The notes under the pieces were generated by a model, which saw nothing but the letters and a program-made list of their open reading frames with translations, was not told the origin of the DNA and did no database searches. Both the position numbers and the translations under genes were made by a program. DNA of 60,605 bases, the filler included. It is 5 parts of 5 records of this genome, joined end to end, with 100 filler letters (N's around TTAATTAATTAA, not from the genome) between each part and the next. Parts side by side here need not be neighbours in the genome. Positions count along the whole stretch, not along the records: positions 23,646 to 46,230 come from SRR31156797_17439; 4 more parts are not named here. One strand, given 5' to 3'. This document shows, in pieces, positions 1 through 60,605 of the stretch. Positions within the stretch are counted from its first letter, which is position 1; each line of letters opens with the position of its first letter.

Positions 1-78
1 TCCACTAGAACTACAGCTTACATCATATTTGGCACTATCGCTTAGAATCTGCATCTTTTCATAAATATCTTTTCTCAT
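1..78 (-). CDS. 5' fragment of putative DNA modification/repair radical SAM protein (runs off window start)
   Basis: Manual translation, not in the ORF track: MRKDIYEKMQILSDSAKYDVSCSSSG. The AKYDVSCxSSG motif is the typical N-terminus of this radical SAM family. Confidence 0.8.
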   Translation of the reverse strand, partial: MRKDIYEKMQILSDSAKYDVSCSSSG

Positions 79-260
79 AAGGGTATTTTGCCTTAGTCTC
101 ATAATTTTTGTAGAGTAAAATTGTATTTTGATCTATTGTAACGAAGTTTTTTAGTTTTATTTAAAAAAATGACTAATTGCAATTTTTTAATTAAATAATC
201 ACTATATTCTCACTTTTTAATACTATAATAGAAAGAATTTTTATAAAACTAGGTATATAA

Positions 261-1754
261 GTGAACTATCATAAACTAAAAAATAAAATTTTATTCATGT
301 TATTTCTTTTAACATTCTTTGTTCTTACACTTATTTTATTACTTCAATATAAAATTGAGCAAAATACTATTAAAGACATGGTTCAAATAGAAAAAACAAA
401 ATTAGTGAGTATCTATAATCATTCTACAAAAAACTTTTATTTGATGTATACATCTCTTGGAAAAGAGTTGATTTCAAATAAAGAAGTGGCTCTTGCAGTT
501 AAAAATAAAGATAAAGATAAACTACTTAAGTTAACAAAAGAGTTTTATAAAGAACAAAAACAACAAAATCCATATTTTCATAATATGCATTTTCATACAA
601 CAAATGCTATTAGTCTATTAAGAGTTCACAAGCCTGAAAAAAATGGAGATGATTTAAATGCAAGTCGTCCTATGGTTGTAGCAGTGAATAAAGAGAAAAA
701 AATATTACAAGGGATTGAAGTGGGAAAACATGCTATAAGTTTTCGTGTAGCTTTTCCAATATTTTATGAAAATGAACACGTTGGTTCACTAGAACTAGGT
801 GTTAAAGTGAGTTATTTAACAAACTTATTAAAAAACAGTTTTAATACCAACTCATTTTTTGTATTTCACAATAAAATATTAACTCACCTTTTTAAACACT
901 CAAAAAATAAAATTGAACATAAAACCATAAAACACATAACACTGTTTAATTATCAAGATTGTGATCTTCCTGAGAAAATGTCCTTTGATCAACTTGATGA
1001 GATTTTACATGAAAATAATATTTTCAAAATTGGCAATACAAATAATTACTTAGCAGAAATCAGTAAATTTACTAACTATAATAATGAACCTGTAGGACAT
1101 ATAGTATTTTTAATAGATATGAACCCTTTTATGAATAAAATATATCTCTATAGAACAGCTATTTTGATAAGTTTACTCTTTTTTGTAATAACACTTTTTT
1201 ATATGCTTAATAGATGGTTTGGTTTTTTTGTAAAAGAAGTAGAATCAAATCAAAAAAAACTTGAAACACTTTCACAAATAGATGAACTCACACAACTCTA
1301 CAATAGAAGAAAAATACTTGATCTACTTGATTGTGAATATGATAGAAGTAAAAGGTATGAAATATCTGATACAATCATTATATTGGATATTGACCATTTT
1401 AAAAAGATCAATGATAGTTTTGGTCATAATATTGGAGATATGGTATTAAAAGAGTTATCATCACTATTAAAACAAAATGTTAGAAAAACTGATCATATTG
1501 GGAGATGGGGTGGAGAAGAGTTTATTATACTTGCAACACAAACAAATATTGACAATACTTATAAATTTACAGAGAAAATACGTTCTATAATCGAAAACCA
1601 TAAGTTTCCTGATATTACAAAAGTAACATGTAGTTTTGGAATTGCTAAATTAGATACCACTGCAAATTATAAAGACTCAATTAATAAAGCCGATCAAGCT
1701 CTCTATCAAGCAAAAAAAGCAGGAAGAAATAAAGTGATTATTTTTAGAACTTAA
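261..1754 (+). CDS. Membrane-anchored diguanylate cyclase with periplasmic Cache-type sensor
   Basis: Two TM segments flank a periplasmic domain. C-terminal DELTQLYNRR, DIDHFKKINDSFGH and GRWGGEEF motifs; RKTD I-site-like motif. Confidence 0.92.
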   Translation: MNYHKLKNKILFMLFLLTFFVLTLILLLQYKIEQNTIKDMVQIEKTKLVSIYNHSTKNFYLMYTSLGKELISNKEVALAVKNKDKDKLLKLTKEFYKEQKQQNPYFHNMHFHTTNAISLLRVHKPEKNGDDLNASRPMVVAVNKEKKILQGIEVGKHAISFRVAFPIFYENEHVGSLELGVKVSYLTNLLKNSFNTNSFFVFHNKILTHLFKHSKNKIEHKTIKHITLFNYQDCDLPEKMSFDQLDEILHENNIFKIGNTNNYLAEISKFTNYNNEPVGHIVFLIDMNPFMNKIYLYRTAILISLLFFVITLFYMLNRWFGFFVKEVESNQKKLETLSQIDELTQLYNRRKILDLLDCEYDRSKRYEISDTIIILDIDHFKKINDSFGHNIGDMVLKELSSLLKQNVRKTDHIGRWGGEEFIILATQTNIDNTYKFTEKIRSIIENHKFPDITKVTCSFGIAKLDTTANYKDSINKADQALYQAKKAGRNKVIIFRT

Positions 1755-1772
1755 ATACTCTTCTTTTTTATC

Positions 1773-2180
1773 TTACAAAGAAGAGAGTCTCTGGACACTT
1801 GAAGATGTTGTATTTGCTTGTGCTAAAGTCATACTTCCTGCTTGGCTTTGTACATTTTGTTTTGTAAAGTTAGCTGATTCAGTAGCCATATTGATATTAT
1901 TTGTTTCCATGTACTGTTGTGTCTCTTTTGATACTTCATTGCTCTTTTGGGTTTGAGTACTTACATCTACTTTTACCGCAGATTTAAACTGCGATATTCT
2001 CGTTTGTAAAGATTGGTTTTCGGAGCTTAATTGATTCACTTCCTCTTGAAGTTTTTCATTTTCACTCTCTAAGCTTGATACTTTTGCTTTATCAGATGCA
2101 TTGGCACTCATAGCCATAGCATTATCACTATTTGAGTAAGTAAATCTATTTGATGCTGTATCTATTGTTGCTATACTCAT
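1773..2180 (-). CDS. 135-aa protein: coiled coil plus flagellin C-terminal (D0)-like tail
   Basis: Tail NMATESANFTKQNVQSQAGSMTLAQANTTSSSVQRL aligns by eye with the neighbouring flagellin tail DFAADSSNFSKLNVLAQSGSYQLSQANAMQQNVLRLLQ. AAGGA RBS upstream. Confidence 0.75.
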   Translation of the reverse strand: MSIATIDTASNRFTYSNSDNAMAMSANASDKAKVSSLESENEKLQEEVNQLSSENQSLQTRISQFKSAVKVDVSTQTQKSNEVSKETQQYMETNNINMATESANFTKQNVQSQAGSMTLAQANTTSSSVQRLSSL

Positions 2181-2202
2181 CTTATATCCTTAAAAAACTC
2201 TT

Positions 2203-3666
2203 TTATTGTAATAGTCTTAGTACATTTTGTTGCATTGCATTAGCTTGTGACAGTTGATAAGAACCTGATTGTGCTAAAACATTAAGCTTACTAAAGTTTG
2301 ACGAATCAGCTGCAAAATCTGTATCTCTTATTTTAGACTCTGATTCAGCCACATTTACTTGTGATACAGAGATATTATTGATAGTTGCTTGCAATTGATT
2401 TTGAGTAGAACCTAAGTCGGCTCTTTGTTGATCTATTTGCATCATAGCAGAATCAACTATATCCATTGCAGCCATTGCACCTTCTTTAGTAGTTACTCCT
2501 GCGCTAAGTCCATCTTTCATATCCTCATCTTGTATACTATTAGCAGATGCTCCTATCGCTTTTGCTGCATTTTGATCAAACTCTCCTTTTATATCTCTAA
2601 GGTTTAATGTAGCTTCTGCCACTGTAGTTGATGAAGCAGTTGAGAATTGATTATCAGCAGTGATACTAAAAGCGATATCTTCTCCACCACTTAAACCCGT
2701 AAGCGTTAAACGACCATTTTGTGTAGTGCCCGATTCGATTCCTACCATATCAGAGAGCCCTTTTCCTTGGATATTTATAGCTCTTCCATCATTCGAAGTT
2801 AAATTTAACCTACCTTGCTCGTCAACAGATGCTGTAACTCCAGTATCTGCTGAATATTTATTGATAGCATTAACAAGTACTTCACTTGAATCATTTGCTT
2901 CTATATCTGAAATATTACCTATCTTTACATCATTAATAGATAAACCTTTTATATCTCCAGCTTGTATTGCTTTACTACCTGTTAATTCAACATTATAAGA
3001 TGCCCTAACACCTGTTGTATCAGATTGTTTATTAATATTCTCTGCTAAAGCTCCTAAACCTTCTCCTGCTGAAGTTCCTAACTTACCCTCAATATTTGTA
3101 CCATTAATATTTGCAGTTACATCACCGTTTCCAGTTATATCATAGGTTTCAAATCTAGTTTGTCCTATTTGATCACTAGCAGTAGAACCTGTAGATATAT
3201 CAACATTTTGATTACCTATTTGCAATGTTTTATTATCATTATTTCCATTTAATAATTGTTGACCATTAAAGCTTGTAGTATAAGCAATATTATCTATTTC
3301 TTCCGCTAATCTACTAATATCTTCTTGTAAAGCAGCCCTTGAATCTGCAGATTGACCGTCCTGTGCCGCTTGAGTTGCTTTTACTTTTATGGTATCAAGT
3401 ATCTTTATCTGTTCATCCATAGCTTTATCTGCAATTTGTACCATACCTATAGCATCATTAGAGTTTCTAATAGCTTGACCTAAAGAGTTGCTTTGAGTTC
3501 TTAAAGAATCTGCTATTTTTATGCCTGAATTATCATCAGTAGCTTTATTGATTTTAAGACCATTAGACAATCTATCTAATGATGAAAGACTGTTATTTTG
3601 AACTTCTGAATTATCATTAATTTGAGGAATGATTGAAGTAATATTAGAATTTATACCCATACTCAT
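2203..3666 (-). CDS. Flagellin (Campylobacterota FlaA/FlaB type) with divergent extreme N-terminus
   Basis: LDRLSNGLKINKATDD, QIADKAMDEQIKILDTIKVKATQAAQDGQS, RADLGSTQNQL and ESKIRDTDFA motifs. Confidence 0.93.
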   Translation of the reverse strand: MSMGINSNITSIIPQINDNSEVQNNSLSSLDRLSNGLKINKATDDNSGIKIADSLRTQSNSLGQAIRNSNDAIGMVQIADKAMDEQIKILDTIKVKATQAAQDGQSADSRAALQEDISRLAEEIDNIAYTTSFNGQQLLNGNNDNKTLQIGNQNVDISTGSTASDQIGQTRFETYDITGNGDVTANINGTNIEGKLGTSAGEGLGALAENINKQSDTTGVRASYNVELTGSKAIQAGDIKGLSINDVKIGNISDIEANDSSEVLVNAINKYSADTGVTASVDEQGRLNLTSNDGRAINIQGKGLSDMVGIESGTTQNGRLTLTGLSGGEDIAFSITADNQFSTASSTTVAEATLNLRDIKGEFDQNAAKAIGASANSIQDEDMKDGLSAGVTTKEGAMAAMDIVDSAMMQIDQQRADLGSTQNQLQATINNISVSQVNVAESESKIRDTDFAADSSNFSKLNVLAQSGSYQLSQANAMQQNVLRLLQ

Positions 3667-3699
3667 TTTAATATCCTTGTATAGAACTTTATTTATATA

Positions 3700-3733
3700 A
3701 TTATAATATAAAACTCTGTCAAATGTATGTCAA
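3700..3733 (-). promoter_or_regulatory. Tandem TTGACA direct repeat (11-bp period) followed by TATAAT upstream of flagellin; OmpR/PhoB-type box candidate
   Basis: Minus strand reads TTGACAtacatTTGACAgagttttatatTATAAT. Confidence 0.5.
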
Positions 3734-3902
3734 TTGTTAATTTTCAGCAAAAATTTCTTAAATTTAGGTTTAATTTTATTAAATATTAAGAATTGTTATA
3801 GTAAGAAAAACTAACTTTAAGTTGAATATTATCTTAAATAAAGAATTGTTCATTTATTTTCAATATATTTGCATAAATAAATCAAAAGATTATCAATTTT
3901 TA

Positions 3903-3931
3903 TTGACAAAGATCTTTTTTTGTTATACAAT
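3903..3931 (+). promoter_or_regulatory. sigma70-type promoter for the 3994 gene
   Basis: TTGACA-N17-TACAAT. Confidence 0.65.
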
Positions 3932-3993
3932 TCTTTTATAAAGTTTAATTTTAATCTATTATTAAGATATGTAGATTATAAAAAGGATTGATA

Positions 3994-5037
3994 ATGCGAA
4001 TAGAAAGTGCAAATGTTCAGTTACAAAATAACAGTAGTTTTGAGCTTACTCATACCACAGCAGAGAGATTTGCCGTGCAGTATGCAGATGGAAGTGTAAA
4101 AAATGAAAGTGTTGTGGAGCAAGAGTCTATGGTAGATGTTGATTTTGGTTATCTTAGTGATAGAGCTGTAGATAACTCTTCTAGAGCTTATTACGATGAT
4201 GAAGAAAATATGACTCATAAAGATAGGATTAATAAACGTATCATCGAACAGCTTTTAGAAACAGTAAATATTCAAAAAAAGTTTCTTGGATATTCATCTT
4301 TTGAAAAAACAGTTGAAAAACTTCCATATAATCCATATGATCAATATACACCTTCACAACCAGTAGGATATGTTTTTGAAACCTTTGAAGAGTATTATCA
4401 AAAGCAAACGGTAGATTTTAGTGCACAAGTGGAGATAAAGACTCCAAATATGTCTATCAATCTTGATCTCAATATCTCTTATTCAAAAGAACTTTATGAA
4501 TCACATAGCACAAGACTTGCTTTTGGAGAAGTAGATCTTATCGATCCCCTTGTAATCAACTACGGAGAAGATGTAAATCCATTTGAAAATGTAAGCTCAT
4601 TAAACTTTGAATTTGATCTTGATAGTGATGGTGCAACTGATATGATCCCACTATTAAAACAAGGGGCTGGATACTTAGCCTATGATGAGAATAACAATGG
4701 TGTGATCGATAATGGAAATGAGCTTTTTGGAACAAAATCAGGAAATGGATTTACAGACCTAGCAATACATGATAATGATCAAAATGGATGGATAGATGAA
4801 AATGATGCGATTTTCTCAAAACTAAAAATCTGGCAAAAAGATGAATCAGGTGATAATAAACTTGTCTCTTTGCTTGATCTAAATGTAGGAGCGATCTACT
4901 TAGGAGATATACAAAGTGGATATAAATATCAAAATGGGATAGATGATACTATGGCTGTTCAAAAAAGCAACGGGATCTTTGTAAAAGAGAATGGAAGTGG
5001 TGCGGGGATGGTGAGTTCTATCGATATAGCTGTTTAG
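3994..5037 (+). CDS. Acidic hypothetical protein with DxDxDG/EF-hand-like Ca-binding motifs
   Basis: FDLDSDG, DENNNGVIDNGNELFG and DNDQNGWIDEND motifs. ATG at 3994 follows an AAGGA RBS. No signal peptide. Confidence 0.75.
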   Translation: MRIESANVQLQNNSSFELTHTTAERFAVQYADGSVKNESVVEQESMVDVDFGYLSDRAVDNSSRAYYDDEENMTHKDRINKRIIEQLLETVNIQKKFLGYSSFEKTVEKLPYNPYDQYTPSQPVGYVFETFEEYYQKQTVDFSAQVEIKTPNMSINLDLNISYSKELYESHSTRLAFGEVDLIDPLVINYGEDVNPFENVSSLNFEFDLDSDGATDMIPLLKQGAGYLAYDENNNGVIDNGNELFGTKSGNGFTDLAIHDNDQNGWIDENDAIFSKLKIWQKDESGDNKLVSLLDLNVGAIYLGDIQSGYKYQNGIDDTMAVQKSNGIFVKENGSGAGMVSSIDIAV

Positions 5038-5061
5038 ATAATCTCATTAGAGCTCTAAAGT

Positions 5062-5463
5062 TTATAATAATCCTTGCTTTTTATATGCTTGATAGTTTTT
5101 ATAATAATTGATAATATGGGTTAAATAAAAAACAAATAATCCAAATATCCAATACATAAACCATAAACGTATCATAGGGATAAAACCACCTTCAAAAGTA
5201 TAATCTATCACTTGAAAAAATGCAAAAAATAATAATGTGGATTTTATAGGGATATAGTTTGTATTTGGAATAAACTCATACACTACTTTCTTTTTAAGTT
5301 TTATTTTAAAAAAATAATAAACTATCATAGCCACTATATTTAACCCTATCATTATATATTCATCAAAAACTATATTGATGATCTTATTGAGTGGAAACAA
5401 AAAAGAATAGACTAAAAAGACAACAATAATTGAAAGAAAGAGTAGTGTTTTTGTATTTATCAT
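5062..5463 (-). CDS. Small integral membrane hypothetical protein
   Basis: 133 aa with about four hydrophobic segments. Confidence 0.7.
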   Translation of the reverse strand: MINTKTLLFLSIIVVFLVYSFLFPLNKIINIVFDEYIMIGLNIVAMIVYYFFKIKLKKKVVYEFIPNTNYIPIKSTLLFFAFFQVIDYTFEGGFIPMIRLWFMYWIFGLFVFYLTHIINYYKNYQAYKKQGLL

Positions 5464-5601
5464 TTTAAAAGTATACCACTAATTATATAAAGAGCAAATG
5501 CTTACCATATCCACATCTATCTTGAATAAAACTAAAAAAATTATAACTTTACAATAATTTTATAAGAACAAGTGATGTAAAATATAATAAAGGGTGAGAT
5601 T

Positions 5602-8600
5602 ATGAAAAAATCAAAAATATTTTTAAAAACAATGTTTATCCTCTCTAATATTATCCTTATATATAGTATCGCTATTTATTTTGTAATACTTCCTAGGATT
5701 AATCAAGATATCCAAACCCTTGAAGAACAAAAAGCAAAAGAGATTCTTAATAAAATAGAAACTTTGACTAATAATGTTTACAAAGATCTTGAAAGCTATA
5801 AAAAGCTTACTCTACAAAAACATAAAGATGAACTTAGACACCTTACAGATACAGTGTGGTCGATTATTCAGCTTAAATATGACCAATCAAAACCTGAAAA
5901 CATTGGAAATATCTTAAAGAAAAGTGCCGATGAATTTAAATCAAATATGTTGAAATTTTATAATGAAAATAAAGATCATATGACAAAAGAGGAGTTAAAA
6001 AAAGCTATTATAAACTACGTGAATCTTCATAGACACAATAACAATTCAGGATACTTTTTTATCCTCAAAGATACAAAAGTGATCTTACAACCCATAAAGC
6101 CATCTTTAAATGGAAAAGATCTTAGAAACTTAAAAGATAAAAATGGAGTTTATTTTATTAGAGAGTTTGCAAAAATATCAAAAGATATAGGTGCTGGGAT
6201 ATCAAGCTATAGATGGGTAAATCCTAGTACCAAACGTACTGAAGATAAAATAAGCTATATATTTACTTTTGAACCATTTGATTGGATCATAGGAACAGGT
6301 GAATATTACAATACCCTAAAAGAAAAACTTCAACATGAAGTGATAGATCTAGTAAGTAAACTTCGATATGATGGAAATAACTACTTTTATATCAGTGATT
6401 ACTCTTCCAAATTGATCTCTCATCCTTATTTGCAAGGGAGTGATTTTTCAAATATCACAGATGAGAAAGGAACCCTTATCGTTCCACCTATGGTAGAAGT
6501 AGCTAGAAAACATAAAGAGGGATTTCATAGCTATTGGTGGAAAAAAAACCAACAAGATGATACCCCATATGAAAAACTCACCTTTTCCAAAGATTTTCCA
6601 AACTGGAATATGGTGATAGGTACAGGTGTGTATATAGATGATATAGACAATGAGATGAAAAGAAGAAAAAAAGAGTTGACTTCTCAGTTGCAAGCGATCA
6701 TAAACTCTACAAAAATAGCAAAAAATGGATACATTTTTATCTTTGATAAAAATAAAAAAGTACTTATCTCTCCTAAAAATATATCTTTAGATACTCTACC
6801 AATGCCCTATTTTGATAAACTAATAGAAAAATCAAACTCACCATCACAAGAACTTCTTTTTACATGGAGTAAAGAGAATGATAATAAACACTATGAAGCT
6901 ATATCGTGGGTCAAACATATCCCAAAACTTGATTGGTATGTAGTCTCTTTTAGTTATATGCAAGAGTTTCAGATAGCTTCAAAAAAGATCAGTGATTTTC
7001 TTCTAGTCTTTACTCTTTTGATGCTGATATTTACTACTCTATATGGTTATCTGTTTTTTAAAAAACTTCTTACTCCTATTTGGGAGCTTTCAAAGCTTTC
7101 TCAAAAAGTTATAGAAGGAGACTACTCTATAAGAAGTAAAAAAAGAAAAGGGGATGATGAGATTAGTCTTTTATCTCACTCTTTTAATAAGATGCTTGAT
7201 ACTATAGCAGACCATATCCATCATCTAGATCAAAAAGTACAAGAGAAAACCCAAGACCTTCAAAACTCAAACAATAAGATACATAATCTTCTAAATAATG
7301 CAGGGGAGGGATTTTTGTCTTTTTCATCAAATATGCTTATTGATCCTGAGTATTCTATAGAGTGTGAGAGATTATTAGGAGATACAATAGCTCATAAAGA
7401 TATTAGTGAACTTCTTTTTAATAAAAAAGAGGATCAAGAACTTTTTATCAATATGATACAAGAGATACTAAGTAGACAAACTCCAAAAAGAAAAAGAAAA
7501 GTACTAGTAAATCTTTTACAAAAAGAGTTTTTAATAGGAGAAAAAAATATAGAGATATCCTATAAAGTTTTAGAAAATCATACTATGATGCTGGTCCTTG
7601 ATGATGTCACACAAAAAAAACTTCTCCAAGAAAAGCTTGAAAAAGAAAAAAAGACTTTGAAAATGGTTGTAACAACTGTACAAAACATAGATAACTTTTT
7701 AGAACAAATCGAAGACTACAAAGAGTTTGTAGCCACAAAAAATATCTACTTAGATAAAACAAAAACAGTGCTTTATAATGTATCGGAGCTTTTTAGAAAA
7801 ATACATACTTTCAAAGGAAACTTTGCACAAATAGATATGGTCAATGTTGTCCATGCCCTCCATCAATTTGAATCTACACTCCATGAGATGGTAAAGACAC
7901 CTACCACTACTTTTGAAGAGCTACAAAATGCTTTAGATCAAGATTTTGACAGATGGATTCAAGATGACCTTAATATTCTTATAAATACTTTAGGAGAGGA
8001 GTTTTTACATCAAGATCCAAAATACCACATAAGTGAAAAAGAGATCGAACAACTTGAAGAAAAAGCCAACACCCTTTTAAAAAGTGATCTTAATAAAGAT
8101 AAAGAAAAATCCCAAATACTATTAGAGAGTATCCATCATCTAAAAACAATACCTTTATGTGATCTCCTTGCTATCTATCCTCAAACCTTAGAAAAACTAA
8201 GTCTTCGTTTTAATAAAAGTATCTATCCACTTAAACTTATAAAAGATACAAATATAAGAGTTGATAAAAACTATAAACCTTTTATAAAATCATTGATTCA
8301 TATCTTTAGAAATAGTATTGATCATGGGATTGAGAGTATTGATAGAAGAATGGCTCTTTACAAAGATGAAAAAGGGACTATCTCTTTAACTGCTAAAGTG
8401 GAAAAAAACACTCTTTATCTCACCATTGCTGATGATGGAAGTGGGCTTGATATAGAAAAGCTAAAACAAAAAGCTGTGGAAAAAAACATCTATACAAAAC
8501 AAGAGATAGAAAAATTATCAAAAGAGGAGTGCTTTATGCTTATCTTTGAAAATACCTTAAGTACAAAAGAGAATATCACTGAAATATCAGGTAGAGGTGT

Positions 8601-8712
8601 AGGTATGTCTGCACTCAAAGAAGCCTTAGATGATCTTCATGGTTTAGTATGTATAAAAAGTGAAAAAGATAAAGGAACAACATTTAATTTTGAGATCCCA
8701 TTAACTTTGTAA
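5602..8712 (+). CDS. Membrane sensor kinase: three Cache modules, HAMP, Hpt and CheA-like ATPase, with no CheW domain
   Basis: Repeated Y/F-x-W...W-x(2)-(GTG) Cache ends; HAMP DEISLLSHSFNKM; Hpt FRKIHTFKG; HIFRNSIDHGIE, DDGSG and SGRGVGM. Confidence 0.85.
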   Translation: MKKSKIFLKTMFILSNIILIYSIAIYFVILPRINQDIQTLEEQKAKEILNKIETLTNNVYKDLESYKKLTLQKHKDELRHLTDTVWSIIQLKYDQSKPENIGNILKKSADEFKSNMLKFYNENKDHMTKEELKKAIINYVNLHRHNNNSGYFFILKDTKVILQPIKPSLNGKDLRNLKDKNGVYFIREFAKISKDIGAGISSYRWVNPSTKRTEDKISYIFTFEPFDWIIGTGEYYNTLKEKLQHEVIDLVSKLRYDGNNYFYISDYSSKLISHPYLQGSDFSNITDEKGTLIVPPMVEVARKHKEGFHSYWWKKNQQDDTPYEKLTFSKDFPNWNMVIGTGVYIDDIDNEMKRRKKELTSQLQAIINSTKIAKNGYIFIFDKNKKVLISPKNISLDTLPMPYFDKLIEKSNSPSQELLFTWSKENDNKHYEAISWVKHIPKLDWYVVSFSYMQEFQIASKKISDFLLVFTLLMLIFTTLYGYLFFKKLLTPIWELSKLSQKVIEGDYSIRSKKRKGDDEISLLSHSFNKMLDTIADHIHHLDQKVQEKTQDLQNSNNKIHNLLNNAGEGFLSFSSNMLIDPEYSIECERLLGDTIAHKDISELLFNKKEDQELFINMIQEILSRQTPKRKRKVLVNLLQKEFLIGEKNIEISYKVLENHTMMLVLDDVTQKKLLQEKLEKEKKTLKMVVTTVQNIDNFLEQIEDYKEFVATKNIYLDKTKTVLYNVSELFRKIHTFKGNFAQIDMVNVVHALHQFESTLHEMVKTPTTTFEELQNALDQDFDRWIQDDLNILINTLGEEFLHQDPKYHISEKEIEQLEEKANTLLKSDLNKDKEKSQILLESIHHLKTIPLCDLLAIYPQTLEKLSLRFNKSIYPLKLIKDTNIRVDKNYKPFIKSLIHIFRNSIDHGIESIDRRMALYKDEKGTISLTAKVEKNTLYLTIADDGSGLDIEKLKQKAVEKNIYTKQEIEKLSKEECFMLIFENTLSTKENITEISGRGVGMSALKEALDDLHGLVCIKSEKDKGTTFNFEIPLTL

Positions 8713-8899
8713 CTTTTTATTATTTTCTTTCCTTATTTAGTTTTTACTTGCACTATATAAAATTAGAAGACTATAAATAAAATAACTTCAACTTATAAAT
8801 AAAACTTTACGATTTCTTCTATATTATTAAGTAGCCTTAAAGTATCTTTAGTTTAAAATTGTAACTAGTGAATGAATATTCAGAATGAAAGGAGATAGC

Positions 8900-9751
8900 A
8901 TGACTGATAGAAGAGATGCACTAATGTCGATGTTTAGTGCAAAAGGTGCGAAAGTCAACACAAATCGTGGAGATGAGTATTATGAAAGTCTTTTAACAAA
9001 AATGAACAAAAGATTGGATGAATTGGAGCAAACAGATGTTGCTAGTAAAACATCAATAGAGGGTGTTTTAGAAGCAGAGGGGCTTACAAGAAGAGATTTT
9101 ATGAAATGGGCAAGTGCAGCATGTGCAATGCTTATGCTTCCTGCATCTTTTACTCCTACAGTTATGCGAGCTGCTGAACTTATGAACAGAGTTCCTGTTA
9201 TTTGGCTAGAGCTTCAAGATTGTGCTGGTAACTCTGAAGCGATCTTAAGATCTGATGCTCCAACTATTGATGAGCTTATCTTAGATGTTTTATCACTTGA
9301 ATTCAATGAAACTATTATGGCAGCAGCTGGTCATCAAGCTGAAGAGCATTTAGAAGAGGCTATGCACACTTTTAAAGGAAAGTATCTTTGTGTAGTTGAG
9401 GGTTCTATCCCTATGGGTGATGGAAAAGAGTGGTGTACAATTGGTGCTCATGGTGAAACTTTCCATGATCATCTTCAACGTGTAGCAAAAGATTCTGCAG
9501 CGGTTGTTGCAGTTGGTACATGTGCAACATTTGGTGGAGTTCCTGCTGCTGCTCCAAACCCAACTGGTGCAGTTGGTGTTCAAGATGTGGTAAAAGGAAA
9601 AGCTATTATCAATATTCCTGCGTGTCCTGCAAACCCTGCAAATATTACTGGTACTATTTTACATTTTGTACTAACTGGTCAAGTTCCAGAACTAGATCAC
9701 TTAAATAGACCAAAATTTGCTTTTGGATATAGAATCCATGATAACTGTGAA
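8900..9751 (+). CDS. hydA: Group 1 [NiFe]-hydrogenase small subunit, 3' end truncated by contig end
   Basis: Tat motif TRRDFMK, WLELQDCAGNSE, GTCATFGGVPAA, PACP and RIHDNCE. GGAG RBS before ATG 8900. Confidence 0.93.
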
Positions 9752-9851
9752 NNNNNNNNNNNNNNNNNNNNNNNNNNNNNNNNNNNNNNNNNNNNTTAAT
9801 TAATTAANNNNNNNNNNNNNNNNNNNNNNNNNNNNNNNNNNNNNNNNNNNN
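9752..9851. other. Artificial contig spacer
   Basis: N44-TTAATTAATTAA-N44, giving stops in all six frames. Confidence 0.99.
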
Positions 9852-9900
9852 ATGTACCAATAAGAAACTAAAATCTATATAAAAAATAATAAATTCAATT

Positions 9901-9927
9901 GATAGGGAGTGATCCCTATCTTTTTTT
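9901..9927 (+). terminator. Intrinsic terminator
   Basis: GATAGGGA-gtga-TCCCTATC followed by T7. Confidence 0.75.
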
Positions 9928-10013
9928 ATTTCTTAAATGAGGGTTTATCCCGATTCATCTTTCTCTATTTTCATACTAAAATTAAATTAAGAAAATTAAC
10001 AGGGAGGAACATC

Positions 10014-10403
10014 ATGAAAAAAATATTAGTTAGTTTAATTTTGGTATTAGGAATAGGAGGATCACTTTTTTATTTTACATTTATAAAAACAAAAAAAGAT
10101 CTTTATAAGCAAGTAAGAGAAATGGAGATTGAGCAAATAAACATCTCACAATTAAAAGATGGAAAGTATATTGGTGAGTTTAAATATGGCAGTTCTATAA
10201 CTAAAACTGAAATTGAAATAAAAAATGGAGAAATCAGTGATATAGAGTATATCAAAATCGGGGACTCCAAATATGCACAAAATGCCGCAAAAGGAATTAA
10301 AGAAAAAATCTTATCATCCCAAAATAATAACGTTGATGCTGTTGCCGGTGCCACTACTACCAGTAAAGCTATTTTGAAATCAATAGAGTTAGGATTAAAA
10401 TAA
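10014..10403 (+). CDS. Membrane-anchored FMN-binding domain protein
   Basis: N-terminal TM, DGKYIG and VDAVAGATTTSKAI flavinylation-like motif. GGAGG RBS before ATG 10014. Confidence 0.85.
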   Translation: MKKILVSLILVLGIGGSLFYFTFIKTKKDLYKQVREMEIEQINISQLKDGKYIGEFKYGSSITKTEIEIKNGEISDIEYIKIGDSKYAQNAAKGIKEKILSSQNNNVDAVAGATTTSKAILKSIELGLK

Positions 10404-10472
10404 GAGTTTGCGTTATAAAAATCAAAATAAAGCTTGTAATTTTTTTAATATTATATTAGAATTAAGGAGTCG

Positions 10473-10486
10473 TGACCCACGGGTCA
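10473..10486. promoter_or_regulatory. Palindromic operator candidate (TetR-like)
   Basis: TGACCC-ac-GGGTCA, a GC-rich palindrome in AT-rich DNA just upstream of the RBS of the 4Fe-4S gene. Confidence 0.5.
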
Positions 10487-10506
10487 ATTCTCTGGAAGGA
10501 GTAATT

Positions 10507-11241
10507 ATGACAAAACAAAAAATCAGAAAATTCATAACAATATTTATGTTTTTTATTTTTCCGGCTATATATTACTACTATTCACCCTATTTAATTATTG
10601 ATGCAGCAATTAAGGGTATCATCAATGGCAGTTTTATTATTTTTATAATACTCACTTGCTCGGGATTAGTATTTGGGCGTGCATACTGTGGCTGGATATG
10701 TCCAATCGCCGGAATGCAGGAAAGCTGTGAGCAAATAAGTAAGAAAAGAGCAAAAAATGGAATTTTTAACTTAATCAAATGGATAATATGGACTCTATGG
10801 TTAATTCCAATTATAGTTTTCATCTTTAAAAATTATAATAATCTTAGCATTGAATTCTTCTATCAAACCAAGGATTCTCTATACCTATCGATGTCAAGAC
10901 CAGCTGACGTAATAATTTATCTTTTAATTCTTGCTGTAATTTTTATCATGTTCCTTTTATTTGGAAAAAGAGCATTCTGTCATTATCTATGTTGGATGGC
11001 TCCATTTATGATAATTGGCGATAAAATAGGTAGAATTTTAAGATTCCCGTCATTACAATTGAAAGCAGATAAAAGTAAATGTATCAATTGTAAAAAATGT
11101 AATCAAACATGTCAAATGAGCTTAAACGTAGAAAAAATGGTCACAGAAGATAAAATGCATAACTATGAATGTGTTCTTTGTGGCGAGTGTATAGAGGTTT
11201 GTCCAAAAAAAGTAATTAAATTTAATAAAAATTTAAGATAA
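10507..11241 (+). CDS. Membrane 4Fe-4S protein (NapH/MauN-like)
   Basis: GRAYCGWICP and RAFCHYLC motifs, plus two ferredoxin motifs CINCKKCNQTC and CVLCGECIEVCP. Confidence 0.88.
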   Translation: MTKQKIRKFITIFMFFIFPAIYYYYSPYLIIDAAIKGIINGSFIIFIILTCSGLVFGRAYCGWICPIAGMQESCEQISKKRAKNGIFNLIKWIIWTLWLIPIIVFIFKNYNNLSIEFFYQTKDSLYLSMSRPADVIIYLLILAVIFIMFLLFGKRAFCHYLCWMAPFMIIGDKIGRILRFPSLQLKADKSKCINCKKCNQTCQMSLNVEKMVTEDKMHNYECVLCGECIEVCPKKVIKFNKNLR

Positions 11242-11291
11242 ATCAAAGTATAATAACCTATATTTTGAATACTCAGAAAGGAGATATAATT

Positions 11292-12119
11292 ATGAATAAA
11301 AAAAGTATTTTACTATTAATTTGTAGCTTAACATTTTTTGCTTTAGCTAATATTTCAGTTGCAGAAGAAGAAAAAAATGCGGAAGCACCTAAAAAAGAGA
11401 TGCAAAGAGGTGGACCGCCAAAAGAAACTTGGGGTATTAAAGGAAATTTTAATACTTGGGGAGTAATCACTGCTGCTTCAACTCCATATTTTGAATCACA
11501 AGAAAATCAATATATCGTTTTTCCGGTAATTGATCACCCTTTCTTTAAATATCAAGGTTTCCAAAAAGATTTTTATATCACTCCAACGATTGCTATCACA
11601 CCTAGTTTAACTTATGCCGGTAATTACTCACTGGATAATAATACATTAAGCGGAAAATACAGTGATATAAACAACAGATACGGAAGTATAGAAGCTGGTG
11701 TTGCCGGTAGCGTAAACTTAGGACCATACTCTGCTAAACTGGGTATGAGAGCTGATGTTAGTGATAGTTATAACGGTAATAGATTTTATCTTTCTCTAGA
11801 AGGAAGAAAAAGACTTAACTCAAACATGTTTCAAATGATGAGTTACGGTTTAACATACAATAACTATAGCGAGAACTTTATGGATTATTACTTTGGAATT
11901 TCTGAATCAGAATCTGATGATACAGGTCTGACTGAATATCATCCAGGTCAATGTGGGTCAGTTTCTGCTAACCTTTCACTGATTAAAATGATCAATCCAA
12001 ACTTTACTTTAATTATTGCCGGTGGACTTGAGCATCTTGGCGAAAGAGCTGACAGTGATATATTAGAGACAAGAAACTCTGCTAACCTTGCTGCAATACT
12101 GAACTGGAAACCAAATTAA
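11292..12119 (+). CDS. MipA/OmpV-family outer membrane protein
   Basis: Signal peptide, FMDYYFGISESE motif and alternating beta-strand pattern. Confidence 0.7.
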   Translation: MNKKSILLLICSLTFFALANISVAEEEKNAEAPKKEMQRGGPPKETWGIKGNFNTWGVITAASTPYFESQENQYIVFPVIDHPFFKYQGFQKDFYITPTIAITPSLTYAGNYSLDNNTLSGKYSDINNRYGSIEAGVAGSVNLGPYSAKLGMRADVSDSYNGNRFYLSLEGRKRLNSNMFQMMSYGLTYNNYSENFMDYYFGISESESDDTGLTEYHPGQCGSVSANLSLIKMINPNFTLIIAGGLEHLGERADSDILETRNSANLAAILNWKPN

Positions 12120-12146
12120 ACTAAAATTCAACTATTAAAAGCTCAT

Positions 12147-12186
12147 AACCGAAAAGTCGTTTTTTGAAACTGACTTTTCGGTTTTT
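12147..12186 (+). terminator. Intrinsic terminator
   Basis: AACCGAAAAGTC...GACTTTTCGGTT followed by a T run. Confidence 0.7.
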
Positions 12187-12261
12187 ATTTTTGCAATAAA
12201 ATAATTTTTCATGTAAAATACTAGAGGAATATAAGACACTAAAACGAAAGGCGGATACGAA

Positions 12262-14040
12262 ATGGAACTAAACTGGAATTTGGATATACTATATACTTCT
12301 TTTGATGATGAAAACTTCTCAAAGGATAAAGAGAGATTTAATACTCTATATAAGGAGTTAGCTGACATATCAAACTCAGAATTTTCTTCAACGGAAAATG
12401 CTCAAAACAAAATTGAAACTTACTTGAAAAAATACACTGAAACTCTGCAAACACTTTTTAAATTACTTTACTTTGGTGAGCTTTCAATGACTGTTGATGT
12501 TAAGAATGCCAAAGCTATTGAAACTATAGAGTATTGCGAAAATAAATTAGTTGATATTACTGAGATTGATATTCAATTCAAAAAATTTATTAAAAAATTA
12601 GATAATTTAGCTACAATAATCGAAAATTCTAATTATCTAAAAGAACTAAAATTTCATTTAAACGAAATTAAAGAGAGTACAAAATATATGCTTAGCGAAA
12701 AAGAGGAAATAGCTATTGCAAAAATGAAAACAACCGGTTCTAAAGCTTGGGAAAAACTACAGGGAACAGTTACTTCAAGCTTAATGATCGAAATTGAAGT
12801 TGACGGAGAAAATAAAAAACTTCCACTCTCTGAAATCAGAAATTTAGCTTATAGAAAAGAAGCTGATATAAGAAAAGAAGCGTTCAAGGCTGAAATAGGT
12901 GCTTACTCACAAATCGAGGACTCTGTTGCATCTTGTCTTAACTCTATCAAAGGTGAAGCCATCACAGAGGCTGAATTAAGAGGTTATGAGTCTATAATGG
13001 AGAAAACATTAAAAGGTTCAAGACTAAAGAAAGAGACTCTGGATGCCATGCTGGAAGCAATGCTAGATAGTTTACCTGATTTTGCTAAATACCTTAAGAA
13101 AAAAGCTGAGTTATTAAATCATGAAAACGGATTACCATTTTACGATCTATTTGCTCCAATGGGAGAAGCAAATATTAGATATACTGAAGAGGAAGCAGCT
13201 GAATTTATCATCTCTTGCTTCAATTCATTTAGTATAAAATTAGGCGGTTTTGCTAAAAAAGCATTTGATAATAACTGGATTGATTTTAGTCCAAAACAAG
13301 GAAAAGTCGGAGGAGCATTCTGTATGAATATGCATCCTATTGGTGAGAGTAGAATTTTATCTAACTTCACTGGATCATTTAATGATCTAAGTACTCTTGC
13401 ACACGAGCTTGGACATGCGTATCACGGAGAATGTCTGTTGGAAGAGGATTACCTAAACAGTGACTATACTATGCCTATTGCAGAAACAGCATCAATTTTC
13501 TGCGAAACAATTATTAAAAATGCCGCTCTTGAAAAAGTTTCTAAAGAGGAAGCATTTGCAATACTTGAGCAGGATATCTCAGGGGCAACACAGGTTATCT
13601 GTGATATCTACAGCAGATTTGTTTTCGAAGATGAAGTAATAAAAAGAAGAAAAAATTCATCTTTATCAGTTGATGATCTAAAAGAGATTATGATGGATTC
13701 ACAGAAGAAAGCATATCTTGACGGATTAGATCATGAGAACCTACATCCATATATGTGGGTATGCAAACCTCATTATTATTCTGCTGAAGTTAACTATTAC
13801 AATTTCCCATATGCATTTGGATTACTTTTCTCTAAAGGCTTATACGCTGCTTATTTAAAAGATAAAGAAGCTTTTGTAGCAAAATATGATGAAATGTTAG
13901 CAATTACCGGTAAAAATGAAATAGAAGATGTTGTAACTTTCATGGGACTAGACGTAACAAAAAAAGAGTTCTGGGCAGATTCACTAAATCTAATTAAACA
14001 CGATATTGAGGAATTTATAAAATTATCTGAAGAGTTATAA
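12262..14040 (+). CDS. Oligoendopeptidase F (peptidase M3B)
   Basis: WNLDILY, GKVGGAFC, TLAHELGHAYH, AETAS and YYNFPYAFG motifs. Confidence 0.93.
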   Translation: MELNWNLDILYTSFDDENFSKDKERFNTLYKELADISNSEFSSTENAQNKIETYLKKYTETLQTLFKLLYFGELSMTVDVKNAKAIETIEYCENKLVDITEIDIQFKKFIKKLDNLATIIENSNYLKELKFHLNEIKESTKYMLSEKEEIAIAKMKTTGSKAWEKLQGTVTSSLMIEIEVDGENKKLPLSEIRNLAYRKEADIRKEAFKAEIGAYSQIEDSVASCLNSIKGEAITEAELRGYESIMEKTLKGSRLKKETLDAMLEAMLDSLPDFAKYLKKKAELLNHENGLPFYDLFAPMGEANIRYTEEEAAEFIISCFNSFSIKLGGFAKKAFDNNWIDFSPKQGKVGGAFCMNMHPIGESRILSNFTGSFNDLSTLAHELGHAYHGECLLEEDYLNSDYTMPIAETASIFCETIIKNAALEKVSKEEAFAILEQDISGATQVICDIYSRFVFEDEVIKRRKNSSLSVDDLKEIMMDSQKKAYLDGLDHENLHPYMWVCKPHYYSAEVNYYNFPYAFGLLFSKGLYAAYLKDKEAFVAKYDEMLAITGKNEIEDVVTFMGLDVTKKEFWADSLNLIKHDIEEFIKLSEEL

Positions 14041-14046
14041 AACACT

Positions 14047-14085
14047 AAAAATTCAGGGTGTAAACTATTACGCCCTGAATTTTTT
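14047..14085. terminator. Bidirectional terminator between convergent genes
   Basis: AAAAATTCAGGGTGTAA...TTACGCCCTGAATTTTTT. Confidence 0.8.
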
Positions 14086-14089
14086 ATAA

Positions 14090-15019
14090 TTATTTCTCTA
14101 CATCATCTTTTCTTGCTCTTCTTACGGGACTTGAACCAAAAAGAATATCCTTTTCTCTTGCTTCAATTTCCATTTTGATCATCTCTTCAGCAATATGTGT
14201 CATACTTCTAATATCAGTTGGTTCTAAAACCTCTTCTATTTCAACTCCTTTTTTCTTTCTCAAGAAGCTATAATTTTTCCATAAATTTTGTTTAATTCTT
14301 TTAACATCAACAGGTTGTCTTAGTAAATCTAAAATTTCATTTCTAAATTTTTCTATAAACTCTCCGCTCTCTGTACTTTCATGAGCCAACTCTCTTCCCA
14401 TTTCATCAGCCTGTTTCCTGTTAATTTCCTGACACAAAAATTTTAAATTATGCCAAATATCATATAACTCAGTTAACTTATTAATTTCCTGATCTTTCAG
14501 CCAAACAAAGGCATACATTCTTCTACGCCAATCCCACCACTTTATAGGACTTTGCAGGTCAACCGCAGGTATCAAAAATATCTCTTTTTGTAAAAGAAGT
14601 GATCCGAAAATTCCAGGTGGTTTCCCCATTCTGCTTCCCCGTAAAGTAGTTCTAAATACACCACATGTCGGGCTTCCTTCCATAAAAATAAATACATCTA
14701 CTTTTGCTGTTTCCAAGACATTCATGCATGATTCACAGCCTTTTCTAACAATTTCACTTTTATCGAAACCTTCACGACTTTTAATTTCTGCATTTCCAGC
14801 CCAGAAATCATCTCCGTTTCCTTTTCTGAGGCTAATCGGTGATCTGGGAACACCTAAACCACTCATTACTTCAGGACATATTGGATGCCAAATAAATTCA
14901 CCCTTTTCACGCCCCAGTCTTTCTGTCATATCCCAGCCTTTGGAGTTATACCTTACTTTTGCACCATATTGGCATGCAGAGATACCAATATTTATTTTCT
15001 TATATAATAAATTTGCCAT
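14090..15019 (-). CDS. DUF523 (TudS-like thiouracil desulfidase domain) plus DUF1722-like protein
   Basis: GISACQYG..VRY, ICPEV..GLGVPR and SPTCG cysteine motifs. Confidence 0.8.
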   Translation of the reverse strand: MANLLYKKINIGISACQYGAKVRYNSKGWDMTERLGREKGEFIWHPICPEVMSGLGVPRSPISLRKGNGDDFWAGNAEIKSREGFDKSEIVRKGCESCMNVLETAKVDVFIFMEGSPTCGVFRTTLRGSRMGKPPGIFGSLLLQKEIFLIPAVDLQSPIKWWDWRRRMYAFVWLKDQEINKLTELYDIWHNLKFLCQEINRKQADEMGRELAHESTESGEFIEKFRNEILDLLRQPVDVKRIKQNLWKNYSFLRKKKGVEIEEVLEPTDIRSMTHIAEEMIKMEIEAREKDILFGSSPVRRARKDDVEK

Positions 15020-15139
15020 TATAAAACTCCTTTCATTTCAGTTATTCTTATTATTAGTAGTTCTATGACATTTTCCTCTATTTTGCTAAAAAATATAAAA
15101 AAAAGACGTAATCACTTTACGTCTTTTCACTTTATAAAT

Positions 15140-15751
15140 TTATTTATCTTTTTTGAATTTAAAATCTTTTAATTTTTTAATATCAAATTTATAACCAAAT
15201 AAAAGATTAAGTCTTGAAATCAGCACCTCATCCTTCAAATCTGTATTGCCGCTTTCATATTCCATTTCACCTTTTAAACCCTCAATAGAAATTTCAAAAC
15301 TTTTATTATTTTTCTCTAATCCTACACCTAGAGCCAAATAAGGAAAAAATTCTCCACTCCAATCTTCTTCAAAGCTTTCATTTTCACTATCCAGATATTC
15401 TTCCATAGCAGAACTAAGTGCAAAACCAAGCTTTGCTATATAATATCCTTTTGTCTCATCAGGGGAATCAACATAATATTTCGTACTCAAAAACATAGGA
15501 CTTCCACCGCCAATAAAGAAACCTAATCCTAAATCTATATTTTCTTTAATTTGAAATTCATATGAAAATTCTAATGAATAATCAACACTTCCATTAATAT
15601 CCGTTTTATCAGAATAATCCTCACCATTCAATTCTCCACTAACATCATTTTTAATTTGTTCAGCAAATGTTCCTCCAACTTTCACATTAAAACCTTTAGA
15701 GTAACTTAACACACTTAGTAAAAGTAAAAAAATGCATAATAATTTTTTCAT
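15140..15751 (-). CDS. Secreted protein, probable small outer-membrane beta-barrel
   Basis: Signal peptide MKKLLCIFLLLLSVLSYS, amphipathic strands and an LLFGYKF terminal-strand motif followed by a short basic tail. Confidence 0.6.
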   Translation of the reverse strand: MKKLLCIFLLLLSVLSYSKGFNVKVGGTFAEQIKNDVSGELNGEDYSDKTDINGSVDYSLEFSYEFQIKENIDLGLGFFIGGGSPMFLSTKYYVDSPDETKGYYIAKLGFALSSAMEEYLDSENESFEEDWSGEFFPYLALGVGLEKNNKSFEISIEGLKGEMEYESGNTDLKDEVLISRLNLLFGYKFDIKKLKDFKFKKDK

Positions 15752-15786
15752 CTATTCTCTCCTTCATTCTGTTCAATTCTAATTTA

Positions 15787-17538
15787 TTATTTAATTACAA
15801 TACTTACTTTCATGTCATCTTCAATCTCACTAACTGATATACTACCACTATCCTCTATTGTTCCAACATGGTATAAAAGATTCGAAACACAAGGTAGAAG
15901 TAAATCTAATTCACCATTACAAACATTTGGACCAGAACAAGTGCTGTATTTATAATTATAAAGATTAATAGATCCTAAACTATAAGTTTCGTTATTTTCT
16001 TGAGATGTAAACCATGTTCCTGTATTAAATTGCATTTTATCAGGAGCATTTGTAAATTCTGATAATAAATTTGCTGTTGCAAATTTATGAAAAACAGTGT
16101 CAAAAGTATATCCCGTATAGCCAAGTTCAGTTAAAGCATCGTTTATAGCTTCATAATTGGTTTTATCATTTTGTACAATCTCTTTTACAAACTTTGCTCC
16201 TCCAAAATTTCTAATCATATATGCTCCAAAGGCATAATTAATTGCATAATCATAATAAACTTCATCACTATTCTCTGAATCTCCTGACCAAGTTGTTAAT
16301 GATATTTGATTATGTAAATTATAAAGTGGCAATCTTCCATCAGTATTATTCGAAGAACCCGCTGAACCATCACTGTAGTTTACACCTCTTGGTCCGGCAC
16401 TTGATATCTTTGTAGAAAGTAAATCCTCAACTGCCATTGATGAAAGTTCATTTAGCCAACTATCAGAACCTGAACTTGTTCCGTTTTTTACAACTTTTTG
16501 ATAAAAATTAATCATATGCTGAAATTCATGAGCTAATGTTGATATAATATCTTGTTGATATGAACCTGATATACTCCATTCATCATCTTCTGTATTTGCA
16601 AATATTGGAGCATCTATATAGAACATTACTTTTTCATTAGAGGTTTCTATTGATTCCTGAACAAAATTATCTCTCGCATAAAAATATCCATATGTTTTGC
16701 CGCCACTTTCAAGACCGTCGCCATCTATATCAAATAGAAGAATATCAATTTCATCTGTATCATCAATAAAATATGATGATGCATGACTTCCCCATTGCTC
16801 ACCACAAATATTTGTTACCCAATCATAGATATCATTATTATCCCCTGATCTAAGAAATTTATACACTAATGAGTCAACCATAGTTTGTGTAATTGGATAC
16901 TCTTCATGATCCCAAGAATCATCAGCGACCCAAACATTAAGAGTTGTCCCATTTACCGTAATTGTTTTTCTCATTGTTGCTGCAATTGTATTTTCTGTAT
17001 TATTACTATCATCATAAAACTTCTCAGAATCTCCTTCTTCATATGAACTGCTATATGATGGAGTACTTGCAAATATACTTTTATTTACTGAAGGTTTTAC
17101 AGCATTTTGGAATGGATCTTCATTAAAATTAGCTATAGTTTCATTACTTTTTCTTCTTAGTTCTGTTATATCTTCCACATCTAATTCTGATGTTTTTTCG
17201 CTTACAAGTTTTGAAGCAGATTTTAATTTAGACGATATTTCTGGAATACTTAAACTCTCCTCTTGATTTGTATTTGTAAAAACAAAATAAACATCTCTAT
17301 CACTTGATGAAGAAACGGATAAGTCTATAGTCCCATCATGATCTGTAACTTCTATTACTTTACTACCTGTGTCACTATCGATGCTCGTATTAATTACACC
17401 ACCATTGAATTCCTCATATACTATCTCTCCATTTGTACTAAATGATATAAAACCTGTTGATGGTTCTTTTTCAAAAATACCATCACACCCTACAATTAAT
17501 AAACAAAATAAAATCCCTAGTAATTTCTTGCCTGTCAT
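15787..17538 (-). CDS. Lipoprotein zinc metallopeptidase, M30 (hyicolysin)-like, copy A
   Basis: Lipobox LIVGC; TLAHEFQHMINF...WLNE. Confidence 0.8.
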   Translation of the reverse strand: MTGKKLLGILFCLLIVGCDGIFEKEPSTGFISFSTNGEIVYEEFNGGVINTSIDSDTGSKVIEVTDHDGTIDLSVSSSSDRDVYFVFTNTNQEESLSIPEISSKLKSASKLVSEKTSELDVEDITELRRKSNETIANFNEDPFQNAVKPSVNKSIFASTPSYSSSYEEGDSEKFYDDSNNTENTIAATMRKTITVNGTTLNVWVADDSWDHEEYPITQTMVDSLVYKFLRSGDNNDIYDWVTNICGEQWGSHASSYFIDDTDEIDILLFDIDGDGLESGGKTYGYFYARDNFVQESIETSNEKVMFYIDAPIFANTEDDEWSISGSYQQDIISTLAHEFQHMINFYQKVVKNGTSSGSDSWLNELSSMAVEDLLSTKISSAGPRGVNYSDGSAGSSNNTDGRLPLYNLHNQISLTTWSGDSENSDEVYYDYAINYAFGAYMIRNFGGAKFVKEIVQNDKTNYEAINDALTELGYTGYTFDTVFHKFATANLLSEFTNAPDKMQFNTGTWFTSQENNETYSLGSINLYNYKYSTCSGPNVCNGELDLLLPCVSNLLYHVGTIEDSGSISVSEIEDDMKVSIVIK

Positions 17539-17774
17539 TCTCTTTCCCTCCGTTAGTTTAAATTATTAAATTCTTATATTATGTTTTTATGATACATGTT
17601 TTACAATATAAGAATCCTCCCAAGATGTCAAAAAACCACAACTTTGCGTGATTTAAAACACATCATTCCCAAATATGATTATAGCATATTTAAATATACT
17701 TATGTAACATTTTTTTCTAACAATACAAAAAGGCCGCAAAATTGCGACCTTTTAAGTGTATTTTCTTTCTACAT

Positions 17775-18257
17775 TTAATCTTTATTTAAAAATTTAAATG
17801 GATTTCTATTAAACTCCTGTACTTTTTGTTTATCTTTTTTCTTATAGTAAATATTATCTTCCATATTCACTTTTTCCATTTTTATATAACAATTTCCCTC
17901 TATTTCACCAAGTGATAAAATCACTTGAATTATTATTTTGCTATTTCTTTCATCCAGTTCTATCAGAAGAGGTTTTTCATTTTCCGAACTTTCAATTATT
18001 TTAGTCATATTTTCATTATATACATATACTATCGGAGAAGAGCTTGGCTTACCATAAACTCTTGATTTTGAACCAGATATCAAAACAGAGTATATAGCAT
18101 TTTGCTCCTCTTCTAATTCAAACCAAAATACATTATTTTCTTTTGAAAAATTTATCTCTTGCCATTCACTATCACTCATATATTCTACCCTCTTAATTGA
18201 AGAGCTGTAACTAATAGCTGAAAGTAGTATTAAAAGTAGCATCAGTATCTTTTTCAT
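17775..18257 (-). CDS. Secreted hypothetical protein
   Basis: Signal peptide MKKILMLLLILLSAISYS; starts 12 nt after the stop of the upstream peptidase. Confidence 0.7.
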   Translation of the reverse strand: MKKILMLLLILLSAISYSSSIKRVEYMSDSEWQEINFSKENNVFWFELEEEQNAIYSVLISGSKSRVYGKPSSSPIVYVYNENMTKIIESSENEKPLLIELDERNSKIIIQVILSLGEIEGNCYIKMEKVNMEDNIYYKKKDKQKVQEFNRNPFKFLNKD

Positions 18258-18269
18258 GTTCTCACCTCT

Positions 18270-20033
18270 TTATTTAATTACAACCGTTACTTTTACATCT
18301 GTATCCAAATCATCTATCGTATAACTCTCAGTACCATAAACGTCATTACCTGCCTGATAATAAGTATTTGAGCTTGGGTTTACTCTACTGTCCATGCTAG
18401 AACCATTTCCATAAATATAAGGTCCTGAATGACTAACTGAACCTGATTGATATAAATAGTTATAAAGATTTATTGAACCAAGGCTATAAGTTATATCACC
18501 TTGTGTTGATTCAAACCAAGTCCCTGTATTAAATTTCATTCCCGTTGGAGCATTTGTCATATCTGACAGTAAATTTGCAGTTGCAAACTTATTAAAAACT
18601 GTATCGAAATCATAACTTGAATACCCTAAATCAGATAATGCATCTGTTACAGCTTGAGAGTCTAATTTATCATTTTGAATAAGAGATTTAACAAATTCAG
18701 CTCCTCCAAAGTTTCTTATTAAATATGCCCCGAAAGCATAATTGATAGCATAATCTCTAATACTACCTGTCCAATTGGTTAAAGATCTCTCATTATAGTA
18801 ATTATAAAGTGGAAGTCTTCCCCCAGTATTACTGCTTGATCCGGTAGTTCCGTCATTATAACTAACACCTCTAGGTCCGTCAGCTTCTATTTTTGACGCG
18901 ACTAAATCCTCAACTGCCATTGATAACATCTCATTTAACCAATCTTCAGCTCCACCTGAAAGTTGGTTTTTTACAGATTTTTGATAAAAATTTATCATAT
19001 GTTGAAATTCATGAGCTAAAGTCGAAACAGCTTCCTGAGGATATTCATCTGTGATTTCCCAAGTACTGCCCTCTGCAGTAGATAGAAATCCAGAATCTAT
19101 ATAAAACATTATCTTCTCATTTGAACCTTTATAATCATTATAATATGTATCACTTGTATCTGTAATTCTATCAAAATTATCCCTTGAATAATAATAGCCC
19201 AATACTCCTCCGGCTCCATCATTATCAATATCAAGTAATAAAATATGAACATCATCTGTGTCAGCAATTAAATCTGTATAACTGTGAGGCCCCCAAGGTT
19301 TTCCTGCTAAATTAACTACCCAATCATAAATATCATTATTTGAACCTGAAGTCAAAAACTTATCCGCAAACTCATCAACCATTGTTTGAGTAACATCTCC
19401 ACTATTTCCTGTCCACGAGTCATCTTCAACCCAAACGTATAAATTTACATCTCCTACTGTTATTTTAGCTCTTACAGTTGATGGAACAACCGCATCGTCA
19501 GCATCATAGAAATCAAGTGGATCACCTACTGAATACGATGTTGCAGCAGTTGAGTAATTTATACTTTTATTATTAGAATTAATTATTGGTGTTTTTTTAA
19601 ATGGATCACTATTAAACTCTCTAACTTTATCTTTTGTTGAACTTTCATTAGTCGAAGACTCTTCACTTTTAGCCAGACCTGCTGATATATTTTCACTTAC
19701 TGATTTGATACTACTTGAGATTGTTGGCGAAGAATTATAAGAACTTTGATCTTTATTCGTGAAAACGAAATATACATCTCTTTCCTCATAAGTTGTAATA
19801 CTCAAATCTATAGTACCACCATGGTCAATTTCAAGTATCTTATAATCAAGATCATTTGTAACTCCGGTTGCAACAAAGCCGCTTGAAGATTGACTTGTAC
19901 TAATCTCACCATTCGAATCTATAGTAGTAATAGTTGCTATTGAATTCGTAGAAGATGAGGAACTACTGTCATCGCTACACCCCGCTACTATTAATAGACA
20001 TAATAATAATCCTGTTACTTTTTTTATATTCAA
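18270..20033 (-). CDS. Lipoprotein zinc metallopeptidase, M30-like, copy B
   Basis: TTG start with AGGGAGG RBS, lipobox IVAGC and Ser linker, TLAHEFQHMINF...WLNE. Many blocks are shared with copy A. Confidence 0.8.
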   Translation of the reverse strand: MNIKKVTGLLLCLLIVAGCSDDSSSSSSTNSIATITTIDSNGEISTSQSSSGFVATGVTNDLDYKILEIDHGGTIDLSITTYEERDVYFVFTNKDQSSYNSSPTISSSIKSVSENISAGLAKSEESSTNESSTKDKVREFNSDPFKKTPIINSNNKSINYSTAATSYSVGDPLDFYDADDAVVPSTVRAKITVGDVNLYVWVEDDSWTGNSGDVTQTMVDEFADKFLTSGSNNDIYDWVVNLAGKPWGPHSYTDLIADTDDVHILLLDIDNDGAGGVLGYYYSRDNFDRITDTSDTYYNDYKGSNEKIMFYIDSGFLSTAEGSTWEITDEYPQEAVSTLAHEFQHMINFYQKSVKNQLSGGAEDWLNEMLSMAVEDLVASKIEADGPRGVSYNDGTTGSSSNTGGRLPLYNYYNERSLTNWTGSIRDYAINYAFGAYLIRNFGGAEFVKSLIQNDKLDSQAVTDALSDLGYSSYDFDTVFNKFATANLLSDMTNAPTGMKFNTGTWFESTQGDITYSLGSINLYNYLYQSGSVSHSGPYIYGNGSSMDSRVNPSSNTYYQAGNDVYGTESYTIDDLDTDVKVTVVIK

Positions 20034-20246
20034 TCTAATCCTCCCTACTAAATTTTTATTTATTATAACATTTTTGTATGGATCACTTATAAAATAAAAA
20101 TCTATTTTTTCAATTAAATCAATTATACAATAAAAATCTTAAAGAATAGTAATATTTTTTTATTATTCACTCACTAAACTTAAAACAGGCCGACTAAAAA
20201 GTTTTATATAATAAACTTTTCAGTCAGCCTATCTCTTCGCTAATTT

Positions 20247-21977
20247 TTAATCTACTTTAAACGAATTAACCGTATCAGTTAAACTATGACTCATTTGATT
20301 CAATTTTTTCACTTCTGACAGTTTATCAACTAAAATTTTCGTTATACTGGAAGTAATTTCATGTGTTTCCATTCCTATGCCCTCTATTTCAGTTGAGTTC
20401 TCCGTTATATCCTGAACAGCTTTAGTAATCTCTTCCGAAGCATTTGCCTGCTCCTCAGTAAGCATAGCTATATTTTTGATATCCTGATTATTCTTAAAGA
20501 TAATATCTATTATCTGTTTAATCTTAATATTTACTTCTTCTGTTAAGTGAATTCCTCCATATACATTTTCCTCAACTTCATCATTAGCTGATTTTACAGC
20601 AGTAATCTCATTTTGAATATTTCCTATTATTTCTTCTATTTTTTTAGTTTCACCATTTGTTTGTTCAGCAAGTTTCCTAATTTCATCTGCAACTACTGCA
20701 AAACCTCTTCCTGCTTCCCCTGCTCTTGCTGCCTCTATTGCTGCATTAAGAGCTAGTAAATTTGTTTGTTCAGCTATATTGTTAATTGCAGTTAATATTT
20801 CCCCGATATTTCTCGATAAAATTATTAATTCACCAATTTTTAAATTTGCATTTTCAACACTTTTAGAGATTTTATGCATTTCCGTTTCCATTTGAGAAAC
20901 ACTTTCTACTGTTGTTGTCCCAATTTTCACTGCATTTTCAGATGATTCCAGAGTTTGAGTAGAATTTGATCTAATTGTATCACCTGATGCAGAGATTTCT
21001 TCAAGACTAGCTAATGATTCCTGAGTACTTGCAGTTTGATTTCTAATATGATCAAGTACATTTGTTACATGATTTTCAAGTTGAATTATCCCCTCATCTA
21101 TTACTCTGCTTCCTTTTGCATCTCTACCTTTTACTATATTATCCATTATCTCAGATAAATTATCCGTTTCAGTAGAAACGTTAGTTATTAAATCCCTTAT
21201 CTCTATAATAATTAATGCCAAATTATCTAAAAATTTATTAAAATAAATTGCAAGATCTGCTATCTCATCATTTCCTTTAACATCAAGTTTTAAAGTCAAA
21301 TCTCCATTTCCTTCTGCAATACTTTTTAGACCCGAAATAACTTTTTTAAGCGGTTTCATCATTCTAAGTACAGTTAGTAAAATTAAAGCATTAACTATTA
21401 CAACAACTATAGTAATAATAATAAATGAAATCTCAGTATATAAAATTTCTTCCTCAACAAGCTCCGTTTTACTTTTTGTTAAGACATCTACTTCTGCCTC
21501 TAAAGTACTTAATGCCTCAAGTGCAGGGCCATCATTGATTTTGATCAGACTGTCAATCTCAGTTACGGTTTTTCCTTGATTTTTGTACTGAATCGCCTTT
21601 TCGAGATTGTTTTTATAATCTCTAAATGTTTCCTCGATTACATTTAGACACTTAATTTCATCTTCGTTAATTGTTTTTAAACTAAGGTATTCATCTTTTA
21701 AAACTGAAAACTCGTCAAATTTTTTGTTGAAATTATCAATTTGTTTTTGCTGTCCTCTAATTACATAATTTTTAAACTGATGAATCGCTCCTCCATATCC
21801 AAAACTTGACTTAATTTGAGAAATCAATGTAATTCTTTCTTTTCCTTCATTTAAATATGTATTCCACTCTTTATTTAATTTAACTGCATTGTTCACACCA
21901 AATGAAATACTAAGTAATAGTATAATAAAACCCGTTAATAAAATTAACGAGAATTTTTTTAGTATAGATACTTTCAT
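20247..21977 (-). CDS. Methyl-accepting chemotaxis protein
   Basis: TM-sensor-TM-HAMP layout; [38 protein letters not shown]. Confidence 0.95.
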
Positions 21978-22090
21978 TACGTCACTTCCTTTCTTTAATA
22001 TCAAAATTCACTTTTGTAACCTCTTCATAATTATACCACATTATATTTTTAAAATCATTACATTTTTATAAAATGTTTAATTAGATGCTT

Positions 22091-22139
22091 TTAATCATAA
22101 AAAAAGTATGGATCGCTTCCCATACTTTTTTATGATTAA
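22091..22139 (-). terminator. Long inverted repeat/terminator after msrAB
   Basis: TTAATCATAAAAAAAGTATGG...CCATACTTTTTTTATGATTAA. Confidence 0.7.
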
Positions 22140-22142
22140 TTT

Positions 22143-23186
22143 TTATTTAAATAACTTTAAATACTCACCATAGCCCTCTTCTTCTAATTTTTCCTTAGGT
22201 ACAAATCTCAAAGAAGCTGAATTTATACAGTATCTCATTCCTGTAGGTGCAGGCCCGTCTGGGAATACATGCCCCAAGTGAGAATCGCCATATCTGCTTC
22301 GAAGCTCTATTCTGGTCATGAAAAATTTTCTATCCTCTTTTTCAATTACATAATGCTCATCAATTGCCTTTGTAAAACTCGGCCAGCCTGTTCCTGATCT
22401 AAATTTATCTGTTGAGCTGAATAGAGGTTCTCCGGAAACAATATCTACATAAATTCCCTCTTCTTTATTATCCCAGTACTCTCCTGTAAATGATCTCTCT
22501 GTTCCATCCTCCTGTGTTACTTTATACTGAAGTGATGTTAATTCTTTTTTTAGTTCTTTTTTACTTGGTTTTTCAAAATCAGAAAACTTCTTTTTTTCAG
22601 TCATCTCCTTCTCCTCTCCCCAAATTTTCTTGATAAATTGATCTCTTCCAGAGAAAAATCTATAGTATTTATATCTTGCTGTACTTTTTTTATAGTAATC
22701 CTGGTGGTAATCTTCTGCTTCATAAAAATTAGTAAATTTAATAACAGGAGTTACTATTTTTTTATCAAATATTTTCTTTTTATCAAGTTCTTTTTTGTAT
22801 ATCTCAGCTAGTTTTTTTTGCCCTTCATCATGGTAAAAAATCGCTGTACTATATTGAAACCCTCTGTCAACAAACTGTCCTCCATCATCAGTTGGGTCTA
22901 TTTGTTTCCAAAATATCTCAAGAAGCTCCTCATAACTTATTATTTTTGAATCATAAGTTATCTGCACTGCTTCTCTATGGCTCGTTTTTCCTGATGCAAC
23001 ATCTTTATACTTTGGATTTATCTCTTTTCCTCCGGCATATCCGGATATCGCTTCAATTACTCCATCTACTTTTTCAAACGGTGGTTCCATACACCAAAAA
23101 CAACCTCCGGCGAATGTTGCTTTTTTAATTTCAGCAAAAGAAAAAGCCGATATCAGTAAAAAAATAAATATAATTCGTTTTAACAT
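22143..23186 (-). CDS. msrAB: Exported bifunctional methionine sulfoxide reductase MsrA-MsrB
   Basis: Signal-like N-terminus, [31 protein letters not shown] and RYCINSA. Confidence 0.95.
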
Positions 23187-23545
23187 TTAATTTCACTCCC
23201 CTCAGAAATTTATAAACCTGAAGTAATAATTTCAGGCTAATTTATAGAACTATTGAAAATTCTACTTTTATTGCTCTTCAAATTGATTATATCTCCTCGA
23301 GTTTAAAATTATATTAAAAATGTTTCCATTACAATTTTAATATATAAAAAATCTTAGTTGTACGGGCATCCCTTGTAGGTGCCCCACCCTAAAACGTGCC
23401 ATTAAGATCTTATAAATAAAACATCTGTACAAATACAAAAGGACGTTCAAATGAACGTCCTAAAATTTTTTTTAATTTTCTACCTCAATAACCGTACTTT
23501 TCCTTTCCTCTTAGATAAGAGGTGGCTCCCGCAGAAATTTTTGAA

Positions 23546-23645
23546 NNNNNNNNNNNNNNNNNNNNNNNNNNNNNNNNNNNNNNNNNNNNTTAATTAATTA
23601 ANNNNNNNNNNNNNNNNNNNNNNNNNNNNNNNNNNNNNNNNNNNN
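23546..23645. other. Artificial contig spacer
   Basis: N44-TTAATTAATTAA-N44. Confidence 0.99.
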
Positions 23646-24233
<588 letters not shown>

Positions 24234-24297
24234 TCAAATTTACTGCATTATGATTTAAGACCTGATTCCTGCTTGTAAAGAGGTCAGGCTATAAAAA

Positions 24298-24876
24298 TCA
24301 GGATAATTTATTGACCATTACTTTTGCAGGGCGGATGACGCGTTCTTTTAGTACGTAACCGCGCTGCATGATCTGGGCAATGGAGTTGTCGGGAATATCC
24401 GCAACCTGTGCCATACCCATAGCTTCGTGAAAATTGGGGTCGAACTCTTCGCCGACTTTACCCACAGCTTCAAGGCCGTGTTTGGCGAGGGTTTCCAGAA
24501 ACATCTTTCTGGTCATATCCACGCCGATTATGAAATCTTTGCAGGCATCAAGGTTCTGGGCATGGTCAAGGGCGAGATCCAGGTTGTCCAGCACGGGCAG
24601 CAGATCGGAAAGGATAGAGTCTGCCGCGAACTTTTTCAGTTCATCAGTCTCGCGGGCAAGTCTCTTTTTGATATTTTCCGTTTCAGCAAGTGCGCGGAGC
24701 CTTTCTTCTTTGGCTTCTCCCATCACATCGCATGCGGGGCATACGTGTTCCCGACAGAGGGCTTTGAGCTCATCTTCGCTTAAAGTCACTTCATTCTCAG
24801 CTTCCGCAGTTTCTTCAGTTTCAGTTGCTGCGGTTTCCTGTTCGTTCATTTCTTTATTATCTTCTTTTCCAGACAT
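24298..24876 (-). CDS. grpE: Nucleotide exchange factor GrpE
   Basis: RALAETENIKKR, LLPVLDNL, FDPNFHEAM and GYVLKERVIRPAKV. Confidence 0.97.
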   Translation of the reverse strand: MSGKEDNKEMNEQETAATETEETAEAENEVTLSEDELKALCREHVCPACDVMGEAKEERLRALAETENIKKRLARETDELKKFAADSILSDLLPVLDNLDLALDHAQNLDACKDFIIGVDMTRKMFLETLAKHGLEAVGKVGEEFDPNFHEAMGMAQVADIPDNSIAQIMQRGYVLKERVIRPAKVMVNKLS

Positions 24877-25018
24877 GGATTCTCCGGTGTCATGAATTTG
24901 CGGTCTGAGACCTTAAAAAAGGACAATCAGACCGCACAATTAGACAAATAAGCATCCCGCATATCTTGTCAACACATGAAAGGGGATCAAAAGGACTTTT
25001 TTTTCAATTCATGCTCAT

Positions 25019-26230
25019 TTAAGGCATTTTGAACTGTCCGCCCTCGTAAATAGTCACTTTTTTGCCATCGGCAAGGTTGGCGGTAACAATTTTTTCTTCG
25101 GTGTTCACAAGGTCCCAGTGGATTGAAGAGGTGTTGAAGCCCAGCGAGTCCATCATCACTTTATCTAGAACTTCGGGCGGTCCGGCAAAAGTTTCGCTAA
25201 GGGACTGACCTAGAGCTATGTGACAGCTGCCTTGCTCGCCTCCGAAATTTTCATCAAGGATGGTCTGGGCCATGAAATGATCCACCCGCGAGATGGAAGC
25301 ATCTGTCAGCGAGAATTCCCCGACCCTGCGTGCTCCGCCGTCTGCTCGGAGTTGATCGAGCAGAAATTTCTCACCGCCCATGGATTTGACGCGCATGGCG
25401 ATACCGTCCATAAATTCGATCTGCACCCCGTATGTAGCCTTGTCCATATATAATGAAGGTAAGTCGGCGTAGTATACTCCGTTCACTGTTCGGCAGTCCG
25501 GTGATACATATACTTCATATCCCGGAATATTGTCTCCGGCGGCTCCCTGCCAACGTCTATTCTCTCCGGGCGAAAAAAATAAATCACAAAGTTCGGATTG
25601 CATACGGATTGTTTTGATATTCAGTGAGCTTAGCCAACGGGCTATATCATTGGTGCGGTCGGATATTTTCTGCCATTCCCGGGCCGGGTCGGGCATGTTC
25701 AGGTAACAGGCCCGCATGAGCCGGGTTGTGTAATTTTCAAGGGAAAGACCTGATTTTGCTGCAAGTGCTGAGGTAGGGTATGCGCATTCGGTCCATGCCA
25801 GTTTTCCATGGAGCTTGCGCTTTTCTATGGATTGTCGAAAAGACCGCGAACCATTGCGGTTTTCCATGATCGAACGGGGATCGACTTCAGTCATGGCTTC
25901 TACTTCTTCCGGGGCGTGAATGCGGATAACTCCGGCGGCTTCAGCGTATAGTTCTTTTTTGCCCGGAGGATGGAAAGTAAGTTGCCCGTAACTGGAGTTG
26001 ATGTATAGTTCCGCCTTCATGGCCGGCGTCAGTCCTGTTTCCATGACCGGGTGCAGATGTTTTTCAATCAGCAGGGCAAAAAGGGCTTCAGCCAAAGGCG
26101 TTGCCAGATAATCATATTTAATGATGATAATATCTTTGTTTTTCAAACCATCATTTTTTTGGCTGCTTAAAGCCCAAAAGAGGACTTTTGCATACTGACG
26201 TAGGTCTTCGTAGGAGAATAATTTTTTCAT
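25019..26230 (-). CDS. Aminopeptidase, M29 (AmpS/AmpT) family
   Basis: NIPGYEVYVSP, GARRVGEF, LDENFGG...HIALG and SSIHWDLV. Confidence 0.88.
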   Translation of the reverse strand: MKKLFSYEDLRQYAKVLFWALSSQKNDGLKNKDIIIIKYDYLATPLAEALFALLIEKHLHPVMETGLTPAMKAELYINSSYGQLTFHPPGKKELYAEAAGVIRIHAPEEVEAMTEVDPRSIMENRNGSRSFRQSIEKRKLHGKLAWTECAYPTSALAAKSGLSLENYTTRLMRACYLNMPDPAREWQKISDRTNDIARWLSSLNIKTIRMQSELCDLFFSPGENRRWQGAAGDNIPGYEVYVSPDCRTVNGVYYADLPSLYMDKATYGVQIEFMDGIAMRVKSMGGEKFLLDQLRADGGARRVGEFSLTDASISRVDHFMAQTILDENFGGEQGSCHIALGQSLSETFAGPPEVLDKVMMDSLGFNTSSIHWDLVNTEEKIVTANLADGKKVTIYEGGQFKMP

Positions 26231-26394
26231 ATAAAAGTATGAAGGGTTAGAGGGCTAGTTGATTGAGTGAGTGTAAATGTTCCTCTCAATCTTATCTACA
26301 ATTAAAATGATCATAGTGGATTGACATATTAAAATGTACACTTAAATGGTGTGAAATTAAATGTGTCAAAAGTTTCACATTAAAATTGTATGTT

Positions 26395-26411
26395 TTGAGA
26401 TTGACTTTCAA
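26395..26411. promoter_or_regulatory. Fur box candidate 1 upstream of feoAB
   Basis: TTGAGATTGACTTTCAA, an imperfect TTGA-N9-TCAA palindrome before iron-uptake genes. Confidence 0.65.
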
Positions 26412-26466
26412 TCGTCTGCGTGTCTATGAAACTCATTTCTCGCAGCACGCAGTAGACTGTGTGTTG

Positions 26467-26483
26467 TTGAAAATGCTATTCAT
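26467..26483. promoter_or_regulatory. Fur box candidate 2 upstream of feoAB
   Basis: TTGAAAATGCTATTCAT. Confidence 0.65.
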
Positions 26484-26517
26484 ATTCATGTACATAGATA
26501 TATAGTAGAGGGGAGTT

Positions 26518-26751
26518 ATGTCTGTATCACTTAGAACAATGAGAAAAGACCAGAAAGGTGTCGTCGTTGCAGTCAATGCCGGTGGTGAACTAGGACGTCG
26601 TATCCGTGATATGGGACTCGTTCCCGGTACTGAATTCATGATCGTGGGCCGTGCGCCTCTTGAAGACCCAGTCGCTTTGCGTATGAAGGGGTTCACACTG
26701 ACCCTGCGTAATAACGAAGCTGATTACATTGTAGTCCAGCCGGAGGATTAG
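26518..26751 (+). CDS. feoA: Ferrous iron transport protein A
   Basis: RRIRDMGLVPG, APLEDP and LRNNEA; immediately before feoB. Confidence 0.95.
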   Translation: MSVSLRTMRKDQKGVVVAVNAGGELGRRIRDMGLVPGTEFMIVGRAPLEDPVALRMKGFTLTLRNNEADYIVVQPED

Positions 26752-26754
26752 TAG

Positions 26755-28935
26755 ATGGGTAAGGAATATTTTGTAGCTGTTTCAGGTCAGCCCAACTGCG
26801 GTAAGAGTACCATGTTCAATGCTCTGACCGGGGCAACTGCACGAGTGGGGAACTACCCGGGAATTACAGTTGACCGTACCGAAGGGCGTTATTGTACTCC
26901 TGAGTTCTGTGCTAATCTGGTTGACCTGCCCGGAACATATTCCCTTACTTCCTATTCCATGGAAGAGGTTGTAGCCCGTGATGTGATCGTTGATGAAAAG
27001 CCTGATGTGGTCATCAATATGCTCGATGCAACTTCACTTGAGCGTTCCCTCTATCTTGCCGTTCAATTTATGGAAATCGGTGTACCCGTAGTTCTCGGCC
27101 TGAACATGATGGATGAGGTGCGTAAGAAGGGTATCCGCATTGATACTGAGAAGCTCTCCGAACTCATGGGTGTTCCTGTAATTGAGTGTATTGCCCGTAG
27201 GGGAGTGGGTAAAGATGAGCTTATGGAGTCCGTTCAGAAGGTAGTTGAAGAGACGCAGGGAGAATGGAGTCCGGTAAATATTTCATATGGTCATGACTTG
27301 GATCCGGTTATTGAAGAAATGACTGCGTTAATCAAGGAAAATGAATTCATGACTGACCGTTATGATCCGCATTGGCTGGCGGTTAAGTATCTTGAAGAAG
27401 ATGAAATCGTCATGAAAAACGGTCGCAAAGCCGGTCCTCTTTCTGAGCAGCTTGAAGAGAAGGTGCAGAAGGTTTCTGAGCATATCCAGAAAACCCTGAA
27501 CACTTATCCCGAGGCAGTCCTTGCCGACTATCGTTACGGATTCATCAATTCCATCCTCAAGCAGGGCGTTATCAGTCGTGAAGATGATCTACGTTTTGAC
27601 TTTTCCGACAAAATAGACCTCGTACTGACCCACAAATTTCTCGGCCCGGTGATCATGCTTTTGATCATGTACTCCATGTTTTACATCACCTTTAATGTCG
27701 GTGCTGTGCCGCAAGGCTGGGTGGAAGCCGGTTTTGCATGGTTTTCTAATACTGTCGGCTCTTTGTTGCCGGACGGGCTGCTCAAATCTATGATAACTTC
27801 CGGGGTCATTGACGGCGTGGGCGCGGTCATGGGCTTTACCCCGCTGATCCTGATCATGTTTGCCATGCTCGTTTTTCTGGAAGACCTCGGCTACATGGCT
27901 CGTGTTTCCTACATGGTCGACCGTGTGTTCCGTTCGTTTGGTTTGCACGGAATGTCGATCATGCCTTTTATCATGTCGGGCGGTCTTCCGGGCGGTTGTG
28001 CTGTCCCCGGTGTTATGACCTGCCGTACCTTACGTAGTCCTAAAGAGCGTATCGCCACTATCCTGACCGCTCCGTTTATGATTTGCGGCGCGAAAACTAC
28101 CGCATATTTAATGCTGGTCCGCGCATTCTATCCGGACAACGCGACCACAGTCATGTTCTTTCTGGTGTTGGTTTCATGGTTGCTGGCTCTGTGCTTCGGG
28201 CGTTTATTGCGCTGGACAGCACTTAAGGGTGAGTCCACTCCTTTTGTTATGGAGTTACCGCCTTACCGTATTCCAACCCTGCACGGGATTGCCATCCATA
28301 CTTGGGACCGCGTCTGGGAATATGTGAAAAAAGCGGGTACCGTAATTCTTGCCATCTCCATCCTCATGTGGGCGTTGATGACTTTTCCGCAGCTTCCTGC
28401 TGAACGCGTTGCGGCTTTCGAAACTTTGCGGGTTCAAGTTGTAGAGCAGAGTGCTTCACTGTCAGGCAGTGCGCAGGAAAAAAAAGATAAAGTGGCTCAG
28501 GCTCTTGCTGAAATCAGCTACAATGAAGGTGAAGCAGCTCTCAAATACTCCTATGCTGGCCGTCTCAGTGAGGCCATTTCTCCGGTAACTGACGTAGCCG
28601 GATTCCCATGGCAGGCCAATATCGCCTTCATCGGTGCATTTGCTGCTAAGGAAGTTTTTGTTTCCACCATGTCCACTGCCTATTCCCTTGGCGAAGAGGA
28701 CCCGGATGAGGCCCTTTCGCTTAGCGAGAAGATCGCGGCGGATAAAGCTTGGACCACTCCGGTTATCTGGTCGGTGTTTATCTTCCTGATGGTTTATGTT
28801 CCGTGCATGGTTACTGTGGCGGTTATCGCTCGTGAGACCAACTGGAAGTGGGCTACTTTCTCGGTATTCGGGTCTCTGGCTTTCGGTTACTCGCTTTCAG
28901 TGATTATTTATCAGGTTGGTAATTTGCTGATGTAA
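26755..28935 (+). CDS. feoB: Ferrous iron transport protein B
   Basis: GQPNCGKS, VGNYPGITV, DLPGTYSL, NMMD and PFVMELPPY; polytopic membrane domain. Confidence 0.97.
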   Translation: MGKEYFVAVSGQPNCGKSTMFNALTGATARVGNYPGITVDRTEGRYCTPEFCANLVDLPGTYSLTSYSMEEVVARDVIVDEKPDVVINMLDATSLERSLYLAVQFMEIGVPVVLGLNMMDEVRKKGIRIDTEKLSELMGVPVIECIARRGVGKDELMESVQKVVEETQGEWSPVNISYGHDLDPVIEEMTALIKENEFMTDRYDPHWLAVKYLEEDEIVMKNGRKAGPLSEQLEEKVQKVSEHIQKTLNTYPEAVLADYRYGFINSILKQGVISREDDLRFDFSDKIDLVLTHKFLGPVIMLLIMYSMFYITFNVGAVPQGWVEAGFAWFSNTVGSLLPDGLLKSMITSGVIDGVGAVMGFTPLILIMFAMLVFLEDLGYMARVSYMVDRVFRSFGLHGMSIMPFIMSGGLPGGCAVPGVMTCRTLRSPKERIATILTAPFMICGAKTTAYLMLVRAFYPDNATTVMFFLVLVSWLLALCFGRLLRWTALKGESTPFVMELPPYRIPTLHGIAIHTWDRVWEYVKKAGTVILAISILMWALMTFPQLPAERVAAFETLRVQVVEQSASLSGSAQEKKDKVAQALAEISYNEGEAALKYSYAGRLSEAISPVTDVAGFPWQANIAFIGAFAAKEVFVSTMSTAYSLGEEDPDEALSLSEKIAADKAWTTPVIWSVFIFLMVYVPCMVTVAVIARETNWKWATFSVFGSLAFGYSLSVIIYQVGNLLM

Positions 28936-28964
28936 GAACCCTAAAACTTTTTAATAAGCTTCGC
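28936..28964. repeat. Fragment of an intergenic repeat family (second copy at 46172-46230, inverted)
   Basis: GAACCCTAAAACTTTTTAATAAGCTTCGC versus the reverse complement of 46172-46200, TAATCCCAAAAACTTTTAATAAGCTTCGC. Confidence 0.7.
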
Positions 28965-28997
28965 ATTTAGTTTATTAAAATTCACCGTTGAATTATG

Positions 28998-29030
28998 ACC
29001 GCAATATCTTTTTTGATATTGCGGTTTTTT
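28998..29030 (+). terminator. feoAB terminator
   Basis: ACCGCAATATC...GATATTGCGGT followed by a T run. Confidence 0.8.
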
Positions 29031-29046
29031 GGCGACGTGAGAACAG

Positions 29047-29090
29047 AAAAAGGCGGAATGCTCGGGTGGTAACGAGCATTCCGCCTTTTT
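29047..29090. terminator. Bidirectional terminator
   Basis: AAAAAGGCGGAATGCTCG...CGAGCATTCCGCCTTTTT. Confidence 0.85.
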
Positions 29091-29130
29091 ATTTGGGATG
29101 TGAGTGGTATAATGAGGCTTTTAAAATATT

Positions 29131-29301
29131 TTAAAGAGGTTCGTAGTAGCAGCGTTTGGGGCTGTGAACTTTGCCTTCTTTTTTGAGTGCTTGAATAGCT
29201 TTAGATACATCCTTGGATTCTTCGCCAATAGCTTTGGCTACATCACCGGGACGTACAGGTTTGCCTGCTTCTTTCATTGCTTCGAGTACTTTATTTTGCA
29301 T
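29131..29301 (-). CDS. 56-aa stand-alone winged-helix-like DNA-binding protein (missed by ORF track)
   Basis: Manual translation MQNKVLEAMKEAGKPVRPGDVAKAIGEESKDVSKAIQALKKEGKVHSPKRCYYEPL. TAAGGAG RBS upstream and a terminator downstream. Confidence 0.85.
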   Translation of the reverse strand: MQNKVLEAMKEAGKPVRPGDVAKAIGEESKDVSKAIQALKKEGKVHSPKRCYYEPL

Positions 29302-29374
29302 TTTGGAATCTCCTTATCGTTGCTATTGATAATTATTACTATTAAGTTTTTAATTTGCTGTCAACAGAAAAATT

Positions 29375-29404
29375 AAGGCCGCATGAAGTTTTTCATGCGG
29401 CCTT
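29375..29404 (-). terminator. clpB terminator
   Basis: AAGGCCGCATGAA...TTCATGCGGCCTT. Confidence 0.75.
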
Positions 29405-29430
29405 GTTGTTTTGATTATAGTGACTCGAGA

Positions 29431-32052
29431 TTACTCTGTGCTGAACATCAGTCCATCCTCACTTACATCAATACTGACAGTATTCTCTTCCAGCAGTTCT
29501 CCGCCGATGATCTTCTTAGCCAACGGAGTTTCTACATGGGATTGCAGGTATCTGCGCAGCGGCCTTGCCCCGTAGATGGGATTGTAGGATGCATGTGCGA
29601 TGAAGGCCTTGGCTTTGTCGGTGACTTCCATGGACATCTTTTGTTCTTCGAGACGTGCACGTAAGCCTGCAAGTTGCAGGTCCACGATCTTGACGAGGTC
29701 CTTTTCAAGCAGCGGCTTGAAGAGCACTGTTTCGTCCACGCGGTTCAGGAATTCAGGCCTGAAATGTCCGCGCAGCACGTTCATTACGCCGTCCTGAACA
29801 CCGTCTTTGAATTCTCCGCTGTCCTTGATTCCTTCAAGCATAAGCTGGGAACCAAGGTTGGAGGTCATAATGATAATTGTGTTTTTGCAATCCACGGTGC
29901 GGCCCTGTGAATCAGTGATCCGGCCGTCATCGAGGATTTGCAGTAACACGTTAAATACATCGCTGTGCGCTTTTTCGATTTCATCGAAGAGCACTACGGA
30001 ATAGGGCTTGCGGCGGATGGCCTCGGTAAGCTGGCCGCCTTCATCGTAACCGATGTAGCCCGGAGGTGCTCCAATGAGCCGTGCCACTGCGTGTTTTTCC
30101 ATGTACTCGGACATGTCCATGCGCACGATGTTTTCTTCACTGTCAAAGAGCGCTTCAGCCAGAGCCTTGCAAAGCTCAGTCTTACCAACCCCGGTGGGAC
30201 CGAGGAAGATGAATGAGCCTATGGGCCGCGAGGGATCTTTCAGACCCGCACGGGCGCGCAGTACTGCTTCGGATACCGCCCTTACTGCATCATCCTGACC
30301 GATTACCCGGTCATGCAGAATGTCTTCAAGGCGGAGCAGCTTTTCGCGTTCACCCTCCACAAGGCGGGTGACAGGAATTCCAGTCCAGCGGGAGATGATC
30401 CCGGCAATGTCGTCCGGGCCGACAAATTCCTTAAGCAGACGTTTGCTGTCCGCAGTGACTTTGTCATCTTCGCCTTCTATATCGTTAGAGATATCTTCCA
30501 GCTGACTCTCCAAACCTGGCAGCACAGAGTAAGTCAACTCGGATGCACGGCCAAGGTCGCCTTTGCGCTGGGCTTCTTCAATATCTATTCTGGTCTTCTC
30601 GATCTGTGCTTTGAGGTCGCGCACAGTGTCGATGGAACCTTTTTCTTTTTCCCATTGCTCGACCAGCTCGGATTGCTTGATCTTCATCTCGGTGAGAGTG
30701 TCTTCCAGTTTGGAAAGGCGCTCACGGGATGCGGCATCGTCCTCTTTACGCAGGGCTTCGCGTTCGATTTCAGCCTGCATGATCTGACGGTTGATCTTGT
30801 CCAGCTCATAGGGCTGGGAGTCGATCTCGGTCCTGATCATGGCTGCGGCTTCATCGATAAGGTCGATGGCCTTGTCCGGCAACTGACGGTCTGTGATGTA
30901 GCGGGCGGAGAGTCCTGCCGCTTCCACCAATGCGCTGTCGCTGATGCGTACGCCGTGGTGCACTTCAAACCTTTCTTTCAGGCCGCGCAGGATTGAGATT
31001 GTGTCCTCTATGGTCGGTTCCTCAACCAGAATGGTCTGGAAGCGACGCTCAAGGGCCGGGTCCTTCTCAATATATTTGCGGTACTCGTCAGTGGTAGTCG
31101 CGCCGATGCAGTGCAGTTCGCCACGGGCCAGCATGGGCTTGAGCAGGTTTCCTGCATCCATTGCGCCGTCAGTTTTACCAGCGCCCACAATGGTGTGGAT
31201 CTCATCAATAAAGATGATGATCTGGCCTTCGGATTCCTGAACTTCCTTGAGTACGGCCTTGAGGCGTTCTTCAAATTCACCGCGATATTTGGCACCGGCA
31301 ATGAGCGCGCCCATGTCGAGCATGAACACGGTCTTGTCTTTCAAACCCTCAGGCACGTCCTGTTTGACGATGCGCTGGGCCAGTCCTTCGATGATGGCGG
31401 TTTTACCGACCCCGGCCTCACCGATGAGGATGGGGTTGTTCTTGGTACGCCGGGAAAGGATGCGGATTACGCGCCTGATCTCGGAATCACGGCCGATGAC
31501 CGGATCGAGTTTACCCTTGCGAGCTTCTTCCACCAGATCGCGACCGTATTTTTTGAGTGCATCGTAGGTGGCTTCCGGATTATCAGTGGTCACGCGCTGG
31601 TTGCCGCGGATTGAAGTCATGGCTTCCAGCACCTTGTCTTTGGTCAGGCCGAAGGTTTTATTAACCTTGCCCGCACCACTGGAACCGTGTTCATCCATGA
31701 TCGCAAGGAAAAGGTGTTCCACGCTGATGAATTCGTCCTGCATGCGCTGGGCGATTTCTTCAGAGGCCACAATAATCCTGTTCAACCGCTGGGTAACAAA
31801 GACCTGACCGGGCTGTGCGCCGGGGCCGCTGACCCGCGGAAGTTTGCGGATTTCATCCTCGACAGCCTTTTTGTAGTCTGCGGGATTAATAGATGATTTT
31901 TCAAGAATTTTGGGAACAATGCCTTTTTCCTGCTCAATTAGAGCGAGGAGCAGGTGTTCTACTTCTATTTGCTGCTGACCGTTTTTAACAGCCAGAGATT
32001 GTGCCGCAGCAATTGCGTCGTTAGTTTTCTGTGTGAATTTGTTCGGATCCAT
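29431..32052 (-). CDS. clpB: ATP-dependent disaggregase ClpB
   Basis: Two AAA+ modules ([16 protein letters not shown]), [11 protein letters not shown], long M-domain and GAPPGYIGY. Confidence 0.98.
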
Positions 32053-32241
32053 ATATAGTCTCCTTTTGCTTTATCTTAGTTGACTTGCATTCAGATTCAC
32101 AACTCTTTTCAACCCGCTTGGGTGAATTTTGGACGCACCTTTACTGTTCTTCAGGGAGAGAGGGGAGCCCTCCCCCTGAAGTTATCCGGCGTATTAGGCA
32201 GGAGTTTGAATCTATTTTTAAACTCGCAAGTCATTGCGTTT

Positions 32242-32556
32242 TTAAATTAACTTTTTCATCTCTTCGAGTTGTGACTCGAGTTTTTCAACCCTGTCGAGCA
32301 GGTCTACTATAATAGATCCGCCTGTGGGGGTGACATCAAGGTCTTTGCAGAGCCTTGATAGCTTGGTCATGCGATAGAGATCGCGTGTTTCAAAGAGATA
32401 ATGTCCGTCCCCGGTTGTTCCGGGTCGCACCCATTCCATGCTGATCAGTTCCAGTACTACAGTTTCTTTCAGTCCGGTCATTTCCATGACCTGAGTGATT
32501 ACCAGTCGTTTGGAACTGGATGGAGGCTGCGCTTCGGTACGTTCTTTAATGTCCAT
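32242..32556 (-). CDS. cbpM: Chaperone modulator CbpM (MerR-like HTH)
   Basis: 104 aa with RLCKDLDV...IIVDLLDRVEKLE; directly follows cbpA. Confidence 0.8.
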   Translation of the reverse strand: MDIKERTEAQPPSSSKRLVITQVMEMTGLKETVVLELISMEWVRPGTTGDGHYLFETRDLYRMTKLSRLCKDLDVTPTGGSIIVDLLDRVEKLESQLEEMKKLI

Positions 32557-32568
32557 GGCGGGCCTCCT

Positions 32569-33573
32569 TTAGAATGAACGGGGTGAGAAGTTGGACTTTT
32601 CAGCCAGTTCTTCCCAAAGTTTTTTCATTTCGTCTGTCTCGGCTTTGGGAACCTGAATCATGATGCGCACAAACTGGTCGCCTTTCTTGGCTCCGGTGCC
32701 GAGACCGCGGCCTTTGATGCGCATTTTCTTGCCGCTACCAAGCCCTGCTGGAATGTTCATTTCAACCATTCCGTCAAGGGTGGGCAGTTTGAACTTTCCG
32801 CCAAGTGCCGCTTCCCAAGGGGCAAGTTTCAGATCGAGAATGACATTGCTTTCTTCAACCTTGAAATCCTTGTGCGCTGCAAGCTTGATCTTCAGGTACA
32901 GGTCGCCGCGCGGTCCGTCATGCGGTCCGGGTGATCCCTGACCGGAAAGGCGGATTTTCTGGCCTTCCTTGATACCTGCGGGAATTTTAACATCCAGAGT
33001 CTTGGACTGCACCATAGGATGCCCGCCCGGTCCGGTTGCCTTTTCCTGCACTGTCACGGATTTAGGCCCGCCTTTGTAAGCTTCCTCAAGGGTCAGGAGC
33101 AGGGTGGTTTCAGAGTTTTCGCCCTTGCGAGGCCGTTGCTGATGGAATCCACCACCGCCTCCAAAGCCCTGCGCGCCGCCGAAACCGCCACCGCCGAAGC
33201 CTTGTGCTCCACCGCCACCGAAAATGGTTTCAAAGAAGTCGCTGAAATCACCACCGCCGGCACCGCCGAATCCTCCGAATCCGCCGCCACCGCCGCCGAA
33301 GTTCATGTTCTCATAGCCCGGAGGCGGACGGAAATTCTGTCCGTGCTCCCAGTCCGCGCCGAACTGGTCGTACATCTTCCGCTTTTCCGGGTCCTTAAGA
33401 ACTTCGTAAGCTTCGTTGATTTCTTTAAACTTCTTTTCCGCTTCCGGATTATCCGGGTTCAGGTCAGGGTGATACTGCCGAGCCAGCTTTTTAAAGCCTT
33501 TAGCAATATCTTCCTTACTTGCGGAGCGGGAAACTCCTAGAAGTTTGTAGTAGTCCTTATATTTCACGCTCAT
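32569..33573 (-). CDS. cbpA: DnaJ class B co-chaperone (CbpA-like)
   Basis: J-domain with HPD, G/F-rich linker, no zinc finger, C-terminal PWEAALG. Confidence 0.88.
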
Positions 33574-33807
33574 CTTGTAATTACTCCTTGAGTGATTGGA
33601 CGATCAATTTCTTGCTCGTCACTATATCAAAGTAATTCAGAGTTGGCGCAAGTCAAGCGTAATAATTGAAATTTAGGTGAGGGGGGAGGGGGCAAGCTTT
33701 TGGAAAGAGCGTGAAAGCTCGGCTCTCTTATATCATGATGGTGATAAGGGGGTGAGTTATTTCTGAGGAAAAGCTTTAGCCGCATTGTCGTTAAAGTTGG
33801 TACTATC

Positions 33808-34785
33808 TTAGTATTTAGGTATGTTGCCTAAAACTTCAACCGTTGGGACTATGACTTTTGCTGGTAAAGCCTTTCCCTTGTTGAGTTGGTTCAAGTATTT
33901 ATAACAAAGTTGTCCGATGTGGTTGAAATTAAATCCCACAATACCATTCAGAAGGTCATCATCTGCCAACTTTTTCATTGAAGGCGTTATGTTACCTGTT
34001 CCGCATAGAATGATAATTCTTTTATATTCTAGTGATTTTTTGTGCGGAGCGACTATGTCTCTATATTGGGCGATATCTAATAGTGGCCAGTGACCTACTG
34101 AAATGAACACATCCGGCTTGATCTCATTAACTACTTTATAAACCAATTTCATTGTTCGCGTTATGTCGTCTTCTGCATTCAGAGGGCTGAAGGACGATTC
34201 GAACCAATTGTTTTCGCCATTTAGCCTTTTGTGTACGGGGTATCCATAATCCAGGCTTAAACCCATCCTGACGCCGTGCAGGCGTGCTCGCAGGTTGGGG
34301 TCGTGCCTGTCACTCATTATGCAGATAGTTCCTCCTTCAGGACGAAGTCTTTTGGCAATAGCGGCGAGTTTTGTGCCGAGATCAAAATTATTCGGACCGA
34401 TGAAGAGTTGGTATTTATCCCTGTCGGCAGGGAGAAAGGGAGAGTCAAAAGATATAATCGGGATATTGCGGCCAAATTGTTTAATGGTTGAGGTCAGTGA
34501 ATTTGAATGGACAACAGAAATAGCGATTCCTGAGAGGTGATAGTTGTTTAGTGCATGTTGGAGGGCTTCGGATTGTGCCCTCGGATGAGCTGAGCCTTTG
34601 GGGCTGATGTCTATGCAGGTATCGCCGTTTTTTTGGGCCATTTCTGCACATCCCGTTGCAGCGGCTTGAAAATTGAAATCGTCTCCGCTTTTGCCAAGGA
34701 TAGCGAAAGTATTGTTTTTTGCGTGGCAGGGAAGATTGTTGAGTAACATAAATAACGTGGCTACAAGATAAATAAATAAGCGCAT
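33808..34785 (-). CDS. Orphan periplasmic sugar-binding-like protein (class I PBP)
   Basis: Signal peptide; IPIISFDS, FIGPNNFDLG and NLRARLHG motifs typical of RbsB-like proteins. Confidence 0.7.
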   Translation of the reverse strand: MRLFIYLVATLFMLLNNLPCHAKNNTFAILGKSGDDFNFQAAATGCAEMAQKNGDTCIDISPKGSAHPRAQSEALQHALNNYHLSGIAISVVHSNSLTSTIKQFGRNIPIISFDSPFLPADRDKYQLFIGPNNFDLGTKLAAIAKRLRPEGGTICIMSDRHDPNLRARLHGVRMGLSLDYGYPVHKRLNGENNWFESSFSPLNAEDDITRTMKLVYKVVNEIKPDVFISVGHWPLLDIAQYRDIVAPHKKSLEYKRIIILCGTGNITPSMKKLADDDLLNGIVGFNFNHIGQLCYKYLNQLNKGKALPAKVIVPTVEVLGNIPKY

Positions 34786-34860
34786 AGTACCGTCGTAATT
34801 TAAAGGGGAGAGATATAACTATTATATTACGTCAGTGGTGTGATTGCATCAAGGACTATC

Positions 34861-35592
34861 TTAAAAATCCTCCGGCAACTCATAATCCTTCTTCTCCGCA
34901 ACATAGCAATATACACAACGATCTTTCTTTATAAAGAATCGAATCAATATCACTCCGGCAATAAACCCACCTATATGGGCGGCCCATGCGACTTTTTGTG
35001 CTCCTTCGGCAAAATGTTCGGATACACCGGAAAAAACCTGAAGTATGAACCAGAGTCCTAAGAATAAGGATGCGGGAATTTTGAAGAAAAATGGAATGAT
35101 GATTACAGGGAATAAAGTCAAAACTTGCCCGTGCGGATAGAGCATCATGTATGCTCCCATGATTCCGGCGACTGCACCGGATGCACCAATTACAGGCGCA
35201 CTGGCAGAGGGGTTGATGATCATCTGTACTGCGATGGCAATGATCCCGCATATCAAATAGAAAACGACAAATCGTCCATGCCCCATGGCATCTTCTATGT
35301 TGTCTGCGAAAATCCAGAGCATCCACAAATTCAAAATGATATGCAGCCAGCCGCTGTGCAGGAACATATAGGTGAGAAGCGGTAATATCCCGGAATCGGG
35401 ATATCCGGCGGCTACTGCCCATTCCGGATTGAAAAATCTTGCCGGGACTACGCCCAGCAGGTGGAAAAGTGCCAGCCGTCCCTGAGGAGTCAGCATCTGT
35501 TCAAACGCAAAGACAATGACGTTTACGATCATGATTCCGCGCAGCACATACGGCGTGATCAGGCAGGGGACGTTGTCGCGGATTGGGATCAT
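34861..35592 (-). CDS. Rhomboid intramembrane serine protease
   Basis: MFLHSGWLHI, GASGAVAG and AHIGGF. Confidence 0.93.
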   Translation of the reverse strand: MIPIRDNVPCLITPYVLRGIMIVNVIVFAFEQMLTPQGRLALFHLLGVVPARFFNPEWAVAAGYPDSGILPLLTYMFLHSGWLHIILNLWMLWIFADNIEDAMGHGRFVVFYLICGIIAIAVQMIINPSASAPVIGASGAVAGIMGAYMMLYPHGQVLTLFPVIIIPFFFKIPASLFLGLWFILQVFSGVSEHFAEGAQKVAWAAHIGGFIAGVILIRFFIKKDRCVYCYVAEKKDYELPEDF

Positions 35593-35681
35593 GGAGTTAG
35601 CCTTTATTGTCGCTTGAGATTTATGAAATTAAATTCAAGCTTAACAGAAAAGTATTATGATCTCTATGGGGATAATCCCGC

Positions 35682-35895
35682 AAAAAACGACCCCCACTAC
35701 ATAAATGCAGCGGGGGCGTGACGAGATTGAGTTGGTAGGTAAACTAGGGGTACTCACTCCCTAAACACTAAACCTGATGCTGAAAGCGGGGTTGGACCTT
35801 GCGTAGAATTCTTGTATGTATAATGGACTTGCATCCTAACAATTAAATTGTGTTCATTCTTCCGACTACGGCCCTGACCACACGCCTCAGGTCTC
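35682..35895 (-). ncRNA. Candidate structured small RNA or leader with own promoter and terminator; family not recognised
   Basis: TTGACT-N16-TATTTT (with extended TG) at 35929-35902. Long 5' irregular stem (ACCTGAgGC/GCaTCAGGT, GGGCC/GGTCC, CGTAG/CTACG), internal GGAT-GCAA-GTCC hairpin, and terminator CCCCCGCTGCAT-tt-ATGTAGTGGGGG followed by T6. Confidence 0.6.
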
Positions 35896-35948
35896 ACTTA
35901 TAAAATAACACATGGGGCGGGTAAGTCAATACTCACAAGCGCGAAAAC

Positions 35949-37598
35949 CTAGCTCTCATCGGGGTTGAACAGCTTTTTCAGGTAGTTCTCGAATGATATT
36001 TCTTTGTCTTTGCGCAGGCCGGCCAGAACTTCGAGAATCCGCGTTGTTTCCGAATCAAGTTTAGCCAGATCAGCGTCATTTTCTATGATAGCGGTACAGC
36101 AATCCATTTTAGATTTTTCATCCCACTGCCATGAATCGAAAACCGCAAGCATTTCAGGATCAATTCCACGCTTCTCGCGCAATTCTCCGGTCCGTTTTGC
36201 TTCCGGTGTACGAACCCCAATTACAGCATCAACCAGTTTCTTGGTATGCCAGCCGCCTTCCAGCAGCAGGGGAACTTCCGCAACTGCCAGCGGTTCGTTG
36301 GAGTTGGTTTTATAGAATTCGGTTACATCGTGTTGCACGATGGGGTGGATTATATTCATGACTTCCCGGCGCAGGTCTTCATTTTCGCACATTGCGGTGA
36401 AGAGTTCAGCCTTATCAATGTTGCCGGTTTCGTTGTCGATGAAACGGTTGCCGAATCTCTGGCGCATCAATTCCCATCCAGCTCCGTCTTTTTCATAGGA
36501 ACGTGCTACGGATTCATCCGCACTGAATGTGGGAATTTTCTTTTCTGCAAGAATTTTTAGTACTGCTGATTTGCCTCCACAGGGCATGCCGATCAAGCCG
36601 ACTCGCTGTATTGATTTATCCAGTGCCTTGAGCATATTTATGAAATCTTCAGGCGGTTCTTGGGTGAAGCTCAGCTCTTCTTCGGAATCAGGGTGAGTGA
36701 ATGATAGAGAGTAGGCGTGCAGCATCTGACGTTCTGCAAGTTTGGCTAATTGCGGCTGCACCTGCTCCCAAATAGCATGCGGCATGGAACCGTATACCTG
36801 ATCTCCAACCAGCGGATGGCCGATGTGTGCCATGTGGACCCTGATCTGATGGGTGCGTCCGGTGAAAATTTTTACTTTAACGAGGCTTGCTCGTCCGGCT
36901 GGATCGGACCAGAGGACTTTATATTCGGAGCGGGCATCGCGTCCTCCTTTGAGGACTACCGCCATTTTGGTCTTATGTACCGGATGTCTGCCCATTGGCT
37001 GGTCAATTTCACCGAACTCACGCTCAGGAACACCATGCACGATCGCAAGATAGGCCTTGTTGACCTCACGATCAGCAAAAGCGGCGGACATGGCAAGGCG
37101 GTCATGTTCATTCAAGGCTACAGTAATAAGGCCTGATGTAAATTTATCCAGACGGTGCACAATTCCGGGTCGCCATTCATCCATATCCCGGATCTCAGGG
37201 AAGTGGTGAATCATGCGGTGAACGAGTGTTCCCGTGGGGCAACTTGGAGCTGGGTGAGTGGTCAGTCCTGCCGGTTTGTTGATAACCGCGATCTTCCCAT
37301 CATTATATATAATTTCCAGCGGCAGGTCTTCGGGGACCAGTGAAGTCAGCTCTGCTTCGCCTTTAAGGGTAAGCTCTTCGTTTCCCATCAATTTCTGGTT
37401 CGGCTTTTTGCAAACCTTGCCGTTTATCTCAGCGAATCCGGCTTTGATCCAGTCTTTTACCTTGCCACGTGAAATGCCTTCTTCTTCCAGGGCGGTTCCC
37501 CAGAATTTGTCCAGCCGGGTATTGCGATCAGGAAATCCTGCGTTTTTTGTCCAGAGAAGCTGGTTCTCATTTTCTTGAAAATCTTCGTTATTGCACAT
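35949..37598 (-). CDS. coaE: RluA/RluD-type pseudouridine synthase fused to dephospho-CoA kinase
   Basis: S4-like N-terminus, NKPAGL, HRLDKFTSG, TGRTHQIRVH and QMLHA, followed in frame by GLIGMPCGGKS, IIHPIV, EVPLLLE and IIEND. Confidence 0.9.
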   Translation of the reverse strand: MCNNEDFQENENQLLWTKNAGFPDRNTRLDKFWGTALEEEGISRGKVKDWIKAGFAEINGKVCKKPNQKLMGNEELTLKGEAELTSLVPEDLPLEIIYNDGKIAVINKPAGLTTHPAPSCPTGTLVHRMIHHFPEIRDMDEWRPGIVHRLDKFTSGLITVALNEHDRLAMSAAFADREVNKAYLAIVHGVPEREFGEIDQPMGRHPVHKTKMAVVLKGGRDARSEYKVLWSDPAGRASLVKVKIFTGRTHQIRVHMAHIGHPLVGDQVYGSMPHAIWEQVQPQLAKLAERQMLHAYSLSFTHPDSEEELSFTQEPPEDFINMLKALDKSIQRVGLIGMPCGGKSAVLKILAEKKIPTFSADESVARSYEKDGAGWELMRQRFGNRFIDNETGNIDKAELFTAMCENEDLRREVMNIIHPIVQHDVTEFYKTNSNEPLAVAEVPLLLEGGWHTKKLVDAVIGVRTPEAKRTGELREKRGIDPEMLAVFDSWQWDEKSKMDCCTAIIENDADLAKLDSETTRILEVLAGLRKDKEISFENYLKKLFNPDES

Positions 37599-37795
37599 GT
37601 AATTTATTCCATATTGGGTTATATTCGTATTCAGTAGCTGGATGCTTGTTCGTAATATTCAGTTATGCCAAGTAGATATGGTTTAACTGAATAATAATTT
37701 GAAATTTGCTTGACTGTCAAAGCTGTGTCTTATAAAAACACGAAGTTTTGACTTTTCGGATTTTATAACAAATAACATGGGATCAAGGAGGCACC

Positions 37796-38422
37796 GTGGC
37801 GGTACATGTGGTAGACCATCCTTTGGTAAGACACAAGCTCGGCATTCTCCGTGAAGACGGCATCAGCACTAGTCGTTTTCGCGCACTGGCTCAGGAAATT
37901 TCCAGACTGCTTACTTATGAAGCAACCAAAGACCTCGCAACCGAAGCTAAAACCATTACTGGTTGGGCCGGTGAAGTTGAGGTAGAGGAAATCAAGGGTA
38001 AAAAAATCACCGTAGTTCCTATTCTCAGGGCCGGCCTCGGTATGATGGACGGCGTTCTGGACATGGTTCCGGGTGCCCGCGTCAGTGTTGTCGGTTTTTA
38101 CCGTGACGAAGAGACTTTGCAGCCTGTCGAATATTACGTCAAGCTCGCAAGCAACATTGATGAGCGTATCGCTCTCATTCTTGACCCCATGCTCGCTACC
38201 GGCGGAACCCTGCTGGCTACCATCGAACTTCTCAAGAAGTCCGGTTGTACCAATATTAAAGGTTTGTTCCTCGTAGCAGCTCCCGAAGGGATTGAGAAGA
38301 TTGTTAAAGCGCATCCGGACGTGGATATTTACACGGCGTCCATCGATGAAAAACTCAACGATGCAGGATACATTCTCCCCGGTCTCGGAGACGCGGGTGA
38401 TAAGATATTCGGCACTAAGTAA
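37796..38422 (+). CDS. upp: Uracil phosphoribosyltransferase
   Basis: [19 protein letters not shown] and [12 protein letters not shown]. Confidence 0.98.
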
Positions 38423-38430
38423 ATGTTTTT

Positions 38431-38459
38431 AAAGGCACCAAATACGGTGCCTTTTTTTT
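38431..38459 (+). terminator. Intrinsic terminator/attenuator between upp and uraA
   Basis: AAAGGCACC-aaatac-GGTGCC followed by T8. Confidence 0.8.
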
Positions 38460-38483
38460 GGAATAATTTTACGGAGATTACTA

Positions 38484-39737
38484 ATGAGCACATCCAGTAC
38501 TGAGTATAATTTCAGGGCAAAAGACGTTGTCCTTGGCGCACAGATGCTTTTCGTCGCATTTGGTGCACTCGTCCTTGTCCCTCTTCTTACCGGCCTTGAT
38601 CCCAACGTGGCCCTTTTTACCGCCGGTGCCGGTACTCTGGTTTTTCAGGTGGTTACCAAGGGTAAGATCCCCGTATTTCTGGCATCGTCTTTTGCTTTTA
38701 TCGCGCCTATTATCTACGGTGTGCAGACTTGGGGCATCCCTTCCACCCTCTGTGGTCTTGCGGCAGCAGGTGTTTTCTACGTAGTTCTTAGTTTTCTTAT
38801 TCGCTGGCGCGGTACCGATATCCTGAAACGTGTTCTGCCTCCGGTTGTAACCGGTCCGGTTATCATGGTTATCGGCCTTATCCTCGCTCCGGTTGCGGTT
38901 TTCATGGCTGTGGGCAAAACAGGTGATGGTGCTATTGTGCTGGTTCCCGAAAAGACCGCACTGATCGTATCCATGGTTTCCCTTGCTGTTACCGTTGCAG
39001 TCTCCCTGCTCGGTAAAGGCTGGCTCAAGCTGATCCCCATTCTTTGTGGTATCGCAGCAGGTTACTCTGTCTCCCTGTTTATGGGACTTGTTAACTTTGA
39101 TGCTGTTACCGCTGCTCCGTGGTTTGCAATTCCCAACTTTACCGCACCTGAATGGAACCTTGAAGCCGTACTGTTTATTGTTCCGGTAGCAATTGCTCCG
39201 GCAATTGAGCACTTCGGCGATGTTCTCGCCATCAGCTCTGTTGCAAATAAGGATTACGTAAAAGAACCCGGTATCCAGAACACCATGCTCGGTGACGGTC
39301 TGGCAACTTCTCTTGCGGCTTTCCTTGGTGGACCTCCGAACACCACTTACTCTGAAGTTACCGGCGCAGTTGCTTTGATTAAGGTTTTCAACCCCGCAAT
39401 TATGACTTGGGCTGCAATTGTTGCCATGTCCCTCGCTTTCTGCGGCAAGGTAGGTGCCTTCCTGTCCACTATTCCCGTCCCGGTAATGGGCGGTATCATG
39501 GTCCTGCTCTTCGGTGCGATCATGGTTGTAGGTATGAATACTCTCGTTCGTGCCGGTGAAGACCTCATGGAAGCGCGTAACCTCGCTATTGTGGCTCTGA
39601 TTGTAATTTTCGGTGTGGGTGGCATGTCTCTGCCTACTCCCTTTAGCGATGAGTTCAGACTCGGCGGAATCGGCCTTGCCGGTATCCTCGGTGTTTTCCT
39701 GAATCTTGTGTTGCCGCAACCAAAGAAAGAAGAATAA
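38484..39737 (+). CDS. uraA: Uracil permease (NCS2 family)
   Basis: QMLFVAFGA, SSFAFI, EHFGD and GPPNTTYSE; adjacent to upp. Confidence 0.93.
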   Translation: MSTSSTEYNFRAKDVVLGAQMLFVAFGALVLVPLLTGLDPNVALFTAGAGTLVFQVVTKGKIPVFLASSFAFIAPIIYGVQTWGIPSTLCGLAAAGVFYVVLSFLIRWRGTDILKRVLPPVVTGPVIMVIGLILAPVAVFMAVGKTGDGAIVLVPEKTALIVSMVSLAVTVAVSLLGKGWLKLIPILCGIAAGYSVSLFMGLVNFDAVTAAPWFAIPNFTAPEWNLEAVLFIVPVAIAPAIEHFGDVLAISSVANKDYVKEPGIQNTMLGDGLATSLAAFLGGPPNTTYSEVTGAVALIKVFNPAIMTWAAIVAMSLAFCGKVGAFLSTIPVPVMGGIMVLLFGAIMVVGMNTLVRAGEDLMEARNLAIVALIVIFGVGGMSLPTPFSDEFRLGGIGLAGILGVFLNLVLPQPKKEE

Positions 39738-39782
39738 CAATAAGCCGGAGTGGTCCGGCATTGTATAATTAGGTTTGACTTG

Positions 39783-39835
39783 TGAGAGACTTGTCCGGAG
39801 ACCCATCGGGGGTGTCCGGGCATTTCTCATTTTTT
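39783..39835 (+). terminator. uraA terminator
   Basis: TGAGA..TGTCCGGA..ACCC/GGGGT..TCCGGGCA..TCTCA followed by T6. Confidence 0.65.
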
Positions 39836-39932
39836 ACTTGCTGGTGAAAGAGCTGCTCTGTAGCTTGTAACAGGAACGAAGTTTTACGGTTGATATACTG
39901 TTACAAATAATAAGTAATTTGTGGAGAATATA

Positions 39933-41015
39933 ATGGATACAGGGTTTGAATATCCTGAACTGAAAGAACTTGCAGTCGGGCGAAAGGTCGCCATGGCAGT
40001 TAGTGGCGGTGCGGATAGTCTGTTGTCTCTGGTCCTGCTCAAGGAGAGCGGGGCGGATATAGTGGCGGTCCACGGTTGTTTTCTGGGTAAGGAAAAAGCC
40101 GAAGTAGCTGTTGCCGGACTTGAGAAAAGATGTGCGGAGCTGGATGTGCCGCTGCATGTCTTTGATCTTACTGCCGAGTTCGACCGTTTGGTAGTCGAGC
40201 CTTTTGTTCAGGAATACCTTCGGGGTAATACGCCTAATCCATGTGCTCTCTGCAACCCTGAGATCAAATTCGGTGTGCTTTATAAAGCAGCGCGCGAACT
40301 TGGTTGTGATCTGCTTGGAACGGGGCATTACGTACGTATCGCTGAAGACGCGCGTTATGGAAAGGTCCTGGCCCGTGGTGCTGATATGGGCAAAGACCAG
40401 AGTTATTTTCTTTCCCTTGTTCCTCGTGATTCCGTTCTGAATGCTATCTTCCCTCTTGGCGGGCACAGCAAGGATCAAACTTATGCCGAGCTGGATAAAC
40501 GTGGTGTGGAGATTCCGCTGCCTTCAGAAAGTCAGGAAATTTGTTTTGTTCCTGATGATGATTACCGCCAGTTTTTGATTGACCGCAAAGTGAAGCTGCC
40601 CGGTCCCGGGGTTGCTGTGCTTTCCGATGGAACAAAAGTTGGTAAGCACAAAGGGCTCTGGCGCTACACTCAAGGCCAGCGACGAGGATTGGGGATTTCT
40701 TGGAAGGCTCCGCTTTATGTTCTGGACAAGGATATGAAGCGCAACCTGCTCATCGTTGGACCCCATGACGAACTCGAAGCTGGGGGCTGCATTGCTGACA
40801 GCTTTAATTTTCTGATTGATTTTGAACGCTGGCCTGAAACCGTATTTATCCAGACCCGCTACCGACAGCGATCCAAGCCCGCAAGGGCCGTGCAGGTTGG
40901 TAGCAGTATAAAATTTGATTTTATTGAGCCGCATTCCCGGCCTACGCCTGGGCAGATTGTGGCAGTATATACAGAAGAGGGCGCTGTGCTCGGAGGTGGT
41001 ATCATCCGGGAATAG
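39933..41015 (+). CDS. mnmA: tRNA 2-thiouridylase MnmA
   Basis: SGGADS PP-loop, TPNPCALCN, TGHY, KDQSYFL, ESQEICF, YTQGQRRGL and TPGQ. Confidence 0.93.
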   Translation: MDTGFEYPELKELAVGRKVAMAVSGGADSLLSLVLLKESGADIVAVHGCFLGKEKAEVAVAGLEKRCAELDVPLHVFDLTAEFDRLVVEPFVQEYLRGNTPNPCALCNPEIKFGVLYKAARELGCDLLGTGHYVRIAEDARYGKVLARGADMGKDQSYFLSLVPRDSVLNAIFPLGGHSKDQTYAELDKRGVEIPLPSESQEICFVPDDDYRQFLIDRKVKLPGPGVAVLSDGTKVGKHKGLWRYTQGQRRGLGISWKAPLYVLDKDMKRNLLIVGPHDELEAGGCIADSFNFLIDFERWPETVFIQTRYRQRSKPARAVQVGSSIKFDFIEPHSRPTPGQIVAVYTEEGAVLGGGIIRE

Positions 41016-41033
41016 CCCCGGGAGATACGCGCA

Positions 41034-41609
41034 GTGTTTATCGAGACTCAGAGACTTGTTTTAAGGCCCCTGAAGCAAAGTGACGCCGGATTTCTTGCCG
41101 GTATGATGAAAGATCCTGATGTTTACCGCTATATCCTCAAGCAGGAGCCGTGGTCTGAAAGCAAGATAGATTCGCTTCTGCAAAGACAGGAAAATCTGTT
41201 TGAGCAGCACGGCTATAGCCTTTTTGTCGTGCAGATGAAGGGCAGTGGAGCATTTACCGGATATTGCGGGGTGCAACCGCTGGAAGATTTTTCCGAATCC
41301 TTGCATAGCGAGGTCGGTATCAGCTGGGTTTTTCAAAAGGATTATTGGGGAGCGGGGCTGGCAACGGAATCCGCTTCCGCCTTTCTGGATTATGTCTACC
41401 TCAAAACGAATCTTCAGGGTATAAAAGCCCTCATCCATCCGGCTAATCGCGGCTCCATGCGTGTTGCATCCAAGCTTGGTTTTGAATTTGATGACCTTGT
41501 CTTTCGTAACGGCAGGTTGCGGGTAATGTATTCGCATCTGAAAGAAAAGTATTGTAACGAACCTTTCTTTCCCTGTGAACAAACTGTGGATTGCTTACGG
41601 CCCGGATAG
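41034..41609 (+). CDS. GNAT (RimJ/RimL-type) acetyltransferase
   Basis: IETQRLVLRP, YWGAGLATE and NRGSMRVASKLGF. Confidence 0.85.
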   Translation: MFIETQRLVLRPLKQSDAGFLAGMMKDPDVYRYILKQEPWSESKIDSLLQRQENLFEQHGYSLFVVQMKGSGAFTGYCGVQPLEDFSESLHSEVGISWVFQKDYWGAGLATESASAFLDYVYLKTNLQGIKALIHPANRGSMRVASKLGFEFDDLVFRNGRLRVMYSHLKEKYCNEPFFPCEQTVDCLRPG

Positions 41610-41722
41610 GTCTAGCTTTATTGGGTGAGTGTTCAATTTGTGGATTGACTGTTTAAGCCCTGCGGGGCTTGAGCTGATCTCATAGCCTGATACCGATATA
41701 TAAATAATTTACAATTCTCGGG

Positions 41723-41751
41723 TTGACCTTTGTCTGGCAGGGGAGTATTAC
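41723..41751 (+). promoter_or_regulatory. sigma70-type promoter candidate for pssA-leuACD
   Basis: TTGACC-N17-TATTAC. Confidence 0.45.
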
Positions 41752-41877
41752 CTGTTTTCAGAACGCGGTTACAGGCTTGTTGCCAACCGAACATTTTGAC
41801 CCTCACGGGTTAGGTTAAGTTAAAAAATTAATACGATTCTACTGGAATTTATTTTTAAATCAGTTTAAGTATTTCAC

Positions 41878-42645
41878 ATGGCAAAGGAAAAAAGAATACC
41901 AAAGCACAAGGGCGTATACATTCTGCCCAACCTTCTTACCGTGTCGAGCCTGTTTTGTGGGTTCCTCGCGATGAACTGGGTTGTGGAAGGTGCATACGAG
42001 ATGAGTGCTGTCGCCATCCTGGTGAGCTGTCTCTTCGACGGTCTCGACGGAAAGGTGGCCAGGTTGACCGGAACCAGCAGTGAATTCGGCGTACAGCTCG
42101 ATTCCCTCGCTGATGCGGTTGCCTTTGGTGTTACTCCTGCGTTCATGGTTTACCACTGGCAACTTCACCAGTTCGGAAGATTGGGTATGCTGGCAGCCTT
42201 CTTGTTGATGGCTTGCGGTGTACTTAGACTCGCTCGTTTCAATGTTCAGGCTGGAACAACCTCCAAGGCCCATTTCATAGGTCTGCCCATTCCTGCGGCA
42301 GGTTGTACCTTGTCTTCTTTGATTCTGTTTGCCCCTTATATCCCTGAGAATCTCGCACAGAGTGTACTGCCTATGTTCACTCTGGTGCTTGTATATTGCC
42401 TCGCATTTCTGATGGTGAGTACCGTCCGCTATAATTCTTTTAAAGAATTTGGTGTGTTCAAAGCTCATCCCTTCAGTTCCATGGTTACCGTTATTGCGCT
42501 CTTTACCATGGTTGCCTCTCAGCCCAAGTTTTTGGGCTTCGTGATCTTTGCCGGATACATTATTTCCGGTCCTATTTATACTATTTTTATTCTATCCCGC
42601 AGAAGCAATAAGCTACTAGGAAAGTCCTCCAAAGAATTGTCATAA
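41878..42645 (+). CDS. pssA: CDP-diacylglycerol--serine O-phosphatidyltransferase
   Basis: LPNLLT, DGLDGKVAR...FGVQLDSLADAVAFGVTP, LRLARFN and FIGLPIP. Confidence 0.95.
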   Translation: MAKEKRIPKHKGVYILPNLLTVSSLFCGFLAMNWVVEGAYEMSAVAILVSCLFDGLDGKVARLTGTSSEFGVQLDSLADAVAFGVTPAFMVYHWQLHQFGRLGMLAAFLLMACGVLRLARFNVQAGTTSKAHFIGLPIPAAGCTLSSLILFAPYIPENLAQSVLPMFTLVLVYCLAFLMVSTVRYNSFKEFGVFKAHPFSSMVTVIALFTMVASQPKFLGFVIFAGYIISGPIYTIFILSRRSNKLLGKSSKELS

Positions 42646-42804
42646 GCTTTTCGCAAGGTAGTTCTACAACTACACCCAGAATAAGCTTATACGGTACCAA
42701 AATTCTTTAGGGGACGGTAAATTACTAAGTAGTTTAACCTGTTTCACTGTTTTATTCCCCTCTTTTATTATACACTGCAAATATTCTGTACTTGCAGCCT
42801 TTTT
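42592..42804 (+). promoter_or_regulatory. Putative leucine-responsive attenuator using the pssA 3' end as leader
   Basis: Three in-frame CTA codons at 42592, 42613 and 42616. Alternative helices 42624-42638/42701-42715 versus 42709-42718/42746-42761. C/U-rich tract, then a hairpin plus T5 before the leuA RBS. Confidence 0.6.
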
Positions 42805-42818
42805 CTGGAGATAGATAA

Positions 42819-44366
42819 ATGTCTGATAAAGTTTACATTTTCGATACTACATTGCGTGATGGCGAGCAGTCCCCCGGTGCAACTATGAACATGGCCGAGA
42901 AAATCACCATGGCCCGCCAGTTGGAGAAGCTCGGCGTAGACATTATTGAAGCCGGGTTTCCCGCAGCAAGTCAGGGTGATTTTGAAGCCGTATCTGAAAT
43001 TGCTAGGTCTGTAGGAGACATTCAGGTTGCAGGTCTCTGCCGTGCACTGAAAGCGGATATTGACCGCGCTTTTGATGCAGTTAAGCATGCCAAGAACCCC
43101 AGAATCCATACCTTTGTTGCTACTTCTGATATCCACATGAAACACAAGTTCAACAAGGAACCGGATGAAATTCTGGAAATGGCTCGCAAGGCTGTGCGTC
43201 ACGCGGTTTCCCTGACCCCTAACGTTGAATTTTCCGCTGAAGACGCATCCCGTTCCCGCTGGGATTTTCTCGCTCAGGTTGTTGAGGTTGCTATTGCTGA
43301 AGGTGCAACGACCATCAACATTCCTGATACAGTAGGTTATGCTCAGCCTGACGAGTTCGGTAGATTGATCGAATACCTGATCAAAGAAGTTCCCAACAGT
43401 GACAAGGCTATCTTCAGCGTGCATTGTCACAATGATCTCGGATTGGCTTGTGCTAACACTCTGGCTGCTATTAAGGCCGGGGCACGTCAGGCTGAAGTAA
43501 CTCTCTCAGGTATTGGGGAGCGTGCAGGTAACGCTGCTTTGGAAGAAGTTATTATGGCCCTGCATACCCGCAAGGACTACTATGACGTAGAAACTTCCAT
43601 CCTCACCGAAGAGCTGTTCCCCTCCTGCCGCAGATTGGCGACTACCATTGGTCAGCCCATCTCACCATATAAGGCAATTGTAGGTGCTAACGCTTTTGCT
43701 CACGAGTCCGGCATTCATCAGGACGGCATGCTTAAGAATCGTCAGACTTACGAGATCATGACCCCTGAATCCATTGGTAAGAAGGGCACTTCTATTGTTA
43801 TCGGTAAACATTCCGGTAGAAATGCATTGGGCAGCAAGCTCAATGAAATGGGCTACCAGCTGGACGATGAGCAGATTGCACGCGTATTTAGCGCGGTGAA
43901 AGCTCTGGCTGATAAGAAAGAAGAAATTTTTGATGAGGACGTTGAAGCTCTCGTTCTTGAAGAGGCTTACCGTATTCATGACTTGTACCGGGTAAAAGAA
44001 CTCTCTGTCTTTTCCGGTACTGCCGGTGTCTCCCCGCACGCTGCAATCGTGCTGGAAGATTTCAGCAAGGATAAGGAATATCCGCAAACCATTCAGGAAG
44101 TTGGTTTCGGTGACGGTCCCATTAACGCTGTGTTCTCAACTATTAATAAGATGGTCGACAGGACACCTAAACTGGAACTTTATTCCGTAAACGCGGTTAC
44201 CGGCGGAACTGATGCGCAGGGTGCGGTTACGGTTCATATTACTGACAACGGTTTTAAATCAATCGGGCGCGGTTCTGACGAAGACATCATCGTCGCCAGT
44301 GCCAAAGCTTATGTCAACGCTATCAACAGGGTTGAACGCATGAAACAGGAGAAAAATAATGCCTAA
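42819..44366 (+). CDS. leuA: 2-isopropylmalate synthase
   Basis: FDTTLRDGEQSPG, HCHNDLG, GIGERAGN and AHESGIHQDG, plus the C-terminal regulatory domain. Confidence 0.97.
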   Translation: MSDKVYIFDTTLRDGEQSPGATMNMAEKITMARQLEKLGVDIIEAGFPAASQGDFEAVSEIARSVGDIQVAGLCRALKADIDRAFDAVKHAKNPRIHTFVATSDIHMKHKFNKEPDEILEMARKAVRHAVSLTPNVEFSAEDASRSRWDFLAQVVEVAIAEGATTINIPDTVGYAQPDEFGRLIEYLIKEVPNSDKAIFSVHCHNDLGLACANTLAAIKAGARQAEVTLSGIGERAGNAALEEVIMALHTRKDYYDVETSILTEELFPSCRRLATTIGQPISPYKAIVGANAFAHESGIHQDGMLKNRQTYEIMTPESIGKKGTSIVIGKHSGRNALGSKLNEMGYQLDDEQIARVFSAVKALADKKEEIFDEDVEALVLEEAYRIHDLYRVKELSVFSGTAGVSPHAAIVLEDFSKDKEYPQTIQEVGFGDGPINAVFSTINKMVDRTPKLELYSVNAVTGGTDAQGAVTVHITDNGFKSIGRGSDEDIIVASAKAYVNAINRVERMKQEKNNA

Positions 44367-45618
44367 AACTTTAGCTGAGAAAATTTTACAGGCTCATACC
44401 AACGAAACAGTGAAAGAGCCGGGTCAGATTGTTCGCTGCAATGTTTCCATGGTGCTGGCCAACGACATTACCGCTCCCCTTGCTATTAAATCATTCAGGG
44501 CCATGGGCGCGGATCAGGTCTTCGACAAGGACAAAGTTGCTCTTGTTTGTGATCACTTCACCCCAAACAAGGACATTGATTCTGCAGAGCAGGTCAAGGT
44601 TGTCCGCGAATTTGCCCATGAAAAGAACATCACCCATTATTATGAAGGCGGCGAAGTAGGCGTCGAGCACGCATTGCTGCCCGAGCTGGGTCTTGTCGGT
44701 CCTGCCGATATCGTAATCGGTGCCGACTCCCATACCTGTACTTATGGCGGCCTCGGCGCATTTGCCACTGGAATGGGCTCCACCGATATTGCAGGCGGTA
44801 TGGCTCTCGGTGAAACCTGGTTCAAGGTTCCCCCGACCATCAAAGTCGAAATTGAAGGTACTCCCGGCAAGTTTGTGGGCGCTAAGGATTACATCCTCAA
44901 CCTTATCGGCACCATTGGTGTTTCCGGTGCGCTGTACAAAGCTCTTGAGTTCAGCGGTTCTGTTGTGGACGATCTCTCTATCGAAGGTCGTATGACCATT
45001 GCCAACATGGCAATTGAAGCCGGCGGTAAGGTTGGTCTGTTCCCGGTTGACGCTAAGACTCTTGAATACTGTAAGGCCGCAGGCCGTACCGGTGACGTGG
45101 AAATGCGAGCTGATGAAGGCGCAAATTACGAGCGTGTGGTTAAGATCGATGTAACCGGTATGAAGCCTCAGATTGCTTGTCCGCATCTGCCCGATAACGT
45201 CAAGCCTGTTGACGAAGTAAAGGACATGAGAATTCATCAGGCTGTAATCGGTTCCTGCACCAACGGTCGTATCGAAGACCTGCGCGAAGCTGCTGCCATT
45301 TTGAAAGGTCGCAAGGCTGATAAGAACGTGCGTCTGATCGTACTGCCCGCAACTCCGAATATCTGGAAGCAGGCTCTGCGCGAAGGTCTCATTGAAACCT
45401 TCATGGAATCAGGAGCCATCGTAGGACCCGCAACCTGCGGTCCCTGTCTCGGCGGTCACATGGGTATCCTCGCGGGTGGTGAAAAAGCAATTGCCACCAC
45501 CAACCGTAACTTCAAAGGCCGCATGGGTAGCCTCGAGAGTGAAGTTTTCCTTTCCAGCCCTGCTGTAGCAGCAGCGTCTGCAATCACCGGTATCATCACT
45601 GACCCCGAAGCCTTATAA
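44359..45618 (+). CDS. leuC: 3-isopropylmalate dehydratase large subunit (short LeuC/HacA type)
   Basis: GADSHTCTYG, IGSCTNGR, CGPCLG and NRNFKGRMG. Confidence 0.95.
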   Translation: MPKTLAEKILQAHTNETVKEPGQIVRCNVSMVLANDITAPLAIKSFRAMGADQVFDKDKVALVCDHFTPNKDIDSAEQVKVVREFAHEKNITHYYEGGEVGVEHALLPELGLVGPADIVIGADSHTCTYGGLGAFATGMGSTDIAGGMALGETWFKVPPTIKVEIEGTPGKFVGAKDYILNLIGTIGVSGALYKALEFSGSVVDDLSIEGRMTIANMAIEAGGKVGLFPVDAKTLEYCKAAGRTGDVEMRADEGANYERVVKIDVTGMKPQIACPHLPDNVKPVDEVKDMRIHQAVIGSCTNGRIEDLREAAAILKGRKADKNVRLIVLPATPNIWKQALREGLIETFMESGAIVGPATCGPCLGGHMGILAGGEKAIATTNRNFKGRMGSLESEVFLSSPAVAAASAITGIITDPEAL

Positions 45619-45636
45619 GAATAGGAGAATTTAAAT

Positions 45637-46131
45637 ATGTCTATCAAAGGAACAGCACACAGAGTCGGGGCGCATATCGATACTGATGCCATCATCCCGG
45701 CCCGTTTTCTGGTTACTACCGATCCTGTTGAACTCGGTGCCAACTGCATGGAAGGTCTTGAAGAAGGCTGGATTAAGCGTGTTAAAAAGAATGATATCAT
45801 GGTTGCCGATGAGAATTTCGGTTGCGGTTCTTCCCGTGAACATGCTCCTATCTCACTGCTCGGTGCCGGGATTCCGGTTGTTGTAGCGAAAAGTTTTGCT
45901 CGCATTTTTTATCGTAATGGTTTCAACATGGGGCTCATTCTTCTCGAAGTTGGTGATGATTTCGAGAAACTCGGTGATGGCGATCAGCTTGAAGTTGATG
46001 CCGAAAAGGGTGAAATCAAGAACGTAACCACTGGCGAAACCATCACTTGCGCTCCGGTTCCCCCATTCATGAAAGGCATCCTCGATTGCGGTGGACTGGT
46101 CGAATACGTGAAAGATCGTCTTTCTAAATAA
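45637..46131 (+). CDS. leuD: 3-isopropylmalate dehydratase small subunit
   Basis: [23 protein letters not shown] and SFARIFYRN. Confidence 0.95.
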
Positions 46132-46171
46132 GATCAAACCGTTCATAGAGAGCGATTTTAACACTCCGGTA

Positions 46172-46230
46172 GCGAAGCTTATTAAAAGTTTTTGGGATTA
46201 TTAAACCCTTTTTACAAAAAGGGTTTAAGC
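46172..46230. repeat. Palindromic intergenic repeat at contig end
   Basis: Shares a ~29-nt block with 28936-28964 and contains the hairpin TTAAACCCTTTTT-ac-AAAAAGGGTTTAA. Confidence 0.7.
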
Positions 46231-46330
46231 NNNNNNNNNNNNNNNNNNNNNNNNNNNNNNNNNNNNNNNNNNNNTTAATTAATTAANNNNNNNNNNNNNN
46301 NNNNNNNNNNNNNNNNNNNNNNNNNNNNNN
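46231..46330. other. Artificial contig spacer
   Basis: N44-TTAATTAATTAA-N44. Confidence 0.99.
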
Positions 46331-47285
46331 GCTTAAACGGGCCGGGAATCCAGAAATATGTTGTAGCTTCGTCAAATTCTTCTTCAACCTCAAGCCGTTC
46401 CATGTTGTATTCAGGCGATATCTTGAGGTTTCGCATAATCTCCTTTCTGGAAACCGGGTTGGTGAATTTCACGTTTATTCCGCTTTCCGGATCAAAAGGA
46501 GAATCCTTTCTCATTCTATATCCGGTTATCTCCACTATTTTTAACGGGCCGTAAGTTCGAAATGGGGTGCGGAAGGCCTTGGCCGACGGAATCGGGCCGG
46601 TGGAAGACTTTAGCCCCCTGCCGATAATAAGGTCGAACCCGGTATTGGGCGTCATGTTCTTAATCGGAGATACAATGGCGTTCCAATAGCCGCCAACTCT
46701 GCGTCGGGCGTTGGCCCTTGTGTCTTCAATAACCGAGCACCTGTATTTCTTACCTTTTTCGGTTAGAAAATAGGCTTTTGATTTCAGTGATTCAATATCA
46801 ATGGGTTGGTTGAAGGAGAGGCGAATTTCCGGTTTAAGGCTGAGTCCCTTGCTTTTTGGCCGTGGATAAGTTCTTAAAAGGGTGATGGAAGGCAGTTTGA
46901 AAACTGATTTGACCGGCTGCTGCAGGACAGCGCCGGACAAGGACATGGTCCCGGCTTTCACCGTCATCTCTCCCTGGAACGATCCTTCCAGCGGTTTTGA
47001 GGGTTCAAAAACAAGGGTGTATACATTCAACCACCTGTATTGTCCCTTTAAAGACGGCTTTATAACCAGCGGCGACGAGGCCTTGTCCTGGGCCATTTCT
47101 CCAAGTGCAATCATGGGTTGATTGAAAGTGACGGTAAACTGCTTGACCCTCTGCACATTTCCGGAAGGGTGCATGGTCAGAACGCGCAGCGTCTCCGGAC
47201 TTTCAGCCCGTGAGGGAATGGAGTGGACGAGTAGAATGAAAAAACAGACAAAAAAAACAAGCAGCGGATTAATTCGCCTAAACAT
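46331..47285 (-). CDS. Secreted Ig-like repeat protein, probably the N-terminus of a bacterial alpha-2-macroglobulin (3' truncated)
   Basis: Signal peptide; repeated VTFNQPM / LSFNQPID / VKFTNPV strands; PSLKGQYRWLNVYTLVFEP. Confidence 0.65.
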
Positions 47286-47586
47286 TATATGACCCTCCTC
47301 ACTCTGGTCGGTGCGGCCGGATTTCTATTAATTGTAAATAACCTGCGCCCGCGGATAAGCTTATTGAGTTTATCATATGCCGGTATGTAAATCCCGGCAA
47401 CCGCTTAATATCATGTTTTATGGTTTGGCCATGAATTGCAAGTTATTAAATGACTAAATAATGGAGTTCTGTTTGACTGAAAGGGACCCAATGGATTAGT
47501 ATGGTCTTGAAAGTACAAAAATATCCGATTATCGCAGAGGTTGAACACACATCTCGAATTGGCTGATGCAAAGCCGGGACTGGTAA

Positions 47587-48792
47587 ATGGTGTCTGAGCA
47601 AAAATCGAAAAACGGGAAAAGCGGAAAAGCAGCGGTTATATTTCTGACTTTATTGGTACTGGTTGGCGGCGCCGGTTATTATTACTGGACTCGAGGCCGG
47701 GTTTCTACTGACGACGCTTATATTGAAGGCCGGATTTATACGTTATCGCCGCGTGTTTCGGGGTATGTTGAAGAAATTTTTGTGGAAGACGACCAACTTG
47801 TCGAGACGGGTCAAACGCTGTTGGCTCTCGATACCAGTGAATTCAAGGTAGCCCTGGCCGAGGCAAGGGCGGTGGAGGCCGAAGCCCGGGCCACCTTGGT
47901 GTCAATGAAATTAGGCGTTCCATTGGAATTGAATCAAACCGCCCAAAGGGTGCGCGGCGCCCGGGCCAGCCTGGAACGCGTCCTTCAGACCATCCAGATG
48001 GTCCAGAAAGAGTTGGAAGCGGCCTCTCACGGCGTTGTTCGGGCCAGGGTTGACAGGAAGAAATGTCTTCTGGATTTGAAGCGAATGGAGAAGCTGAAAA
48101 AGAGCGGTGCGGCGGCCGGTTCAGATTATGACGGCGTGAAAACCAGGTACGAGGCCGGCCAGGCCGAATTGAGAGCAGCCATTGCCAGGCGCGATGGTGT
48201 GGCGAAAAGGTTGTCTTCACTTGAATCGGATCTTGAAAGAATGGAGGCCAATATTGTCCTGGCCGCCTCCGGGGAGGATCTGGCTTCGATAAAATCCAGC
48301 CAGGTCGAGGCCCAGCAGGCCAGGGTGGATCTGGCCCGGGCCCGAGTGGAACAGGCCTTGCTGGACCTGGCCCACACAAAATTGAAGTCCCCCGGCCGGG
48401 GATATATCACCAGAAAAAGAATTGAAGTCGGCCAGATGGTTTCCAAAGGCCAACCCTTGCTGGCCGTGGTGTCGTTAAGCGAAGAAGACATCTGGGTGAC
48501 GGCCAATTTAAAGGAAACCCAACTCACGCATGTTCGGCCGGGTCAACTAGTCGATATTGCCGTCGATACTTATCCGGACCTGAAGCTGAAAGGGAAGGTG
48601 GCCTCAATTATGGCCGGGACGGGTTCGGCTTTTTCATTGTTTCCTCCGGAAAACGCCACCGGCAACTTTGTCAAGGTGGTTCAACGCGTACCGGTCAAGA
48701 TAGTTTTCAATCACGAACAGGGAGACCGCTTGCCTGCCTTACGGTTGGGGATGAGCGTTGTGGTCGCCATTCGCGGGGATGATAAAAACTGA
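47587..48792 (+). CDS. HlyD/EmrA-family membrane fusion protein
   Basis: STDDAYI, ANLKETQL and GSAFSLFPPENATGNFVKVVQRVPVKI. Confidence 0.93.
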   Translation: MVSEQKSKNGKSGKAAVIFLTLLVLVGGAGYYYWTRGRVSTDDAYIEGRIYTLSPRVSGYVEEIFVEDDQLVETGQTLLALDTSEFKVALAEARAVEAEARATLVSMKLGVPLELNQTAQRVRGARASLERVLQTIQMVQKELEAASHGVVRARVDRKKCLLDLKRMEKLKKSGAAAGSDYDGVKTRYEAGQAELRAAIARRDGVAKRLSSLESDLERMEANIVLAASGEDLASIKSSQVEAQQARVDLARARVEQALLDLAHTKLKSPGRGYITRKRIEVGQMVSKGQPLLAVVSLSEEDIWVTANLKETQLTHVRPGQLVDIAVDTYPDLKLKGKVASIMAGTGSAFSLFPPENATGNFVKVVQRVPVKIVFNHEQGDRLPALRLGMSVVVAIRGDDKN

Positions 48793-48798
48793 TCCGGC

Positions 48799-50358
48799 AT
48801 GGAACCTCGGCCGGTAAATAAATGGCTTGTCACCGCCGCGGTGATGATTCCCACCATGATCCAGATTCTGGACACCAGCGTCGTCAATGTTTCCTTGAAC
48901 ACTATCCAGGGCAACCTGTCGGCCAACCGGGAAACCGTCACCTGGGCCGTGACCTCGTACCTGGTGGCCAATGCCGTGGTCATCCCCATGAGCGGCTGGC
49001 TGGCCAGGCTTATGGGGCGTAAAAAATACCTCATGGCCTCGGTGGTTATTTTCACACTGGCTTCGGGGCTTTGCGGGGCCGCGGCCAGCCTGACCCAACT
49101 GATTGTGTTTAGAGTGCTCCAGGGCCTGGGCGGAGGCGGATTGCAGCCCATGAGCGTGGCTATTCTCATGGAAGCTTTTCCGCCCAGGGAACGCGGCATG
49201 GCCATGTCCATCTTCGGCATGGGCGCGGTTCTCGGCCCCATAATGGGGCCCATACTGGGCGGATACCTGACAGACCATTATTCCTGGCGTTGGGTGTTTT
49301 ATATCAATCTGCCCATTGGCATTCTGGGCCTGGCCATGATTTACGCTTTTGTGTTCGACCCGTCATACCAGGAATTGCGTAAAAAAGGCGAGCCGGTGGA
49401 CTACCTCGGGCTGGTTCTGCTCTGCCTGGGACTGGGATGTCTCCAGGTTGTGGCGGATAGGGGAGAGCAGTATAGCTGGTTCGAATCCGACCTTGTCCTG
49501 GCGATGTTGATGATTTCAATAATCAGTATTATACTTTTTGTCTGGTGGGAAGGACGGCGCGAACAGCCCATTCTGGATCTTTCCATATTAAAGGACAGAA
49601 GTTTTTTCGTCGCCAACGCCGTCATGTTTTGGGGATTCTTCGCCTTTTTCGGTTCGAGCATTCTGTTGCCCCTGTACCTGCAGGGCCTGATGGGATATAA
49701 TGCTTTCCTGGCCGGAATGGTTCTCGGTCCCGGCGGTCTGGCGTCGTTGGTTATGATGCCCCTGGCCGGAAAACTGATCGAGCGGCTGGACGCCCGCGTT
49801 TTACTCAGCTTTGGCCTTTTAATCTGCGCCTATTCCTTATTCCAGATGGCCAATTTCAACCTGTCAATAGATGCGGGCGCGGCAATCTCCGCCCGGGTAG
49901 TGCAGAGCGTAGGCGTGGCTTTCTTTTTCGTGCCCCTGTCATTTTTGGCCATGGCGAATATTGAAAACGAGAAAATGAACAATGCCTCGGCCATTTTCAA
50001 CCTGGTAAGAAATATGGGCGGCGCTTACGGCGTGGCGTTTGTCTCCACGCTTCTGGCCCGCAGAACCCAGTTTCATCAAAGCCGTCTGACCGAGCATCTG
50101 ACCCCTTTCGACCCGGCCCTCATGATCCGGCTGGAACAGCTTAAAGCTGGATTGGCCCGGAAGCTTGGCGCACTGGTCGACCAGACGCACCTGGCGGAAA
50201 GCATGATCTACCAGGCGCTTCAACGGGAAGCCGCCGTCATGTCGTTCTGCGACGCCTATTATGTCCAGGCCGTAATGATGATCGGCCTGGCCGTCTTGTC
50301 ATTTGTCATCCCCAGGGCCGCCCAGGAAGCAGTCCGGGTGGAGTTTGACGGGCACTAA
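48799..50358 (+). CDS. DHA2 (EmrB/QacA) MFS efflux permease
   Basis: LDTSVVNVSL, FRVLQGLGGG, GPILGGYL and WRWVFYINLPIG. Confidence 0.93.
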   Translation: MEPRPVNKWLVTAAVMIPTMIQILDTSVVNVSLNTIQGNLSANRETVTWAVTSYLVANAVVIPMSGWLARLMGRKKYLMASVVIFTLASGLCGAAASLTQLIVFRVLQGLGGGGLQPMSVAILMEAFPPRERGMAMSIFGMGAVLGPIMGPILGGYLTDHYSWRWVFYINLPIGILGLAMIYAFVFDPSYQELRKKGEPVDYLGLVLLCLGLGCLQVVADRGEQYSWFESDLVLAMLMISIISIILFVWWEGRREQPILDLSILKDRSFFVANAVMFWGFFAFFGSSILLPLYLQGLMGYNAFLAGMVLGPGGLASLVMMPLAGKLIERLDARVLLSFGLLICAYSLFQMANFNLSIDAGAAISARVVQSVGVAFFFVPLSFLAMANIENEKMNNASAIFNLVRNMGGAYGVAFVSTLLARRTQFHQSRLTEHLTPFDPALMIRLEQLKAGLARKLGALVDQTHLAESMIYQALQREAAVMSFCDAYYVQAVMMIGLAVLSFVIPRAAQEAVRVEFDGH

Positions 50359-50372
50359 TCCTTGTTAGCAGG

Positions 50373-52505
50373 TTAATTATCCTTAAACGGTTCTTCCCAA
50401 CCGGCCCTGGAAAGCTGAAGCCGATGCAACTGGTAATATAAGCCTTTTTGTTCCAAAAGTTCATCATGCGTGCCTGTTTCATACCCGCATCCACGGTGCA
50501 GCACCAGAATACGGTCGGCGCGCCTTATGGTCGAAAGCCGGTGCGCTATCACGATGGACGTTCGTCCTTCGGTCAAGGGGCCAAGCGCGGCTTCAATCAG
50601 CTTTTCCGATTCGGAATCTATAAAAGCCGTTGCTTCATCCAAAACCAGTATTTGCGGATTCTGGGCCAAAACCCTGGCAAATGCCAATAGCTGGCGCTGG
50701 CCCACGGACAGGGATTTGCCTCCTTCGCCCAGCATATGGTCGTAACCTCCCGGAAGAGCTTCTATGAATCTGTCAGCTCCTACAGCCTTGACAGCCTTCA
50801 TAATGGTTTCTTCCGAAATATCGCTCCTGGCCAGGGCTATGTTTTCACGTATTGTGCCCGCGAAAATGAAAACATCCTGCATGACCAAACCGATTCTGGA
50901 CCGGTGTTCAGCCAGGGGCAGATTTCTTATGTCCTGCCCGTCCACGGTGATAAGGCCTGATTTTATGTCATAAAACCTGAGCAGGAGATTGATGATGGAC
51001 GTCTTGCCGGCGCCGGTCGCCCCCACTATGGCCAGGGTTTTGCCCTGTTCGACTTCAAAAGACAAATCACACAGGACTTCTTCGCCTTCGCTGTATGAGA
51101 ATCCTACATCATCAAAGTTTATCACCCCATGGCCTTTTTCCGGGATATCTTCGGGATCTTGCGGAGAAGGCATTTCTTCATTTGAATCCAAAAGCAGGAA
51201 TATTCTCTCCAGGGAAGCCATGGCCGACTGGAGAATATTGAACTTTTCAACCAGGTCCCTGATGGGTTGAAAAAACTTGCGAACGTAACCGATAAAAGCA
51301 ACAACAACGCCAAGCGTCACGGTTTCATCCAGAACGCTCCAGCCCCCGTACCAGACTATAAGCCCAAGGGCCACGGCCGCGAAAACATCTATCAGGGGCA
51401 TGAAGACGGCAAAAACCCTTATCTGCTTCATCCCGGCCAGGTAGTTGTCGTGGTTGAGCTTTTCAAAGTCTTCCAGGTTCTTCTTTTCCCTGCGGAAAGC
51501 CTGAATAATCTGGATTCCGGAAATGGTTTCTCCAAAAACGGAATTAATTTCAGCCACCTTTGCCCTGAGCGCCCGGAAAACGTCCCTGGCCCGGCTCCTG
51601 AACAACATCGTTGTGACAATAATTAAAGGTAAAAGACTGAAAGTAATAAGGGCGAGTTTTAAATTCAAATACACAAGAATAACGATAATGCCGACCAGGA
51701 TAAAGGCATCCTTGAAAAAAGTCACGGCCACGTTTCTTATCATTTCACCCAGGTTTTGAATATCATTGGTCAAACGCGCGACCAACCGCCCAGTGGGCGT
51801 ATGATCGTGAAAAGATACGGACTGCTTTAAAACGTGGGCTACAAGTTCCTGCCGGATGTCATGGGTAAGTTTCTGGCCTGCATATTCAAGAAGAATGACC
51901 TGGGCGAAATTAAAAATATACCCCAGAATAAGAACTGCCACGCCGAATACGGCCAGATGCGCCAGGCCCGCCAGGTCGTTTCCGCGTAGTTTTTTAAGTT
52001 CCCCCGTGGTCAGCTTGTCCAAATCGGCAAATGATATCACTGCTGCGTAGGGAAAGATGCGAAATAGTTCCGGCCGGCTGTTTATTACTTCCAGGGCCTG
52101 CCCGTTTGGTTCTTCAACAAGATAATATTGATCGCCCTTGAGTATTCCGGCCTGTCGCGATTCTTTTATAAGCGCGGGGTCCAGGCGCCTGGCCTTGTCG
52201 CCCCTTAAAAAGTAAAGGCCGGGTTTGCCTGAATAAAACAGGCTGTCTTTTAAGTTTTCCAGTACGTCATTTGCATTTTGTCCCTTGGAATGCACTTCCT
52301 GGTAGGAAACCACTATGTGCCTGTCAATGGCTGTTTTAGTCAGGTAAGGCAGAACAAGATCGGCAGCCGTGGCCGCCAGAATTAAAATGCTGGAAATAAC
52401 CAGCACAAGCCAATATGGTTTGGCATAGCCGAGAAAGCGCCTGATGATTTTCAGGTCGTATCCTTTTTTATACCCGTCCTCTATGTATCCGTAGTCGCCC
52501 CACAT
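50373..52505 (-). CDS. ABC exporter, fused TMD-NBD (MdlB-like half)
   Basis: GATGAGKT, LSVGQRQ and LDEAT. Confidence 0.92.
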   Translation of the reverse strand: MWGDYGYIEDGYKKGYDLKIIRRFLGYAKPYWLVLVISSILILAATAADLVLPYLTKTAIDRHIVVSYQEVHSKGQNANDVLENLKDSLFYSGKPGLYFLRGDKARRLDPALIKESRQAGILKGDQYYLVEEPNGQALEVINSRPELFRIFPYAAVISFADLDKLTTGELKKLRGNDLAGLAHLAVFGVAVLILGYIFNFAQVILLEYAGQKLTHDIRQELVAHVLKQSVSFHDHTPTGRLVARLTNDIQNLGEMIRNVAVTFFKDAFILVGIIVILVYLNLKLALITFSLLPLIIVTTMLFRSRARDVFRALRAKVAEINSVFGETISGIQIIQAFRREKKNLEDFEKLNHDNYLAGMKQIRVFAVFMPLIDVFAAVALGLIVWYGGWSVLDETVTLGVVVAFIGYVRKFFQPIRDLVEKFNILQSAMASLERIFLLLDSNEEMPSPQDPEDIPEKGHGVINFDDVGFSYSEGEEVLCDLSFEVEQGKTLAIVGATGAGKTSIINLLLRFYDIKSGLITVDGQDIRNLPLAEHRSRIGLVMQDVFIFAGTIRENIALARSDISEETIMKAVKAVGADRFIEALPGGYDHMLGEGGKSLSVGQRQLLAFARVLAQNPQILVLDEATAFIDSESEKLIEAALGPLTEGRTSIVIAHRLSTIRRADRILVLHRGCGYETGTHDELLEQKGLYYQLHRLQLSRAGWEEPFKDN

Positions 52506-52507
52506 AA

Positions 52508-54198
52508 TCAGTTCGTCCGTTCTCTAGTTTCAATAATCGGATATTCCGGTTGGCCGTACTCCGCCTGAACCTGTTGCAACTGGTGGAGTTGCGAATAATA
52601 ACCGCCGTTTTCAATTAAATCCCAATGGCTGCCTGATTCTGAAATGGCGCCGTTTTCAATTACCCATATCTTGTCGGCGACTTTTAAACTGGTCAGCCGG
52701 TGCGAGACCATGATCGTGCTTTTTCCCGCCCTTATCCTGCAAATATTGGCTAAAATCGTTTCTTCAGCCTTGGCGTCAACCGCGGAAAAAGTGTCGTCAA
52801 GAATTAAAAGAGGCGGATCTATCAGTATGGCCCTGGCCAGGGCCAGCCGTTGTTTCTGGCCGCCCGACAGCGTTACCCCTCTTTCGCCGATATATGTGTT
52901 CAATCCGTCGGAAAAGGAAAGAATATCATCTTCAAGGCCCGCTTCCCTGGCCGCTTCCATAATCCGGTCTTCATCAGCGTCGGGCGATCCAAAGGCTATG
53001 TTTTCGGACAGGGTTCCCGAAAATATGTAACCGTCCTGGGGAACGTACCCGATTGCGCCGCGGAGGTCGGCCAGGTTCATTTCCCTGACATCGACGCCGT
53101 CAAGAAATACGGTTCCCGGCGGAGGGTCGAATATTCGGAGAATCAGGTTTAGCACGGTGGTTTTTCCAGAACCTGTTCGGCCTACAACAGCCGTGATGCC
53201 GCCGGGTGCGCCATCCAGTGTCAGGTTTTGAAGTATTTCCTCTTTTCGATCGGGATAGCTGAAAGTCAAATTTTCGATCCGCAGTTCTCCTTTAAAAAAC
53301 GGAGGCGCCGCCGGTTGTTCCGGATCTTTAATCTCCGGTTCTTCATCAAGTATGGTGTTGATTCTCACAAGGGACGCGGCTCCCCTCTGGACAAGGTTGG
53401 CCAGCCAGCCGAGAGCCATCATCGGCCAGGTCAACAAACCAAGGTAACTGATAAAAGCCACAAAGTCGCCCGGACTTATCTGGCTGAAAACCGTCAGCCT
53501 GCCTCCAAAATACAGGACAATGGTCAGGGAAAGGTTGGAAAACATCAACATCAGGGGGAAAAAGGCTCCGGAAACAAAATTAAGTCGCACGTTTTCCTTC
53601 AAATATAAACGGCCGATCTTGTCCATTTCCCTGGTGACCAGGTCTTCCCGAACATTGGCCTGGACAACCCGGATGCCGGACAGGTATTCCCGGACCTGTC
53701 CGGTCATGCGACCGAAAATGTCCTGCACCCTTCTATGCCGTTTGAACATCATGGAACCCAGGCGGCTGGTCAGAATGGTTATGAGCGGCATTGGTATCAG
53801 CGCCAGCAGGGTCAGGGTAGGGTCTATCCAGATCATAAAGCCTATGGACGCGGTTCCCATGACCATGGAATCGACCAGGGCGACCAAACCCATGCCCGAA
53901 GCCATTCTAAGGGCGTCCAGGTCATTGGTGGCGTGGGCCATTATGTCGCCGGTCGTCCTTTTTTGCATCCAGGATTGCGGAAAGGCGAGCAGCTTTGAAA
54001 ACATTCTTTTTCTGATGTCTTCTTCCACCAGCCTTGAAAATCCCAAAATGAGAATTCGCCATATGTAACGGAAAAAACCTATGGCCATGGCCATGGCTAT
54101 AATGAGCAGGCCGGCCATGGCCAGGGATGAAGAATCGGCTTTTAGAGTGCTGATCAGGTCGACAGCGTGTTTGACGACCCTCGGAATCATTAACTGCA
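52508..54198 (-). CDS. ABC exporter, fused TMD-NBD (MdlA-like half), 5' truncated
   Basis: GRTGSGKT, LSGGQKQR and a degenerate Walker B (LDDT), typical of heterodimeric exporters. Confidence 0.92.
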
Positions 54199-54298
54199 NN
54201 NNNNNNNNNNNNNNNNNNNNNNNNNNNNNNNNNNNNNNNNNNTTAATTAATTAANNNNNNNNNNNNNNNNNNNNNNNNNNNNNNNNNNNNNNNNNNNN
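54199..54298. other. Artificial contig spacer
   Basis: N44-TTAATTAATTAA-N44. Confidence 0.99.
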
Positions 54299-54299
54299 C

Positions 54300-54890
54300 A
54301 TCATTGAGGAAATCGCCCGCCAGACCAATCTCCTCGCGCTCAATGCAGCTATCGAAGCTGCCCGAGCCGGTGAACATGGGAAAGGATTTGCCGTTGTAGC
54401 TGCCGAGGTTCGTAAGCTTGCAGAACGCTCTGGTTCAGCTGCGGCAGAGATCAGTGAGCTTTCCTCTTCAAGTGTCAGAATTGCCGACAAAGCAGAAGAA
54501 ATGCTCCACGCTCTCGTCCCGGACATCGAAAAAACAGCTTCACTCGTGCAGGAAATATCCTCATCGAGCAATGAACAAAACGCTGGAACCACGCAAATCA
54601 ACCTGGCCATCAGCCAACTTGATATGGTGATTCAACAAAACGCCTCTGCATCTGAAGAAATGGCATCCACAAGCGAAGAACTTTCCGCGCAAGGACAGAC
54701 TCTTCAAGCCACCATGTCATTCTTCAAGGTAAATGATCAATCACACAGCGAATCGACAACAGTTGTCCGCAAAACTTCCAAGCCGACAACCGCGTTGCCC
54801 ATGTCTTCCCAAAGCACCTCAAAAGCCATGTCAAAACCAACCGGCATTGCCATCGCCATGGATTCCGACGAAGGTTACGAGCACTTTTAA
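54300..54890 (+). CDS. Methyl-accepting chemotaxis protein, C-terminal part
   Basis: [44 protein letters not shown]; ends in the pentapeptide-like GYEHF. Confidence 0.93.
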
Positions 54891-54921
54891 CAAACCAATA
54901 ATCAATTAACCATCCAGAAAA

Positions 54922-54952
54922 GAGGCCCGAAATCTTCATGATTTCGGACCTC
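54922..54952. terminator. Hairpin between convergent MCP genes
   Basis: GAGGCCCGAAATC...GATTTCGGACCTC. Confidence 0.65.
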
Positions 54953-54976
54953 GACATAGTTAAAAAATCACTTTTT

Positions 54977-57031
54977 TTATGCAAGCATTGGCCGTTTCAC
55001 AGCATCCCTCGAAGGGGTTGTAGAAATGACCGTTGTCTCTTCATTTTCATTCTCCGTCACGTCTCCACCGGAGAGCATTTCACGCATACCAACGCGCAAC
55101 TCTTCAGACAAATCGACGAGATCAACCACGGCCGTATGCGCGTGCTCAACACCTTCGGTAAACGACTTGGCAATTTGACGAACTTCTTCCGTGGCCTGGG
55201 ATATCTGCTCAGAAGCCGCGCTCTGCTCTTCGGAAGCCGAGGCAATGCTTTCCACATTCACAACATTTTGTTCAACCAAAAATATAATTGAATCCTGTGC
55301 TTCCCCTGATGCTCGTGCTTGAACGGCACTATGTTTCACGACTTCAACGACTTCACGGAACCGTTCAATATTCCTTGCCGAAGAATCCTGAATAGAAACA
55401 ACATGCTCTTCCACCTCCTTGGTGGCTGTCATGGTCTTTTCTGCCAACTTGCGAACTTCATCAGCAACCACAGCAAATCCTCGGCCAGCTTCTCCGGCCC
55501 GTGCGGCCTCAATCGCGGCATTCAGTGCCAACAGATTCGTCTGATCTGCTATCTCATTGATCACGTCCATAACCTGACCAATGGATTCAACCTGAAGACC
55601 GAGTTTCTCCAACCCCTGACTGATCTTGTCAGTATATCCGTTTACGTCCTCAATAGAGGTCACAGCACCCTGAACAAGCCCCGCGCCTTCTACAGCCTTA
55701 TCACGTGCCTCCGAAGCCCTCCCTGTCGCTTGAGAAGCATTTTTGCTCACTTCGCAAACAACGGTATTCATCTGCTCCATAGCAATGGCGGTCTCCATGA
55801 TGCGCTCATGCTGATTGTGTGACCCGTCACGTATCTGGACAAGCATGGCCGCAACTTTTTCAGTGGCCATACCCACGCGGTCAGCAATGCCTTCTGCCTG
55901 CTTGCCTGTCTCCGACATACAATCCCAAAGCTCCCGGACACGCCGCTCTTGTTCCTGAGTCGCCAACATGGCTTTTCTTGCCGCTTCAGCCTGTGCCAAC
56001 GCCTCCTCTTCCTTAAGACGAACAGCTTCAAGCTGATCTCGCAGCATAGACACCATACGCATCAGATCATTGCACAAATTACCAAACTCATGATTAAACT
56101 TCCCTTCAGGTTGGGCTTCCAGGTTTCCATCGGCCACATCTCGCGAATACTCTTGTAACGCGGCAAGCGGTCGGGTGACTGAAAACAACGTCCAAAGAAT
56201 ACATAGAATGATCAGCACACAGGCAGCCACTTCCATGCTGACCACTGAGAGGTCAACAGTGTTAGCAATCTGAGCGCTCTTTTCCATATAATGGTTACGA
56301 ATATCCTCAAGCACTGGTTCCAATGCTCGTGCAGATTGAATCAATAAGGCAGATGCCTTGTCGGCCGATTCGAGGCTTTTACGATACCCATCAAAAGCGG
56401 ACAGATAAATATGAAGCTTTTCCTGAAACGCGGCTCGTTCTTGGGAGCCAAACAGTGGTGAAACCGCCACAGCTTCTTTCATGGCGTTGATCCAGCCGTT
56501 CATTCTTTCAATATATTTATCTTCACGCCGAAGGATGTAGTTCTTTTCCTGCCTTCGAATCTGCAAAAGCAGAATAGTTATATCCTGGCTATGTACTTCC
56601 TTGAAAATACTCTCCAGCCCTCGGGCAGACATGACAAATTTATTACGCCACCCCGTATCAATGGTCAGCCCTATATCGGTTTCAGCCGAAGCAAGAGCTT
56701 GAAAACTTGTATTATATTCATCAAGGAGTCCGAGTGCATTGTCGCATACAGGTTGCATCTCGGGATCTGCTTCAACAATGGAGAGTAAAGCGACACGGGC
56801 CTCGTTGACATGCTTGGCCACCTTGTCGACGTACTCGGATTTTTTGCGCAATTGAAAATTTTTCTCCTGCCTGCGTGATTGCAGAAGCTCTCCATAGGCA
56901 TTTCGCGCCTGTTTCATAAGCGTTACATAATGATCAGAAATATTTCTTCCTATTTTGGTCATCCCAAAAACTAGAGCAAAACAAACAACGCAAACCAGAA
57001 GCACCAAAACGAGCTTGTTTCTCACCGACAT
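54977..57031 (-). CDS. MCP with helical bimodular (HBM-like) sensor domain
   Basis: Two LLQxRRQEKN(F/Y) modules, HAMP and the signalling hairpin. GGAGG RBS before ATG 57031. Confidence 0.9.
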
Positions 57032-57395
57032 GTGGTTCCTCCATGCAAAGTTATCGCGCTCATTGAGCGGGAGAGGCATAAGGGAGCAATCGGCATGCCA
57101 GTAGCAAGATGATAATAAAATGTTATATTTCATTAAGATAGCAAGTGTTGCGTCATCAAATAAAGCCTCTTGCCAGTCAACAAACACGCAATTATCTTTT
57201 GCGAGAAAAGCTCAACTCCTCAAAATAATGAATATTATTGTGTTGCGCGAAGGACAAAAGCGCTGAGATTCCGTAACAGATCGGGAAATCAGAAAAAAAG
57301 GATACTCAAAAAAAAGACCTCACGAAATCTACTTCGCAAGGCCTTATTTTTACCAATAATTGGAAAAGTTATTCAACGTTCATTTTCCACAAGAG

Positions 57396-57863
57396 TTACT
57401 CTTTTTCTAAGGAGTTAGGCACTTGGGATTTGGATAAGCCATCCCGTACCATTTGCAACACTCGAGTTGCCGTTTCCACATCGTCTAATTTTAAGTCCGG
57501 AAACACTTTCCGAAGAATTTCATATTCTGCCTTTTGAGCGGCGACAAATCGAGAACAGCCAAGATCTGTTACATGCAACAACTTTGCACGTTTATGTCTG
57601 GGGTTGTCTTCAAAATGCACATAACCACTTTCAGCCAATGCACTGATAGCAACTTGAACAGATTGACGGGAGACACCTCGATCAAACGCCAAATCTGAAA
57701 TCGTCATAGGCTCATTTTTTAACAAGTGGGAAATATTTTTGCTTTGAGCGCTGGTTAACCCGCTAGAGCGGTGCACCGAATCCTCTACCCTTTCTATTTC
57801 CTTCGATGCCCCTTGAAGCATTTGGAATAACGTATGAAGCTTCTCGCCATCTGCATATTTCAT
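57396..57863 (-). CDS. MarR-family transcriptional regulator
   Basis: GLTSAQ, PMTISDLA...VSRQSVQ and NPRHKRAKLLHVTDLG. Confidence 0.9.
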   Translation of the reverse strand: MKYADGEKLHTLFQMLQGASKEIERVEDSVHRSSGLTSAQSKNISHLLKNEPMTISDLAFDRGVSRQSVQVAISALAESGYVHFEDNPRHKRAKLLHVTDLGCSRFVAAQKAEYEILRKVFPDLKLDDVETATRVLQMVRDGLSKSQVPNSLEKE

Positions 57864-57898
57864 AAGGTTAGAATAACATAAATCAATGCCTTTCCGCA

Positions 57899-57945
57899 AC
57901 TGGAATGACAAGTTGTCAACCTAATTGACAACTTGTCATTCCAGT
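57899..57945. promoter_or_regulatory. Perfect 21-bp inverted repeat containing two TGACAA-N-TTGTCA boxes; probable MarR operator
   Basis: ACTGGAATGACAAGTTGTCAA-cctaa-TTGACAACTTGTCATTCCAGT between the divergent genes. Confidence 0.8.
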
Positions 57946-58039
57946 GTGTAACAGTAAAATCAATGCATTTGCATAAAGAGATTTCTCAACATTTATGGAG
58001 TTTTTGAATCAAAAAACACGAACCATCGGGAGGACGCCC

Positions 58040-60433
58040 ATGAAAACATCGGAAAATAAATCTGCTCTAAATATTCGAAAAATTAGAACCTATTGCGCTC
58101 AATGCTTCAGCAATTGTCCTGTTGTGGCGCATGTCGCCGACGGGAAATTCATCAAAGTCAGCCCAGACAAAGAGCACCACTTCTTCAGACCTCTTTGCCC
58201 TAAGGGATTTGCCGGACCAGAGCTGGTATCAAACAAACAAAGGCTAACTCACCCGTTAAAACGCACAAACCCCAAAGGGGCGAGTGATCCGGGCTGGGAG
58301 CGTATAAGTTGGGATGAAGCTTTGGATATAGTTGCCGAACAAATGTCGCTGATAAAAGAACAACATGGAGCTGAAGCATTTGTCTTTTCGCAAACCAATG
58401 TTTCCTCTCCCTTATGGGAAATAACGCCTTTTGTTCGCCGATTGGCAAATGTGTATGGAACCCCCAACCACATGACCACCACCCACATCTGCAACTGGCA
58501 TCGAGATAATGGATCTGCCCTGACATTCGGGAAAATGGGTGACGACTTTACCGCAGGATGGCCCGATTTCAATCACACACAATGCATGCTGATATGGGGC
58601 CATAACCCTGCAAATACTTTCAATGCCTATAATCAACAAATCAACTCGGCCTTGAAGCGAAATGCCAAGCTCATTGTCATTGATCCTCGACGCACAAAAG
58701 TCGCAGCCAAGGCGGACTCATGGCTCCAGATCAAACCTGGCACAGATGGCGCTTTAGCCTTGGGCATGATCCACGTCATGCTTGAACACTCTCTGTACAA
58801 TACGAACTTTGTAACCGATTGGACCAACGCACCGTTGTTGATTCGGTGCGACACCGGAGATTTACTCCGTGCTTCAGACTTGGATTCATCGGTCAATGAC
58901 AACAATGTATTTGCTGTTATTTCACCCGAAACAGGTCTGCCAACATTTTATTACCCTGGGGAAAAAACCGACTTCTCGCCCCTACTCGAAGCACGGATAG
59001 AAGTTTTGCTCGCGGATGGACAAAAAATATGGTGCGAAACCGTTTTCAGCGGCTTGAGAAAATCTGTTGCTCAATACACACCGGAATATGTGGAAAAAAC
59101 AACCACAATCCCGGCTAAAGACATTATCGCAACAGTTCATTTGATGGTCGAGAACAGTCCTTCATGCTGGTATTCATTCAACGGCGTAGAGCAAAACCTC
59201 AATGCAACACAAACCAACAGGGCTATATGCCTGTTCTATGCCTTGACCGGAGACTATGACCAGCAAGGCGGAAATCATATCAATGATTTTATGCCTCCCC
59301 TGAACTACCCTTTTGGTTTTGAATTTGTGACACCAGAGATGTTCAAAAAAAATATTGCCTTGCCCAATCACCCGCTCGGACCAGCTGGAACGATCATGTC
59401 AGTCCCGCCACACTTGATATGCAAAGCAATCGAAGAGCAAACCCCCTACCCATTAAAGGGACTGATCGTCTTCGGCGCAAATACAATATCATCTAACCCC
59501 GACAGTAAGAGAATATCCGAAGCCCTGAAGCAACTCGACTTTCATGTCCATATTGACCATTTCCTCAACCCTACTGCGGAGTTGGCCGACATAGTCTTAC
59601 CATCGGCCAGCTTCTGGGAAACAGGAAGAATCGGCTACCCCCTGGCTTTTCAAAAGAACAAATGGGTAGTCCAATGGCGCGAACCTGTCGCAGCTCCCCG
59701 CGGTGAAAGCAAGGACGAATTGTGGATTATTTTTGAAATAGCGAAAAGACTCGGAGTGTCAGACAAATTCTGGAACGGAAATATTAATGCGGCTTTTGAT
59801 GACATGCTGAAACCCGTCGGGCTCTCACTTAAGGCTCTCAAAGAAAACGAGGGGGGCGTCTTTATTCAAGGACCGGTGGCCTATAAAAAATATCAGGAAA
59901 AAGGATTCAGCAGCATGACCGGACGAGTTGAACTTTTTTCCCAACAACTCAAAGATATTGATCAAGCTCCTTTTCCCGCGTGGAATGACCCACTCGGTAT
60001 TCTTGAAAAGGCTGGCATCAAGGCCAAGGACTTCCCCTTTGTATTGATTACCGCAAAACTCCGCGAATTCTGCCAATCACAGCACAGGGCTTTCCCCTCT
60101 CTGAGGAAAAGACATCCTCACCCCTTTCTGGAAATCAATAAAGATAAAGCTGAGGCTCTCGGAATTATAGACGGAGACACGGTATCATTGGAAACAGTAC
60201 ACGGTAACATTCTACTTCAGGCCAAACTGACTGAAGGTCTTGCCCAGAACGTTGTCTGCACACAACACGGTTGGTGGCAAGCGTGCCCAGATCTCGACCA
60301 CCCCGGACATGACATCTATTCCCCCGACGGCGCTAATGTGAACCTCCTCGTCCACACCGATTTCACGGACAAAATAAGCGGCTCTGTCCACATGCGTGGT
60401 TTCCCCTGCAACGTAAAAAAAAGTAACGGCTAA
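58040..60433 (+). CDS. Cytoplasmic Mo/W-bisPGD oxidoreductase (acetylene-hydratase-like branch)
   Basis: CAQCFSNC...LCPKG Fe-S motif, RISWDEALD, IWGHNP, VIDPRRT, PGTDGALALG, TAELADIVLP and HGWW. No Tat signal. Confidence 0.88.
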   Translation: MKTSENKSALNIRKIRTYCAQCFSNCPVVAHVADGKFIKVSPDKEHHFFRPLCPKGFAGPELVSNKQRLTHPLKRTNPKGASDPGWERISWDEALDIVAEQMSLIKEQHGAEAFVFSQTNVSSPLWEITPFVRRLANVYGTPNHMTTTHICNWHRDNGSALTFGKMGDDFTAGWPDFNHTQCMLIWGHNPANTFNAYNQQINSALKRNAKLIVIDPRRTKVAAKADSWLQIKPGTDGALALGMIHVMLEHSLYNTNFVTDWTNAPLLIRCDTGDLLRASDLDSSVNDNNVFAVISPETGLPTFYYPGEKTDFSPLLEARIEVLLADGQKIWCETVFSGLRKSVAQYTPEYVEKTTTIPAKDIIATVHLMVENSPSCWYSFNGVEQNLNATQTNRAICLFYALTGDYDQQGGNHINDFMPPLNYPFGFEFVTPEMFKKNIALPNHPLGPAGTIMSVPPHLICKAIEEQTPYPLKGLIVFGANTISSNPDSKRISEALKQLDFHVHIDHFLNPTAELADIVLPSASFWETGRIGYPLAFQKNKWVVQWREPVAAPRGESKDELWIIFEIAKRLGVSDKFWNGNINAAFDDMLKPVGLSLKALKENEGGVFIQGPVAYKKYQEKGFSSMTGRVELFSQQLKDIDQAPFPAWNDPLGILEKAGIKAKDFPFVLITAKLREFCQSQHRAFPSLRKRHPHPFLEINKDKAEALGIIDGDTVSLETVHGNILLQAKLTEGLAQNVVCTQHGWWQACPDLDHPGHDIYSPDGANVNLLVHTDFTDKISGSVHMRGFPCNVKKSNG

Positions 60434-60522
60434 CCTAGCGCAAAGTCGCGATGTCGACACTCTCACGCTGAAGAAACACAATGATCTTCTTCAACTTCCC
60501 GTGGACATCTCACCAAACAACG

Positions 60523-60557
60523 AAAAAGCCCTTACGAAGAAAACTTCGTAAGGGCTT
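60523..60557 (-). terminator. tRNA terminator
   Basis: AAGCCCTTACGAAG-aaaa-CTTCGTAAGGGCTT with a T run on the minus strand. Confidence 0.8.
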
Positions 60558-60566
60558 GATATCGCG

Positions 60567-60605
60567 TGGTGCTCGGGGACAGAATTGAACTGCCGACACG
60601 GGGAT
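60567..60605 (-). tRNA. 3' half of a tRNA, probably tRNA-Phe (anticodon lies outside the window)
   Basis: Minus strand ATCCCCGTGTC-GGCAG-TTCAATT-CTGTC-CCCGAGC-A-CCA gives T-arm, acceptor strand and CCA. ATCCCCGTGTC is typical of tRNA-Phe. Confidence 0.85.

Follow-up and report, generated by a model that had tools for sequence, protein, structure and literature searches.

A candidate family of structured non-coding RNA with a conserved three-way junction in Maridesulfovibrio and other Desulfovibrionaceae

The DNA analysed in this study, referred to as the window, is a stretch of 60,605 nucleotides (filler included) in which parts of five records of one genome are joined end to end, and all positions given below count along this stretch. 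The region of interest comes from a marine sulfate-reducing bacterium and comprises, on the minus strand, an RNA gene situated between an rluA-coaE fusion gene and a gene for a rhomboid-family protease (Table 1). The RNA lies 50 nt past the stop codon of rluA-coaE, on the same strand. It is preceded by a promoter of its own with the layout TTGACT-N16-(TG)TATTTT (35929-35902, minus strand), whose spacing suggests a transcription start at about 35895 ± 2 on the minus strand. An earlier reading of the bare sequence (the original prediction) had described a promoter, a closing stem at 35771-35893, multiloop hairpins, a UAGGG/CCCUA hairpin and a terminator at this locus, and all of these elements are indeed present on the minus strand.

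Table 1. Predicted features of the RNA locus and its neighbouring genes, in the direction of transcription
Feature	Position	Strand	Basis
rluA-coaE gene, pseudouridine synthase (RluA-type) fused to dephospho-CoA kinase; upstream neighbour	35949..37598	minus	Pfam PF00849 (1e-29), PF01121 (3e-21)
-35 hexamer TTGACT of the RNA's own promoter	35924..35929	minus	Consensus scan and conservation
Extended -10, TGT+TATTTT (TG precedes the hexamer; hexamer TATTTT itself 35907-35902)	35902..35910	minus	Consensus scan
Whole predicted RNA, promoter to terminator, ~215 nt	35682..35897	minus	Promoter, terminator and fold; RNA-library contigs over 35720-35881
Conserved 126-nt 5′ domain: P1a/P1b, P2, P3, then three-way junction	35770..35895	minus	R2 and R3 models score 140-147 bits in the window
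Closing helix P1, 5′ strand (GACCUGAGGCG)	35883..35893	minus	Consensus fold
Three-way junction: P4 (AGAAU/AUUCU), invariant GAAC opening hairpin Pa, hairpin Pb, A-rich joining strand	35805..35860	minus	Best-conserved part of the family
Hairpin Pb, GGAU-GCAA-GUCC	35825..35836	minus	Covarying third pair
A-rich joining strand AUUAUACAUACAAG of the junction	35824-35810	minus	Within the three-way junction
Closing helix P1, 3′ strand: CGCU, UUCAGCA bulge, UCAGGUU	35771..35788	minus	Pairs with 35893-35883
Second hairpin, UAGGG-AGUGAGUAC-CCCUA, genus-specific 3′ extension	35744..35765	minus	Window fold and consensus fold
Unpaired C/A-rich tail UUUACCUACCAACUCAAUCUCGUCAC, genus-specific, possible pairing seed	35718..35743	minus	Predicted single-stranded
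Intrinsic terminator: stem 35717-35690 (12 bp, 7 G-C pairs), U6 run 35687-35682	35682..35717	minus	Terminator scan
Promoter-like block for the rhomboid gene, TAGAGA-N17-TAAGCT with TG; outside the RNA	35638..35666	minus	Motif in genus loci; function inferred
Rhomboid-family protease gene; downstream neighbour	34861..35592	minus	Pfam PF01694 (1.5e-33)

Lone consensus matches to promoters or terminators are at chance level in this DNA, with three promoter-like sites returned by the scan versus 1.4 ± 1.1 expected and two terminator-like sites versus 1.1 ± 1.1 expected, and the fold energy of the minus strand is moderately unusual (z = -2.28), with 4 of 200 shuffles folding equally well. The case for the RNA therefore rests on the comparison with relatives, and it is because promoter, terminator and fold are conserved among these relatives that they amount to more than chance. 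In an alignment of nine sequences, there is little or no variation in the -35 element and the transcribed part, whereas the promoter spacer and the flanks are variable. The heptamer TTGACTT, which includes the -35 hexamer, is identical in all nine sequences, and the terminator stem shows compensatory changes at five pairs. A TTGAC -35 element is kept upstream of the homologues in the genus Maridesulfovibrio and of most homologues outside it, with TTGCC in its place in L119-L122 and no clear counterpart in L068 and L105, and a (TG)CTTATT-like -10 element recurs directly upstream in most homologues of either group. For L068, which has the sequence TGGCAC-N5-ATGCA upstream, we do not claim a sigma-54 promoter, as its closest homologue, L105, lacks the right spacing.

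Covariation shows the predicted 5′ domain to consist of a long, interrupted closing helix (P1-P3) that ends in a three-way junction, and the minimum-energy fold of the window RNA agrees with the consensus fold of nine relatives. In an Infernal alignment of 30 sequences, which is fitted to the structure and so favours it, 93.5% of the cells are paired and 23 of the 35 pairs have changed on both sides. None of 500 column shuffles of this alignment reaches any of five covariation measures, and pairing falls to 28-49% of the cells once the 3′ partners are slid by one to three columns. A smaller alignment of 16 sequences agrees with this picture. Structure-blind analysis of 21 diverse sequences with MAFFT and RNAalifold recovered only part of P1 together with hairpin Pb (13 pairs, eight of them compensatory), a partial recovery that arises because the 3′ strands are misaligned. 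The covariation is good in P1, where both partners of 9 of 11 pairs have changed in at least one sequence (30-sequence alignment, A9), in P2 and P3, and in hairpin Pb, whose third pair is A-U in 16 sequences, G-C in 12 and C-G in one. The pairs of P4 are almost invariant and hence uninformative in this respect, and hairpin Pa (AACA/UGUU or ACAAU/AUUGU) is weak, its fourth pair being unpaired in 12 of the 30 sequences. The loop of Pb is of the GNRA type in part of the family and reads UAAAU or UUAAU elsewhere, with an AA that is invariant in the first 16 sequences aligned. Divergent homologues keep the motifs of the junction, namely GARAAYNAAC before Pa, AGG..CC around Pb and AUU..AAG-N-GUUCU after Pb. 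In view of these patterns, we consider it almost certain that the locus contains a real structured non-coding RNA gene.

Within Maridesulfovibrio, the RNA appears as a fixed component of the locus. A protein search with the rhomboid protease yielded 48 loci; in eight of these, all from this genus, the element is 74-96% identical and sits immediately ahead of the rhomboid gene. With R2, a covariance model of the 5′ domain, exactly one copy was detected, in the same place, in each of the 26 Maridesulfovibrio genomes searched; it is preceded by rluA-coaE in all 26 and followed by the rhomboid gene in 25, the contig ending before this point in the remaining one. Exact-pattern scans returned 11 loci in the species genome collection as well as three in metagenome contigs, two of which were confirmed by R2.

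The RNA extends beyond the genus into the family. The first and narrower model, R1, matched seven of 151 sampled family genomes. Beyond the initial set, it gave four clear matches, three of which (L052-L054) were later placed in the genus and one of which (L055) lies outside it, and two weaker ones, L056 (22 bits, later confirmed) and L057 (18 bits, partial). Two matches of the R2 model at about 18 bits (L069 and L070) were dropped as chance, the junction motifs being missing by eye. The R3 model, built from 30 sequences, detected the 5′ domain in at least 20 of 151 sampled Desulfovibrionaceae genomes (E ≤ 0.1), in at least five of 151 genomes of an order-level sample (E ≤ 0.01) and in at least 15 of 151 genomes of a class-level sample (E ≤ 0.01), with 13 of these 15 belonging to Maridesulfovibrio; in these large samples, 23 candidates were scored per genome, so that the counts are lower bounds and a non-match does not signify absence. 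By eye, 17 of the 20 family matches appear to keep the junction motifs and are judged credible, and the other three (L116, L118 and L123), which are G-rich palindromes without these motifs, were dropped; the weakest homologues, at 23-29 bits, were likewise accepted by eye. Some of the 17 are GC-rich, measure 150-160 nt and carry a large insertion in hairpin Pa.

The architecture of the RNA differs between the genus and its relatives. Most homologues outside the genus consist of the 5′ domain alone, and in about 12 of 16 of them a U-rich run immediately follows the 3′ strand of P1. There, the closing helix probably doubles as the terminator stem, and the RNA of homologues in which the U-run adjoins P1 is a closed molecule of 120-160 nt. 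In Maridesulfovibrio, this domain has gained a predicted 3′ extension, in which a second hairpin is followed by an unpaired C/A-rich tail and then by a canonical terminator of its own. By eye, the stem of the second hairpin is kept through changes in other species of the genus (UCGGG...CCCG, GGGAG...CUUCC), and the tail is conserved within the genus, with substitutions and without a codon pattern. Two members of the genus, L067 and L103, have neither the second hairpin nor the tail, and the tail is absent from the out-of-genus homologues as well. The size of about 215 nt given in the original prediction thus holds for the genus, whereas the 126-nt 5′ domain is the only part predicted to be shared by the entire family.

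Signs of transcription come from public RNA libraries. Metatranscriptome runs of three studies each contain one short contig (157, 176 and 188 nt) that covers part of the RNA, at positions 35720-35876, 35721-35878 and 35725-35881, with 95-99% likeness and with substitutions that are those seen in sister species. The letters at the contig ends are presumably Illumina adapter, and the ends themselves (35720-35725 and 35876-35884) are not taken as ends of the RNA. Four runs (X1, X4, X8 and X12) were examined of the 21 that contain part of a 701-nt stretch; as assemblies, the contigs cannot give the ends, strand or level of an RNA, and RNA libraries can contain DNA. The 701-nt stretch also includes parts of the flanking genes, which are uncovered in X1, X4 and X8, an observation that carries no weight. 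In X12, a 5.6-kb contig of a relative (<90% alike) spans both genes and is silent on discrete transcripts. We regard the contig cover as a supporting, not a decisive, sign that the predicted RNA is expressed.

Searches for known RNA families point to an uncatalogued one. Rfam 15 (4227 models) gave no match at gathering score in the whole window, and at E ≤ 10 it gave nothing relevant for the locus (35500-36050), the sole match being a chance snoRNA on the other strand. In twelve divergent loci, Rfam returned at E ≤ 1 only neighbouring tRNA genes and a chance sub-threshold match to a miRNA family in L114. ARAGORN detected no tRNA or tmRNA at the locus. These results agree with the earlier statement that the element could not be matched to tRNA, SRP RNA, tmRNA or a common riboswitch, and the proposal of a novel structured RNA is supported by the lack of an Rfam match at gathering score or E ≤ 10 and by the covariation of the fold. 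SRP RNA and 5S rRNA are found elsewhere in the related genomes G001 and G002, and canonical 6S RNA (104-112 bits) lies elsewhere in G001, G002 and G003; because of their presence, the RNA does not replace a missing housekeeping RNA. The bacterial Y RNAs were rejected as an identity, since the Ro (TROVE) protein (PF05731) was not found in any of five genomes carrying the RNA. CsrA (PF02599) is encoded in all five, and the RNA would share with CsrB and RsmZ its proposed mode of action as a trans-acting protein decoy. Unlike these RNAs, however, it has no array of GGA motifs in hairpin loops: the window RNA contains at most three GGA, which are partly in stems and not conserved, so that a CsrA sponge was rejected.

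Several other explanations of the locus have to be weighed against an independent RNA gene. It is very improbable that the RNA lacks a gene of its own and derives from the rluA-coaE mRNA, either as its conserved 3′ UTR or through processing, or that the region is a small-protein gene. Such an origin would fit the short distance to the rluA-coaE stop codon on the same strand and the existence of a 47-codon GTG frame at 35897-35754 on the minus strand, within the RNA. However, the RNA has its own conserved -35 and -10 elements, with a variable sequence between them, and no rluA-coaE gene was found upstream of the out-of-genus homologues. The frame, in turn, is broken by one-base indels in relatives (alignment A2, columns 18, 34 and 71), and its substitutions show no third-position bias by eye, so that it was rejected as a protein gene. 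The original prediction, which had listed ORFs of only 4 and 26 codons, missed this frame, although the frame itself proved to be non-coding. A second alternative, also raised in the original prediction, is that of a cis-acting leader (riboswitch or attenuator) whose folded domain senses a signal and gates read-through of the terminator at 35717-35682 into the rhomboid gene. Like terminator-type riboswitch leaders, the RNA has a conserved fold centred on a junction, which looks aptamer-like, followed by an intrinsic terminator, and in the genus it has the orientation of the rhomboid gene, which it immediately precedes wherever the contig extends that far. In 8 of the 26 genus loci, moreover, the interval between the U-run and the rhomboid ATG measures only about 20 nt and contains a GGAGG. 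A second promoter would not fit there, and the rhomboid gene must therefore be reached by read-through in these cases. Unlike such leaders, the RNA is followed outside the genus by unrelated genes, many of them convergent, such as a BioB-like gene (L056, L109), a DUF362 gene (L111-L113), a histidine kinase gene (L068, L105) and an Mrr gene (L114), or by a tRNA gene (L119, L121). The sole co-oriented case there is L055, with a gene for a PLP-dependent enzyme beginning 35 nt downstream of the RNA. The association with the rhomboid gene is also confined to the genus, as neither R1 nor the more sensitive R3 matched anything within 3 kb of this gene when 40 rhomboid loci of other genera were searched. 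A conserved promoter-like block (T[AG]G[ATG][GA]A-N14-TGNTANNNT) lies between the terminator and the rhomboid ATG in the window as well as in 13 of the 26 genus loci, the spacing from the start of the domain to this ATG varies from 193 to 940 nt within the genus, and the only possible antiterminator pairing with the 5′ arm of the terminator, seen on visual inspection of the window and the L095-type sequence, comprises an unconvincing 3-5 bp. A leader function is thus improbable for the RNA as a whole, even though L055 and the eight short-spacer loci lend it some weight and fit a cis role in some lineages. The independent sRNA also envisaged in the original prediction fares better: the RNA has a conserved promoter and terminator of its own, and because its neighbours outside the genus are unrelated and often convergent, and because the closing helix usually runs into a U-run, we consider it quite probable that it is a stand-alone, trans-acting RNA rather than a cis-acting leader.

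Among the modes of action open to a stand-alone RNA, that of a second, aberrant 6S-type RNA binding RNA polymerase holoenzyme is scarcely credible. The original prediction had noted a loose likeness to 6S RNA, and the two do have in common their size, a strong, constitutive-looking promoter, a long irregular helix in which sequence near the 5′ end pairs with sequence much further downstream, and a presence in RNA-library contigs of the kind seen for abundant housekeeping RNAs. The likeness does not hold up, though, as the RNA has no match to RF00013 even at E ≤ 10, contains a three-way junction in place of a central bubble flanked by two long helices, and coexists in related lineages with the canonical 6S RNA mentioned above. 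A more serious contender, albeit still rather unlikely, is an Hfq-independent base-pairing sRNA that represses or activates mRNAs through antisense pairing, with the folded 5′ domain serving mainly for stability and the seed provided by the C/A-rich tail (35743-35718) in the genus or by the A-rich junction strand family-wide. The tail is predicted to be single-stranded, lies just 5′ of the terminator and is conserved in the genus, and, in our reading, its C/U-rich words AUCUC, CCCUCU and ACCUCA could pair with Shine-Dalgarno regions. A terminator hairpin followed by a U-tail is the usual 3′ end of sRNAs, and the RNA ends in this manner. Against a base-pairing function speaks the absence of the tail from L067, L103 and all out-of-genus homologues, which means that it does not provide the common function of the family, and the fact that the bases conserved family-wide are located in and around the junction and not in one linear stretch. 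In addition, Hfq (PF17209) was not found in any of five RNA-carrying genomes, with the positive control matching in five known genomes. The usual model of enterobacterial sRNAs therefore does not apply, and an Hfq-dependent sRNA was rejected, a result that is compatible with Hfq-independent pairing. The RNA resembles the Hfq-dependent enterobacterial sRNAs in its terminator hairpin and U-tail and, in the genus, in the unpaired conserved stretch beside them; it differs from them in the apparent lack of Hfq in its hosts and in a conserved core that is a folded junction rather than a linear seed. An RNA recognised by its shape fits the data best: the junction is invariant while the helices vary freely, the gene is single-copy with a strong promoter, and the structure is closed and ends in a U-tail.

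The best overall explanation, to which we give an even chance of being correct, is that the RNA has an independent gene, belongs to an uncatalogued family of structured non-coding RNAs and acts in trans via its junction as a platform. According to this model, a strong sigma-70-type promoter would initiate minus-strand transcription near 35895, and the intrinsic terminator would end it. The first 126 nt fold into the closing helix P1-P3 and the three-way junction, and the resulting RNA would act in trans. The conserved junction may then act as a platform that binds a protein or, less probably, a small ligand, making the RNA a decoy, sponge or scaffold, and the C/A-rich tail may add a base-pairing arm in this genus. 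The role of the junction as a protein or ligand platform is put forward tentatively, at somewhat less than an even chance, since it is drawn only from the pattern of a conserved junction and variable helices, and no candidate partner was found.

In its general kind, that of the stand-alone structured bacterial sRNA, the predicted family is a known one. Comparative genomics has revealed a number of orphan structured non-coding RNAs in bacteria, such as the raiA motif RNA. Like these, the RNA described here is encoded on its own, between a dedicated promoter and terminator, and has a fold backed by covariation, a highly conserved junction, a restriction to one lineage, a presence in RNA libraries and no assigned function. 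Unlike them, it has no match in Rfam 15, is smaller (about 120-215 nt) and possesses a closing helix that appears to double as the terminator outside Maridesulfovibrio, which is its unusual trait. We found no description of it in the literature on small and structured RNAs of Desulfovibrio, Maridesulfovibrio and the Deltaproteobacteria, although the supplementary tables of motif-discovery papers might list the RNA.

To our knowledge, little is known about regulatory RNAs in sulfate-reducing bacteria. It is possible, if distinctly speculative, that the RNA represents a new class of abundant, Hfq-independent riboregulator in the sulfate-reducing Desulfovibrionia: a compact three-way-junction RNA whose closing helix is at the same time its terminator and whose invariant junction acts as a specific receptor, either as an orphan metabolite sensor working in trans or as a decoy for a global regulatory protein, with a pairing arm added in Maridesulfovibrio. 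Its presence as a single copy in every genus genome searched, its occurrence across the family and its appearance in environmental RNA contigs mark it as a good candidate central regulator or housekeeping-type RNA. With its compact fold, the RNA presents a defined object for structure probing and for the identification of binding partners, and the covariance model would allow it to be annotated in sulfate reducers from marine and sediment habitats, at the level of both genomes and metatranscriptomes.

At 13 of the 26 Maridesulfovibrio loci, the stretch from the RNA terminator to the rhomboid gene contains a conserved promoter-like block, which is missing where this spacer comprises only ~20 nt. 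Just after the block, the rhomboid 5' leader carries an inverted repeat, GCUUGAAUUU...AAAUCUCAAGC, with the potential to fold into a hairpin; this repeat is also seen in several sister species. In one species (locus L084), an insertion containing an open reading frame that begins MSKQEVINTIRQILKQHP...GSLARGDDRPGSDVDLLVVYDD is located between the terminator and the rhomboid gene; here, 940 nt extend from the start of the RNA domain to the rhomboid ATG. The product of this reading frame resembles a nucleotidyltransferase domain of the MNT-type antitoxin kind. A second homologous locus, L099, also has a long spacer (567 nt).

Upstream of the RNA, pseudouridine synthase and dephospho-CoA kinase are fused in a single reading frame, with a weak S4 match accompanying the synthase domain. 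This fusion is kept throughout the genus, as determined by tblastn at the 26 loci, with residues 69-549 covered.

Features flanking the RNA in the window, and sequence elements at homologous loci
Feature	Position	Strand	Description
Promoter-like block	window 35638-35666	minus	TAGAGA-N17-TAAGCT with TG; between RNA terminator and rhomboid gene
Inverted repeat	window ~35612-35640	minus	rhomboid 5' leader, just downstream of the promoter-like block
Fused rluA-coaE gene	window 35949-37598	minus	549 aa; PF00849 + PF01121
Sigma-54-like element	L068:1440-1500		TGGCAC-N5-ATGCA
UUAGGU arrays	L096:1618-1667; L100:1457-1494; L094		6-8 copies, period 6-7

Outside the genus, a sigma-54-like element lies upstream of the RNA homologue at locus L068. 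Because the correct spacing is not present in its nearest relative, L105, the promoter type of this subgroup was left unassigned. With the Pfam Hfq model, no Hfq gene was found in any of the five RNA-carrying Desulfovibrionia genomes (G001, G002, G014, G016 and G181), and CsrA is present in all five.

The most divergent member of the genus is L104 (genome G281), in which the partner of the RNA 5' end (CAGGAUCU) is displaced downstream by ~45 nt relative to the remaining species, preceded by an inserted segment with the motif AGAGUGAAC. Since this motif is similar to the loop of the second hairpin, the order of modules in L104 may differ from that in the other species.

In three species of the genus, inserted tandem UUAGGU arrays separate the second hairpin from the 3' strand of P1, the closing helix of the 5' domain. 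The repeat unit copies the terminal P1 sequence (CAGGUUU), and each copy could pair with the P1 5' strand or with ACCUA of the C/A-rich tail. The arrays could represent either a product of slippage or additional binding sites.

Follow-up and report, generated by a model that had tools for sequence, protein, structure and literature searches.

The window (the whole stretch of DNA analysed, 60,605 nucleotides with filler) carries, on the + strand, the gene pssA followed by leuA, leuC, and leuD. pssA (CDP-diacylglycerol–serine O-phosphatidyltransferase, 41878..42645, 255 codons) matches Pfam PF01066 and NCBIfam TIGR00473, the latter with 138.8 bits against a cut-off of 107. leuA (42819..44366), assigned by Pfam and by NCBIfam NF002086 and TIGR00973, reaches 772 bits against the NF002086 cut-off of 532 and is predicted to encode a true 2-isopropylmalate synthase. 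A GGAGA ribosome-binding site (42807-42811) stands ahead of its ATG at 42819, and leuC (44359-45618) and leuD (45637-46131) follow, both assigned by Pfam. An earlier note on this DNA had claimed that the leucine codon CTA occurs only three times in pssA, always within the last 17 sense codons, and our codon count confirmed this: 3 of the 34 Leu codons are CTA, one at 42592..42594 (codon 239, the 17th sense codon counting from the end) and two in the tandem CTA CTA at 42613..42618 (codons 246-247 of 255, positions –10 and –9 from the stop), where stalling is proposed to occur. No Leu codon is rarer than CTA across the window's 35 long ORFs (108/1528, 7.1%), and none of the 31 Leu codons of leuA or the 30 of leuC is CTA. 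Control codons for leucine are found directly upstream of leuA and inside a translated stretch. They do not form a separate short ORF but belong to the 255-codon pssA; the pssA–leuA spacer of the window holds, as also claimed, no separate leader ORF, its sole small ORF having 8 codons and neither Leu nor CTA. Judged from the sequence, the last ~17 codons of pssA appear to double as a leader peptide.

The RNA following the stall site is predicted to fold into a long hairpin that spans the pssA stop codon (TAA, 42643..42645). This hairpin (42624-42715) has a folding energy of –30.1 kcal/mol and a z score of –4.58, and 0 of 200 shuffles folded as well. Its outer strands are segment 1 (GTCCTCCAAAGAATT, 42624..42638), which begins 6 nt past the stall codons, and its partner, segment 2 (AATTCTTTAGGGGAC, 42701..42715). 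Duplex and minimum free energy (MFE) calculations agree on the pairing that had been described for these segments (13 Watson–Crick pairs, one G-U, and one mismatch, extended and capped); the duplex energy of helix 1:2 is –14.9 kcal/mol, and the MFE fold places ATAAGCTT / AAGCTTAT and the GTAGTT / AACTAC cap in the inner part of the long hairpin, at 42642..42690. A ribosome stalled at CTA CTA would partly cover segment 1, the 5' strand, which puts helix 1:2 in the position of a protector helix.

Helix 1:2 is conserved among relatives. It persists in 22 of them although the sequence enclosed by the helix is replaced, and segment 1 is paired in 92.5% of cells in this set; the inner part of the hairpin varies between clades, relatives carrying different inserts. 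GGACG at the junction of segment 2 and GGTAA (42712-42716) is invariant in 22/22 close relatives, with GGTAA present in 21/22. Compensatory changes, which had been expected in helix 1:2, did not appear: the 22 sequences contain no two-sided change and hence no covariation in this helix, and shuffles equalled it in 145 of 500 cases in the same 22-sequence test. The 12 nt following the stall codon are paired in slight excess of control sites (0.70 versus 0.61), and certain clades have a pairing between the stop-codon U and the A of the key CUA, so part of the CTA conservation could be structural. We also observed that GGACGGTAA is invariant.

Two further hairpins lie in the spacer. The first is AU-rich and weak (42716-42739, –4.9 kcal/mol) and has a U-rich tract behind it (together 42716..42756); it is predicted to grow to –11.1 kcal/mol with UUUUAUUC once segment 2 is free. 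Ahead of the ribosome-binding site, folding gives a hairpin CTGCAA...TTGCAG (42775..42797, –5.5 kcal/mol), and both this hairpin and CCTTTTT precede GGAGA, in agreement with the arrangement originally noted before the leuA ribosome-binding site. We scored the latter hairpin by per-sequence folds, as MAFFT misregisters its arms in alignment, and found it in 20/20 close relatives with differing arm sequences; the T-run near it is absent from several relatives (e.g., L001, L002, and L004).

The pssA tail is under codon-specific selection for CTA. We compared 133 unique Desulfovibrionales loci, defining the tail as the last 25 pssA codons, and found at least one CTA in the tail at 105/105 unique loci with leuA 90-220 nt after pssA, among which pssA identity ranges from 99% down to ~56% and GC from 0.42 to 0.69. 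Among CTN codons, CTA accounts for 212 of 394 in the tails versus 3 of 2566 in the pssA body; in leuA, it is 2 of 2158 Leu codons. It is confined to tail positions –19 to –9 (0/64 at –20 to –25). Across 91 loci, CTA accounts for 70 of 71 Leu codons at position –9, 26 of 43 at –10, and 84 of 137 at –15 to –19, the positions homologous to codon 239. Clades differ in which Leu positions carry CTA, and a tail may hold up to five, whatever the local structure. A-ending codons for Pro, Ala, Gly, Val, and Thr show no enrichment, and the Ile codon ATA stands at 3/151; the Ser codon TCA is modestly raised (40/313 versus 47/928), and the Arg codon CGA is clearly raised (54/217 versus 11/637).

Tail CTA is linked to leuA lying downstream. 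The prediction that these codons would be conserved only where leuA follows was borne out, with CTA at all of the 105 close loci and in no tail among 6 loci where the 1.7-3 kb downstream that we examined contains no leuA. At L022, where the ~3 kb examined likewise contains no leuA, the peptide motif KLLRESQK is kept but encoded with CTG CTG. Two loci with a short 74-nt spacer have no CTA in the tail, and 5 of 16 long-spacer loci retain it. A phylogeny-aware sign test yielded 5 well-supported independent pairs, of which 2-3 lay in the expected direction and 0 in the opposite one (p 0.25, underpowered); the link between adjacency and CTA is not significant after control for relatedness because independent pairs are too few.

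All 11 long-spacer loci that have no tail CTA carry a separate small ORF before leuA, with 1-4 CTA codons. These free-standing leader ORFs end 138-192 nt before leuA; each begins at a start codon of its own and is preceded by promoter-like sequence, and the pssA tails of those genomes differ and contain no CTA. In six cases (L025-L028, L033, and L035) the C-terminal peptide (..LRESQ..) of the free ORF and the RNA after it align with fused forms, while the free ORF of L076 resembles the fused tails of another clade in peptide only. For these seven loci, the alignments indicate that fused tail/spacer RNA and the free-standing leader ORFs of relatives are homologous.

Because tail CTA tracks leuA, because of the CTA bias itself, and because free ORFs with CTA occur elsewhere, we consider it likely that a leucine leader peptide has been joined in frame to the 3' end of the full-length pssA, at which a stall on CUA would free segment 2 and alter the fate of the leuACD transcript. 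Ribosomes finishing pssA would meet rare CUA codons at a distance of 9-17 codons from the stop, directly upstream of the predicted segment 1, with segment 2 placed in the pssA–leuA spacer. If charged tRNA-Leu for CUA were scarce, the ribosome would stall and cover segment 1, and segment 2 would be released. The released segment 2 would then affect what becomes of the transcript as it continues into leuACD, most likely by lessening termination in the spacer; such termination would more probably be Rho-dependent or non-canonical than classical intrinsic. We infer the stalling, the direction of the response, and termination as the controlled step. Thus, of the proposal that the pssA tail is a leucine-sensing leader for leuACD, the sensing part is strongly supported by the comparative CTA data, while the specific output mechanism first put forward is not. 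We lean, with little more than even confidence, toward a wider view in which pssA, a complete gene for a membrane-lipid enzyme, is the leader ORF of an amino-acid attenuator throughout the order Desulfovibrionales, the module has moved between fused and free states several times, and the output operates without a textbook terminator/antiterminator switch. The locus would therefore be a leucine sensor with a different effector, possibly Rho-based or RNA-processing-based.

As no antiterminator could be recognised, the locus is a candidate for an output of a non-classical kind. Folds of single sequences and of clade alignments, with the stall site, the stop footprint, or the terminator arms blocked, gave no classical antiterminator, and no structure was found in which an antiterminator excludes a terminator. 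Masking the stall site never removed the hairpin after segment 2 in any clade tried, and in the window it lengthened this hairpin; therefore, if the hairpin were an intrinsic terminator, the response would have the wrong sign. A standard intrinsic-terminator scan of the window's spacer returned none. A lenient scan picked up the –11.1 kcal/mol hairpin with UUUUAUUC, and such sites occur in 49/91 spacers, although they are nearly absent from the Solidesulfovibrio-type group; clear terminators were seen in few loci (L012, L078, L095, L031, and L039). Searching the window with Rfam, including Leu_leader, gave 0 matches at the gathering score; relaxing the limit to E 10 added a single hit, to a microRNA model, which we count as noise. 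From a ~89%-identical relative, a metatranscriptome contig starts shortly before pssA, covers leuA, and reaches into leuC (two runs of one study), a weak hint at cotranscription, since a contig is not proof of a single transcript. Metatranscriptome contigs hold only small shares of the region's words and are uninformative on transcript starts, ends, and levels; in run X5 just part of pssA is covered, and run X1 yielded no contig for the region.

Known leader systems share some of these features. Enterobacterial leuL stands as an ORF by itself, ~28 codons long and transcribed from its own promoter; protector and antiterminator structures and a terminator with a U-run come after it. The enterobacterial leu operon attenuator (Rfam Leu_leader) resembles the pssA tail in having rare CUA codons that are translated a short way before leuA, a helix that begins immediately past these codons, and a presumed stall when Leu-tRNA is scarce. 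A paper on this attenuator is PMC1183508. Unlike leuL, the leader here is the end of a 255-codon enzyme gene, with no antiterminator found and no Rfam match. The free leu ORFs of Desulfovibrionales also resemble the pssA tail: 11 of 11 use CTA as control codon and lie equally far from leuA (138-192 nt), 7 of 11 carry the C-terminal peptide of fused tails, and six of these also carry the downstream RNA blocks; they differ from the pssA tail in being started independently, with promoter-like sequence ahead of them. In tnaC–tnaA and mgtL–mgtA, the position of the ribosome on a short translated stretch decides the action of Rho downstream. Control of this type would explain the absence of a canonical terminator/antiterminator, but tnaC and mgtL are separate small ORFs, and a role of Rho at pssA–leuA is hypothetical. 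In Streptomyces, bldA and TTA codons let tRNA availability control a gene's own translation; as in the pssA tail, a rare Leu codon serves as a regulatory device in full-length genes of a high-GC genome, but there is no action on a downstream operon. Leucine-codon leaders before leuA have also been predicted by comparative genomics in Actinobacteria, which are high-GC bacteria (PMC1262725), an approach and a gene context that match ours.

Full-text literature searches turned up neither a pssA–leuA attenuator nor any leader joined to the gene before it, and we came across no publication on the free-standing leu leaders of Desulfovibrionales. The text of PMC545781 mentions none of leuA, leucine, pssA, or leader peptide, and that of PMC10102598 neither leuA nor pssA. 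Searches for attenuators normally look in 5' leaders for short ORFs and would miss a sensor placed at the very end of an annotated enzyme gene. If the fused leader is real, it would explain leucine control in sulfate reducers, a large group of environmental importance, make read-through from a phospholipid gene depend on leucine supply, and mean that leader peptides fuse to and split from neighbouring genes; a codon-bias test, which asks whether rare cognate codons occur solely at the 3' end of the gene preceding a biosynthetic operon, could then be run genome-wide to reveal further cases.

One specific form of the fused-leader explanation is the output originally proposed, in which segment 2 pairs with a segment 3 to hide a rut tract and allow read-through, while in leucine excess the formation of helix 1:2 leaves the tract exposed for termination by Rho. 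We regard this sub-case as doubtful. Segment 3, with its TCCCCT (42756-42761), does lie, as stated, in a G-poor, C/U-rich tract (42738..42766; T16 C9 G2 A2), and the 105 loci show G-poor tracts at two places, right behind the stop and right ahead of the ribosome-binding site; the tract is only ~30-40 nt long, short for a rut, and a promoter-like site sits in it. The alternative pairing is feasible, segment 2 against 42740-42775 giving –11.4 kcal/mol, and the MFE fold computed under masking of the stall site has segment 2 paired into 42737-42749. Against 2:3 pairing as the step that allows read-through, the window's pairing is at chance level (z –1.2), in 18 of 22 close relatives it is no better than in composition-matched shuffles (z < –1.5 in 4/22), and TCCCCT occurs as a partner in the closest clade only. 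On the other side, the sign of the response would be right, unlike that of an intrinsic terminator, and in one sub-clade (L125 and L127) a copy of segment 1 forms a strong alternative partner (–16.7 kcal/mol, z –3.9).

Less probable still is an ordinary gene boundary, with the hairpin as the 3' end or terminator of pssA, leuA read from its own promoter, and CTA kept for reasons other than leucine sensing, such as RNA base pairing, binding of a protein to the DNA, or a programmed pause that lets PssA fold or insert into the membrane. A leuA promoter within 42646-42818 would favour it, and this interval contains a candidate, TTCACT-17-TATTAT (42743..42771, + strand), a consensus match only (9/12 positions), which could supply leuA independently. 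In one clade, a block TTGCCA-N17-TAnnnT in the spacer is conserved by eye, but order-wide promoter-like sites occur in just 15 of 105 spacers versus 8.5 expected. The CUA–stop pairing of some clades and the enrichment of CGA (54/217) would fit a structural or pausing constraint, and the absence of covariation in helix 1:2 and the non-significant phylogeny-aware test also weigh on this side. Against it, CTA sits at differing Leu positions from clade to clade regardless of local structure, and the same peptide is written with CTG where leuA does not follow. Moreover, when a separate ORF precedes leuA, CTA moves into that ORF and is gone from pssA; a role in PssA folding is therefore ruled out.

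A fused leader could also act on translation, and we reject as very improbable an erm-type attenuation in which the CUA stall would free the leuA ribosome-binding site on a pssA–leuA transcript: the hairpin directly before this site in 20/20 close relatives and the free-state MFE fold of L007, which pairs UCUCC with GGAGA, would suit it, but in none of the 20 close relatives does a spacer segment pair with the site better than shuffles, and masking the stall raised its predicted accessibility by >0.1 in 4 of 105 loci and lowered it in 12.

Of the earlier note's idea, in which the pssA tail acts as leader peptide and attenuator for leuACD, the sensor half has good support, in that the rare CUA codons at the end of pssA are linked to a downstream leuA. 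The effector half, in which a ribosome stalled at CUA CUA would free segment 2 to pair with segment 3 and so relieve Rho termination, is feasible, with the pairing it needs above chance in few relatives. The gene names on which the idea was built agree with the profile matches. The CDP-alcohol phosphatidyltransferase gene pssA lies at 41878–42645 on the plus strand (Pfam; NCBIfam pssA model, 138.8 bits against a cut-off of 107), and leuA, encoding 2-isopropylmalate synthase, lies at 42819–44366 (NF002086, 772 bits against a cut-off of 532), with leuC and leuD downstream (Pfam, NCBIfam). A citramalate synthase identity for the ORF at 42819–44366 was rejected, as that model scored 206.7 bits against a cut-off of 450. 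The closest relatives of the window are Maridesulfovibrio genomes, with 99% identity in pssA.

All of the sequence features named in the earlier note are present in the window. Of the 34 Leu codons in pssA, three are CTA (codons 239, 246, and 247 of 255); CTA is the rarest Leu codon across the long ORFs of the window (7.1%) and is absent from leuA and leuC. Segment 1 (42624–42638) and segment 2 (42701–42715) pair as described (helix 1:2, –14.9 kcal/mol), and the full hairpin they close (42624–42715) folds at –30.1 kcal/mol (z –4.58), a value equaled by 0 of 200 shuffles. The G-poor, C/U-rich tract (42738–42766), the TCCCCT box within it (42756–42761), the CTGCAA/TTGCAG hairpin, and the T-run are where the note had placed them, and the pssA–leuA spacer holds no separate leader ORF. 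Rfam returned no match in the window.

To compare loci across the Desulfovibrionales, we assembled the best 80 of 362 relatives in the genome collection, 40 more distant loci picked from an order-wide search (pssA was found in 296 of 301 genomes), and 17 short stretches picked for diversity near the window, 2 of which were left out; removal of 3 exact duplicates left 133 unique loci. CTA was present in the last 25 pssA codons of all 105 loci in which leuA starts 90 to 220 nt past the pssA stop, as the proposed comparative check had anticipated, in neither of the 2 loci with a 74-nt spacer, in 5 of the 16 with a spacer above 220 nt, and in 4 of the 10 for which the leuA start was not located. 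Six of these last 10 have 1.7 to 3 kb of downstream sequence without leuA, and CTA is absent from them; of the 4 CTA-positive ones, two have contigs that end shortly after pssA, one has a broken leuA match, and one (L080) actually has leuA 135 nt downstream of pssA. Adjacency and CTA are associated with a Fisher p of 8e-9 in the raw 2 × 2 table, which ignores relatedness. On a pssA tree built without the tail columns, there are at least 14 changes in adjacency and 9 in CTA presence; among only five independent pairs on well-supported branches, CTA goes the expected way in 2 to 3 and the opposite way in 0 (sign test p 0.25).

The signal is carried by the codon. Of the first 121 loci, 91 have leuA adjacent; in these, CTA makes up 212 of 394 CTN codons in tails versus 3 of 2566 elsewhere in the gene, and in leuA of 59 loci it accounts for 2 of 2158 Leu codons. 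In the other four-fold families, codons ending in A for the most part show no enrichment in the tails (Pro 2/157, Val 1/40, Thr 3/89, Ala 2/27, Gly 16/126), Ser TCA being modestly raised (40/313 versus 47/928 in the body), and ATA shows no enrichment. The clear exception is Arg CGA (54/217 in tails versus 11/637 in the body): in tails, CGA mostly comes immediately after the key CTA, a place taken in the window by GGA. This enrichment could be structural, through pairing with the ..UCG before the stop, or could reflect a second slow codon. CTA use in the tails falls entirely between positions –19 and –9, counted from the stop (70/71 at –9; 0/64 at –20 to –25), and each tail has 1 to 5 such codons, at Leu positions that differ by clade. 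Enrichment of CTA, at positions that vary among clades, fits selection on the codon rather than on a fixed nucleotide motif.

Natural controls separate the codons from the peptide. L022 keeps the peptide KLLRESQK, spelled with CTG CTG, and has no leuA in the ~3 kb of available downstream sequence; in L029, which also lacks leuA there, the related KLQRDSQK is written with CTT. The related genomes L092 and L093 keep SLLRDSSQK with CTG CTC, and most of their spacer is gone, leaving 74 nt; the sensor has apparently been deleted. Conversely, all 11 long-spacer loci without CTA in the pssA tail have a small ORF with 1 to 4 CTA codons between pssA and leuA. These free-standing ORFs end 138 to 192 nt before leuA, the distance seen in the fused form, where the CTA codons lie in pssA itself. 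At 6 of these loci the end of the ORF (..LRESQKDPS and similar) and the RNA downstream of it align blockwise with the fused tails of the sister clade. In L027, pssA ends in ..KLLRDSQK.. without CTA and a separate ORF has the CTA codons, as if the tail module had been duplicated. Homology to free-standing leaders extends to seven loci. Thus, the CTA codons track whichever ORF immediately precedes the spacer RNA and leuA, and not pssA itself.

Five long-spacer loci retain CTA in pssA, and two of them, L032 and L102, also have a second small CTA-bearing ORF. L047, L048, L032, and L102 (spacers of 295 to 321 nt, CTA retained in the tail) have a CGA-CTA pair, in the second small spacer ORF of L032 and L102 and in the spacer of L047 and L048. 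These four may represent sensors in tandem or an intermediate stage between the fused and free forms.

Across 22 Maridesulfovibrio-type sequences, 92.5% of cells in helix 1:2 are paired, while the sequence it encloses has been replaced at least 3 times. None of the 22 has a double-sided pair change in this helix, and 145 of 500 column shuffles pair as well as the real alignment, in a covariation test of low power because segment 1 is coding and almost invariant. A second clade follows the same logic in other letters (GUCCCAG/CUGGGAC), with a matching double change in one sequence. In several other clades the helix is local: the key CUA, or the position just past it, opens the 5′ strand, and the stop codon closes the 3′ strand. 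The 12 nt that follow the stall codon, scored over 105 loci, are paired only slightly more often than pssA-body controls (0.70 versus 0.61). A hairpin just before the ribosome-binding site is found in 20 of 20 close relatives with differing arm sequences, so its 5′ arm must be transcribed.

Three further features of these structures were observed. A hairpin with the last CUA in its 5′ arm and the stop codon in its 3′ arm recurs in L075, L079, L098, L099, and a number of fused clades. The GGTAA that adjoins segment 2 (42716–42720) is conserved in all but one of the 22 Maridesulfovibrio-type sequences, the exception being L005 with GTTAA. GGACG, across the segment 2/GGTAA junction, is invariant in 22 of 22; the homologous sites are those of L001–L010 and L121–L132. 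Conservation here exceeds the need of pairing with segment 1.

As for the output step, we infer that conditional termination in the spacer is most likely, and that Rho-dependent or otherwise non-canonical termination is more likely than an intrinsic terminator. The earlier model, in which pairing of segments 2 and 3 would hide a Rho loading tract, is feasible and gives the right sign of response; this pairing beats chance in 4 of 22 relatives only, and the TCCCCT box is restricted to the closest clade. G-poor tracts as such are general across loci, both immediately past the stop and immediately ahead of the ribosome-binding site. Were leuA instead served by a promoter of its own in the spacer, the one consensus match in the window (42743–42771) would be a candidate; across the order, such matches occur in 15 of 105 spacers versus 8.5 expected. 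Under classical attenuation the hairpin should yield to the stalled ribosome; masking the ribosome footprint at the CUA or at the stop never abolished the hairpin after segment 2 when single sequences of every clade and clade alignments were folded. With the stall site masked in the window, that hairpin extends to –11.1 kcal/mol and is followed by UUUUAUUC, which, read as an intrinsic terminator, would give the wrong sign of response; terminator-like sites meet lenient criteria in 49 of 91 spacers, clear ones in few only. Translational unmasking is unlikely, with predicted ribosome-binding-site accessibility, once the stall site is masked, up in 4 and down in 12 of 105 loci and anti-site pairing above shuffles in 0 of 20 close relatives.

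A metatranscriptome contig from a ~89%-identical relative, found in two runs of one study, begins ~110 nt before pssA, spans leuA, and reaches into leuC, which is compatible with read-through without proving a single transcript. In those two runs the contig ends on the upstream side lie ~110 nt ahead of the pssA start codon (window region 41769–41877), a weak hint as to where the pssA transcript begins.

A full-text literature search found no description of a pssA-tail/leuA leader arrangement. Elsewhere in the window (1–26000), CTA is far commoner in ORFs of the first ~25 kb than around pssA–leuA, making up, for instance, 16 of 61 Leu codons in the ORF at 12262–14040 and 16 of 119 in that at 5602–8712, which suggests DNA of other composition or origin.
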